From: Stegostoma tigrinum
Lineage: Eukaryota
Reading direction: 5' to 3'
NCBI RefSeq assembly: GCF_030684315.1
Contig: NC_081369.1
Span: 13,616,035-13,680,034 of the forward strand
Length of the DNA: 64,000 bases
Of the stretch, positions 1 through 64,000 are shown one piece after another; positions within the stretch are counted from its first letter, which is position 1, and every line of letters begins with the position of its first letter. Under the pieces are notes generated by a model, which saw nothing but the letters and a program-made list of their open reading frames with translations, ran no database searches and had not been told where the DNA came from. The position numbers and the translations under genes are program-made.

Positions 1-316
1 TTCCAGTAAACTTATCCAAAATACTGCCGCATTCTTAAGATATGCAATAGGCCCTTTTGTATCATCGACAACAGATTTTAAGAATATGCCAGCATTTTGG
101 ATAAATTTACTGGAAATGGTGATTTTGCTTTTCAAACTTCTTATCTCAGTGAGATATGCATTTTTAATAAAAACTACAAGAGATTTTAAGAAGTTGCAAG
201 TATTTTGGAAAAGTTTGTTGGAAGTGGTGATTTTGTTCTCAAACATTCTTATCTCAGTGAGATATTCACTTTATCAGCATTTCCAACAGATTTTAACAAT
301 GTGTCAGCATTTTGGA
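1..316. repeat. 107-108 bp tandem repeat (~2.3 units) plus an inverted copy
   Basis: Units start agattttaa at 73, 181 and 288; bases 1-40 are a diverged reverse complement of ~76-115. Confidence 0.8.
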
Positions 317-619
317 GGGAGGATGTGCTGGTGCAGAGGACTATTGCTATCCTCCCTCAGGACTGGCACCGATGCTGTAAAGATGGTCCAAATTTTCCAT
401 CATCATCAGTGTCATGTCATCAGACCAGACGACCAGCCAGCTCCACTCCCCCAGGGTGAATACCATTGTTTTCTCTCTGCTGTCTCACACTCATTCTAAC
501 ACTGCTACTGTACCCACTTCCCATTTGTACCATCACTAAAAGCTGTGCCTGTCCCTTTTAGCTCACTTGGTATCTCCCTTCGTCTCATTCCTAGAGCACA
601 TGTCCCACAGACTGAATGT

Positions 620-1020
620 GGCAAAAACTAAAGTTGCTGGAAAAGCTCAGCATGTCTGGCAGCATCTGTGAAGGAAAAACAGTTAACTTTTCAGGGCTGG
701 TGACCCTTTCTCAGAACTATGGTGGCTGGGAAAACGTGAGTTTATGTGCAGAAAATAGGGAGGTGGGTGGGGTAGGAAGTAAAAGATAGGACAGAGCCCA
801 AAGAGAGAGAAAGACAGTTTGACAGACAAAGGAGTTGCTAACGATCAGGCTGGGAGGGTGAATAGTTGTTAATGGGGACTGTTAGTGACTAACAACAGGG
901 GGTGTGTAATGGCAGGCTATGTGGTAACAAGGCCTGGTGTGTGGGCTGGGAGGCTGGGACATAGGAGAGTTTAGGCCCTAAAATTATTGAACTCAATATT
1001 GAGTCCGGAGGGCTGTAGGG
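620..1020 (-). mobile_element. Penelope-like 3' terminal fragment (second subfamily)
   Basis: Shares gttgctggaaaagctcagca..tctggcagcatctgtgaagg..gacccttcctcagaact with copies at 8.7, 35.0, 45.8 and 62.5 kb. Confidence 0.6.
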
Positions 1021-2039
1021 AGGCAAATTGGGTGATGGTGTTCTCAACATTTCTCTTCTCCCACCTCCAAGGAGAGGTTCCTTGTCTGAGCCAGGGGGGA
1101 CTGTGAACGTCATGTGGTGATGTCGAAGGGTCTGTGTCTCAACAACCAAGTAAGAATCACAGCCCAAGGTAGTGCTGCTCTCCCACTACCATCACTGGGA
1201 ACATACTCCTGGCTTGCAGATTCTACCCTTTGGTCAGGTGGCCAGCAGCAGAAAGGCTACTAGGCTGTTTAAGAGCTACAATCAAGCATGCTGGGAATTT
1301 TGGTCAAGCTTGTTTAAAACTGCACCAGGACCTGTTGTGACCTGCAGTTTCCTGGGCTGATCAAGTAAAGCAACAATCATGGTGGCCTTCAGACATATGG
1401 GCACCATTATTATCTTATATGGAGTATGGAATGTCGCTGTTTACAACATTTGGGAGTGTTGACCTGTAAACTCTTGTTGGGTTCGAACGATGTGATCAGG
1501 CTTTGATCAATTCATTGGCTCAGTGCCAGAGATCTTTCTGGAAAGGGGCGCATTTTCAGATAAATTAACAGAAAAAAGAAATTTTCTCAGAAGAAGCCTT
1601 TCAGACCACATTTGAAAACATGTGCCCTGAAGTAATTTTCAGAGATGTCATGAGGCGAGACAAAGAACCATGGGGTGGGGTCTACATGGAGAAAAAAGTT
1701 GGCCACTTCACTCAAATTGGGTTTGTATTTAATTTAAGCCAAAGTTGTAGAACTAAAGTAAGAATTAGGGTTACATTTGAATTAAGTAAAGTAAGGTAAA
1801 GGTAACTTAAATGAAGTGACTAAAAGCCGAGGCTAAGTTAGATGAAATAAGAATTAAATGTTACAAAGAATGTATGTTTTATATTGAGTAATGGTTCTTA
1901 AGGAGCTATAATAAAGAAGGGTTTGTTTAATTAAATTCTGAGTCTGTTCCCTTCCTTTTGTCTGTCACATAAGAATGCCTAGATTAAAAGGCTTGATAAT
2001 CCTTCTTAGGCAACAACCCCAAGTGGAACTGAGTCTCTC

Positions 2040-2330
2040 TTTTGCCTCCTGCAGGCACCAGTGGCACTTGTAGAGTGTCTGCCATCAAGACGGCAGACCC
2101 ACAGGGCACCACCTCCTCCACGTCTGAGGAAGGAGTCACAGAGCAAACACTGGCAAGACCACATCCCTCACTCTCCACCAGCTCAGAGACTGCCATCTGG
2201 CCAGCTATTTTAGTGAGATTAGAGTGGGCAGTGCATCACTGTCTCAACTGGCTGAGCATTGGGCATGGGCACTTGGATGATTGGCAGGGACCAGGCACCT
2301 GTTCAGACCCAGGCAGGAGCCCAAGTTGTT
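2040..2330 (+). mobile_element. Possible Harbinger-type Myb/SANT accessory-gene remnant
   Basis: Acceptor followed by Ser/Thr-rich PSLSTSSET. Similar motifs at 10831-11010 (minus, PGLSTSSDIS) and ~55920 (VTSSETDT). Family assignment is from recall only. Confidence 0.35.
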
Positions 2331-3789
2331 GGCCATTCATACAGATACACAAGCAGAGCGAGCAGCAGTCATGGGTGTGAGAGTATCAAACAAACTGGCT
2401 CAAAAGATTGGAGGACTCCACCAACCCTGTTTACATCCTCCTGTGCTGGCATACGTGTGGCTGGGTGGCAGCTGCCGTGGAAGGCCAGGTTTGGCACACT
2501 CTGTTAGACACACATACTTTCATGTTTGGTGTTGGATTCCAACTGCAAGGTAAGGTGTTGTTGCAGGGCTTGGCAAGGGACCTTATCCACGTACAATTTC
2601 AACACAAGGAGACAAAAGAATATATATCTCGATACGAGTGCCCAGTGCAACTGTGCTCTATAGGAGATATATATTCCTTTTTCTCTTTTATGGAGTTTAA
2701 CGTGCAGTTCTTTGTCAATAAGCTTACATATTCTTTCATTTACATTCTTTAATTATCCTGCAACCCAATCAAACTATTAGGCAAGATTCAGAGTGGTTTA
2801 AACACTAGAAGTGCTGGTTTCACAACTGCTAATGGTTTGCTGTATGGTAGTTACATTCCAGGAATAAATACAATTTTCAACAGTTCCCTGAACATGCAAC
2901 TAAACTGAATGGAGATATATGACTTTAACAGCCACTTCAGGAATTCAATACAAAAACTTGTCAGTTTAAGATTTTACATCACGGAAAAAATGTCTTTACT
3001 TTTTACATCATTTTATAAATTAGCTGCTGAAAAATAAGGAATACAAACCCTATTTGTTCTGAAAAACTGGAAAGCTATTTGACTGTATAACATCAAAGGG
3101 TGGTCAGGTGGTTCCCAGCTCAGTAAAATGCTCGGAATGAGGGGAAGGTCAGAAAAACATCAGACTTATTTGCCTAATGGAGAATTTTTAATAATGTTCA
3201 TAACTTCCACATATATTTGAAATTCATTGTGTTTTGTATTTCTATAAGAATGATTATTTACGTCTCATGAGTTTGGTTGACACATCTCTGAATGAATTTG
3301 TTCAGTATTTCAACTTCACTCGTGCAATATTCACTTTCATTCAGCTGTCGCTGCAAATGATCGCAACTCTGATTCACACCTGAGTGGAAAAGGAGAGGAT
3401 AAAATGTTCAGGTCAACACAAATCAGCTCGAATCCTTTGAAATCCTTACTGGAAAGCACCCACAATATGGTCTAGGAGTAAATTAGCTTTATTTTCTTTT
3501 AGGAATGGAATCTCTTTCTTGGCTCTTTAATTAACTGGTTAATGACTCTGAGAAAAATTTCCAGTTTTGAATCAAATGTATCAGTGAAAACTCCAATTAA
3601 ATATAAGCAGAGGAGTGTCAAACTGATGCATCAACCAGCTTGTTACAAATAATTTAAACAGTAATAATCCCATCATGTTGCTATTCTCTTGCAATGATTG
3701 AAGCTAATCAAACATTCCAAAATATTGAAATAAACATTTACTAGGTATGAACAAGAATTGAGCATGATTAAAACAGTCAGGATTGATGA

Positions 3790-4620
3790 GATTTTTTTAG
3801 GTTGGGAAGAAGTAACTAATGGAATGCCACAAGGGTCAGTCCTAGGGCCTCAGTAATCTACTGTTTACGTTAATGACTTGGAGAAGGGGCAGAGTGAAAT
3901 GAGTCCATTTTGCTGATGATGGGAGGCATGTTACAATGGGGACATAAGGAACTGGCAAAGGCTTGTAGTTAGTTTGAGTAAATGGACAAAAATCTTGACA
4001 GATGGAGTTTACTGCAGGTAACTGTGCGGTCATGCAGTTTGGTGGGAAGAATCAAAAGGCAGATTATTATTTAGATGGAGAGAGAGATTCCAAAGAATGC
4101 ACTGAAAAGGGATAAGAGTGTTCTTATGTGTGAAACACAAAGGACCAGTATGCAGAAAGTAATTAAGAAGGCAAATGGAATTTTGGTCTTTATTGCTAAC
4201 AGTTGGTGTTTAAAAATAGATTGATTTGGCAATAACAGCTAAACAGGTTTGGAATTTATTCCTCAGAGTTTAGAAGAAGAAGGATGATCTTCTTGAAACA
4301 TATAAGATGCCGAGGGGCCTCAACAGTGTTGATGTTAAGAAGATGTTTTCATGAGTGAGGGTATCTCAAACAAGGGGGCATGATTAGAGAATAAGTAGAC
4401 ACTCATTTAAAACTGAAGTTCTCACAAAGGGTAATGAATATCTGAAATTCTCTTCCCCAGAAGACCTGTGGAGACTAGATCACTGGAAATATTTCGGAAA
4501 AGCGTTAAATAAAGTTTAGAAATATCAAGGAGTTAATGGCTATGATAGGCTGGCATTCAAGAGGAGATAGGCATGGGTCAGATCATGACCTTGTTGAATA
4601 GTAGGATAGGCTTACTTCTG
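3790..4620 (+). mobile_element. CR1 LINE 3' fragment
   Basis: Degenerate GVPQGSVLGP and FADD motifs plus a typical CR1 3' region. Confidence 0.8.
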
Positions 4621-5139
4621 CTCCCATGTCATATGTTCTAACATTCATAGTGTATGATGTTAATTGTAAATCTGTCGTTGAACAAGTTTTGCTAAATAAT
4701 TCTGTGTGCTAAAAATTATGCTGACAACTAACTTGAGATTGTCAGTCAGGCTCACACTGTAGCAAACATACGCATACCAGAAGCTAGGTACACATGATCC
4801 TGGTTCTTGCAGACAGAAGAGAAAACCTGCACACAATGTATCTATTTCAACTCAGCAAAGTAGATAATAACCATTGTCTGGTTTAATTCTCAGGGCACTG
4901 CCTGGACCAATCAGATTCAGCCTGCCTGGTTTAATTTTAAACAAAGCTTGGCACTTATGTGCCTGTTAACATCTGCTTGATGCATTCTCCATGGCAACAC
5001 TTTTCCACTTTCCAACAAATCAGCCCGCTCTTCTCACAAAGTACAAAAATGTTGTTTCCCGCTTTACATAGGTATCCTCATGAATGCCCTGATGAACGCA
5101 AGATACAAAATGTGTCTTATATCTTAAATGTTCAAAGAT

Positions 5140-6420
5140 TAAGAACTGACAGTGTGCAAGAGACCTGGGTGTCCATATCAATAAAAACTAAAGGTGACAA
5201 TAAGGTAGACAATAAGTATGTAGCCTTCATTGCAAGAGGATTTGAGGACAGAAACACAGATGTGTTGCTGCAATTGTATCCAGCTTTGGTGAGATTGCTC
5301 CTGGAGTAACGTGGATAGTTTTAGTCTCTATATGTGAGGAAGTATGTACTTGGCAGAGAGGGAGTGCAATAGGTACTTACCAGGCTAAACCCTGGGATGA
5401 TGCAGTTTTCCTATGATGAGAGATTGAGGAAACGAGTCTGTGGCCTCTAGATAACAAGGTGCAGAGCTGGATGAACACAGCAGGCCAAGCAGCATCAGAG
5501 GAGCAGGAAGGCTAACGTTTCAGGCCTAGACCTTTCTTTAGAAATGGGGGAGGGGAAGTGGGTTCTGAAATAAATCACTTCAAAATATCCCCGTCCCCTA
5601 CTGCTTCCCAAAACCAGCCTAGCTTGACCCCGCCTCCCTAACCTGTCCTTCCTCCCACCTATACCCTCCTCCCACCTCAAGCTGCACCCCCATCTTTTAC
5701 CTACAAACCTCATCCACCCCCCTTGACCTGTCTGTCCTCCCTGGACTGATCTATGCCCTCCCTAACTCCCAACCTACACTCACCTTTACTGGCTCCATCC
5801 CCGCCTCTTTGACCTGTGTGTCTCCTCTCCATCTGTCTTCTCCTCTATCCATCTTCTATCTGCCTCCCCATCTCTCCCTGTTTATTTCAGGAACCCCTTC
5901 CCCTCCCCCATTTCCAAAGAAAGGTCTAGGCCTGAACTGTCAGCTTTCCTGCTCCTCTGATGCTGCTTGGCCTGATGTGTTCATCCAGCTCTACATCTTG
6001 TTATCTCAGATTCTCCAGCACCTGCAGTTCCTACTGTCTCTGTGGCCTCTAGAGAATGAGTGGTGATCTAATAAAAACTTGCACAATTCTCACAGGGCAT
6101 GATAAAGTACAGCTAGATAAGATGTGTCCATTGGAAGTTCAGGTTAGAAACAAATGATGCATTCTCACATTAAGGGCTACGTCATTTAAAACTGAGATGA
6201 AGAGGAATTTCTTCACTCTGTGGGTGGTAATTCTCCACCCAGAGAGCTGTCGAAGTTCAATCATGGGTCAATTGTGACAGAAATTGATAGATTTCTGGTG
6301 AGTAATGACATCAAGATGTCTGTTAATAGTGCAGCGAAACGGCATTGACATAGATGATCAGCAATGATCTAACTGAATGGGGGAGCAGTTTCAATGGGTT
6401 GAATGGCCTCCCCCCATTCG
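5140..6420 (+). mobile_element. CR1 LINE 3' fragment (interrupted at 5452-6038)
   Basis: LLQLYPALVRLLLE motif and CR1 3' tail. Confidence 0.8.
5452..6038. mobile_element. Fold-back PLE-terminus derivative with 15-bp TSD
   Basis: Inverted copies of the PLE terminal repeat at both ends; direct repeat tctgtggcctctaga at 5437-5451 and 6039-6053; interrupts a CR1. Confidence 0.85.
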
Positions 6421-6494
6421 GAATGAACGCAATGAGCCTAATACTCTGCAATATAATTGCTATAGTGTCATTTACTGCCGTTACCTTCAGCTAG

Positions 6495-6590
6495 AATCAA
6501 CAGGGATGTTATGACACACCTCTGGAGCAAGTCGGACTTGAACCCAGGTTTCCTGGCCCAGTGGCATGTATGCTACTACTGTGCAAGAGT
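6495..6590 (-). mobile_element. Short tRNA-derived SINE (related copies ~17170-17255 and 44285-44370)
   Basis: Minus-strand B box GGTTCAAGTCC; three dispersed copies. Confidence 0.6.
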
Positions 6591-8179
6591 GCACAGAATT
6601 AACTGTATAAAGGCTGTACTTTAATTTGTAAACAAGATTCCCATGTAGGTGAGAACTTTGCCAATATCCTTCAATGGATAAAGAAATAAGATGAGCCAAA
6701 ATCTCTGGTGGATCTCCCTCATGTTGGTACAAGTGCAGCAGAAATCGATGTGTGAGAACTAAGGGCCTCCCGCTGTATAAAGTCACATAACCCTATTAAT
6801 AATTATGAATTAATATTGGTTTAATTGGTTTGAATTTAAGTAGACATTTTCTAGAATTTAATCACAGATTTTTTGAAACATTTATTTACCTGCTGAAGAG
6901 AGCATGCTGGTGCTTGATTCCTGAGGTGGAAATTTAAAGCATTTGATAATGTTTCAGCGAAATAGATGTTTATAAACAATAAAACTGAAATACTATCTGA
7001 TAAAATTCTATCCTACCAAGGATGTTTCATGAGGTCTGCCTGTCGTTGGTCTAGTGACAGTGATGTGAGTGGAATGGGTATTCTGTGTTGTAGTTGCTGT
7101 TAGATCACTGCTTGAGTCAGAGTTAACAACATTCTGTAAGGAAAGATGATAAAATATGAAAACAAAATTCTCATAAACTAAAATCCTGTGCAGCATATAT
7201 TTTGTATTTGCCAAATAATACAGATTAATTAATCTTTTATCCTTTCAACAATACATAGCAAAAACTGAACTCCGATTTAGCAGGAGAAATCTGCATTAAA
7301 ACCAAATAAATTAGCATTTCAGTCATGAATACAGGCTGTGTCGTCTTCGGTGATAGGCTTCAAGGCGGTGTTAAAATTAGATATCAGTTGCAGATCAATG
7401 GGCAGATTAGGATTTTGGTGGGGGTTCAGATCTTTTTCATCTCCCACTGTGGACTTTACTGTCATTGGCCTCCTCTGCTCAACTTGCACTAATCGTGGGG
7501 GCATTACTCTGTATACATCCCACATATTTGAGAGGCATAGCGGTAATGTCACTAGGCTAGTAATCCATTCTAAAAGAGCTCTGTGTGACAGTCCGGAAAG
7601 GAGGGCAGTGTTATTATGGCATGCTGTACCCTTCACAACTGTAATGACAAAAGAGGATGACCTGGATACAGAGGTATTGGTGGTACAATGACAATGTTGG
7701 GAGAATTAAGTTGAGGGTGAGGATCAGGACATTGTTTAGGAGAGGCTTCTCAGACAGTATGATTGAGCAATATATTATCAAGTATGAGAGGCCAGAGAGA
7801 ACCTTAGTGATAAACTACTTCCAGGACAAATGAAGTGGGCGTGGATTTCATTTATTTGTTTATTTTCGTTCGTAATCTGGCAAGCAGCCCCTGCCACAGC
7901 ATATTCATTACTCATTGCATTTAGCATCAGTGTTGTCCACAATGGAGTGCAACACTTTTGCTACAGTACTCAATGTCATGGTTCAAAGATCATTGGCATT
8001 GGAGACCATCTGCTGTCCAGGATGAAGACATAAACGAGGCTTGACCAAAACGATTCCTTCTGTTCCATGAGATATCCAAACAGGCTGCTCATCCCTCACG
8101 CGGATGAGATGAAATCAAAGCAACAGTGACAAGTATACTACAGCAGGTATTTTAACAGTGTGAGTGAAAACATAGGGGG

Positions 8180-8390
8180 TGCTGGTCACCTTCGGTGGCT
8201 GGATGGCTGGTTTGTATTACAGAGTGATGCCTGCAGCGTGGGTTCTATTCCAATGCCAGCTGGGGCCACAGTGAAGGATTGTCCTTCTCAACATCTCCCC
8301 TCAACTGAGGTGTGCTGGCCCTCAGGTTAAACTACCACCAATTATTTCTCTCTCTCTAATGAGAGAGCCTGGGAAAACTCTGATGACTTT
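8180..8390 (+). mobile_element. Old SINE (related minus copy ~39065-39210)
   Basis: Shared ggatggctggt..tg head and caggttaaa..accacc segment. Confidence 0.55.
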
Positions 8391-8654
8391 ACCTTATATT
8401 TACAATAGTTAAAGGTTGCTTACAATGGTGTTTCCCCCATGACTCCTATGTGCCCTCGGTAAGTTTATTTGCTCCTGTGTCACTCTCTACATGGAAGTAC
8501 AGCTGGAGTAACGGAAGCCTGCTCCGTGACTCTGTTAGCCTGAAATCTTAAGCAATCCTAAAAATACAGAAAATAGGAGCGAAAGTAAGTGATTTCGCCC
8601 TTTGAGCCTCCTGTGCTGTTTGTTATGATCATGGCTGATCACCCAACTCAACAG

Positions 8655-8885
8655 ACAATAAAAACAGAAAGAACTGTGGATGCTGTAAATTAGTAACGAA
8701 AGCACAGTTGCTGGAAAAGCGCAGCAGGTCTGGCAGCATCTCCGAAGAAAATATCAGAGTTAATGTTCCGGCTCGGGTGACCCTTCCTCAGAAGGTCCCC
8801 CGACCCGAAATGTGAACTCTGATTCGTTTCCTCACAGTTGTTGCTAGACCTGCTGAGATTTTCCAGCAACTGTGTTTTTGATTCA
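8655..8885. mobile_element. Palindromic PLE-terminus derivative (second subfamily)
   Basis: cacagttgctggaaaa...ttttccagcaactgtg inverted arms around gacccttcctcagaaggtc. Confidence 0.7.
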
Positions 8886-8899
8886 AGTCGATGGGCTGG

Positions 8900-10240
8900 T
8901 CTTGTTTCACACCCACCCCATCCTTTGATCCTTTTAGCCCCAATATCCAACTCCGTTTTTGAAATCTTACAATGTTTTGGCCTTGACTGCTTCCTGTAGT
9001 ACAGAGGATTCTGCAGGCTGGCCACACTTTGAAAGAAGAAATTACCCCTCATTTCAGCTTTAAATGGGTTATCCCATACACTTAGACTGTGACCCCTGCT
9101 TTGGGCTCCTTGGCCATTGGGAACATCCTTCCTGTATCGACCCTGTCTATCCACTATTGCCTTTGAGCTTGGAGTTCCCAGGCCTGCTCAGAGTGCCCAG
9201 TCCAGACTCAGGCTCAGCCCTCTTTTGTACTGCATCAGGCTCTGGGATCATGGACAGGGGCTGTGCAGGAGTCAGGTATCCATGGTGGGTTCTGAAAAGA
9301 AACTTCTGGGATTCCATGTGTCACTGCCCTCTCCTGTGGGCACCTAGAGGTACCATCCTGTTGGCCTCATTCGGAGTGAGGCCGTGATCCCTCACCGCTC
9401 TGTTTGGGGAACCTGCTGCTACAGTGATGGAGTGTAACTCTGTCCTGTGAAGAGGCAGACAGTGAGTGCGCTGGGCTCTCCACCTGGTCTTTCAATGGGG
9501 AGAGCCCGCTGGAGCTGGTATGGCACTGACAATGTTGGTGTAGGCTGCATCATCCTCTGACATAAATCACTAAGTCCTCACAAATCAGCCTGTGGACTCT
9601 GTGCCTGTGTGTGCCGTTTGACAAAGTGATGAGTGACCGAGGCCAATGCTTGACGATTCCTGGTTACTGGGTGGGTTGGGGGGTAAGGTATGTGCCTGGT
9701 CCCAGCACTGCTCTGAGCAGACAGTGGTTTCTGGTGTGGAAACATGTCAGTGACCGGCTACTTAGATTGTGTTCTACCCATCTCAAAAGCTTGCCGTTCA
9801 CTTTGTTATTGACCCTTCAAATAATGGGAACAGCTTCCACCTATCCATGCCCCTCATAATCCTCTATACCTCATCAGGTCCACCTGCAGTATTGACTGCT
9901 CAAAAGAAAACAACCTGAGCTTATCCAGCCTCTCTTGACAGTGGAAATAATCTATCTCAGGCAACATCCTGGTGAATCTCCTCTGCCCCACCTTCAGGGT
10001 ATTCACATCCTTCTAATGGTACAGTGACCAGAACTGGACATAGTATTACAACGGTGGCCAAATCAAAGTTCTGTACCACTTCAACATGCCTTACCTGCTC
10101 TAATAATCTGTGCTATATCTGATAAAGGCATGTGTTTCATGTGCCTTCTTAAGTAGTCTACTAGCATGCCATGTTGTCTTCAGGGATCTTTCGACAAACA
10201 TCCTAGGATCAATTTGTTCCTCTGAGTTTCCTTGTATTGG
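8900..10240 (-). mobile_element. CR1 fragments (8900-9150 and 9775-10240) around an unrelated remnant
   Basis: RGHSL..FKAEMRGNFF motif and CR1 RT C-terminal region. Confidence 0.65.
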
Positions 10241-10429
10241 ACATATATCAACATTCCTTCAGTGTTAGTGGGCCAAAATCCTGGAACTCTCTTCCTTATG
10301 GCACTGTGGGTCTTTTGCGGGTCTACTGCAACCCATGACTGCTGTGTTTCAAGAAGGCAGTCATCACCAACTTTATTAGGACAACTAGAGATGGAGGGTA
10401 AACGCTGGCTCAGTCTGTGACACCAATGT

Positions 10430-11040
10430 GCCATGAGTGAAAGACAGTCACCCTCAGGTGAGCAGTCCTGCTCTTCTTTGACTGGATTGAGTACTGTCTC
10501 CCCATTGGGAGCAAGCAAACTGATGTCAGTCACAATTCACTTCTGCACTGCACCTCCCCCACCTCGGTGCTCCGGGTTCAGCTGGGCATCACCTTTTTCT
10601 GCTATGAGGCAAAAGGAAGGTGGGTGTATGATGTGTGAGGATAGTGAGATGTTTATGGTAATGCAGGAGCAGGACAGGTGGTGAGATGTTTCCAGTGAGT
10701 GAGTAGAAAGCACAGAGGGCAGGAAGGATCAGTATTTCGGAGGATGAGGCAGCTGTGATCCATTGAATGAATAGCAACACGGTGTAGACATTCATGTCAG
10801 TGACTGGCTCCCTAGATTGTGTTCCTGAGTTTAATCTGAAAGTGTACCCACCGAGGCAGAAATGTCTGAGCTGGTAGACAGGCCAGGCGAAGTCTTTGAT
10901 GATGAGAGTTCGCTGGATTTGGAGTGTCTCTCTCCAGAACTAGAGGTAGTGTTAGAGGATTTTGATCCTGTCCCTTGTTCCTCAGGGTTGCTGTGCATTA
11001 TCGATTGCTGCATCAAGAAAAACAGAATTAGTTGGTGAAG
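10430..11040 (-). mobile_element. Possible Harbinger-type Myb/SANT remnant
   Basis: Exon-like Ser-rich segment similar to the 2040-2330 remnant. Confidence 0.35.
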
Positions 11041-11099
11041 ATGGATTATGGTTTGCATAAGCGATGAAGGAGTTCATTGGAGGAACAGTGTAATGTACC

Positions 11100-11520
11100 A
11101 CACTGGATTGCCTGCCAGTGAGAACTTACAACTCACGCACCAACAGATGCAGAAACAACCCATCCTCCAAATACACTTGACCTGGACTAGATTCAGGCTT
11201 AGCTGAAAAAGTGGGAAGTAACATTTGCACCACACAAGTGAAAGGCAATGACCTGCTCCAATGAAAGACAATCTAACCATTAGCCCTTGAAATTCAATAA
11301 CACTACCATCACTGAATTCCCAACTATTAACATGCTTGAGTTTACCGCTGACCAGAAACTCAACTGGACTCACCACACGAAGACAGTGGCTACAAGAGCA
11401 GGTCCAACACAAGGAATCCTGCTGTGAGTAACTCATCTCCTGACTCCCCAAAGTGTGTCCACCAAGTACAAGGCATAACCAGGAATGTGAGGAAATACTC
11501 CCCACTTGTCTGGATGACTC
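11100..11520 (+). mobile_element. Non-LTR retrotransposon RT 3' fragment
   Basis: Same family as 12785-13870, in the opposite orientation. Confidence 0.6.
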
Positions 11521-12784
11521 TCCCTGTTAACTGGCAATGTAACTAAGGCGAACAGATGCTTCCTATCTACCATGTCCATGGCCTCAACATGTTATTCACC
11601 TCAATTGGATCCACCCTCCATCTTCTCTGCTCTAACGAAAACAACCCAAGGTTACTCAGCCTCTCTTCATAACTGAAACAGTCAATACACCTCAATGAGG
11701 TCCACCCTCGGCCTTGGTTAACAACAGGACATGCAGGTTTTTGAGGTTCAGATTGTCAGAATATGACACTAACAGACCAATGATTGACAGCCAATGAGAA
11801 CAAGGGAATGGCACCAAGACTTTGTAAGAAATATAGTGAGGAAGAGCAATCCTGTTCCCAGGGTCTGTATTCATACAATAAATATGAAAGACCCATCTTT
11901 TAATGCCAGGAGAACCTGTGAACTGGTATGACTAAGTAGAGCTGGCACTGGCTGCTCCAGGAGGAACCAATCCTAAAGTAGATATTTCTTATCTGTCATC
12001 TCAAGAACGTAGTGAGCCAGTTAACATTGGTAGTTAACATCTACAAGATATAGTGTAGTACCTCACCCAGCCTCCTCTGACAGCACCTTCCAAAATCTAT
12101 GACTCTACTATCTAGAAAGAGAAAAGCAGCAGAAGCGAGTGATCACAACTTGATAAATCCTTCTCCAAGTCATACATCATTCTGACTTGGAATTAAGTGC
12201 TATTTCATCCCTGTTGTCAGCTGAAAAGTCCTAAAATCCAGTATCTAAACCCAAAGGATATGCTCCACTCCAGTGCAGTCTGGGATGGGCAATTAGTGCT
12301 GGCCAAGACAGTGATATCCACATCCTGTGAAGGAGTTAAACAAAAAAGGTCTCATGGGATCAATGTTTTAAACCAGATTGCCCTGACACCGTAATTCCCA
12401 AAGGAAATGCCTGACAATCTCTGGCAGGAGATCAATCCTCAATTTGATTCATTACTTGCTAACTACTATCTTATAGATAAATGAAAGATTGTCCTTTTAA
12501 GTCCCACTCAAGAACTAGGTGAGATTGGAGGCTAAAGCTGTTCTCAATGCGGTACCATGATCTCAAGGATTGTAACTGCTGTGTTTTAAGTGTTCATAGA
12601 AAGACGTTTCATTTATGAGTGACAAGATACTGAAAGCTAGACTGTGTGCAATGGTTGTTAGTTGCATATTCGACACCCTCGCTCATTAGCATGTTCCCTC
12701 AAGGTCAGATCATAGTGTCTCCTTTTATTAAAACCAAATTGTATACATTATGAATGAAAAACAATGTACATTAAAGGCTGCTTT

Positions 12785-13870
12785 ATTCTGGATGGTGTTA
12801 ATCCTCTTGAGTGTTATTGGAGTTGCACTCATCTTGTGGGGAGTATTCTGTCGCAATTCTGACTTGTGCCTTGTAGATGGTGGAAAGGCTGTGGGGAGTC
12901 AGGTGAGTTACTGACTGCAGCAGTCCTAACCTCTGTAGTGCTCTTGGAGCCACTGTATTTATTTGGCAAATCCCACTTAGCTTCTGGTCGGTAGTAACTC
13001 CCAGGACCTAGACAGTTCAGGATTCAGTGATGGTAATTTTGTTGAATGTCAAGGGGTGATGGTTAGATTGTATCTTGTTGCAGATGGTCATTGCCTGCCA
13101 CTTGTGTGGCGCAAATGTTGTTTGCCATTTTTCCATTCTTGCCTGCATCCAGATTTTGCTGAATTTGGACATGGACCGCTTCAGCATTTGGGGAGATGTG
13201 AATCATTCTGAGCATTGTACAATCATTGGTAAACATCCCCAGTTTTTACCTTTCAATGGAGGATCGGTCATTGATGAAGCAGCTGAAGATGATTGGGCCT
13301 AGAAACTCCTGCAGAGATGTCCTGCAGCTGAGATGACTGACCTCTGACAGCCACAACCATCTTCCTTTGCTTTCATTTTGATTCCAATTTGTGCAGAGTT
13401 TTCCATCTGATTCATATTGACTTCAATTTTGCTTAAAATCACTCGGTCAAAGCATCTTTGGTGTCAAGGGCTATGACTCTCACCTCACTTCTGGCATTCA
13501 GCTCTTTTGTCCATGTTGGAACCAAAGCTGCCCTGAAGTCAAGAGCTGATTGGCCCTGGTGGAACGCAAACTGGGCATCACCAAGGCAGCTATTAGTGAG
13601 CTGGTATTGCTTGATAACACTTATGGCACATTGCATTACTGATGATTGAAAATAGACTGATGGGATGATAACTGGGTGGGTTGGATTTGACTAGCTTTTG
13701 CGTACAGGACATACCAGGGCAATTCCCACATTATCAGGTAGATGCCAGTGTTATGACTGTGCTGGAAAGGCTTGGCTCAGGGTTTGGCAAGTTCTGAGCA
13801 CAAGTCTTCAGTATTTTTGCTGGAATGTTGTCAGGTCCCATTGGTTTTGAAGTATCCAATGCTTCCAATC
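12785..13870 (-). mobile_element. Non-LTR retrotransposon (CR1/L2-group) RT fragment
   Basis: KPMGPDNIPAKILKTCA and QFAFHQGQSA...IALDTKDA motifs. Confidence 0.75.
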
Positions 13871-15650
13871 GTTTCTTGATATCACATGGAGGGAATTGAA
13901 GTATTGCAGAAAGTAAGTTATGGTGTAAGCAGCATGTTGGCATTTACAGAAAATTGGCGGGCTAACAGGAAGTTGAACGTAGGCATATATGATTTTTTTT
14001 CTAGGTTGGCAAAACATAATGTGGTGTTCCCATAGTTACTGTTGCTAGGACTTCTTCTGTTTATTATTTATATCAATGACTGAGATGAAGGGGCCAAATG
14101 TCCGGTTACCAAATTTGCTGATGACACATAGATAGATAGGCAGCAAAATAAGTTGTGACAAGGATATAAGGAGTTTCCAAACAGATATAGACAGATTAAG
14201 TGTGTTGCCAAAGGGTGGCAAATGGAGAATGGGCAAATACAAAATTGTCCACTTTGGCAGAAAAATTTTAAAAAAGCACCATATTATGTAAATGGTGAGA
14301 GGTTGCAGAGCTCTGAGATTCAGGGAGATCTGTGTGTCATTGTGTATGATGCACAAAATGTTAATATGCAGGTGCAGCAAGTAATCAGAAAAGATAACAG
14401 AATGTTATCATTCATCACAAAGGAAACTGTGCAGAAACTTTAGAAAAATCCTTGTTCGAGCTTCTATGCTGGCCCCCTCCCACAACTCTCTTCTCAGTAC
14501 ATCGATGGCTGTTTCTGTGCCACTTCATGTTCCCACCTGGGCATTGAAAAGTTTTTTTCATTTTGCCACTAGTTTCCACCAATCTAACTTTCACATTGTC
14601 CATTTCTGACACTTTCCTTTTGTTCCTTGACCTTTCCATCTCCACTGTCATCCACTACAAAGCCATTGACTCCCACTGTTACCTTCACCACAGCTCGTCA
14701 CACCCCACATCCTACAAGGACTCCATCCCATTCTCCCAGTTCCTTCACCCACGTCGCATCTGTTCAGATGATGCCACCTTTCAAAGCAGCGCTGCTGACA
14801 TGGTTTACTTCTTCCATAACCATGGTTTCCAACCCACTGTTATTGACAGGGCCCTCAACTATATCCAACCTATCACCTGTGATTCCACCCTTTCCCCTTC
14901 CCATCAGTCATAACAGGACCCCCTTGTCCTCACTTTTCATCCCACCAGTCTCTACATTCAAAGGATCATTTTCCATCATTTCAAACAACTCCAGCAGAAG
15001 GCCACCAATAAACACATCTTCCTCTCACTCCCGCGCCTGTATTTCACAGGGATTGTTTCCACTGGGACACCCTAGGCCATTCCTCGACCACCAACACCAC
15101 CCCCTACTGATGGCACCTTCCCATATAAACCATAGTCGGTGCAACACCTGCTCCTTCACCTTCTCCCCACCCACCATCCAAGGGCCTAAACAGTCTTTCC
15201 AGGTGAAGCAGCATTTCACATGTACCTTCTGAACTCTGGGTCTATCATCAATGGAGTTTAAAAGGATGAGGGGGAATCTAATTGAAACTTACGAAATACC
15301 GAATGGCCTGGACAGAGAGGATGTTCGGAAGATGTTTCCATTATAAGAGCGACTAGGAACCGATGACACACCATGAGAGTAAAGGCAAGACTCTTTAGAA
15401 CAGAGATAATGAGAAACTTCTCCAGCCAGACAGTGGTGAATCTTGGAAATTTGCTGCCACGAAGGCTGCAGAGGCCAGGTCATTGGAGTACATTTAAGAC
15501 GGAGATAAGATAGGTTCTTGATTGTCAAGGATTATGGGGAGAAAGCAGGAGAATGGAGTTGAGAAACTTATCAGCCATGACTACATGGCAAAACAGACTT
15601 GCTGGGCCGAGTGGCCTAATTTCTGCTCCTATATCTTATGGTCTTATGGT
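13870..15650 (+). mobile_element. CR1 LINE 3' part interrupted by a PLE fragment
   Basis: Degenerate YIND and KFADDT motifs; tail ends in (tcttatgg)n. Confidence 0.8.
14420..15235 (+). mobile_element. Penelope-like RT C-terminal fragment (degenerate) inserted in CR1
   Basis: ORFs 14563-14913 and 14627-15232 are homologous to the 18.7-21.8 kb element (FLDLSIS, SIPFSQF..RRICSDD, IQGPKQSFQVKQHFTC). Confidence 0.85.
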
Positions 15651-15768
15651 CTAAAGCATTTGCGTGATCCTGTCTCAGCGGATAATTAACGTGAAAATGT
15701 TATTAACAGGTGGACAATGTAACTTTTTATTCCAGCATGGTTCATGACTGCATTGGGAAAATACTTAC

Positions 15769-15916
15769 CCAACTGAAATTGGCAGTAACCTGAAATATGG
15801 GAATACCATGTTGAATCATTATGAATGCAGCAGCCTTGACATTTGGAAGTACAGAAGTTTTATTGCCCATCGGAAAATCAATTTCCTTCAGGATCTTGCA
15901 TAGATCAGACACCAGG
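15769..15916 (-). other. Candidate exon, LVSDLCKILKEIDFPMGNKTSVLPNVKAAAFIMIQHGIPIFQVTANFSW
   Basis: Strong acceptor CTGTCTGTTTGTCCTCCAG, consensus donor TGG|GTAAGT, open phase 2-0, unique sequence. Confidence 0.35.
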
Positions 15917-17555
15917 CTGGAGGACAAACAGACAGTTAACATTGGACTGGATAACAAACACAGGAATTCACGCATTAGCGTAGATCTTTTTTGTACGATT
16001 GTGGAACATGAGGAATAAAAGTTGAGAGATGGTTTTACGAGATTGCAGCAAGTCAACACCAGCCTTTGTATTGCTTCTGTGACTGGATTGCTGATGGAAG
16101 CTATGGCAAGTTACAGCTGCGATAATTCCATCTTTTTGCTTCTCCTGGGTAAGCTGTACCGAAAAATTTGCTTTATCCCAACTCACTTGTCATCATGATG
16201 CAGTTTATGCCAATGCTGTGGTGTAAAATATATACATTCATCTTAAATGCAAATTTGCAAGCAAAACCATACCCTGAGATATTCTACATTAAAAATTTCT
16301 GTTTAGTTTGGAAATAAACTACTTTGAACTTGAATTAAATTTTCCTGCAAGATACTTGAAAGTCCTTTGCAGCTTCAAGCCCAACATTACCCAAATTTCC
16401 TGTCCTCTGTGATTTGCAGATTTCAGTCGGATAATAACAGAAGCTGATGTAAGTAAACTCTTGCAAACCATTTTATATATTCATCATGTAATTAAAGTTG
16501 AGGGAAGATTTGATAGAAATGTTCACAGTCATGAGGGGTTTGGATAGCTTCACAGAGTAACTGTTCCCATTCCCAGGAGGCTTAAGAACCAGTGTACAGC
16601 TTTCCTCTGATTGCCACCTCTATTAGTCTGTGGCACAGGGCAAGGTTTGTTTGAGGCAGTTTGTTGCCACCAATCATCTAGACTGTTTTTGTTTTGTTCA
16701 CTTGTGGGAAGTGAGACTCACTGCCTGGCCCAGTATTCATTGCCCACCACTCGTTGCCATTGCGACGGTGGTGGTGAGCTGCCTTGTTCAACCGCTGCAG
16801 TCCACCTGCTGTAATTTGACCCACAATGTCCTTAGGCAGGGAATTCCAAGAATGTTTCTCAGGCCTTATCTCGTGAATCACAGGACAGAATACGTCACTG
16901 TCGAGTCTTTACAGAAGAGGTACTGTACTTAATTAATGATGATTGTTTCATGTTAACAATCATTACAATATACAACACTTGTCAGCAATAATTAATGGGA
17001 CTCTCAGAAGGTCTACTAAATACATCTGCCCCTTGCAAGGATTAGTGTTGAACTTGCTGTAACAACCACAAACTGGGTGAGACATTATTAGAATACGGCT
17101 GAACGTGCAGAAAGATTATCTCCTTCAGAACCATTACCTCATACATTTTTTTAATAACATCTCAGAACAGGTTATTATGCATCTCTGGAACAGGAGGCAC
17201 CAGAATCCAGGGCTCTTGACCCAGAGGTAGGGACACTGCCACTGTGCCACAAGACCCATTATATCTTATGCAACATACTGGACAATGATTAAAAACCAAT
17301 TGGTGAAAGACGTAATAGTGGTGTGAGGAAACTTCTGTTATTCACCAAGTGTTTCGGATCCGGACTGTACTTCCTGAGAATGAGGTTTCACCTATCACTT
17401 TGTATGACATAGTGTGCATCAGTTACATGATGCATCGCAACATCTTGCTGTAGTTTCAGCACCTCACAAATCTGAAAACTCCTAGAGGGTCAAGGACAGC
17501 AGGTGATTGGGAACACCATCAACTCCAAACTCCCCAGCAAACTCCACCTGGGAAA

Positions 17556-17777
17556 TACAAGGTGTAGGGTTGGATGAACACAGCAGGCCAAGCAGCATCA
17601 GAGGAGCAGGAAGGCTGACGTTTCGGGTCTAGACCCTCCTTCATTTTTCTGAAGAAGGGTCTGGGCCCAAAACATTAGCCTTCCTGCTCTTCTGATGCTG
17701 CTTGGCCTGCTGCATTCATCGAGCTCTACCCTCTGTATATCTCAGATTCTCCAGCATCTGCAGTTCCTACTATCTCT
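17556..17777. mobile_element. Short palindromic PLE-terminus derivative with 14-bp TSD
   Basis: Imperfect inverted repeat centred near 17645; direct repeat ctccacctgggaaa at 17542-17555 and 17778-17791. Confidence 0.85.
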
Positions 17778-18064
17778 CTCCACCTGGGAAACATATTGCG
17801 GTTGCTTCAATGTTAGGTAAAAATCCTGGAATGGTGGCTGTAAAAGCCCAGTGAGAATAGCTTCGCTATACAGGCAGTACGAATATCTCAGCATCACCTT
17901 CTAAATTAGGCATTTGTAGTAAATGCTGGCCATGCCAGAGTTACCCAAACCCCACAAGGAATTACAAGAACAATATTGCTGTATGTTTTCCGTTGTTGAT
18001 GGTTCAAATATAATTATTTAAGTATTCACCATAATATGGGTGTTAGGTCTAGTTCAGAGGTACC

Positions 18065-21000
18065 ATAGAGTATTTGGGTTGTACAGCACAGGAATAGACC
18101 CTTCAGTCCAACTCATCCATGTCAACCAGCTATCCTAAACTAATCTAGTCCCACTTGCCAGAATTTAACCCAAATCCCTTTGTTTATTCTTGTTCCTATC
18201 CAGATACCTTTTAAAATGTAATGGTTGTAACAGGCTCCACCACTTCCTCTGCCAGCTCATTCCATCCACGCGCCACCCTCTGCGTGAAAAAGTTGCCCCT
18301 TAGGCCCCTTTTAATTATTCCCTCCTCACCTCAATCATATACCCTCTAGTTTTGGACTCCCCTACCCTGGGGAAAAGACCTTTGCTATTCACCTTATTCA
18401 TGCCCTTCATGGATTTATAAACCTCTATAAGGTTACCCCATAGCCTCCGACACTCCAGTGAAAATAGCCCCAGCCTATTCAGCCTCTCTTTATGTCTCAA
18501 ACTCTACACCCCAGCAACATCCTTGTAAATCTTTTTTGAACTCTTTCAAATTTAACAATATCTTTCCTATTTCAGGGAGACCACAAATGAACAATGTATT
18601 CCAAAAGTGGCCTAACTAGCGTCCTGTACAGCTGCAACATGACCTCCCCACTCCTATACTCAATGCTAAGCAGTCCCCAAGCCTCCGTTTGGTTTCCCCA
18701 ATGTAAAGGACACCACACCGGGTACAGTGGATACAGTATACTACGTTGGCAGATGAGCAGGTGAACATCTGCTTCGTATGGAAAGTCATCTTGGGGCCTG
18801 GGATGGGGGTGAGGGAGGAGGTGTGGGGGCAAGTGTAGCACTTCCTGCGGTTGCAGGGGAAGGTGCCGGGCGTGGTGGGGTTGGAGGGCAGTGTGGAGCG
18901 GACATGGGGGTCATGGAGAGAGTGGTCTCTCTGGAAGGCAGACAAGGGTGAGGATGGAAAAATGTCTTGGGTGGTGGGTTCGGATTGTAGATGGCGGAAG
19001 TGTTGGAGGATGATGCATTGTATCCGGAGGTTGGTGGGGTGGTACGTGAGGACGAGGGGGATTCTCTTAGGGCGGTTATTGCGGGGTTGGGGTGTGAGGG
19101 AGACAAATTCAAGGGCGTTCTCGACCAGTGCGGGGGGGATGTTGCGGTCCTTGAAGAATGCGGACATCTGGGATGTGCGGGAGTGGAAAGCCTCATCCTG
19201 GGAGCAGATGTGGTGGAGGCAAAGTAATTGGGAATAGGGGATGGAATTGTTGCAGGAGGATGGGTGGAAGGAGATGTATTGTAGGTAGCTGTGAGAGTAG
19301 GTGGGCTTGAAATGGACATCAATTTCTAGCTGCTTACCTGAGATGGAGACAGAGAGGTCCAGGAAGGTGAGGGATGTGTTGGAGATGGCCCAGGTGAACT
19401 GAAGGTTGGGGTGGAAGGTGTTGGTGAAGTGGATGAACTGTTTGAGCTGCACTGGGAAGCAAGAGGTGGTGCCGATACAGTCATCAATATAACGGAGGAA
19501 AAGGTGGGGTTTGGAGCCAGTGTAGGTGTGGAAGAGGGGCTGTTCCACGTAACCTACAAAGAGGCAGGCATAGCTTGGGCCCATGTGGGTACCCATGGCC
19601 ACCCGCTTTGTCTGTAGGAAGTGGGAGGAATCGAAAGAGAAGTTGTTGAGGGTGAGGACGGGTTCGGCTAGGTGGATGAGGGTGTCGGTGGAGGGGGACT
19701 GGTCGGACCTGCAGGACGGGAAGAAGCAGAGGGCCTTGAGGCCATCTGCATGAGGAATGCAGGTGTATAGGGACTGGACGTTCATGGTGAAATGAGGTGT
19801 TGGGGGCCAGGGAATTGGAAGTTCTGGAGGAGGCGGAGGGCGTGGACATAGGTGGGGAGTTCCTGGACCATGGGGGAGAAGATGGAGTCCAGATAGGTGG
19901 GAATGAGTTTGGTGGGGCAGGAGCAGATTGAGACAATGGGTCGACCAGCGCAGGCGGGTTTGTGGATTTTGGGCAGGAGATAGAAGCGGGCCGTGCGGGG
20001 TTGGGGAACAATGAGGTTGGAGGCTGTGGGTGGGAGGTCCCCTGAGGTGATAAGGTCATGGATGGTATTGGAGATGATGGTTTGGTGCTCAGGGGTGGGG
20101 TCATGATCAAGGGGGCGGTAGGAGGTGGTGTTGGAGAGTTGGCGTCTGGCCTCGGCGATGTAGAGGTCAGTGCGCCATACTACCACTGCACCTCCCTTGT
20201 CTGCGCATTTGATGGTGAGGTTGGGGTGGGAGCGGAGGGCTGCCCGTTCTGCGGGGGAGAGATTGGAGTGGGAGAGAGGGGTGGAGAGGTTGAGGCGGTT
20301 GATGTCTCGACGGCAGTTGGAGATGAAGAGGTCGAGGGAGGGTAGGAGGCCCGGGAGTGGTGTCATGGAGGAGGATTTGCATTGGAGGCAGGTGAAGGGG
20401 TCAGAGGGTTAGGCTCCCGGTTAAAGAAGTAAGTGTGGAGGCGAAGGCGGCAGAAAAACTGCTCCATGTCCAAACGTGTATTCGTTGATATGTGGGTGGA
20501 GGGGGACAAAGGTGAGCCCCTTGCTTAGGACTGACCGTTTGTCCTCAGTTAGTGGGAGGTCTGACGCATCTGCTCCTAGGATGAGGCACTCCACTCCCGC
20601 ACATCCCAGATGTCCTAGTTCTTCAAGGACCGCAACATCTCCCCCGCACTGGTTGAGAACGCCCTTGAATTTGTCTCCCTCACACCCCTCCCCTGCCACA
20701 ACCGCCCTAAGAGAATCCCCATCGTCCTCACATACCACCCCACCAACCTCTGGATACAATGCATCATCCTCCGACACTTCCGCCATCTACAATCTGAACC
20801 CACCACCCAAGACATTTTTCCATCCTCACCCTTGTCTGCCTTCCGGAGAGACCACTCTCTCCGTGACCCCCTTGTCCGCTCCACACTCCCCTCCAACCCC
20901 ACCACGCCTGGCACCTTCCCCTGCAACCGCAGGAAGGGCAAGTGTAGCCCTTGCCCCCACACCTCCTCCCTCACCCCTATCCCAGGCCCCAAGATGACTT

Positions 21001-22205
21001 TCCATATTAAGCAGAGGTTCACCTGCACATCTGCCAATGTAGTATACTGTATCCACTGTACCCGGTGTGGCTTCCTTTACATTGGGGAAACCAAGCAGAG
21101 GCTCGGGGACCGCTTTGCAGAACACCTCCACTCGGTTTGCAATAAACAACTGCACCTCCCAGTCGCGAACCATTTCAACTCCCCCTCCCATTTCTTAGAC
21201 GACATGTCCATCATGGGCCTCCTGCCGTGCCACAATGATGCCACCCGAAGGTTTCAGGAACAGCAACTCATATTCCGCTTGGGAACCCTGCAGCCCAATG
21301 GTATCAATGTGGACTTCACAATCTCCCCCTCCCCCACTGCATCCCAAAACCAGCCCAGCTTGTCCCCTACCCCCACTGCATCACCAAACCAGCCCAGCCC
21401 ATCCCTGGCTCCCTAACCTGTTCTTCCTTTCACCTATCCGCTCCTCCCACCTCAAGCCGCACCTCCATTTCCCACCCACCAACCTCATCCCGCCTCCTTG
21501 ACCTGTCCGTCCTCCCCGGACTGACCTATCCCCTCCCCGCCTCCCCACCTATACTCTCCTCTCCACCTACCTTCTCCTCTATCCATCTTCGGTCCGCCTC
21601 CCCCTCTCTCCCTATTTATTTCAGAACCCTCTCCCCAACCCCCTCCCTGATGAAGGGTCTAGGCCCAAAATATCAGCTTTTGTGCTCCTGAGATGCTGCT
21701 TGGCCTGCTGTGTTCATCCAGCTACACACTTCATTATCTTGGATTCTCCAGCATCAGCAGTTCCCATTATCTCTGAACCTATAACCCAAGGTCTCTTTGT
21801 TCGGCAAAGCTCCCTGTTATTTAAGTCCTGTCCTGATTTGCCTTACCAAAATGCAACACTTCACATTCATCTAAATTGAAGTCTATCTGCAGCTCCTCAG
21901 CCCATTGGTCCATCTGATCAAGGTTCCATTATACTCGGAGATAACCTTCTTCATTGTCTTCTACACCACCAACTTTGGTGTCATCTGCAAACTTGTTAAC
22001 CATACTTCCTATATTTACACCCAAATTATTTATATAAATAACAAAAAGCAATGGGCTCAGCACTGATCTTTGCGGCACACTGTCAGTCACAGGCCTTCAG
22101 TTCAAAGAACAACCTCTCACCATCTCCTATCACCTACCTTCAAGTGAATTCGGTGTCTGAATGGCTAGTTCTCCCTGCCTTCCATGTGATCTAACTTCGC
22201 CAACC
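18065..22205 (-). mobile_element. CR1 LINE hosting the large Penelope insertion
   Basis: ERLNRLGLFSLE and LQLYRTLVRPLLEY motifs left of the PLE; KFADDTK motif right of it. Confidence 0.8.
18668..21775. mobile_element. Penelope-like retroelement (RT + GIY-YIG) with inverted architecture: minus-strand RT region ~18668-20563 and + strand 3' copy ~20563-21775
   Basis: Minus ORFs carry RT motifs NVQSLY, AMGTHMGPSYACLF, RYIDD and TFLDL. The + ORF 20832-21416 carries GIY-YIG NVVYCIHCTRCGFLYIGETKQRLGDRFAEH, followed by a pyrimidine-rich 3' region and the terminal repeat. Inserted in a CR1 fragment. Confidence 0.92.
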
Positions 22206-22379
22206 AGTAAAACGTTGTTTAAACACTCTTAGAAAGCTGCTTGTTCAGGCTGTAGACAACAATTTTAATACAAAACCTGAGCTAACACAAGTGTTAAAAG
22301 CAGGAGTAGGCCACTTGGCCCATCAAATCAGCTTCACCATTTGATATGATTTTAGCTAATATAGTCAGATTACATTTTA

Positions 22380-23310
22380 CATAGTTTAAGGGGGAAGAGG
22401 TGTGGGTCCAAGACTACCATTTTGAATTTAAACAAGGGCAATTATAAGGGATGGATGCAGAACTAATGAAAGTGAGCTGGCAACTTAGATTAAGGTGTAG
22501 TCAACAGAGATAAAATGGCAAACATTTAAGGGGACATTCCAGAAAGTGAAGGATAGATACATTCCAATCAACAAGAAAAATTCTAAAGGATGGATTCAGC
22601 ATCTGTGGTTAAGTAAAAATAAGTCAAGGATTGGATCAAAATCTAAGAAAAAACATTTGGTGGTAAAAAGATAAATGCCAGGTCAAATGACAGAATATAA
22701 ATCATAGCAAAGAATTACAAAAATATTAATGAGGAAGGAAAAACTGGAGTACAAGAGAAAATTAACTAAAAATATAAAAACAGTTTTTTCAGATATTGAA
22801 AAATAGAAAAGAGTTTTAAAAAGTGTTGGTTGAATTGAGATTGAGCCTGAGAATTCTTAACGGAGGTTAAGGAGGTACCAGACAACTTGAAAAAATCTTT
22901 TTTGTGTCAGTCTTCTCTAGAGATGAAACAAGTAACTCCCTGGGAAAATAGTAAATGAGGAATAGGAAAAAAAAGGAAGGATCTCCAGATAATTACTTGT
23001 TACCAGGGAAGGAGTTCTGACCGCTACTGAGTTGGAACTCCCCAGGTTTTGATGGATTTTACCCTAGGAACTTGAAAGTAGTAGCTAGTGAGCTGGTTGT
23101 TGTATTGCTTTCAATTATCACAAACTCATTAGATTCAGGGAAGACACCTTTAGATTGGAAAATAATGCACGTAACTCCTTTATTCGTAAACTAACGGGCC
23201 ACTTAGTTTAATATCTGTGATAGCTTCTAACATCTTTCCTATCATTAAAGATGTTATAACAAGGCACTTGGATAAGCTCAGGGTCATTAGAGAGAGCCAA
23301 CATAGAATTG
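22380..23310 (+). mobile_element. Old CR1 ORF2 internal fragment
   Basis: A-rich EN-RT linker with degenerate PGxDG and DWKxANVTP motifs. Confidence 0.6.
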
Positions 23311-24664
23311 ATCATAGATTTAGAACTGGAATAAATGAGTGGAATGCACTGCTCAGGTACGTTTGTGGTGGGAATATAAATTGGAAGGTACCTGAACACA
23401 TTTCCAATGCATCTTAAAGGAGTTCCTTTTCTTTGAGATATTTATGGAAATTAACACATCACATAAACTAGAAAGAATGGGGATACATTGCACTGGCTTG
23501 TGCAGGAACTTGTAACAAGATGAACGATACTCACAGGGCATGTTTCTTAAGTTACAGACAAACAAAGAGACCAAGAATGACTCTTAAATTTTCCACTCCC
23601 TCTTCCAGTCCATGGGGTGTACCTGTGTTGTAGTTAAAGTAACTAAAAAGTGTGACGAATGTTGCCTCTATCTTGAGGTACATCTCTTTTTCTTGGAAAA
23701 ACCGCCCTGTTTCTAAGCTAGAGGACCTTCTATTAGACTATCAGATTTGATGTCAGTTTCAAGTCCAGCCATTCACTAGAATGTGTCTTTTCTGGACTAT
23801 TATCTTTAAAAGCACTTTTTCCTCAACTTCCAATTTTTAACACTTACCAGTTTGAAATGCACTTCTTGCATTCCTCCATGTTTCTTTGGGTAAACATCAT
23901 TGCATTTATCGTACCATTTAGATTCACTAGCTCCATCCTTAAGAACTCAGTCAATTTGCATATTTGAAATATGTGACCTCTCAATGGTGATTCTAATAGA
24001 AAATAATTTAATATATTAGGAACAATTAGCAGTAATTGAATTATAATGCAAACACTATGAAAAAATTTAACAAATCATTTAAAGGAGAATACATTGACTA
24101 ATGTAAGACCAGAGTTATAGACTTAGAGTCAAACAGCATGGAAACAGACCTTTTGATCCAACTAATCCACGCTGACCACATGCCCAAACTAAACTAGACC
24201 CACCTGCCTCCGTTTAATATCCTTCTAAACCTTTCCTATTCATGTACCTATCCAAACATTGGAACTGTACCTGCATTCTCCACTTCCTCCGGCAGTTCGT
24301 TCTTCACACTAACTGCTCTCTATAAAAAAAAAGTTGCCTTTCATTTCCATTTTAAATCTTCCGCTTCTCACCTTAAAAATACGCCCCTTGTTTTGAACTC
24401 CCCACCCTGGGAAAAGACTCTTGCTATTCACCTTAACTATGCCCCATGTGATTTTATGAACTTCTATAAGGTCACCTTTCAACCTTGTACACTCCAGTGA
24501 AAAAAAGTCCCAGCCTATCCAGCTTATTTTTATGACTCAAACCCTCCATTCCTGGCAACATTCTGGTAAATCCTTTCTGAACCCTCACCTGTTTAACAAT
24601 GTCCTTCCTAAAACAGGGTTAGAAGAAGTGCACACTTTACTCCAGAAGGGGCCTCATCTTCAGC

Positions 24665-26600
24665 CCATTGCCAGTGCCTGTTAATGGCCATCTTTGGCAG
24701 GCCCAGCAGCAAAGCCACAAGAAGACTCCTAGACTTGCCTGCACCTCCCATATATGCCTGGTGCCCATTGATAAGGAATGTGGCGCTAAAGTGTAACCAA
24801 AATCTTAACAACAGCCTCCTCAAATAACTAAAAAAGGGCTGCAGGCAAATGCATTCGAGGCCACAGAACATGCTTGTGGGGCCTGGCAACCAGTAAACAT
24901 GTCAGTTGCATGGGACCACCACATGTAGCACTCTTCAACCCAGATCCCCGATGTAAGAGGGGACAACCACTTCGTAGAGGGCCCTCCACTTGGGATCTGC
25001 GCCGCCACAGGGCAAAACATTACACCAAGAGATGTTTAGGCAGCGGACGAAGGCGTAGCAGTGGAGAGTATGCAGGTTCAACCCATACAGATAACGCCTC
25101 AAAAGGGCGCTGGGAGGATATCCCTGAGATGGCGCAGATTTTGGAGCCAATGTCAAGTTCCAGAAGGACAGGGGTCAGTTTGTCCAGAAGACCACCGCGT
25201 GCCTGAGCCACCTTGAGCGCACATAAGGTGTCAGGGTTGAGTGCCTTGTCCATCGGGCTCAAGATGGCTAAAGCCGTGACCTGGAGTTGGACACCTTGAC
25301 CGCCAACTTCACCAGTATTATCCGGCCAGCCCCTCAGCCATGCATCCTGCGCTCTCTCCTCTCTTGACCAGTGCTAACTGGTCTCGAGTAGGAACCTGTT
25401 CCTGGACAGCGGCTCCCTGACAAGAGACCCACTCCCACAGGGGGAAGATCTCTGGTGTGGGCCGACTGCAGCCCAGACTGTGGTCAAGTCCAGGAAGAAG
25501 ACCCAAAGCATTTGCACATCCTCTGTAGATGAGCTGGCTCTGTGATGCCGAAAGAACCACCTCCAGCCCTGCCCCATGCAGAATCAAACCTGATAGCTGC
25601 TGATGCTAGAGGCGCAGAAGTGTCTCCAAGCAGAGTCAGAGGGCAGCCCTGATGTACTCCTCTCCCAAAGAATAAGAGCTCTGTCACAGACCCGTTAATC
25701 TTCAGTAGACATTCCGCAGTGACGTACAGAAGTTGGATCCAGGAGGCAAAGTGCGACCCGCACCCGAAAGCTTGCAGAGTCTCGAGCAGCTACTCGTGAT
25801 CCACTCTGTGAGACCCTCTTTCCTGACCGAGGGAGAGAAAGGCACTCGACAGGCCAACCCTCTGGAAATAATGGATCATGTCCCAGACCGGGTGAATGTT
25901 GTTGTGGATGTTTCAGCCTGGGATGGCACTATCAGTACTGGGACTCCCCTAGTCCCTCTGACCCAGAGGAGGGGCGCCTTATCTGGGAGGGTGAGGAAGC
26001 AAGAGACATCTCCGTCTCTCCACTCTCCTGCCGCCCTCCATCCCCTTCAACTTTCCTCCCTTTCTTCCTACCTTTCATAAGTTTCAGGACAGGCGAGGAG
26101 GTGGGGCACCACCTATTCACTCATGCGAGTACCACCGACGGGCCCCAGGCCGGGGGAGAAGGAACTCGGATGATATAAAGAGTGGGCTGTTAGATAAAGT
26201 GGCCCTCTGAGCAACCACCTCCAGAGGGTCAACAGGCAAGAACGTCCCACCAACAGTGAGCCTGTTCTCCAGGGTGAGGTGTGCCAACTGTTCAGTCTTC
26301 AGGGACAGCATTGCCTTGCCATAGATCTTCGATGCACAACAATGGTAGGGGTGCCATTGTCGTTGTCCAAGCCCAAGACCCCGGCTAAAGAATGGAGTCT
26401 GGGATCCGGGAAAAAGCCTCCCTGGCAGCAGGCTGAATAGAAAAGTCCAGGCTCCAGGAACAGGCCCTCCTAGGCACTGGCTGGGGTGATGTACAGGCCA
26501 CCAGACTTCTCACAGCAGTAGCAGCAGCAAATCCCAAACTCAAGTCCCTCCAGGCAAGCAGGCCCCAGGCTCTATGCCTCAATCAGCTCCAGCTGCTCCC
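24665..26600 (-). mobile_element. Tx1/L1-clade LINE remnant (ORF1 and RT pieces)
   Basis: Minus ORFs give FFGRGVHQGCPL (RT motif B) and LTVGGTFLPVDPLE...TLSNSPLFISSEFLLP (Tx1 ORF1-like); heavily deleted. Confidence 0.65.
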
Positions 26601-28104
26601 AGTTGCAGCAGGTGTTGCCCACTCCAGCCTCCGAGTTCCAATTCCAGCAGCAGCAGAGTGCAGCCTCCCAGTACACTGCCCTCTACAGGGAGAACAACCG
26701 TCCACCAGCTCCGCCTTCTGTGTCCCAACTTGGAGCAAATTTTGATCAATTGAATAGGTTTTTTTGTCACGTGCATTGAATGTAAAATACAGTGAAGTGT
26801 TTGTACTGTCGCCGTGAATCGGTGCCATTGTCATCAACTTGGAATAAAAAAAAGAAAGATAACTTAAAGAGAGCCCAACTTTCCCTTTTCTGCCACCACA
26901 ATCCCACCAGCCTATGCCAAGCCATTGTCCCGAGTCTCATCGCAGGCTACACTAACCCACTCCATTCTGCTGCCCCAAAGTGCCACGCTGGGCTTCACAG
27001 ACCGGCTATCCTGTTGTCATGCTGCCTCTGAAGATGGAGCCGCTCTGGAGCCCAAGGAAGCTGCCTCCCTACTGAAGAGTTCTCCATAGAAGCTAAGTTT
27101 AAACAAAAACCGAAAAGAAAAGGAAAGGTGGATGAAGAGCACAAGTCCAGGCACAAGAGCCCTTTCACTGCCTGCTTTGCTGTATGTTTTGTAACCAATT
27201 AGCAAGCTCAACCCAAATCCCATGTAATCTAACTTTACAAGTTAGACTACCATGCAGAACCTTATCAAAGGCTTTACTAAAATCCAAGTGAACAACATTT
27301 CACGCTCTGCCCTCATCAACGTTTTTGGTTACTTCCTCAAAAAACTGAATCAGGTTTGTGAGACACGATTTCCCTCATACAAAACCATGTTGAGTATCTA
27401 CAATCAGTCTTGCTTCTCCTAATGCATTTAAATCCTAACTTTCAGAATCACTGCCAACAACTCACCCACTACTGATAGAAAACTTACAGGTCTACAGTTG
27501 CCAGGTTTCTCCTTACAAACTTTCTTAAACAAAGGCACAACATTAGTCACCCTCCAGTCCTCAGTACCTCACCTACGATTATTGAAGATACAAATATTTC
27601 TGCCTTGCAATTTCCTCCCTCACTTTACACAACGTTCTGAGATACATTACATCAGGTCCCAGAGGTTTATCAGACATAGCAAAAACTGCACATGCAGTGT
27701 GGAGCTGGAGAAACACAGCAGGTCAGGCAGCATGAGAGGAACAGGAAAGCTGACATTTCGGGTTTACACCGTTCATCAGCCTGTGTCTGATCAGCCATGT
27801 TCCTCCAACTCCACACTGTATTGACCCAGAGATTTCCCACCTTTGTGTTTCCAAAGACATCTAGCACATCCACTTTTGAAATGTGATCTATTTTCAAAAC
27901 ATCAACATTTACTTCCTGGGCTTCTCAAGCCTCTGTTTCCTTCTCCACAGTAATATCTGATGCAAAATATTCATTTAATATCTCTCCCATCTCCTAAGGT
28001 TCAACACAAAGACGACCTTATTGATCTTTAAGGGGCCCTGCTTTCGGTCTATTTGCCCTTTTGTGCTTAATGTATTTGTGGAATCTCTTTGGATTATCCC
28101 TAAC

Positions 28105-28334
28105 TGAAATAACTGCATAGAGGCTGGTATCCCGTCACCAAGACACTCTTTAGCTACATATGCACAGTACATGGTCTCTGACCAGCCAGCTCAGAGCCAG
28201 TTCCTTGAGGGAGGACACTTTCTGAGACTCCTGTTTATATCCATCAGCCAGGGCTCCCTGTTTAGCCCAGATTAACAGCTCCAATTAGAGATCTTAGTCA
28301 ATGAGATCGACCTGACTTTGTTGGATTCACTACA
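28105..28334 (-). repeat. 3' LTR of the Gypsy element
   Basis: tgaaataactgca...cactaca on the + strand (TG..CA); diverged direct repeat of 31756-31982. Confidence 0.85.
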
Positions 28335-31300
28335 TTCCTTCCCCACAAGGCTGAGAATGTAGGCTTGTTCTTTCTCCCGTAACTTCTCTTGGGATGGGCT
28401 TGCACAGGTACAGTTTCTCCGACTCTGCCTCGGACACAGGTGGCGTGTACCAGACTGTAGCCTATCTCTTGCACCCAGAGCATCTCGGGGGTGGGGGGGC
28501 GGGGGTTGGGTTTTCCTCCTCTTCTTCTGGCAGTGATGGTATTGAGGTCGTGTCCATCTCGGACTCTGAGATTTCTTCAATATTAGGGGGAGAAGGAGAA
28601 GCCTTGGTTTCTGACAGGCTTTCTGGCTGTTCCCAGGGGTCAGGTATGTTTTGCTTCTGCCCCATTTGTGATGTAGCAGTTTTCATGTGATCCACATATT
28701 TGTTCAGGACCACCCCACCTACCCGAGCTTTGTATGTCACTGGACCTGACCTTGTGTCGACCTCACCTTGTCCCCCAGGCAGGACCATTTCCCTGGCTTT
28801 GACACTTAAACTTCATTCCCTGAAGTAACATGTCCAGCGTTGGGGTTCCTGATACCATTTCACACTCAACCCCAGGCCTAGGAAAATCTGGTTTAACCTG
28901 ATGCTGAATCTCCTCCCCAGCAGCAACTCTGTTGGAGCTATCCCTGTAGTTGCATGAAGGATGGCCCTCTATTCAAATAGGAACCAGGACAGTTTGGTAT
29001 CTGAATGAAAGTATAGGCTGTTTCTTTCAGCCTGAACTCAACATTTGGATTGTTCTTTCACCAGGCCATTGGCTGATGGATGATATGGAGCTGTCCTTGC
29101 ATGTTGAATACCATTTGGCTTCAGGAAAAACTTGAAATCCCTGCCGGTAAATGACATCCCATTGTTTGTGACTGACACTTCCAGGAGTTCATGTTTTGTG
29201 AATGATGCTCGCTGCTTTCCAATCATCATCGCTGAGTTGCCAAATGAACTCTGTGCATGTCAAACCACTTGGAATGGGCATCCACAATGACCACGACTAT
29301 TGACCTCATGAAAGGACTGGCATGGCCGATAAGTAACCAGGTCCAGCATTTACCCTGCCATTCCCACAAAAGTGGGGGTGCAGCTGGCAGTACTTTTTTG
29401 TACTTGTTGGCACTTTGGGCACTGCGTCCCCCCCCCCCCAAAGCAGCTATGTCGGCATCCAATCCTGGCCAGCAGGCATGACTTCTCGCTAACGTCATCA
29501 TTTTAGAAATCCTTGGTTGACCCTGGTGGACTTCCACCAGTATCTGGCAACAACCCTTGCTCAGGACAATCAACCCATAGTAATGTGCCGTCCTCTATGG
29601 TGGGTCCAGAAAGGTATCGAATCTGATTGTCATGGCTCTTTAGTTTCCATCACAACCACCAGCTGTTTCAGTTTTGCCAGGACGGGATTGTTTTGTGTCC
29701 ACAGTCGGATAATGCCAGCGGTGACCATGAGAGCGTCCAGAAAGTTCAAAACCAGAACACGGTCTCCCAGGACAGGCAGCACCTGTGAAGTATCTGCCAG
29801 TGGGAGGCGGCTCTGCATTTGCCACTTGGCTTCCTGGACGATGTTCCAACTTGCAATTACGTGCACAGAGAATAAGGGCCCACCACTGAATTCAACCTGA
29901 AGCTATGGGTGGCACTGCCTTCTCTTCTTTAAGTAAGCTGAGGGGTTTGAGGTCCGTTACTGTGACAACTTCCTCTCTGTAAAGGTACTAGTAGAATTTC
30001 CTCACACCAAAGATGGCTGCCAGACCTTCCTCTTCTATCTAGGCTTGTTTGAGTTTGGCATCAGCATACCTTATCGGGCATTCCTCTCTGGTGGGTCACC
30101 AGTGAGCCAACTCTACACCAATACCATACAGAGAGGCATTGCATGTCAGCCACACTTCTTGCTTCGGATAGTAGTGGGCCAATGCCTTAGATGATGATAG
30201 CTGGTTTTTCACTTCCCTAAAGGCTACATCTTGGCTACAGGTCCATTTCCAAGGCTGACCCTTTTTCAATAGCTGGTGTAAGGGTGCCAAGGTGGAGGCC
30301 ATGTTGTGTATGAACTTTCCGTAATAATTCAACGCACCAGGCACAGAACTAGGCTCTGATACAGACGCGGGAGCTGGGGCTCCTTTGATCATCCTCACTT
30401 TCTCTTTCAATGAGTGTAACCTGGTTTTGTCAACTCTGTCACCCAAGCAGGTCACTTGGAGTGAGAGATAGATAGGAATTGCAGATGCTGGAGGACCCGA
30501 GATAACAAGGCATAGAGCTGGATGAACACAGCAGGCCAAGGAACATCTGGCCTGGAATGCACATTTTTCACTTCTAAAGTGTATGCCTGCCTGAGAGAAA
30601 TGTTAAAGGACTAGGTCTGAGCTTTCCTAGTGCTCTTTATTAGTCTTCCTAGTTTTTGACATGCCATCCGGATAAATGGTAACTAGGGTAGCCATTGTAA
30701 AATATTCTTCATCATCTGCTGGGAAAGGGTGCAACCTGAAGATATCCCAAATGGCAGTCTTGTGTATTGATACAAACCCTTATGGGTGTTAATTGCGGCA
30801 TATTTCTGGGACTCCTTATCTCGTCACAATTGAAGATATGCATGGCTCAGGGCTTCATGAAGGACAGCTGTTCCTGCCCCCCCAAAACCCCCCTCGCCAG
30901 TTTTGCCCACGAGTCCTCTGTGTGAGGGTTCGGATATTTATCCAACTGTGAGAAGCAGTTCACTGTTTGCTTAAAAACGCCACAAAGGTGAACCAAGCTA
31001 TCAGGTTTCACAATTAGTATGACTGGAGCTGCCCATTCTGCAAACTGGGCTGGTCGGATGATTCCTTCGCTTTCCAACCTCCTGATTTCTGACTCTACTT
31101 TTGCTCGTAAGATAGATGGGCGTGCCTTGTAGAATTGCAGAATTGCTTCCTGGCCAACTTACAAGGTGGTCTAGGCTCCTTCGATAGTCCTTAGACCTTT
31201 GTGAAAAGCTATCGGATATTTAATTAGGACTTCACTCAGGCAGCCACTTTCTAATTGAAATATGTTGAGCCAGTCAAGATGAATCTTTCTCAACCAATTG

Positions 31301-31755
31301 CACCCCGTCAAGCTTCAGCCTGAGGCTTTTCTGAGTCAGCGGACACCAGAGCCAAAGTTGCATCTTTAATCTGCACAAGCTTAGAAGTTGGAGTCCAGAG
31401 TGAATCTTGTTACTGAAGTCAGGCCTCACAGGATTCCCTTGCTGTCTCGATCGCTTAGCAGCAGCAACTACAAAGAACATTTTATCCATTTGGCCGAGGG
31501 TCAGCTTTGTTTTGGTGTTTTGCCGTGTGCCGGCATAGAGTCCCTCTGTTCGGGATATATCCTGCGTGATGCTCTGCCATTGCCCCAAGCTCTGTTGGGC
31601 AGGTGGGTGTTCCACTTCCATTGGGATCACATGCTCCACTTGTCGAATTTTCTAATGACAAAGCCAGTTGTAGTGCCTGTTTGAAGTCCAGTTGGGATTT
31701 AGCTAGTAGGCACTTTTTTCATGGTTTATGTCATTAATCATACTCTTGTTACCAC

Positions 31756-31982
31756 TGAAATAACTGCACAGAGGCCAGTATTCTGTCACCAAGTCACCCT
31801 TTAGTTACACATGCAGACTCTGAATAGTTAGCTCAGAGCAAGTCCCTAGAGTGAGGAGATTCTCTGATACTCCTGTTTATATCTGTCAGCCAGGGCTCCC
31901 TGATTGGCCATGGTTAATGGCCCCAGTCAGGGACCTCATAGTCAATAAGATCCACCTGGCCAACCTCATTCCAGTCACTATA
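31756..31982 (-). repeat. 5' LTR of the Gypsy element
   Basis: tgaaataactgca...cactata; adjacent to the PBS-like site. Confidence 0.85.
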
Positions 31983-33916
31983 TTAACTTTACATGCCAAG
32001 GTTATTTCATATCCCCTCTTTGCTTTCCTGATTTTCCTCTTAAGAATATCCCTACACTTTTTGCAATCTTCAAGAGATTCATTTGATCCCAGTTGTCTCT
32101 ATCTAATATATGATTTTTTTTACTCTTGACTAGAACCTCAATATCTTTATTCATCCATTGTTACGTTCTCTTACCAGCCTTATCTTTCATGCTAACAGGA
32201 ACATAATGCCTCTGAATTCTTGTCATCACGCTTTTGAAAGCCTCCCACTAGTGAGTTGTCCCTTTTCCCGTGAAAAGTTTACTCTAATCAACTTTTGAAA
32301 GTTCTTGTGCCATACTTTTACAATTGCCTTACTCCAATTAAGAATTTTAATTTTTATGGAAGGCTTAACTTTTTCTGTAGCTATTTTAAAACTAATAGAA
32401 TAATGATCACTAATCTCAAAGTGTTCCCTTGCTATCATTTTAGTCACTTGCCGTGCCTTATTTCCCAAGAGAAGATCAAATTTTACTCTTTTCAAATAGG
32501 AGCATATACACATTGGTAACGAAAATTTCCTTGAGCACATTTAATAAATTCTTCACAATCCAAACCTTTAACAGTATGGCAGTCCCAGTCTAGGTTTGGA
32601 AAATTAAAACCCCGTACTATTACAACCATATTACTCCTATATATTACATTACAATACATTACAGTTCACTGTTCCAAGACTGGGTTAAGATATTCTCTGC
32701 ATGTTCACTCATAAATTGTAGTGTAATGTTAAATAATTGCCAATAGGATGATTTAGAGTGCATGTAAATCACCAGTTTATTGACGATGCGAGGAAATTTT
32801 CACTTCAAATCAGTACTAACTGGTGGTGCAAGTTTGGAATCGGTTTGAAAGTGACTCTGGGCTAAAGCAAAGGCATGAATGATCAAACTCCTCATCACTG
32901 TCATTGCAGCTCCCTGAGTGATGACCCACAATTCCCCTGACCGCTGCTGATGGCCTGAGAGGAGTGACAGGACATTCCCTGCTGGGCAGTCAGGCAGGTT
33001 CCCCTGACTGTTGCCAGCCCAAGTGGACAACTGACCGTGGCCAAACCCCTGGACAATGTCCATGTCTGACAGCACTGGGATCCACTGACATACCAGGGTT
33101 CTCCCTTAGATAGACTGAGGACAAGCTGTATCCAGTTTCTGCCATCACCATTTGATTGAATGAATGTGCAGTGTGTTTGCTGCACAGGCAGCTGGTGCTT
33201 TGCTATAGATGTTAGGTTGACAGCCTAGTGTGTGCTGTGCAGCAAGATAACTCCCAACCCCCACCTCCCAGCCTGCCCCCAACTGATAAACTGCCTGCCT
33301 GTGTACTGACAGAATGGAGCATGCCAGTATGGCAGGACTGATAGTGCCAAGGCTGTGGCTGAAGTGCCAACATGCTAACAGGCAAGGCAGGGGGTGGCAT
33401 GGCAGGCCAGTCATTGAGTTAGCAAGTGCCAAGTAAGTGAGGGGCCTTGAGCTGCTGCCTGGTCCATTGTGTGAGCTGGGTACCTGTCCCTGTGTGCACT
33501 GTGTCCTTGCTACAGTCTCTTAGTTGGTTGGCTGCTGGTGCACCGTGTGGTTCCTAAATAGTGTATCAGAGAAGACCCACGGTGGCCTTGGGTGTCAAAA
33601 GTGACTTTTCATTATTATAGCTTTGCAATTAAAGTTTTGCTTTCAGTAGTTTTTCACATCTATGTATCATATCCCAAAAATCACATCTCCTCCACCCCTT
33701 GACTGGGGGATATATCTGTTGGAAGGATCTCTGCTCTCCTGAATCCTATTCCCCTGACCCCTAGCCACAGATCTTGGACACAGTGTCAGAATATCCAGAG
33801 ATGTGGTGGACAGCGTCATTGTCTTATGCACATTCTTTGACAGACTGACATTTATATCGAGGGCAGCACCCAACTCAGCACCCCATTCCCCCCACCACCC
33901 CCACTCATATTTTCAC

Positions 33917-34151
33917 CTACTGCTGATTCTGGAGAAATAGATTTGGCCAATGTGTCCGTTCCAAGTGATGCAGATTTCTGATGAAGCTTCAGGTGTAGTT
34001 GCTGCAGTATCTTGTGTGCAGGAAGATGGACCTTTCCCCATGAGAGGAGCGTCTGCTCTCAATGGACACGGGCTTATGCTAGTGTTGTGATGAATTACAG
34101 TAATGTGACCTTCCACGCATCCAAAAAATGTAAATTCAGCACCAACTATTG
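33917..34151 (-). other. Candidate exon, (A)IVGAEFTFFGCVEGHITVIHHNTSISPC...EICITWNGHIGQIYFSRISS
   Basis: Acceptor TTTATCTTGTGCTATATTTGCAG; 235 nt open starting in phase 1; alternative donors CA|GTAGGT (exon end 33921) or AG|GTGAAA (33917). Confidence 0.3.
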
Positions 34152-34209
34152 CTGCAAATATAGCACAAGATAAACATTAATCAGCCTCCTGAAAATAGAC
34201 CAAAAATTT

Positions 34210-36400
34210 GAGTGCATAGTAATAGGTGAGTCTTTTTCAGGCTGGCAAGACAACAGGTGCTGTGGCCTCAACTCTTTACAATTTATTTAAATGATTTGGA
34301 TGAAAGGATCAAAGGGATGGCTCCTAAATTTGCTGATGGTACGAAGATAGGTACGAAAATGAGTTGTGAAGAGAACATCAGGAGCCAGGAAAGGGATATA
34401 AATAGATCAAGTGAGTGGGCAAAGAACTGGCAAATGGAATATAATATGGGAAAGTGTGAAACTGTCTGATTTGGCAGAAAGAATAACAAAGAAGCATATC
34501 AGCAAAATGATGAGAAGTTGCAAAACTCTGAGATGTAGAGGGATCTGGGTGTCGCAGGGTATGATTTGCAGAAAGTTAGCGTGCTGGTAGAGCAGGAAAT
34601 CAAGAAAGCTAATAACATTTTATGGTTTAGTGTGAGGGAAATTGAATACAAGAGTTAAGCTTCAGTTGTGCAGGGCATTGGTGAGACTGCATTTGGAGTA
34701 CAATATTGGTCATTGGACTGACAGGAAGATGTTAATGCATTGGAAGCAGTTCAGAGAAGGTTGACAAGAACAACACCTGGAATGATAGGATTGCTTTATG
34801 AGGAAAGACTGTACTGACCAGACCTATATTGTCTGGAGCTTTTAAGAGTAATGGGTATCTTAATGTATCCCAGCATGCTTTCTCTAATCTCCAGGACTGG
34901 CTTCCCAACTTTCCTGGTGTAGCAATTGCTCCTGATAACCCCACTTGGCTTTCAACAGATCACGCATGCACACACTCATGCACATACACAGCAGTTCTGG
35001 CAGCACTGATGGAGAAAGAAACAGAGTTAACATTTCAAGTTCAGTGACCCTTCATCTAGACCTCTTAATGGACTCAAAATGTTAACTATCTGTTTCTTTT
35101 GTCACCAATGCTGCCAGAACTGCTGAGTTTCTCCAAAACTTTATGGAATTTTTTTTTTCTCAGATCTCCAGTATCTGGTGTTTTACGTTTTGAGGATTGT
35201 TTTGCACTTGCTTGATAAATTTGGACTTAGGTGCAAAGATTGAGAATAATGACTCTACATTTGTTAGTGATGCAAAACTAAGTGGGAATGTAAGCCTTGC
35301 AAAAGGCCACAAAGAGATCATAGAATAGAATCTTTACAGTGTGTTAACAGGCCATTTAGTCCATTGAGTCCACACTGCCCCGCCCAGGAGCATAACCACC
35401 CAGATCCAACCGCCTACCGTATCCCCGTAACCATTCATTCCCCATGGCCAATCCACCTAACCTGAACATCCCTGGACTCTATGAAACAATTTAGCATGGC
35501 CAATCCACCTAACCTGCATGTCATTGGACTGTAGGAGGAAACCGGAGCACCCAATGGAAACTCACGCAGGCACAGGGAAAACATGTAAACTCCACATGGA
35601 CATTCACCTGAAGCTGGAATCAAACTCATGTACCTGGTGCTGTAAGGCAGCAGAGCTAACCACTAAGCCACTGTGCCATTCACAGATGATGGATAGGTTA
35701 ACTGAAAGTGCAACAAGATGGCAGATGTGATATAATGTGGCCAAGTGAAGGTTAGTCACTTGCCGTAAAAACAGAAAAGCAAAATGATTTTCAAGGGCAT
35801 GAAGCCTGTCAATGTTTATGCTCAGAAAGTCTCAGATCAAGTTGTATAAGGAGAATGTTAACATGCCGGTGTGGCAAGCAATTAGGAAGACAAATGGCAT
35901 ATTGGTGTTTTTTGCCAGGAGATTGGAGGATAAGAACAAATAAGTCTTGCTACAATGGTATAGGATTCTGGAGATACTATAGCTACTGTATTGCACTGAA
36001 TTTTGGTCTGCATATCTGAGAAAGGATGTACTGGGCTTTGTGGTGGTATGAAAGAATGAAGGATGATCTCAATGAAACATACAGGAGTCTCAAAGGGCTT
36101 GTTAAGATACACACAAAGAGATCATTTCCCTTGGATGTGAATCCAGTACACAGAGGCATAGCCTCAGAAAAGGGGTCAACTGTTTAGGACTAAGATGAGG
36201 AGAAATCTCTTCATGTCTTCATTTATCAGGCTTTGGAATTGCCTACCTCAGGATGTTCCATCACTGTTCAAAACAGATATTGATCGATTCTTGATTGGTT
36301 CATGAATTGAGGGATATGGGGAACGGGCAGGGAAATGGAATTGAGGTAGATGATCAACCCTGGCCACACTGAATAACACTGCAGTCTCAAAGTGGCTGCT
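34210..36400 (+). mobile_element. CR1 fragments (34210-34860, 35220-36400) with SINE and fold-back insertions
   Basis: PQLFTIYLNDLD..KFADGTKIG motif. Confidence 0.75.
35320..35680 (-). mobile_element. HE1-type V-SINE
   Basis: Same head, V core and tail. Confidence 0.85.
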
Positions 36401-37097
36401 TGTATTTAATAAGTTCTTACATTTTTGAGCAGTCTGGCAATGTAGAAGCAACAGATAGATTGAGAGGGAAAACCAGCATTGTAAAGTTATCCTGTTATTT
36501 TGATGAAATGAGCTTGGCTGAGATTTTGCACTGGAAGATGATCACATGTTTAGAGAGTTCACAATATTCCCTCCTTCTGCCAGGTCTGTTCACTTCCTCA
36601 GCCTGAGCCTGTCAGTAAGGAAGCAGCTCAGGAACACAATCTCATGTAATATGCTAGTCATTAAGGAAGACTTTAATAAAACTGGAAGACTTTGCTGGGG
36701 TGGAACTTAGCACAGTTTTATACTTACTGCAGGAAAATAGAGAATTCAGGAAGAGAAATTAACTCATGAAGTTTCTAATCTTTTAGTCTGTTATTGCACT
36801 CCAGCGTTTGTCTTCTATCTTTGCTTCTGTAATTATCTTAGTTATTTTATCCCATATAAAACAGTATAGCATAGTGTTTATTTTCTGTCTTTTCTTTTAA
36901 CTTATGATTATGGGAAATGTACAGAAATCACATTACACAATGTGATGATTAGTTAATGTCAATGTTCATATTGAGATGCTCAATTCATTTGGTGTGAATC
37001 CACATTTCCCATTTGGTCACCAGTCTGATACAACCATTGAGAATAAAATGGGATTTTAAATGAAGTAAAACAAAGGAAGTGATAGGAAATGAATTAC

Positions 37098-37202
37098 CTT
37101 TTCCAATGTGAAAGCTGAAGAAATGAAAGAGAAGACATCGATAGTTCATCAGTCTGTGATAGGGACTTGATTTGAGATACATCTTTTTACTGGATTCGTC
37201 TT
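37098..37202 (-). other. Candidate exon (phase 1-1), (E)DESSKKMYLKSSPYHRLMNYRCLLFHFFSFHIGK
   Basis: Acceptor GTTGATTTTCCAG, donor AAG|GTAATT, 105 nt with only one open frame. Confidence 0.35.
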
Positions 37203-37259
37203 CTGGAAAATCAACATTGTGAATATGACAGTACAGCGTGAGTCTCACACAAATGATAA

Positions 37260-37570
37260 TAATAGATTTCCTACAGTGTGGAAACAGGCCCTTCAGCCCA
37301 ACAAGTCCACACTGCCCCTTGAAGCATCCCACCCAGACCCATTCCCCTATAACTGACACTTCCCTGAACACTACGGGCAATTTAGCATGGCCAATCCACC
37401 TAACCTGCACATCTTTGGGCTGTGGGAGGAAACCGAAGTACCCGGAGCAAACCCACACAGACACGGGGAGAATGTGCAAACTCCACACAGACAGTCGCCC
37501 AAGTCTGGAATCAAACCCGGGTCCCTGGTCCTCCGAGGCTGCAGTGCTAACCACTGAGCCACCGTGCTGT
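37260..37570 (-). mobile_element. HE1-type tRNA-derived V-SINE
   Basis: Minus strand: A box TGGCTCAGTGG, B box GTTTGATTC, V core GTGTGGAGTTTGCACATTCTCCCCGTG, CR1-like tail. Confidence 0.9.
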
Positions 37571-37734
37571 CCTCATGTAAACAGGGTTCGATCTTTGGTG
37601 TTTTAACAACAATATGAATTTGATCCTTTCTGCACAGGCTGTCCAGGAGTATGCTAGGGAGCAGCCAGTAAGTGCTTTTCATTGAACTGCTTGTTGGCCA
37701 AGTAGAGCACAGCTCTGCCACATGTATCATCGAA

Positions 37735-38065
37735 TAACTATAGTGTGGAATCAGGCCATTCAGCTCATTGAGCCTGTACCAACCCTCCAAATAGTATCCC
37801 AACCAGGCCCACCCCATCCTTGTAACCCTGTATTTTCCATGGCAAATCCACCTAGCCAGCACATCCTTGGGAAATTTAACATGGCCAATCTACCTAACCT
37901 GCACATTGTTCGACTGTGGGAGGAAACAGGAGCATCCGGAGGAAACCCATGTAGACACGGGGAGAATGTGTAAACTCCACACAGACAGTCGCCTGAGGGT
38001 GAAATTGAATCCAAGTCCCTGCTGCTGTGAGGCAGCAGCACTAACCACTGAGTCACCGTGCCGCC
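37735..38065 (-). mobile_element. HE1-type V-SINE
   Basis: Same head, V core and tail. Confidence 0.88.
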
Positions 38066-38429
38066 CTCTCAAACAAATCTGCTATTTCACTCAGCGATAC
38101 CAGCACATCACCACCCCTTTGCCTCCTCACTACCCACACTGTTGGCCACCAAGCCCTTGGTCTCTCTCAGTCCTGTTCCCTCCTGATCGCCAGTAAGACA
38201 TTGCCTATTCCAATACTGGAACCATCCTGGCTGCTACGAACTGTCCCAGTCTACAGCCTTCCACTGCCGTAGCTTTCCCACCACACAGCTGGCTAGTTCA
38301 CTAATCTGGCAGAGCACTTGGTGTAATGATAAGGTCATGCTATTATATTCACCATGACCTCAATGTTTCCAGAATTTATGATGCCCCACCCAGTTCACTC
38401 CTTCTCTGTAAACAATGAGGCCTAATTAC

Positions 38430-38555
38430 CCTCTTTTTTTGAAAAATGCCGAACTGAACTTTCCACATCATCCACAATGTCTGTCTGTCTGTACATTGAA
38501 GTTTTCTAGTCATAATTAGAATCATATTAAATTCCATATTATCCATCAGATACTT
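38430..38555 (-). other. Candidate exon of an unidentified minus-strand spliced transcript (may encode MYRQTDIVDDVESSVRHFSKKE)
   Basis: Acceptor TTTCTGTGTTTTCACAG, donor AGG|GTAATT, unique non-repeat sequence. The frame from ATG 38496 ends in phase 1. Confidence 0.3.
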
Positions 38556-39002
38556 CTGTGAAAACACAGAAACTGCTTTACCACCAAATGATGATACTAG
38601 CTTCTCTATCTAAACTCCTTTGTTCAAAATAACTAATTGTTGTCATTAATGAAACTATTATGCTCATGATCTTTCTTTGATCTAAGGTCTCAGGCAGTCC
38701 TTTGCAGCATTGTTAGGCTGCAGCTTTAGAATCTATCAGTAAATCTGCTCGATGTACTTCACGAAGATAGTCTGCATTGGGAAATATGCAGAAACACACA
38801 ACAAGGATGATCACATGTGAAAAAGCTTCAGTTACACAAGACTAGAGAAGTTTAACACAACTATTTAGTAAATTGTCTAAAAGATAATTACCACACTACG
38901 GAATACACATTATGAAGAACCTTGGATAATAGTTCAGCAGAGCAATGCGCTTTCAGTTCAGTCAAACCAGTGAGGGAAATGAACCATAGGGTGATCCCCC
39001 AT

Positions 39003-39068
39003 TAGGGAGAGCGGGGGAGAGAGAGAGAGCGAGAGAGAGAGAGAGGGAGGGAGGGAGAGAGAGAGACG
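39003..39068. repeat. Imperfect (GA)n/(GGGA)n purine tract
   Basis: Directly visible. Confidence 0.9.
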
Positions 39069-41679
39069 ACCGGTGGTGCTTTAACCTGACGGTCACCACA
39101 TCTCTGATGAAGGGAAAGGTTGGGAAGGAATGTTTTCAGTGGTAATCTTAGCCAGTGCAGGAATTTAATCCATGCTGTTGGAATCACAGACCAGCCATCC
39201 ACTCCGTTCAGTAGCTCTCAGTGGGCCCCCCCAACTCCATCCAATCCAAGTCTCTCAATCTGATACTCGGGGTCTTTGAATGAGAGACAACTCTGGGAGC
39301 CCACAAGGATGCACCCTTTCCCCCAACCTCACATCCTGATGGTGGGATAAAGTCATTGTGGGTGCTTTAATGGCTGCGATTGGAAGCTAGGTCAGAAAGC
39401 TGTTCAGGGGCTCCCCCACCACAACATTAATGGGGTGGAGGCAGATAGATGGCTGTGCTTCAACCCAAATAAATACCGCTCTGTCATCAAATTCACCATT
39501 GGAGATTGCATTCAGTTCTGCCACAAGAATTGGAATTAATCTAGGGGTGAGTGGTTAAAAGAAAGATTAACTGTTGGATGGTAAGAATAGAAGTCATGGT
39601 TAACAGGGCTATCTTAGCAGCAGATCATGTGCATCCTGCTGTTGGCAACACAATGAACACGCCTGCATTCTTTCAAGTGTTGTACAGTAGTAAATACAGT
39701 TTAAACACAATTAAAGATACAGTTACAGAACAAACAGACTGAATTGGGTGGGGATTATTTAGTAAAGGATCTGAGGATGATAATAGACACATAATTTTGA
39801 ATTATCTGAACAATATGAAATAAAATGGACTTAATAGAGTTTTGGCCTGAAATAGGCAGAATACTGGAATGTTAGTGGATAAAAATTGGGACCAAGGGCT
39901 TTTCAAATGTTGTGGTCAGATCCTATTTGGACTTTTGTTTTCTCTTCTGGTTATCAGAAAACAGAGAGTATTTTCTTACATTGGAGAGGACGCAGAGATG
40001 GCCAATAAGTCTGAACTCCAATTTTGAGGAGAAAACTGAGTGACACAAACTGATCACAGTCTAAAATGACATCGGAGAGATTATCGTCAAGGTGTATAAG
40101 ATGTTCAATATTTCAGACAAGGTGAGCCCACACAATAATCTCAAGCATGTAAGGAAGACTGCACCTAGAATACGCACATTAATATTCCATGTTGTTCTAC
40201 TTAAAGACAGCCATGAGGTAGAACATCTTGATTAAGGAGCAAGCAGAAAAAAATTAGAACATTCTTTCATACAGCAAAGTGAAAGCAAATGGAGCAGCCT
40301 AATATCACCCAGGTGCCGACATGTGCAATATGGTGAGAGTGATCTCGCAGATGCTCTGTGTAACGTAATCTGTGTACCACTGTCTAAGTTTTTATTGTCA
40401 CCCTATGGTCTGTATATCTTTGCGTACTATGGTCTGCCTGTAAATAAAGCTTTTAACTGTATTTAGTTACATGTGACAATTAATCAATCAAAATGTCTCA
40501 CTCACCATACTGTAACAATGAAGGGATCAGCAAGTTACATTTCACTGATCACAACTTGGGATGCTGGGTCAATGGGAAAAATGTCTTGAATGTTAAAATG
40601 TAATGGTGAATCTGTACAAACCTTATGAATATGCAGTTAGAGTGCTGGGTATTGTTTTAGCCTTTAGACTACAGAAAGAATGTTAATACAATGAGAAGTG
40701 TACAGACAAATTAGATGTACTATAGTAACTCATCAGTGCTCCCCTGACAACATCTTCCAACTCTAAATAATACCACCCACTTGATACATGCAAACACCAT
40801 CATCTGCAAAATCCCCTGTAAGACATCCAAGTCCTGGGACTCCCTTCCTACCTGCACTTTAGAGTTTCCCCTACACCACAACAAATATAACGCTTCAAGA
40901 TGGCATCTTAGCATTATTTTCTTAAGGGCAATTAGGAGTGGGTCAATAAATCTTGGTCCAACCAGCAGTGTTCATGTCCAGTGAACAAAGAAAAATATTT
41001 CATGAGGGTTCTTCCTGGAGTGGGCAAATGTAAATATGGAAACTTCAACAACTTGGGTCAAGGAAAACTGAAGTTCACACCTATCAAACCAGGACGTCCA
41101 AAACTTATTCCTTTAGCTTTCAATTTAAATCTTCTGATACTGAATTAAATGGCAATGATTGGGTTAAGAGATAAGTTAAAAATAATAAAACTCAAAAAGA
41201 AAACTACATTATTTTTAAAAATGGGAAATATTTCAATACTATGAAGAGATTGAATTTCCCAAATATAAAATTGACTTAGTTAGGGTTTGTGAGGTGTTTA
41301 ATGACAGTTATGAAGTTCAAACATCATTAAAAATGCACTTCAACTTCATTTCAGGTATAATTTTTTCAAAAGGCCTTTTCAATATGGTAACCTATCAAAG
41401 TGGATAGTTTCATTAAAGTATGGTTGTAATGCAGAACTCAGTATACTGCACCCTATGGAACTGACAGCAACTTCTTATTGTCCCAATTATTTCTTTCAGG
41501 CATAGGCTCCTGAAGTTGCTGTCAGTTTCAGTGGAGAAATGATGGCACACTTTGACAATTCCATTAGTATCAATACCACAGCAAAAACCAGCTCGTAGAA
41601 ACTGGATAAGGGATTTTGTTAACCAGAAAATCGTCTTCAGACTATTAAAATCCCAGCATTTGTGCAGAGTGGACTGCCA

Positions 41680-42470
41680 AGTGTGTGAGCCACTGTGACA
41701 TCCACAAAGACTAGAAGGAACATTGTTGCATTCAGTTAACCCTCCCTCCCCAATCTTAGGAAGAGGAGTTTAGGGGTTTCTGAGAACATGAGAGTCACAC
41801 CCAAAGTTGCTCACCGATCCCACCCTCACCAATGTGATGCCCTCCTGCAGGTCCCACTAATCCTGGCAGGGTCAGTGTTGCAAGGAAATGTGAGACACAA
41901 TAACAGGCCAAGAAATTCAGCAACAATTTGCATAACTGCCCATGAAACACTGCATTGATGAGGGGAATTCAGTGTTTGTAAGACATCACTAATCGTTGTA
42001 CTTATAAAAGCTCACACAAAACTTTACACACGAGTTCCTCAGAAAACGATTATGAAATCTCCAGTGTACTACACCACACACTTATATTCAGTACTTTCCA
42101 AACATTGCAGAAAATAGGATGATCTCATAACATTTGTGACTTCTAGCTCTGTGTTTGTTTAGCGTTTGGATTTCACTCAGGAAGGTAACATTGATGACAA
42201 TAAATTTAAAAAGTAGGATTACAATTCACATCCTAATATGTCATCCTGCCCTTAAACAGTGAAAATATATAGTTTAAAAACATAAATGAAGTGATATCAA
42301 CTCCTTACTTGTGAGTTCCTGATCCTAGACACTTGTGCATGAAAACACAACGCAGGGATTTTTTTGCGCTGAAAATTTGCCTAAACTGTCAACTTTGCAT
42401 AAATAACCCTGATTTCCTGGAATAGTGGAAACTAGATTTGTTATACAAATTTAATGTAAATGAACTGTCA
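41680..42470 (-). other. Copy 1 of a duplicated small transcription unit (promoter, non-coding exon, conserved core)
   Basis: Aligns by eye to 49225-50140. GAS site TTCCTGGAA 42414-42422; C/EBP-like TTGCCTAA 42377-42384 and TTGCATAA 42395-42402; minus-strand donor AA|GTAAGGAG at 42308; conserved core 41795-41887. The duplication is clear; the function is inferred. Confidence 0.6.
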
Positions 42471-42759
42471 CACATGACCAGCCAGAGCTGTTGATCTGGA
42501 CTTTGATTATTGGAGATGTCTCCCATTAATGGACCAAAAGAATATGAACAACCACTGAGCCAAATGAGAATTGGATAGACTTGGTTATTTTCTGATACCA
42601 TTAGGCATTTATGTGACTCATACAGTGAGACTACTTGAACTAGATATCAATATTGTAACTGTTTCAAAGGATCAGTTCAATGGTAAAAGTTCTGCAGAAA
42701 AACACAAACATTATTAAGAGTTTAATTGAATATAATGTATGAAACATGGAAACATATGC

Positions 42760-43985
42760 AATAAGGTTTGGCAAGGTGAACTAATTAGTAAAGTTAGATC
42801 CCATAGGATTTATGGTGACCTTGCCAATTGGATACAAAATTGGCTTTTGGAGAGGAGCCAAATGGTGGTGGTGGAAGGTTGTCTTTCAGACTGGAGATAT
42901 GTGACCAATGGTGTTCCACAGGGATCAGCACTGAGTCCACTTTTATTTGTCATTTATATAAATGATTTCGATGAGAATGTGGAAGGCATGGCTAGTACAT
43001 TTGCAGCTGACACCAAAATTCATAGTGTAGTGGACAGTCAAGAAGGCTATCTAAGATAACAAAGCATATTGATCAACTCAGTCAATGTGCTGACGAGTTG
43101 CAGATGGAGTTTAATTTGGATAAATGCGACATGTTGCATTTTGGTTAAAAAAAACAAAGGAAGGTCTTACACAATTAATGGTAGGGCCTTGGTAGTGTTA
43201 TAGAACAGAGAGGCTCAGGAGTTCAGGTATGTAATTCTTTGTAATTGTGTCACGGGTAGACAGGGTCATTAAGAAGGTGTTTAGCATGCCTGCCTTCATT
43301 GCACAGGCATTTGATTTTAGGATAACAAGGTGTGGAGCTGGAGGAACACCGCAGGCCAAGCAGCATCAGAGGAGCAGGAAAGCTAACGTCTCGGGTCAGG
43401 ACCCATGCTGAGGTTGTGCAGGACATTGACGAGGCCTCCTCTGGAGTTTTATGTGCAGTTCTGGTTGCCCTGTTATAGGAAGGATGCGATTAAACTGGGA
43501 GGGTTCAGAAAAGATTTACGAGGAAGTTGCTGGGAATGGAGAGTTTGAGATATAAAAATAGGCTAGAAAGACTGGGACTTTTTTTCTGGACTGTTGAAGG
43601 TTGAGGGGTGACCTTATTGAGATTTATTAAATCATGCAGGGCATATATAAGGTGAATGATGAGAGTATTTGCCCTAGGGTGGGGGAGTTCAAATCTAGAG
43701 GGCATATTTTTAAGATGAGTGGAAAAAGATTTAAACAGGGTGTGGGGGGCAACTTTTTTACACAAAAAGTGGTTTGTGTGTGGAATGAGCTGCCAGAGGA
43801 AGTGGTCGATGCAGGTATGGTTACAATGTTTAAAAGACATTTACAGAAGTACACGAATAGGAAAGGTTTAGAGGGATGAGGATGTCAAACATTAGCAGGT
43901 GCGGCTGGTTCAGTTCGGGAACAAGGTTGGAATGGACTGTTTGGACCAGAGTCTGTTTCCATGCTGTATGACTATGACTCTAAGA
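42760..43985 (+). mobile_element. CR1 LINE 3' ~1.2 kb
   Basis: VTNGVPQGSALSPLLFVIYINDFD..FAADTKI; tail tatgactatgactcta. Confidence 0.88.
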
Positions 43986-45502
43986 GCAGAAGTAGGCCAC
44001 TCAGCCTCTCAGGCCTGGTCTGCCAATCATGATTATCACAGTTGATCAGTTTGTGTTTTGAATTCTACATTTCTTGCTACTCCATTGATTTCCCATGGCC
44101 TGATAAGAATCTGTTGCCTTAGTGTTAAAAATATTCAATGGCGCCACCCTATCCCATCATCCGAGGCAGGGAGAAAGAAGTCTCTGGGCACTCCTTGTTA
44201 TCAGCTAAACATATCTGAAGGGATGCCTGAGACCTAATGGAACAAAGAAATAAATGACCAATCTAGGCATTTGAATCAACCTGTTCAGGCACACCTCTGG
44301 AGCAAGTGGGACTTGAATGCAGGTCTCCTGGCCCAGAAGGAGGGACATTACCTCTGTACTGCAAGTGCCCCTCAGCTAATAATTACATTAGTTAAGAGTT
44401 AATTGGGTGTGAGTTGTTTGAATAACTATGAGAATTCGTAATCAGTGGGGTGAGAGGTTATTGGATTATGGCTAATTGGAATAAAAATCTCACTAAAAAT
44501 GTGGCCTCAAATTCTGCTTAAATACAGTAATCTTCTAGTGTATAAGATTAGTTGCCGTCATTGCTGCACAGTACCAGTGCTCAAAGGGATGTGTAGGTTC
44601 TCTTGGCCAAAATCCTGCAATAGAAGCCATCAACAAAAAACAGACTAGTCATAACACATTCTATAGTGCAAACAAAGAAGAGCTACATGCTCTGGTATGT
44701 CTCTTCACTGCCTGTCCTGCTGATGGTTTTGCCTGGCTTGAGGCTCCTCTATTGTCGCCACAATAGCTGCTGAATTTCACTTAGATACCTTTCTGAGCAG
44801 CTCTGGGCCTCTGGGTTGTGATTTTAGACTGTATCACCTCAGCATTGGCTACACAGTCTGGTCTGGCTAGCTGAGAGGCTGCAGCAGGAGCATCGTTGGA
44901 GTTGCTGGAATGGGAGCACAGTCAATCTTACAAACCCGAAAAAGTTAGTGTATCACAGAATGACTGGCATTTCAGACACCTCAGTGATTTTAATGTCTGC
45001 TCAAGAACTCCCCTTTGAGCACTGATATCTGCAGTCATGTTAGCATAAGTAACCAGAGACAACAATTTAATAACAACCAAATGTGCTGAATTTGGTGATA
45101 CAGAGGCATAAATATTAGCCAGAAAACTAAAGGAAACTCACTGTATTTTTATACATAGTGGTAGGGAGTACAACTATTTTTTTTTCATTTATTCTTGGGC
45201 TGTGGGCATCACTGACCTGGCGAGTAATTAGTGCCCATCCCTGGTTGCCCTTGAGAAGGTCACAAGCTGCCCTCTTGAACCACTGCAGCCCATTGCTGTT
45301 AGAAGAGGAGGTTCCAGGATTTTGACCCAGCGACAGTGAAGGAACGGTGATGCATTTCCATGTAGAGATGGTGAGCAGCTTGGAGGGGATGTTTCAGGTG
45401 GTGATATTCACATGTATCTACTGCCTTTGTCTTTCTAGATGGAAGCTGAGATGGGTTTGGAAGGTGCTGTCTAAGGATCTTTGGTGAATTTGTACAGTGA
45501 AT

Positions 45503-46567
45503 TGTAAAGAATGTGTCTGTTATTTTTTCAGTATTTTTAATGGTGGACTAAAAAGGCTCTGTGTTGAAGGATTGCTGTATATTTTTGAAGCAAGTAACTT
45601 GGCACTTATTGTGAGAACTATTTACACAGCAGCTGGTTCAAGCAGCAGTAGGAGAAGGTGCAGACCAGTTGAGGATCAGCAGTGTATAAGAATTGAGATG
45701 GAGGTTGAGCCGATAACAAGTAGGTGTTTGTTCTGTGGACAGGTGACCAGTTATTTGTATTAAAGGCCTTCTTCCTGCCAACAGCAATGTGATTAGTTCT
45801 AAGGAACAAAAACAAAGTTTCTGGAAAAGCTCAGCAGGTCTGGCAGCATCTGTGAAGGAAAAAACAGAGTTAATGTTTCAGGTTCGGTGACCCTTCCTCA
45901 GTTCTCTGATCAGATCTCAGGTGGTTGAACAGCGTGGGACCATGAACAAGATACAGAGAAATCACCAGATCTCCACCAACCCAAAATCTCTCTCTGTTCT
46001 CTGCAGCAAAACCAACCTTAAGCCTGAAAAAACTGACTTATTTTATCTTCTGCAGTTGCTATTGTAATTAATGAGTTAGGGAACATCTATAAGTATGAAC
46101 CATCCAATCTGTGCCTTCTGTAAAGGAGTGAAAGTATTCAGAGAAGGAAGACTGAGAAGCAATATTCTCATCCGCGCAAGAATCATCTCAGCAATCTTGA
46201 GAACAGGAAACATTGAACCGCCTTCCCTGTCTTTCTCTCCACCTATAACACCCAGGTTTGTTTTCCCTTGTTTATGTCAGTGTGTGTATGTGTATAAGGG
46301 AGAGTTAATAAAGGGATCAGTGTTTTCACCCATGGAATTATTTGCTGATGGTTCATCATTGTTTGTCTGCAGCTAGAGCCTATTTCTTGGTAATAAATAA
46401 TAATTCTTGTTAAGTACAGAAACCTAGACCATGCATTATGCCAATCTGGGTCTAAAGGCAGGTACACTGAGGAATTCAGCGTACTTTTAAAAAATCTTTT
46501 CACTTTTTGATAACCCCTGGAATAGTGGGGCGCGATTTTCAGTCAACTACCCCAGTGTGGCATAGCA
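45503..46567. mobile_element. Probable solo LTR inserted in an older repeat; contains a PLE-terminus fragment (~45805-45905)
   Basis: TG...CA termini, flanks gaat/gcat, and the host repeat reads through when the insert is removed. Confidence 0.45.
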
Positions 46568-48360
46568 GCATCTTGTAGACATGCAAGATTTCCAGATTGC
46601 TGCTACTGAGTGTCAGTAGTGGAGGGAATGGATACTTTGAATGTAATGCCAATCATGTGTCCACTCTGTCTGCTATGCTGACATCGTTGTTTAACACCAG
46701 AATCTTCTGATTTGTCTTGATTTTTGTTTCAGTCTTTATTTTCTGCAGTTTTCTTCCAAGACAAAGAAGAACAGAAACTGACCTTTACTCATATCTTGTT
46801 GCAAGCATTTTGCTCCCGCCCAGTGTTGTTATAACATTGCCATTGGGGTAAGCAGCAAGTTCACAAAATTAACATGAGCCCAGCATGAACTGAGCAGCTT
46901 CATATCGCTTTGAAATTTGAACAATTTGACTCTTTTCATGCCAGATCTGATTTTGATGTCCTTGGACAGACTGGAGTTTGTCTGAGAAGGGTGGGACATA
47001 ATTTAAATTTAATTTTGAGGTGGAGGACCTTTCACTAAGACTCTGTCAGTCATTAATTTTAAGGATTTAGTGTCTCATCCAAAGGACACAGCTCCAAGCC
47101 ACCAGACTTGGCATTGTGTACTTAATGTCCAGAGGGAGACTTGAACTCACAACCTTTTGGGGACTCAGAGGCTTAAAGATTACTCACGGAGCTATGGCAG
47201 TTATTAGTTAGCTATCTAATCCATTTTCCAATCTGTCACATGTTGCCTGTTTAATTGGCTCCACATTTTAATTACCAATCACAGCCTGAGATCAGAAGCC
47301 GGGCAGATGAGTTAGCCTTCAAGACCGTAGTAACATAAGGCAGAGGTAAGCCATTCAGCCCATCACGTCTGCTCCACTATTCAATGAGGTCATGGCTGAT
47401 CTAACTATCCTCAACTCCACTTTCTTGTTTTTTTTCCCTACAACCCTTGATTCTCTTACTGATTGGAAATCTATCTATCTCAGGCTTCAATGTGCACAAT
47501 TATCCAGCTTCAACAGCCCCCTGCAGTGAAGAATTCCACAGATTCACTATTGTCTGAAAGAAGAAATTCTTCCTCATCTCTGGGTTAAATGAGTGACCCC
47601 TTACTTTGTGAGTATGCCCTCTGACCCTAGACTGTCCTGCAAGTCCCTGTCTAAGCTGTCAAGACCCCTTAGAATGTGGGATTTTTCAATAATGCTGCCT
47701 TTCATTGTTCTAATCTTGTTTTGAGGAGACCAGCATGGAAAGAGTTAGAGACCAGCTGACCATCCAGAGAGGGGGAGGAAGAAAGCAACCTGGCAGACCT
47801 AGAGACAGAGCCACAGAGAGAGCAACTGTGTAAATTTACAAGAGACTTGAGAAGTGTTGAAACCATAAGCGGCCAAATAGGATAGGGATTTTATGTTTAG
47901 TATTAAAAATTATTGTAATTTTGTTCCTACTGAAGTGGGAATGTTTTGCTTTGCTACCGGCTTGTATTTGTATTAGTTTGACTGCTTTGGTGTTGTGGGA
48001 CACCTGGGCAAATTCATTCATGACATTCTGGTGGTAGTTGTCTGCAACTTGTTTAAAGAGGAACCAGACAACACTGCATAGAACATTTGTCACCTCAATC
48101 GAATGCGATGGACATAAGCAACCAGATACACTGTTATAACCACAGACACATCTGCACAGCCGCACAAGCTGTTCCTTTGCTGCAGGTGGCTGATCAGGAA
48201 GATGTAAGCTCACAATCTGCGCTGGCTCCAAACTGACCACCAATCTGAGAGTGCCCCAATTCCTCAACAACACAGCGAGACAGCAGCAAATACCATGGCA
48301 ACATGAGGGTGACCCTCCATGGAGAAAGAACATCACCCAGATGAACAGGCAATGCTGACA

Positions 48361-48650
48361 GGCCTCACAGCGCCAGGGACCCGGATTCGATTCCAGCCTC
48401 GGGTAACTGTCTGTGCCGAGTTTGCACGTTCTCCCCGTGTCTGAGTGGGTTTCTTCCAGGTGCTCCGGTTTCCTCCCACAGTCCAAAGATGTGCAGGCTA
48501 GGTGGATCGGCCATGCTAAATTGCCCCACAGTGTTCAGGGATGTGTGGGTTATAGTGGGATGGGTCTGGGTGGGATGCTGCAAGGGGCGGTGTGGGCTTG
48601 TTGGGCCGAAGGGCCTGTTTCCACACTGTAGGGAATCTAATCTAATCTAG
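48361..48650 (+). mobile_element. HE1-type V-SINE, 5' truncated
   Basis: B-box region, V core, tail (tctaa)n. Confidence 0.88.
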
Positions 48651-49355
48651 TATTATCAGACAAACACAAAATTGTGCGTACAATGTATGTGCAACGAGTG
48701 ATAAGAAATCGCTAAAATAGATGAACAGTTATACAATTAATGAGTAACTTGGGTAACTGACTGAAAACTATCGTGCTTCCAAATTCATTTTAAGTCAAAA
48801 AAGCGATGTTGGACTGGAAATGCAATACTATATGAATGTGCTTTTGGGCTTATCACAGTCACAAGATCTCTGCTCAGGAGGGTCTCACAGCAGACAGCCA
48901 TCTCACAAGCAGTTTGAATAAACAGAGGGTAACAAAATTACTCCCTTCAACATAAAACATGACCCTACTCAGACCCTTATCATTTTTCAGATGCAGATAT
49001 CAAACTAGTCAGATGTATACCAGAGGAGATTAGGAACATAGAGAGTGATCTTGGAATTTTAATTCCAATTAGTCAGGCTGCCCAGTGTTTCCATAGGTTT
49101 TCTACAGGGAGTCTCAACCAACTAATCTCAGGCCAGAACATACAAACCATAAACCTATGATGGAAATTTACATATCTGGGAAATTCACTCCTGATCTGGA
49201 AACAGGACCGAACCTTCGTGCAGACTGTTTGAGTGAGTCATATCAGCATCCACAGAGAGTAGAAGGAGTATTACTGAGTTCATACAGTCCTCACTCCAAA
49301 TTTAAACAGGGCAGTGTAGGAGCTTCTGAAAACACAGAGCAGGAAGGCACCAGGT

Positions 49356-49493
49356 TTACACCCAAAGCTGTGCACCAATCCCACCTCCACCAACGTGATG
49401 TCCTCCTGCAGGTCCCACTAACCCTGGCAGGGTCAGTGTTGGAAGGAACTGTGAAGCACGATAACAGACCAAGAAATCTGCACAGCTATCCAT
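49356..49493 (-). CDS. Candidate 45-aa micropeptide MDSCADFLVCYRASQFLPTLTLPGLVGPAGGHHVGGGGIGAQLWV
   Basis: Complete ATG-TAA ORF. The last 30 codons and stop align without indels to copy 1 (FLATLTLPGLVGPAGGHHIGEGGIGEQLWV*), with several synonymous changes and a TAA/TGA stop swap. In copy 1 the equivalent ATG is out of frame because of an 11-nt indel. Confidence 0.3.
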   Translation of the reverse strand: MDSCADFLVCYRASQFLPTLTLPGLVGPAGGHHVGGGGIGAQLWV

Positions 49494-49665
49494 GAAACAG
49501 TGCACAGACAAAGGTTCATAAAATACTTCACAAGGAATGTTCTCCTCATGTAATTATGAAATTTCCATTGCATCAAACCACATATTTATATTCAGAAATT
49601 TGCAAAAGGCAGGAAAATATGCAATTACCCTTAGCATTCCACACACAACATATAGTGCTGTTCAG

Positions 49666-49822
49666 AGATAGGAACTGCCAATGCTGGAGTCAAAAAGAGC
49701 ACAGTGTGGAGCTAGAGGAGCACAGCAGTCCAGGAGCATCAGAGGAACAGGAAAGTTAATGTTTCAGGTCAGGACCCTTTTTTACCCGAAACATACGTTC
49801 CTGCCCCTCTGATGCTGCCTAG
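49666..49822. mobile_element. Short palindromic PLE-terminus derivative with 17-bp TSD
   Basis: cata(t/c)agtgctgttcag at 49649-49665 and 49823-49839; absent from the paralogous copy-1 site. Confidence 0.8.
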
Positions 49823-50219
49823 CATACAGTGCTGTTCAGTTTCTTTCAGGAATACTAGGTCAATGACAATATATTAAAACCAGAAGGTTTACAATTCACC
49901 ATCTACTTTGTCAACCTGGATTTAAATGGTAAAAATGCACAGATTAAAAACATGAATAGAATAATACCAACTCCTTACCTGTGGGTTGCTGGTCTTGTTT
50001 GTAAACTGACGCACAATGTAGGATTCTATATGTGCTAGAAATTTGCCTATGCAGTTACTTTTGCATTGGTAAGCAGATTTGTTGATTTCCTGGAACAATG
50101 GGAGCTGGGGTTTGTGTGCATCTGCCTCATTTAAATGAAGATATGGAAAAAAGTGGCATTTTCATTCAATTTCTGATTTGGGCAAAGACCAGCATGAAAT
50201 GTTACCTGTTGATGGATGG

Positions 50220-50560
50220 GATGGTGGCTCAGTGATTAGCACTGCTGCCTCTCAGCGCCAGGGACCTGGATTTGATTCCAGCCTCGGGTGACTGTCTGTG
50301 TGGAGCTTGCACATTCTCCCCACTGTCTGCATGGTTTTCCACTGGGTGCTCCAGCTTCCTCCTATTGTCTAAAAGTGAGCAGGTTAGGTGGATTGCCATT
50401 GCTAAAAATTGCCCCGTAGTGTCCAGGATGCGCAGGTTTGTTGATTTAGCCATGGTAAAATCTGGTGCAGGGTTGGGTGGTGGTATGATGCTCTTTGGAA
50501 AGTCAATGCAGACTCAAGGGGGCTGAATGGCCTCTTTCTACCCTGTAGGAATTCTATAAT
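50220..50560 (+). mobile_element. HE1-type V-SINE
   Basis: ggtggctcagtgattagcactgctgcc head and V core. Confidence 0.88.
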
Positions 50561-50704
50561 ATGGGGAAATGTTGGGTCAAGTAAGAGGTGAAACCCAATA
50601 TGTCAAAGGCAGTACCATCTTCTGATGTTTTTGATCACGAAGGTAACTGATGAAGTGATACTTGGGCCAAATGTCAATGTTGTGACAGTTTCAGAGGAGC
50701 ATTC

Positions 50705-50707
<3 letters not shown>

Positions 50708-50781
<74 letters not shown>

Positions 50782-50790
50782 GGGGGGGGG
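50708..50790. repeat. (TG)36 microsatellite followed by a G run
   Basis: Directly visible. Confidence 0.98.
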
Positions 50791-51811
50791 TGTAGATAGA
50801 GGGTGATGTTGGGGTTGTGGGGTGTGAGGCGAAGCATTATACACAGAACTAATGCGGATATAAATCCTCATTAAAAGGATATTTACAAACACAGCCTTCT
50901 GACTATTTCTTATGCGAGCAATCTCCAGTTAAGAAATGCCTCTTTCTCCTCCACACCACTGACAAACCACAAAGTTCAACTTAATGCTTCCAAAGGCCAG
51001 TCTCCACTTTTGACTACCCACAAACTGCACCTCTATATTTCCATTGTTATTCCAAGTACATGTTGCCTTTCAACTATTATTTTCCTGATATCTTAGGCTT
51101 GCAAAATGCATAAACTTGTTGGATATATGAAAGAACATAAAGCAATAGTCAAAGATAATGGGAACTGTAGATGCTGGACAATCCGAGATAACAAAGTGCT
51201 TTACAGGTACAAAATTTCTGTGGCTTGCAGCTGCTCCTGCTGAGTGATCTGTTGTCATGCTGTGCTACACTTGTCAGTCTTGTAGCACCAGTATACAGCC
51301 TCTGTAGCTTATCTGCAACTCCTTTGTGACATTTGTCATCCAACTACACTGACAATGCTGCCTTTCCCTGCTGCCCCCCACTTTATACTCTGATAGAGAT
51401 CGCTGTATTTTTTTAGATTTGATCCAATGGCCAACATATTGATATTTTCTTTTCTGTTTGTAACATTCAACATTTTTTTGGCCCCTGTCAATTTCCAGCT
51501 GGTTTATCTAATGGTCAACATAAGGAATTTTTAGCATACGTCTTTGCATTGACATTTCAAAGGCCTTTATTATCTTCCACAGATCTTACCTATTGTCCTT
51601 TCTCTGTCATGTGCAGGAGAGTAGCTGGAAAGTCACATCTGATGAGTTTGAGGTGAATGGTGTCAGGTGGCAGATGTTAGCAGGACAGAGATAGACGGAA
51701 GCTATTTTGAGAAGGTGACAAATGTGAGAATAACAAGGAAAGTTAAACATGTAAGAAGGAAAAGAAAACTCGTAACAATTTACGGAATTCCACAACATGT
51801 TGCACAAAGCA

Positions 51812-52110
51812 ACAGGTGGCTCAGTGGTCAGCACTGCTGCCTCACAGTGTGAGGGACCCAGGTTCAATTCTACCCTCAGGCAACTGTCTGTGTGGAGTTT
51901 GCAAATTCTCCCCATGTCTGTATGGGTTTCCTCCCACAGTCCAAAGATGTGCAGACTGGGTGATCTGGCCATGCTAAATTGCCTGTAGTGTTCAGGGATG
52001 TGTAGATTTGGTGGGTTATAGGGGGATGGGTCTGTGTGGTGTGCTCTGAGGGCTGGTGCGAACTTGTTGGGCCAAAGGGCCTGTTTCCATACTGTAAGGG
52101 ATTCTATGAA
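51812..52110 (+). mobile_element. HE1-type V-SINE
   Basis: Head, V core with an internal deletion, tail. Confidence 0.88.
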
Positions 52111-53764
52111 ATCTTACAGAACTGTGTGGGAAAAATACACTTTCATTAATTCAGTCACTGTAAAACAGTGACAATGAGAATATTACATGGTTTTTTAAAA
52201 TTCACTCGCGGGATGTGGATATCACCAACTGGGCCAGCACATGTTGCCTGCCGCTGGTTGCCCTTGAGAAGGTGGTGGTGAGCTGCCTACTTGAACCACT
52301 GCAGTCCATGTGCTGCAGGTTGACTCACAATGCCCTGAGGGAGGGAATTTTAGGGCTTTGTTCCAAATCGTCTACATCATTTTTGCAATAGATGTTTTAT
52401 TGATTATTGTTTAACTTAATGTGGAGGTCGATTAGTTTTTATAAAATTCTGATATTTGTCATATATAAAAGACCGATGTCACACTTGAATCTGATTGGCT
52501 TAAATATGGTCAAGATGGAGGAAAACCAATTTGTTGGCCTGTTGAGGGTGGTGAGGATGAGAGGGAAAGCTAATTATCAACAGGACGTTTCCTTGCCCAT
52601 GATTGACTTGATGCCATGAGTCTTTATGGGAATTGGAGTCAATGTTGATCATTCCCAGAGCAAGTCACTGGCACATCGTGTGCAAGGTATGACTCTCTGA
52701 ATATGATCATGTCAGGCAGCTGCTTGACTTAGCTGTGGGACTGCCTTTTCAAATTTGGCAGAAACTTCCAGCTGGCAGGGGTGAGTGATTTTGAACAAAT
52801 TGATTTCACCCTGAACTCAACAAGAGAGCTTTCTTCTCAGAAATGAAGATATGAACTGGGCAGCTTCTTCTAAGCGGGTTTTCTTCCAAATCATCATTTA
52901 CAGTTATCTCCACCCAGATGCCCCCATAAAGGACCATAAGACCATAACACATAGGAGCAGAAGTAGGCTATTCTGCCCATCAAATGCACTCTGCCATTCT
53001 CTGAGCTCATGGCTGATCTGATAAACTTCAACTCCACATTCCTGCCTTTTCACCATAACCCTTACTGATTAAAAACCTATTGATCTCAGCCTTGAATTTA
53101 CTTAATGATCCAAACCTGACAGCTCTCTGCAATAAAGAGCTCCACAGATTCATTTTCCTCTGAAAGAAGACATTCCTCTTTAACTCTATCTTAAAAGTGC
53201 AACCCCTTATTCTGAAATTTCACCCTTTGGTTCTAGACTATCCCACAAGGAACAACGGCTTCTCCACATCAACCCTGTCAGTGCTCATTTCCTCAAAGAC
53301 ATGAACGATTAAGAGGGCACAAATGACTGTCTATACAAACCACATCTTTTAAATCCAAGAGAGTGCATGAGCCTCTGCTTCATGTATGAGCATTTGCTCA
53401 TTATTTATAACAGAGCAAAGTTCATGAACCTGAAACTTAATATTTGGTCATGACCTGTCCACTATCTTGACAGCAAGACATCTTGACGGATCAATAAGGT
53501 CAGAGTTGAAGAATTTTAATTAATCTACTGTCTTTATCCTGAAATAAAACTCACTCTTAGCTGCATTCCAATTACTGTGAGTTCATCGCACTTTGAAAAT
53601 AGTTCTTTTTTAATAATAAAGATGTTCTGCCCTCTGTTGGTATCTGGGACAGCACTGCAGGCAGAGAAAGGAGTTTAACATTAATTTATGCACGCCTCCC
53701 ACGACTTGATTATTTAATTCCAGCATGGGACCTCCTGAATTCATCAACATGATTTTAAGTTCAG

Positions 53765-53955
53765 CAGCTTCAAAGGAGCAGGAAAGTTGATGTTATGGGT
53801 CAAGACCCTTCTTCATTCCTGAATGCCCATTTCTGAAGAAGGGTCCTGACCCGAAACATCAGCTTTCCTGCTCCTCTGAAGCTGCCTGGCCTGCTGTGCT
53901 CCTCCAGCTCTATACTGTGTTATTTCTGACTCCAGTGTCTGCAGTTCTTGCGATC
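53765..53955. mobile_element. Palindromic PLE-terminus derivative
   Basis: Inverted arms around cccttcttca...ctgaagaagggtcctgacccgaaacatcagc. Confidence 0.7.
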
Positions 53956-54309
53956 CCATTGCTATAAGTTCACTCTGCATGCACCTCTATTACAAGTCAA
54001 ACTGAGGGGAATGAACAATTGGAAGTGTGCAAAATAGAAATGGAATGCAAAATAATGTCAATTCGCAGTAATGATGCCTCTCATTCTTCTATATTTTGTG
54101 TACATGGCCAATCTACTCAGCCTCTCCTCAAATTACCATCCTTCCTGGTATCATCTGTGTGAACCTTCTCCGAACTGCCTCCAATGCCAGTATAGGTTTC
54201 TTTAGATAGAAAACTCAAAACTGTTCACAATATTCCGATTGTGGCCTGACTCATGACATTTGGGCAGGTGATTGTCTAGTGGTATTATTGGTAGTGGTAT
54301 CAAGTGGAT

Positions 54310-55350
54310 GGCCGTGTGGAGGGCTACTTTTCAGCCTGGAGCCCTGTGACCAATGGTGTGCCACAAGGATCGGTGCTGGGTCCACTGCTTTTTGTCATTT
54401 AAGTAAATGATTTGGATGTGAACATAAGAGGTACGGTTAATAAGTTTGCAGATGATACTAAAATTGGTAATGTAATAGAGAGTGAAGAAGGTTACCTCAG
54501 TCTATAAATGGGATCTTGATGGGTTGGGCCAATGGGCTGAGGAGTGGCAGATTGAGTTTAATTTAGATAAATGTGAGGTGCTGCATTTTGGAAAAGCAAA
54601 TCGGTGCAGGACTTATTCAGTTAGTGGTAAGGCCCTGGGGAGTGTTGCTGAACAGTGAGACCTTAGACTACAGGTTTAATGCTCCTTTAAAGTGGAGTCA
54701 TGGGTAGTTAGGATAATGAAGAAGGCATTTGGTAGGTTTGCTTTTATTGGCCAATGAATTGATTACAGGAGTTGGGAGGTCATGTTGTAGCTGTACAGGG
54801 CATTCCTTCGGACACTTTTGGAATGTTGCATGCAATTCTGGTCTCTGTGTTATAGGAAGAATGTTGTGAAACTAGAAAGAGTTCAAAAACAATTTGTAAG
54901 GATGCTGCCAGGATTGGAGGGTTTGTGCTATAGGGAGAGGTTGAATTGGCTGGGCTTATTTTTCCTGGAGTGTCAGAGATTGGGGTGTGACCCTACAGAA
55001 GTTTATAACATCATGAGGGGCATGGATAGGGTAAATAGGCAAGGTCTTTTCTCCAGGGCGAGGGCATAGGTTTGATGTGAGAGGGGAATGATATAAAAGG
55101 GGCCAAAGAGGCAACTTTTTCACAATGAGGGTGGTGCATATATGGAATGAACTGTCAGAGGAAGTGGTGGAGGCTGGTACAATTACAACATTTAAAAGGC
55201 ATCTGGATGGGTAAAAGAATAGGAACGGTTTAGAGGGATATGGGCCAAATGCTGGCAAATGGGAGTAGATTTATATAAGATATCTGGTTGGCATGGACGC
55301 TTTGGACTGAAGGATCTGTTTCTGTGCTGTATATCTTGGTGACTCTATAA
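54310..55350 (+). mobile_element. CR1 LINE 3' ~1 kb
   Basis: GVPQGSVLGPLLFVI, KLERVQK and YRERL motifs. Confidence 0.88.
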
Positions 55351-57197
55351 CTGTTAATCCAGAGACATAGATAATGGTCTAGGGACCAAGGTTCAAATCC
55401 CACCATGGTGGAATTTGAACTCAATAAAAATAAATCAGGAATTAAGAGTCTTATGTTGACCGTGATTTCATTGTCAATTGTTTGGAGAAACCCATGTGAT
55501 TCACTGATGTCCTTTTAGGGAAGGAAGCTGCCAGCCCTATCTCGTCACTTTGAGTGTTGGTAATTTTACTGTTCAAATTTAAGATACTCCTGCCTGTACA
55601 GTATGCCTGACTTTATTTCAGTTCTGTTTTCTGCTCACTGTTTCAGTGATGATGATACATATCCCCCTCTTACTGGCCCAGTGATAGCCACACAGTCAGA
55701 GGACTCACTAGTTCACAGTAATTCCACCTTCCCAAATTCCACATCCCGTTCATCCCACAAACTATTTGCACCTCTGTCCTTCACATTCCCCATACGTTAC
55801 CCATGAGCACTGCCCCTTTCAGATACCCAAGTGCTATCCCTTGGCCAGGCAGTGATGTGGGAGGCTGAAGACAAAAGGAAGAAGAAATTGATGAGGAACA
55901 CTAGGCCCGACACTGTCAGTGACCAGCTCTGAAACTGACACTGCACATTCTATAGACGGTGGCAGAAAGGAGGATCTGTACGTAGAGAGTTACCAGGCAC
56001 AAGCGGACTTCAGCCAGGACTGAGTGGAAAGGATTATATATTCCCAGCTCCAAGGGGGGCTGTGGTTACAGATGGCTCCTGCTGCAAGTTCCTCAGATGG
56101 GGGCTTCAGTTGGAGTGTACAGGAAAACTTGGATTCATATGCATACAGAAATGCTTAATACATTAACAGGCTAATCAGCAAGTCTGGGCTCACTGTCAAC
56201 AAGAAAGGTGCAGCTTGGCTCCAACTTGGCACAAAGCTTTCCTTTCCGTCGGGAAAATGGTGGCCAATTTCAAGGAGGGATACAACCCCATTCCAACATT
56301 TGATATTGTGTCCAGGAGGAAGGTCTGGACTGTAGACCTTGTGCTGAAGCTGAAGCCCATCCTTTCCAGCAGGGAAATGGTGGCCAATTCCATGGCAGGA
56401 ATTTTCTGGTCCCGTGGGGGCAAGTTTGAAGGTGGGACCAGGAGGAAAATCTACAATATCAATGCCAGGTCTGCAGATCAATACGTTTCCCCCTTTGATT
56501 GAGCCTCTGGCAAGACTGTCAACACTGCAGAGGCTAATGGGAATGTGCAATGAAATAGAATTCATCAATAACTTCATAGTAAAGGCATTTCAAGTCAACA
56601 GTGACTGTAACATGATAGAATTTCAGCTCAGCTTGAAGTTGTGAAGTGTGGGTCTAAAACTAATAAAATAAACCTAAACGAAGGGAATTATGAGGACATG
56701 AAGGCACAACTGCTTTGAGAACTCAGTAACTAGGTTAAAGGATACAATTGTAATGACCAAGTGTCAGAATTTTAAGGTGATATTGAATAATTCTAAGCAA
56801 GATCTTATCCTAGTGAGAAAGAAAGATTTTGAGAAGACTACGTAATCCAGACCTGAAAAGGAAGTTAAGGATGTTATCAAATTGAAGGAAACATTGTACA
56901 AATCTGTGAGGATTTATATTTGTGTGCCTTATACAACTACCAACATTCTTAGCATTTCTTAACTTGTTACATCACTTTTCACTTGGGACAAGGTATCCAC
57001 ATTTACATTATCTTTTCCAGCAATAATCTTTACGGTAAATGGTTTAAATAAAAGACTTCTTCTAAGTAGTCTCACATTTTGATTTTTTAAATTTTCAATG
57101 AATGCACAGTGGATTCTCAACCATGTAGATTATGGTTCTCTGTCACTTCATCGAATGTAGATTTCAAAGTGTTAAAAAGCTGGTAGCACTCCCAAAC

Positions 57198-57412
57198 TGA
57201 GAGATAGTAGGAACGGCTGATGCTGGAATCAGAAGTATGAAAGCGTAGAGCTGGAGGAACACAGCAGGCCAGGCAGGATCAGAGGAGCAGCAAAGCTGAC
57301 GTTTTGAGTCGGGACCCTTCTTCAGGTTGTTTCTGAAGAAGGGTCCTGCCTTGAAACATCAGCTCCTCTGATGCTGCCTGGCCTGCTGCGTTCATCCAGC
57401 TCCACACTGTGT
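57198..57412. mobile_element. Palindromic PLE-terminus derivative
   Basis: Inverted arms around gacccttcttcag..ctgaagaagggtc. Confidence 0.7.
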
Positions 57413-57919
57413 TAGTAATCCAAAATTTGTGTTTTATACAGTCGTGCGCTTCCTCTGGCCCATTTCCTCAGAGAGATCCTCCACTGGCTTCTCAATTCTT
57501 TGCTCATGATCCTGCAACAGGAATGAAGTGATCCCTAGGTCACCAGCATCAATTGCCATTTTGAAAAATAAGGGGCAGCCAACACTTGTTCATTCATTAG
57601 GAATGTCTTCAGGATCTCAAAAGCTGCCTGGTGTTCTGCTGACATTTCACTCAACCTTCAGCAAAAAATCTCATGATTTCCCACTTAATTTTAGGAACAG
57701 GAACTTCTAGTTGAGCCTTCACTTTTACTGTCTTTGGCAATGCAATCCTACAATTTGTCTTCGGTAAGTTACTCTTCTTTTGTGAATTCACCTTTGGCTA
57801 AATTTGTTAGTAAACCGATCAGTAGTAATTGCTTAGACATATCTTCCAATCATTTCTCATTGTTTCCAAAGTGCTATACATTGCAACATTGTCTAGATAA
57901 ATTTAGCAGGACTTGACTA

Positions 57920-59020
57920 GAGAGCCTCAGGTGAATGAGACCCTCGGGGACAGTGACCATAATGTGATAGAATTCATCCTGCAGTTTGAGAGGGAGAAGT
58001 TAGAATTAATTATAACGATATTGCAATTCAGTAGAGGTAACTACAAAGACATGAGGGAGGAGCTGGCCAGAGTTTTTTGAAAGGAGAGCCTATCAGGGAA
58101 GATGGTGGAACAGTGATAGCAGGAACTTCTGGGGGTAAGTTGGGAGGTACAGCAGAAATTTATCCCAAGGAAAAAGAAACATACTAAGAGGAGGATGAAG
58201 TAACCAGGACAGACAAGGGAAATCAGGGACAACATAAAAGCAAAAGGAAAAGCATACAACATGGTGAAGATTAGTGGGAAGCCAGAGGATTGTGAAGCCT
58301 TTAAAAATCAGCAGAGAGAGAGAAAAAAAAACAGTTAGGGAGAAGATGAAATCTAAGGGGTAAGTTAGCTAGTAATATAAAGGGGGACAGCAGTAGTTTA
58401 TTTTTAGAGATATAAAAAGTAAGAGAGAGGCAAGAGTGGACATTGGGCCACTGAAAAATGAGGCTGGAGAAATAGTAATGGGGAACAAGGAAATGGAGGA
58501 GAAACTGAATAAATACTTTACAGCAGTCTTCACAGTGGGAGACATCAGCAACACCATAGCTACAGAGGTGGAGCAGGGGTAAAGTGAGTGTAGTGGCCAA
58601 CACTAAGGAAATGGTGCTAGGGAAGCTGAAAGGCCTGAAGGAGGATAAATCACCCAGACCAAAGGGACCACAGCCCTGAATTCCAAAGAAGAAAGCTAAG
58701 GAGGTTGTACAGGTATTGGTGATGTTCTTTCAGGAATCACTGGAATCAGGAAGGATCCCAGAGAACTGAAAAATGACTAATGTAAAGCCACTTTTTAAGA
58801 AGGGAGGAAGGCTCAAGACAGGGAACTATAGGCTGGTTGGCCTGGCCTTAATCATTGGTAAGATTTCAAGCATAAGATTGCAAAATACTTTGAAGCGCAT
58901 GGTAAAACAGAAGTGCTGAGGAAAAACATCTTCACCCGGAGAGTGGTGAATATATGGAATGTTCTGCCCCAGAAGGCAGTGGAGGCCAAGTCTCTGGATA
59001 CCTTCAAGAAAGAGATGGGA
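57920..59020 (+). mobile_element. CR1 ORF2 fragment
   Basis: SDHN endonuclease end, linker region, NVxPLFKKG..GNYR. Confidence 0.8.
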
Positions 59021-59129
59021 AATGCTGGAGTACCTCACCTTTTTTTCTTGCCTGATGCTGCTGCAAAAGAGTCCTGTTTGTTGATAGTCGCTAAGGCACA
59101 GCATCTCCGTCCAGCTAAAGAGTGCTTGG

Positions 59130-60730
59130 AAACTCTCTTCCCCCTCCACTGGGGAGAATCCAACTCTGCCCTTGTCTCTGTCAGTGGCTCCTTCACATTT
59201 GCTTCACCCTGTGTCAGCCCCAGCCTGGGGGCAAGGGATCACTCTTGTGTATTTCCCTGAGCAACTAAACACCACAAGGAGCTCGAACAGTTCATCCACT
59301 TTACTAACACCTTCCACCCCAACTTTAAGTTCACCTGGACCATCTCTGATACCTCTCTCTCCATCCTAGACCTCTCTGTCTCCATCTCTGGTAGCCACCT
59401 GGAAACTGATATCTGTTTCACACTCCCACAGCTATCAAGACTATACTTCCTCTCACCCACCTTCCTGCAAGAATGCTAACCCCTATTCCAAATTCCTTTG
59501 CCTCTGCCCCATCTGCTCCCAAGATGAGGCATTCCACTCCCAGACATCCCAGATGTTCTCATTTTGCAAGGACGCAATTTCCCCTCTGCAGTGGTCCAAA
59601 ACACCCTCAACCACAATCTTGTGTTTCCCACACCTCAGCCCTCACACCCACTTCCCACAGTAACAACAAAGACAGAATTCCCCTTGTCCTCACATATCAC
59701 CCCATTAACTTCCGGATTCGATGCATCATTCTCTGCCACTTCCACCACCTGAAATCTGACCCCACTACAAAGGATATATTTCACTCTGCACCCCTATCTG
59801 TCTTCCAGAGGAAGCACTCCCTACATGATTCTCTCATCCACACCACACTCTCCACTAGCCCCAACACCCTTTGCCCTGCAGGAGGTGCTACACCTGCCCC
59901 TACACCTCCCCCCTCAACCCCAGTCCAGGCCCCAAGGAAACCTTCAAAATTAAACAGATGCTCACCTCCACATCCGCTAATGTGGTGTATTGTATCCGCT
60001 GTTCCTGGTGTAGTCTCCTCTACATCGGGGAAACCAAGTGGAGGCTTGGAGACCACTTTGTGGAACACCGATGCTCGGTCCGTGACAAATGACAATAACT
60101 CTCAGTCATGAGCCACTTCAACTACCCCTCCTACTCCTTGGGTGACATGTCCATCCTGGGCCTCCACCAGTGCCACAATGATGCCACCTAAAGGCTGGAG
60201 GAACAGCACCTCATATTCCACCTGGGAACCCTACAGCCCAATCTTCCAAATGTGGATTTTACTAGCTTCAAAATCTCGCGACCACTGACCTCATCATCCC
60301 TGGCTCCTTGTCCTGTCCATCTTTTCTCCCACCTATCCGCTCCTCCCACCTCACTGACCAAGCCCCAACCCCACTTCCTACCTACTAGCCTCATCCCTGC
60401 CTCCTTGACCTGTCTGTCTTCCCTCCCACTTGCCCTCCCCTCCCTCCTCAGTGACCAACCCCCATCCCAACTCCTACACTCACCTTTACTGGCTTCATCC
60501 ATGCCTCTTTGACCTGTATGTCTTCTCTCCACCTATCTGCTCCTCTATCCATCTTCTATCATCACCTCCCCCTCTCTCTATTTAGTTCAGAATCCTCTTC
60601 CCCTGCCCTGTTCCTGAAGAAAGGTCCAGACGTGAAACATCAGTCTTCCTGCTCCTCTGATGCTGTGTTCATCCAGCTCCACACCTTGTTATCTCAGATT
60701 GTCCAGCTTCAGCAGTTCCTCCTATCCCTG
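59130..60730 (+). mobile_element. Penelope-like element 3' half (RT end, GIY-YIG, terminal repeat), frameshifted
   Basis: ANVVYCIRCSWCSLLYIGETKWRLGDHFVEH and RIPLVLTYHP motifs; same 3' terminal sequence as 21.6-21.8 kb. Confidence 0.88.
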
Positions 60731-61149
60731 GAGGGGACCAGGCTGTTTACATCTGGCCACTTTTAGTTTCTGATTGCTGCAAGGAGGGGGCGGAGGGGGA
60801 TGGAAAGAGATGTTCCCCCAGAAACCCTAGCGGAGGGGGTTGGCATGACCCAATGTTGGGGTAGGGCAGGAGTGGGGGCAGTTTGGGGGCAAAGGGAGGG
60901 AAGAGTTTGTGGGATAACAAGGTGTAGAGCTAGCTGAAGGCAGCAGGCCAGGCAGTATCAGAGGAGCAGGAAAGCTTTCAGGTCTGGAGATAGTAGGAAC
61001 TGCAGATGGTGGAGAATCTGAGATAATAAGGTGTAGAGATGGATGAACACAGCAGGCCAAGCAGCATCAGAGGGGCAGGAAGGCTGATGTTTCGGGCCTA
61101 GACCCTTCTTCAGAAATGGGGGAAGGAGGGGGTGGGGGTGCGAAGGCAA

Positions 61150-61638
61150 GGAGGGGTCTAATGGAGAGAGTCCGTGATAGCTGCTGAGAGCCTGGGGCTG
61201 GTTGGGTGTTGGGGAAAGTCCATCCCCAGGGTGCGGACGGGGTTCCCTGAGCACTAACAACCAGGGGAGGTGAGTGCTCAGGGATCTAGCACAGCCAGCG
61301 TCACGGAAAGTGGTGGTTTCACGGTGAGCAGGTTGAGATCTTAAACAAGAGGGAGGATGGGAGGGGGCAGGCTTCTTGACTAATGGGGGCGGGGTGATTG
61401 ATCCTCTGGTATAATTTCTCCGTTATCTTTCGGGGAGATCTGGCAGTTTGTCAGCTGTGTGTCTGTGTGTGTGTGTCTGTCTCTCGCTCTGTCTGTGTGT
61501 GTGTGTGTGTGTGCAGGGTGGGAAGCCGATTGTGGGAGCGGATCCGAAAACCGCAGTTTGAACCTGTGGAAAAGGGATACAGGGAGGGAAATCTCTGCTC
61601 TTATCCCTTTTCAGAAGCAGCCTGGCCCCGGTTTGAAC
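61150..61638 (+). promoter_or_regulatory. CpG-rich promoter region of the V-J gene
   Basis: CpG density rises sharply relative to the rest of the window. Contains GC box GGGGGCGGGG (~61385), kappaB-like GGGAAAGTCC (61212-61221) and an interrupted (TG)n tract (~61456-61512) just upstream of the ATG. Confidence 0.5.
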
Positions 61639-61699
61639 ATGAACAGCCGCTTGGCCGCTCGCTGCGGGCTCGCTGTCCTTTCGACCTTCCTTTGGGCAG
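61639..61699 (+). CDS. Leader (signal peptide) exon of an Ig-superfamily V-J receptor gene, MNSRLAARCGLAVLSTFLWA
   Basis: ATG at 61639; 20 codons plus 1 nt with basic N-region and hydrophobic core; donor CAG|GTAGG at 61700. The phase-1 end matches the V exon 273 nt downstream. Confidence 0.85.
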
Positions 61700-61972
61700 G
61701 TAGGACTCACCACAGTCTCAGGGACCCTCTGCCTTCTCTTCGCCTCCTTCATTTGAAAGAAATCCTCTTGTCCCCCTAACTCTCTCTTCCCCCAAGATTC
61801 TAAGGACATCCCGCGGTAATGGGGGAGGGAAAAGGCGCTATATAAATATTGTGCCCGCTCTTGAGGAGATCCCGAATTTGATTTCCCCCTGTCCGCCCCG
61901 TGCCTGCTGCTTCCTGCACCATTCCTGTTGGTTCCCGTCTGTGATAGTTTTTTTTCCCGCCTCTCTCCACAG

Positions 61973-62290
61973 TCTTTGCGAATTCCAGCTTCAAAGTAGC
62001 TCAGTATCCCGAAATCCTGAACCAGACCGTCGGCTCCAACGCGACTTTCTACTGCACCTTCCCGTTTGCTCGGGATGTGTCCAGGGTCCGGGTGAGCTGG
62101 TGGAGGGACGACGAGCAGGATTTCCTCCGGGAAAAGAAGGATTCCAGGTATCACTTTGAAATCCGGAATAAAGCCAGCGCCGCCTTCCACCTCCGGGGCG
62201 TGGATGTCTCCGACTCCGGGCTCTACTTCTGCCGCGTTAACAACGAGGGCAAGGTGGCGATCGGGAGCGGCACCCGGCTCCTGGTGACCG
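61973..62290 (+). CDS. Germline-joined V-J Ig domain exon, NKp30/NCR3-like non-rearranging receptor
   Basis: Strong acceptor (tttttttcccgcctctctccacAG), 318 nt open phase 1-1, donor G|GTAAGT. Translation VFANSSFKVAQYPEILNQTVGSNATFYCTFPFARDVSRVRVSWWRDDEQDFLREKKDSRYHFEIRNKASAAFHLRGVDVSDSGLYFCRVNNEGKVAIGSGTRLLVT has B-strand Cys, C-strand Trp, DxGxYxC and the J-type GxGTxLxV motif. The NKp30 resemblance is from memory of the family, not a search. Confidence 0.9.
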
Positions 62291-62789
62291 GTAAGTCAAT
62301 CCCATTTACACCCTTACCCCAACTCAGCACGGCCGGGGACGATTGCGCGAACGGGAGGCTTTTTTAATCTGAGTCAGACCCCAGGTCAGGGAGAGAGTAT
62401 CCCAGGCAGGAACCTAAATCATTGCTGGCAAACTTCCTGAACCCCAGCTCCAGAGGGACAGAAGCTAGGCTGCTGGAAAAGCTCAGCAGGTCTGGCAGCG
62501 TCTGTGAAGGAGAAAATAGAGTTAACGTTTCGGGTCCGCTTACCCTTCCTCAGAACTGATTCATTCATTCAGAGGTAGTAAGAACTGCCGATGCTGGAGT
62601 TAGAGATGAGACGGTCCAGTTCCGCAATGTGTTACCTGTGACCCATTCGTTCCTCTGTCTTCGAGACTGCCTTTATTTATCACCCGGGAATATTGGCCCG
62701 GGGACCGAGAGACGGCGATTACCACGTGTTTCAGTCATGAGTTATTTCTCACTCCACTGCAGAGTCAAACTGGAAAACTCTCCACTAAA

Positions 62790-63420
62790 GCAAAACAGAT
62801 TGTAAATGAGCAAATGAAATTTTGGCATTTATTGCTCAAGGAATAGAGTGTAAAAGTGAGGAAATGTTGCCGCACCTGTACAAGGCTATAGTGAGACCAC
62901 ACTCGGAGTGTTGCACAAAGTGTTGGTCTCTTTGAGGAGGGATGTAGTTGTGTCGGAGGCAGTTCAGAGGAGGTTCCCAGATTGCTTCCAGACATGAGGG
63001 GTTTGTCTTAGGGAGAGAGATTGAGCAGTTTCGGCCCATACTGTCTGGAGTTTAGCAGAATTAGAAAAGATCTAATCGAGGTGCAGAAGATGCTAAAGAC
63101 GATTGACAAAGTAGACATAGAGAGAATGTTTCCCCTTGTGGGTAAACTAGGAGAGGTTATAATTTTTGGACTGGGGTAGCAGATTTAAAACAGAACTGAG
63201 GAGCAATTACTTCTCTGAGGGTCGCGAATCTACGGGAATTCCCTACCCCAGAGTGCGACGGATGTCTGTGGCACCTAATAAATTTAAGTAGGAGACAGAA
63301 TTTTAATGATTTAATAGGTTAAAGGAAGGCAAATGAAGTTGAGGTGAAGATGAGACCAATGCTGATCATGTTGAATGCCGGAGTAGCCTCTGAATTGCTT
63401 ACTCCTGCATCTAGTTTTAT
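62790..63420 (+). mobile_element. CR1 3' fragment in the intron downstream of the V-J exon
   Basis: LYKAIVRPHSE motif and CR1 3' tail. Confidence 0.75.
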
Positions 63421-64000
63421 GACCCTCCGGACCCTGTGCCTCTGCAAAAGCCTGGGTTTTTTGGGACCACATGAGCAGGGATTGAATATCCCGGGGATGG
63501 AGAATCCCCCTGGATAACCGTCCGACGGCGCCTCTGTGCCCATTTAATCCTCATTCCAATCAGTTTACCCCTGGCTGACCATGAGTTTCTGAGCCTAGCG
63601 GACATGTAATTTTCCAGCCTTTCCCCGCAACCCTTCCCAACTTTCACTGAAAGGCAGACGAAACCGCGATTGAAATCCTGCTGAACATGAGCTGTAGCGG
63701 ATGCGCTCTTTCTCTTTAGTGTTACACGGGCGGTATGTAACACATTTACCCGGGGAGAGAGAATTAGACCTGCGAGTGATCAAACATAAACAAAAACTTT
63801 AGACTTAAAATTACTCAGTGGGGGTCTGTATTAAAATTTACAAATTCTAACATGCACATAAAATCAAACTCCATTAATTAGCGGATTCCTTTACTCGGTT
63901 ATTGCCTACAGTGAGATGGAATGGACAACAGTTGAGGGTTGTAATGAGTTAACGCAGTGACAATATTTCACAAACGCTTGGCGAGTTTATATCATTATCT

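What the first reader, a model, noticed from the sequence alone, without database searches (positions are those of the whole stretch)
61639..62290. Non-rearranging, germline-joined V-J Ig receptor gene (NKp30/NCR3-like)
Seen: a leader exon plus one exon encoding the whole V domain including the J-type IGSGTRLLVT strand, with no heptamer/nonamer RSS after YFC. Known: single-exon V-J domains occur in NKp30, Xenopus XMIV, NITR, CD8-like and MHC-paralogon VJ/VJ-C1 genes, and are discussed as relatives of the pre-RAG antigen-receptor ancestor. The ORF track misses the N-terminal part and the leader. Exact orthology cannot be determined from this window.
Basis: partly seen in the sequence, partly recalled or inferred. 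Interest (0 to 1): 0.75.

Follow-up and report, generated by a model that had tools for sequence, protein, structure and literature searches.

The report
Shark non-rearranging VJ-C1 receptor family member
This shark gene has an antibody-like V and J region already joined in one exon; it is predicted to encode a V-J plus C1 surface protein of a large shark and ray family that likely works as paired on/off immune receptors, and it is likely not NKp30 itself.

Summary
A leader exon (61639-61699) and one V-J exon (61973-62290) have canonical splice sites and no recombination signals; contigs of a related species are spliced at this intron. Leader and V are identical to zebra shark RefSeq model XP_048402947.2: leader-VJ-C1-uncharged TM-tail with two conserved tyrosines. 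C1, TM and tail exons are not in the window. The NKp30 label is only loosely right. The V is in NKp30's structural neighbourhood, but the model has a C1 domain and no charged TM residue, the V is shorter, it groups apart from frog and turtle NCR3, and the white-shark orthologue is off the MHC chromosome that carries five NCR3 genes. The gene is a conserved member of a large VJ-C1 family whose 13 named representatives are all sharks, rays or chimaera; some paralogues carry ITIMs, others a TM arginine, like paired receptors. Family genes share one chromosome per species, apparently outside the listed MHC paralogons. My searches found no description of the family, but five key papers were not available. 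Ligand and signalling are inferred.

The parts
57740..57763 (+). Coding part of an alternative upstream exon used by RefSeq model XP_048402947.2 (8 codons, then GT at 57764; splices to an acceptor before 61615)
   Evidence: exact match to the first 8 residues of P0005; whether this exon is really used was not tested
61531..61638 (+). Likely 5' untranslated part of the leader exon (unspliced form)
   Evidence: a relative's spliced contig runs continuously 61531-61696
61639..61699 (+). Leader (signal peptide) exon, 20 codons plus 1 base, phase-1 donor
   Evidence: identical to P0005 residues 17-36
61700..61972 (+). 273-nt GT-AG intron (split leader)
61973..62290 (+). Single exon for the leader end and the whole VJ-type domain; Cys-Cys spacing 59; no C'/C'' strands in the predicted model
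   Evidence: identical to P0005 residues 38-142
62260..62289 (+). J-like G strand IGSGTRLLVT (GxG present; Ile where rearranging J segments have Phe or Trp, recalled)
   Evidence: sequence
62291..64000 (+). Start of the V-C1 intron; C1, TM and tail exons are not in the window
   Evidence: tblastn of P0005 finds only leader and V; other hits E 0.5 or worse
61501..63000 (.). CpG-rich stretch over the 5' end of the gene (observed/expected 0.61-0.85 against 0.26 for the window)

Best explanation
The window holds the leader and single VJ exon of a non-rearranging gene predicted to encode a type I membrane receptor (VJ-C1-TM-tail) of a cartilaginous-fish multigene family, which likely binds one fixed cell-surface ligand with its V domain and likely signals through two conserved tail tyrosines. 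Shown: exon structure, no RSS, identity to the RefSeq model, orthologous models in 10 shark species, paralogues with ITIMs or a TM arginine. Inferred: the family works as paired inhibitory and activating receptors in the manner of SIRPs or NITRs. This member lacks the TM charge and its tyrosines sit where paralogues have ITIMs, so it most likely dampens or tunes activation: the first site (MxYTx-hydrophobic) would be a weak ITIM for SHP-type phosphatases, the second (mostly I/V-Y-A-T/S-P) would dock Crk/Abl-type SH2 proteins (consensus recalled). No free extracellular Cys and no canonical J Phe/Trp suggest a single-chain V rather than a Fab-like pair.
For: Architecture: Pfam V-set and C1-set in P0005 and in 4 of 4 orthologues scanned; model with two Ig domains and a TM helix at 256-288. 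Family: 61 of the 150 listed hits (358 found) score 85 bits or more on the family V profile, best outsider 66.8; 47 of 61 have a C1; 23 of the 40 with a TM have a canonical ITIM pattern (profile built from 24 family sequences, and isoforms and fragments are included). Arg in the TM with a short tail in P0032, P0058, P0074, P0176, P0178-P0180. The window V scores 113 bits on a family profile built without its orthologues, 52 on a frog and turtle NCR3 profile; a profile from such tetrapod sequences finds human NKp30 at 78-81 bits. Tree of 72 V domains: 39 family rows on one side of a branch, 92/99. Both tail tyrosines kept in 10 of 10 orthologues and aligned with paralogue ITIMs. TM 87% mean identity among orthologues against 70% for V and 65% for C1; FG-loop length fixed. 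Splicing in a relative.
Against: C1, TM and tail come from database gene models, not from the window. 0 of 10 orthologues has a canonical ITIM; zebra shark has lost the Pro of the second motif and S. torazame the hydrophobic residue of the first, so inhibition is unproven. No tissue or cell type is known, so an immune role is by analogy. The V has real NKp30 likeness: an 'NCR3-like' cluster is the second structural row in the Atlas (TM 0.87), and NKp30 has the highest identity (28-30%) among listed structural neighbours. The family branch is not starred, rests on 108 columns, and has no shark NCR3, SIRP, PRARP, UrIg, Ig or TCR rows. Only 13 of 61 representatives were looked up for taxon.
Confidence: 0.68

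Rival explanations
1. It is the cartilaginous-fish branch of a known tetrapod or bony-fish non-rearranging VJ-C1 family (SIRP, or PRARP/Xenopus VJC1), so an orthologue rather than a separate family.
For: RefSeq's automatic names for many members are SIRP-alpha-like; SIRP-alpha is the best non-immunoglobulin hit of the family profile apart from UrIg2 (111 bits); paired ITIM and charged-TM forms match SIRP logic (recalled); PRARP is recalled as VJ-C1 with ITIM/ITSM; reedfish chr12 lists 9 genes with the same automatic name.
Against: SIRP's score sums two C1 domains and a single V-C lambda chain scores 93.5; one C1 here, two in SIRP-alpha (recalled); the automatic names also include IgL, TCR-beta, tapasin-related and B7-H6, so they carry no orthology. 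The family-profile search returned no non-chondrichthyan V-C1 protein among 16 hits from 8000 scored candidates (low sensitivity). PRARP is cited as an MHC gene (PMC10751288) while this family seems off the MHC.
Confidence: 0.17
2. It is a divergent member of the shark NKp30/NCR3 family that kept or gained a C1 domain and left the MHC.
For: Atlas structural neighbour 'NCR3-like', TM 0.87; 33% identity to Xenopus NCR3 over 116 columns; profile-profile probability 98.6, 30% identity; some paralogues have a TM Arg, as NKp30 has a TM charge.
Against: C1 present, no charged TM residue, long Tyr tail; Cys spacing 54-60 against 65-70; 52 bits against member medians of 128-150 on the NCR3 profile; white-shark orthologue LOC121279610 absent from the chr19 MHC list that has five NCR3 genes; phmmer ranks TCR-alpha above NKp30 (32 against 26 bits).
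Confidence: 0.09
3. It is a germline-joined relic of a once-rearranging IgL or TCR cluster that was recruited as an innate receptor.
For: V-C1 layout, split leader and phase-1 exons are those of IgL/TCR; light chains top the PDB hits of the full protein; sharks have germline-joined IgL-lambda (PMC12227049).
Against: Only 17-23% identity to Fab chains in fold hits; no canonical F/W-G-x-G; compact V; no Cys after C1; long Tyr tail; orthologues of this family in chimaera, rays and sharks; no RSS; epaulette and white-shark IDs absent from the AgR-complex table.
Confidence: 0.04
4. It is a pseudogene or orphan V exon.
For: No downstream exon in the last 1.7 kb of the window.
Against: Intact frame and splice sites, full RefSeq model, intact orthologues in 10 species, spliced contigs in a relative, CpG-rich 5' end.
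Confidence: 0.02

Closest known systems
NKp30/NCR3 (and frog and turtle NCR3-like genes)
   Same: Single-exon VJ domain with GxG; nearest by identity among solved structures (28-30%).
   Different: NKp30 has one extracellular V, a charged TM pairing with CD3-zeta and lies in the MHC; this gene has V plus C1, an uncharged TM, a Tyr tail, a V shorter by 6-10 residues between the cysteines, and is off the white-shark MHC chromosome.
SIRP family (SIRP-alpha, beta, gamma)
   Same: Non-rearranging VJ plus C1, inhibitory ITIM and charged-TM forms (SIRP details recalled); source of the RefSeq name.
   Different: One C1 rather than two; no specific sequence affinity shown; synteny and CD47 binding untested.
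PRARP and Xenopus VJC1 genes
   Same: Recalled as VJ-C1-TM with ITIM/ITSM; listed among joined-VJ genes in PMC11599192.
   Different: Cited as MHC genes; recalled as few-gene and not reported in sharks; no sequence was available to compare.
UrIg and UrIg2 (elasmobranch non-rearranging Ig)
   Same: Single-exon VJ, split leader, C1 domains; UrIg2 is the top PDB hit of one paralogue's C1 (65.4 bits summed, best domain 27.1).
   Different: UrIg has three C1 and is secreted; UrIg2 has nine or more C1, is a disulfide-linked dimer and lies on white-shark chr27. UrIg2 is not in the top 60 for P0005.
IgNAR V (VNAR)
   Same: Compact V without C'/C'' in the predicted model; VNAR is among the top fold hits (Z 14.1, rmsd 2.2, 97 aligned; tied with many).
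   Different: VNAR rearranges and has a long variable CDR3 (recalled); here the FG loop has fixed length and identity is 24-26%.

Membership tests
Non-rearranging single-exon VJ genes (class) | V and J-like G strand in one exon, no RSS | tested here: met
Chondrichthyan VJ-C1 family (defined here) | Family V profile score above the gap; C1-set domain; Cys spacing 54-60 | tested here: met
   113 bits on a profile without orthologues; C1-set 40.1 bits; spacing 59
NKp30/NCR3 | Single extracellular V, no C1 | tested here: not met
   C1 in the identical RefSeq model and 4 of 4 orthologues scanned; the C1 exon itself is outside the window
NKp30/NCR3 | Charged TM residue for adaptor pairing | tested here: not met
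   no K, R, D or E inside the hydrophobic TM of P0005
NKp30/NCR3 | MHC linkage | tested here: not met
   white-shark orthologue absent from the 1,022-row chr19 list; catshark MHC list ends at 163.4 Mb while paralogues lie on a 198.8-Mb contig; not tested in zebra shark
NKp30/NCR3 | V groups with NCR3 | tested here: inconclusive
NKp30/NCR3 | Binds B7-H6 | not testable with these tools
   needs a binding assay
SIRP | V-C1-C1 ectodomain (recalled) | tested here: not met
   one C1
SIRP | Specific sequence affinity | tested here: inconclusive
   111 bits with two C1 against 93.5 for one lambda chain
SIRP | Conserved synteny; CD47 binding | not testable with these tools
   no genome held; no neighbour gene found in the window
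PRARP / VJC1 | VJ-C1-TM with Tyr motif (recalled) | tested here: met
   the motifs are non-canonical in this gene
PRARP / VJC1 | Orthology by sequence | not testable with these tools
   no named PRARP sequence retrieved; source papers not held
UrIg/UrIg2 | VJ plus three or more C1; MHC or AgR-complex location | tested here: not met
   one C1; IDs absent from both tables
Rearranging or germline-joined IgL/TCR | RSS, or canonical F/W-G-x-G J and interchain Cys | tested here: not met
Rearranging or germline-joined IgL/TCR | V nests inside an Ig/TCR clan | not tested
   no Ig or TCR rows were available for the tree

The most novel reading that the evidence does not exclude
Cartilaginous fish keep an undescribed paired-receptor complex built on an unsplit two-domain VJ-C1 cassette, the form that PMC12227049 predicts for the ancestor of UrIg and of antigen receptors. 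This family would then be a living sister lineage of the gene that the RAG transposon invaded, located outside the recognised MHC paralogons and using a VNAR-like compact V, with this gene as its slowly changing anchor member.
Probability: 0.15. Interest if true: 0.82.

Novelty: new variant of a known kind. Interest (0 to 1): 0.47.

Why it matters
Single-exon VJ-C1 genes are the sought-after models of the pre-RAG receptor, and shark NK-cell and myeloid receptors are poorly known. A family of dozens of divergent VJ-C1 proteins with inhibitory-type and activating-type forms, now scattered under names such as SIRP-like, tapasin-like and IgL-like, gives a testable candidate for the shark paired-receptor system and a further lineage for trees of antigen-receptor origin. 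Its apparent place outside the MHC paralogons would strain the view that such genes mark the proto-MHC. The single gene is already a RefSeq model, which limits the surprise.

Tried and rejected
No whole genome is held, so flanking genes could not be read. Pfam on 141 of 469 non-repeat ORFs (those of 70 aa or more) and on 10 long repeat-rich ORFs found no neighbour gene, only retrotransposon remnants near 29.0-30.6 kb; short exons would be missed. No second V or C1 exon in the window. Sequencing-run search: no RNA holder listed; runs X1-X3 are only guessed to be RNA. Fold searches do not single out one family: the top V hits are tied; SIRP and UrIg2 are not among the listed rows, which excludes nothing. 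Ten literature searches found no description of this family; the library lacks most subscription papers, and the PRARP paper (PMID 30770416), the 2019 primordial-immune-complex paper, the 2021 shark NCR3 paper, the 2023 UrIg paper and the 2022 Immunogenetics review were not held, so absence from print is not shown. The elephant-shark genome supplement held as text had no NCR3, NKp30 or SIRP term and may be incomplete. The CD28-family paper describes other, motif-defined genes. Earlier scan notes: nothing. The NCR3-seeded search returned only amphibian, turtle and unnamed proteins, no shark NCR3. No complex prediction was run: a V-C1 pair would likely pass by likeness to Fabs. A promoter motif scan found no octamer in the 1 kb upstream; uninformative.

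Full report
Observation. The leader exon (ATG 61639, donor 61700), the 273-nt intron and the 318-nt phase-1 exon 61973-62290 are as described. The exon carries the whole V domain through IGSGTRLLVT and passes the Pfam V-set cut-off. Only two RSS-like sites with three or fewer mismatches exist in 64 kb, both more than 34 kb away; the best site from the V exon to the window end has five mismatches. Contigs of a related species skip exactly this intron in 2 of 3 runs guessed to be RNA, in one at depth 82.5 against 6.4 for the intron contig; the identical run is unspliced. The gene is real and, in a relative, spliced.

Identity. Leader and V are identical to zebra shark XP_048402947.2 (P0005), so the window is most likely zebra shark. 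That model continues into a C1-set domain, an uncharged TM and a tail of about 85 residues with tyrosines. These exons are not in the window. The model also starts in an upstream exon at 57740-57763, while the relative's contig runs unspliced from 61531, so two 5' ends are likely. Orthologous models exist in 10 shark species from carpet sharks to the sevengill Heptranchias. Among them mean identity is 87% in the TM, 70% in V, 65% in C1 and 48% in the FG loop, whose length is fixed.

Family. An exhaustive search with the V exon gave 358 hits, 150 listed. Of these, 61 score 85 bits or more on a family V profile, the best outsider 66.8; 47 of 61 have a C1; 40 have a TM by my hydropathy rule, and 23 of those a canonical ITIM pattern, 7 a crude basic-residue pattern without ITIM (several doubtful), 10 neither. 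The profile was built from 24 family sequences and the list includes isoforms and fragments, so these are not gene counts. Clear TM-arginine, short-tail members are P0032, P0058, P0074, P0176 and P0178-P0180. All 13 representatives with a looked-up taxon are sharks, rays or elephant shark; 48 were not looked up. In 9 of 9 species with two or more looked-up genes, they share one contig length, so one chromosome per species; how tight the cluster is I could not see, and no second V or C1 lies in this window.

NKp30 test. For: an 'NCR3-like' cluster is the second structural row in the Atlas (TM 0.87); NKp30 has the highest identity among listed fold neighbours, 28-30%; 33% to Xenopus NCR3; profile match 98.6. 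Against: NKp30 has one V and a charged TM and is MHC-encoded (PMC12272517, passages). The window V scores 113 bits on a family profile without its orthologues and 52 on a frog and turtle NCR3 profile; a profile from such sequences does find human NKp30. In a 72-row, 108-column tree the 39 family rows form one side of a branch (92/99, not starred), apart from 10 frog and 9 turtle NCR3-like rows (P0135 and P0023 were dropped as short or without a domain hit). Cys spacing is 54-60 in 38 measured family rows, 67-70 in 10 frog rows, 65 in 7 turtle rows, and both models lack C' and C'' strands.

Location. The supplement of PMC10751288 lists five NCR3 genes on white-shark MHC chr19; the orthologue LOC121279610 is not in the file. 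The catshark MHC list ends at 163.4 Mb, whereas catshark paralogues lie on a 198.8-Mb contig. The paper's paralogon table gives white shark chr16, 30, 19, 8, 27, 40 and catshark chr4, 25, 13, 21, 17, 16, with white chr15 at 137 Mb, catshark chr16 at 145 Mb and chr21 at 71 Mb. If chromosomes are numbered by size and the family sits in the same place in both species, a 193.5-Mb white-shark and a 198.8-Mb catshark chromosome exclude each paralogon in at least one species. This is inference, not a synteny map.

Other known genes. UrIg and UrIg2 have three or more C1 domains (PMC12227049; abstract, parts 1-3 of 8, first part of the discussion), and our IDs are absent from its supplements. UrIg2 is still the top PDB hit for one paralogue's C1 (best domain 27.1 bits against 17.9 for the next shown), a weak lead that may reflect shared shark origin. 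SIRP-alpha scores 111 bits on the family profile but sums two C1 domains; one lambda chain scores 93.5. PRARP could not be compared. Fold hits are tied among VNAR, TCR-alpha, CD79b, IgL, PD-1 and NKp30.

Mechanism. Shown: a fixed, germline V with no junctional length variation; paralogues with ITIMs or a TM arginine. Inferred: a paired-receptor family. This member has no TM charge and no extracellular Cys beyond the two domain disulfides. Both tail tyrosines are kept in 10 of 10 orthologues and align with paralogue ITIMs, but none is a canonical ITIM: the first reads MxYTx plus a hydrophobic residue in 9 of 10, the second YxxP in 9 of 10, zebra shark being the exception. I commit to a damping or tuning receptor for a conserved surface ligand, recruiting SH2 proteins after phosphorylation, at about 0.68 for identity and mechanism together; the identity alone is near 0.9.

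Papers seen. PMC10751288: passages, sections 8, 12, 13, supplement searches and parts 1, 15, 59, 95, 96. PMC12227049: as above plus a supplement search. PMC11599192 and PMC12272517: passages. PMC12619710, PMC8236899, PMC4451681, PMC3964593: passages (and one supplement search for the last), nothing relevant. The PRARP, primordial-immune-complex, shark NCR3, first UrIg and 2022 review papers: not seen, recalled only. They could already describe this family.

Verdict. A real non-rearranging VJ-C1 receptor gene, not NKp30 by the features I could test, in a large chondrichthyan family with paired-receptor anatomy that ten searches did not find described. The class is known; the family, its compact V and its apparent location outside the MHC paralogons are the new part. 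New variant of a known kind; interest 0.47.

Noticed in passing
window 62239 onward (FG loop), runs X1-X3: The relative's contigs stop matching at the CDR3-like loop although the rest of the exon is about 94% identical, and the first bases of the loop differ among the three runs. This may be fast change or polymorphism at the binding loop.
   Followed up: partly
proteins P0102, P0086, P0092, P0117, P0027, P0034: Two- to four-V, TM, ITIM proteins (named ones are lizard, turtle and viper) are the best non-family V hits, and several share the 59-residue Cys spacing. Possible tetrapod relatives without C1; the tree does not join them to the family.
   Followed up: partly
reedfish chr12 table in the supplement of PMC10751288: Nine 'PTPNS1-like' genes, several interleaved with tapasin-related-like and C-type lectin NK receptor genes; same automatic names as the shark family. 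Untested candidate for a bony-fish counterpart.
   Followed up: no
proteins P0025, P0026, P0029: A neighbouring subfamily in ray, elephant shark and epaulette shark; the two with a predicted TM have neither tail tyrosines nor a TM charge.
   Followed up: no
proteins P0008, P0009: Epaulette shark has a near-identical second model whose tail stops before the tyrosines, a possible recent duplicate or decoy form.
   Followed up: no
window 29041-30602, minus strand: Fragments with RNase H and integrase Pfam hits, a decayed LTR retrotransposon.
   Followed up: no
window 61460-61515: A GT/CT microsatellite directly upstream of the apparent transcript start, with a TATAA at 61410.
   Followed up: no
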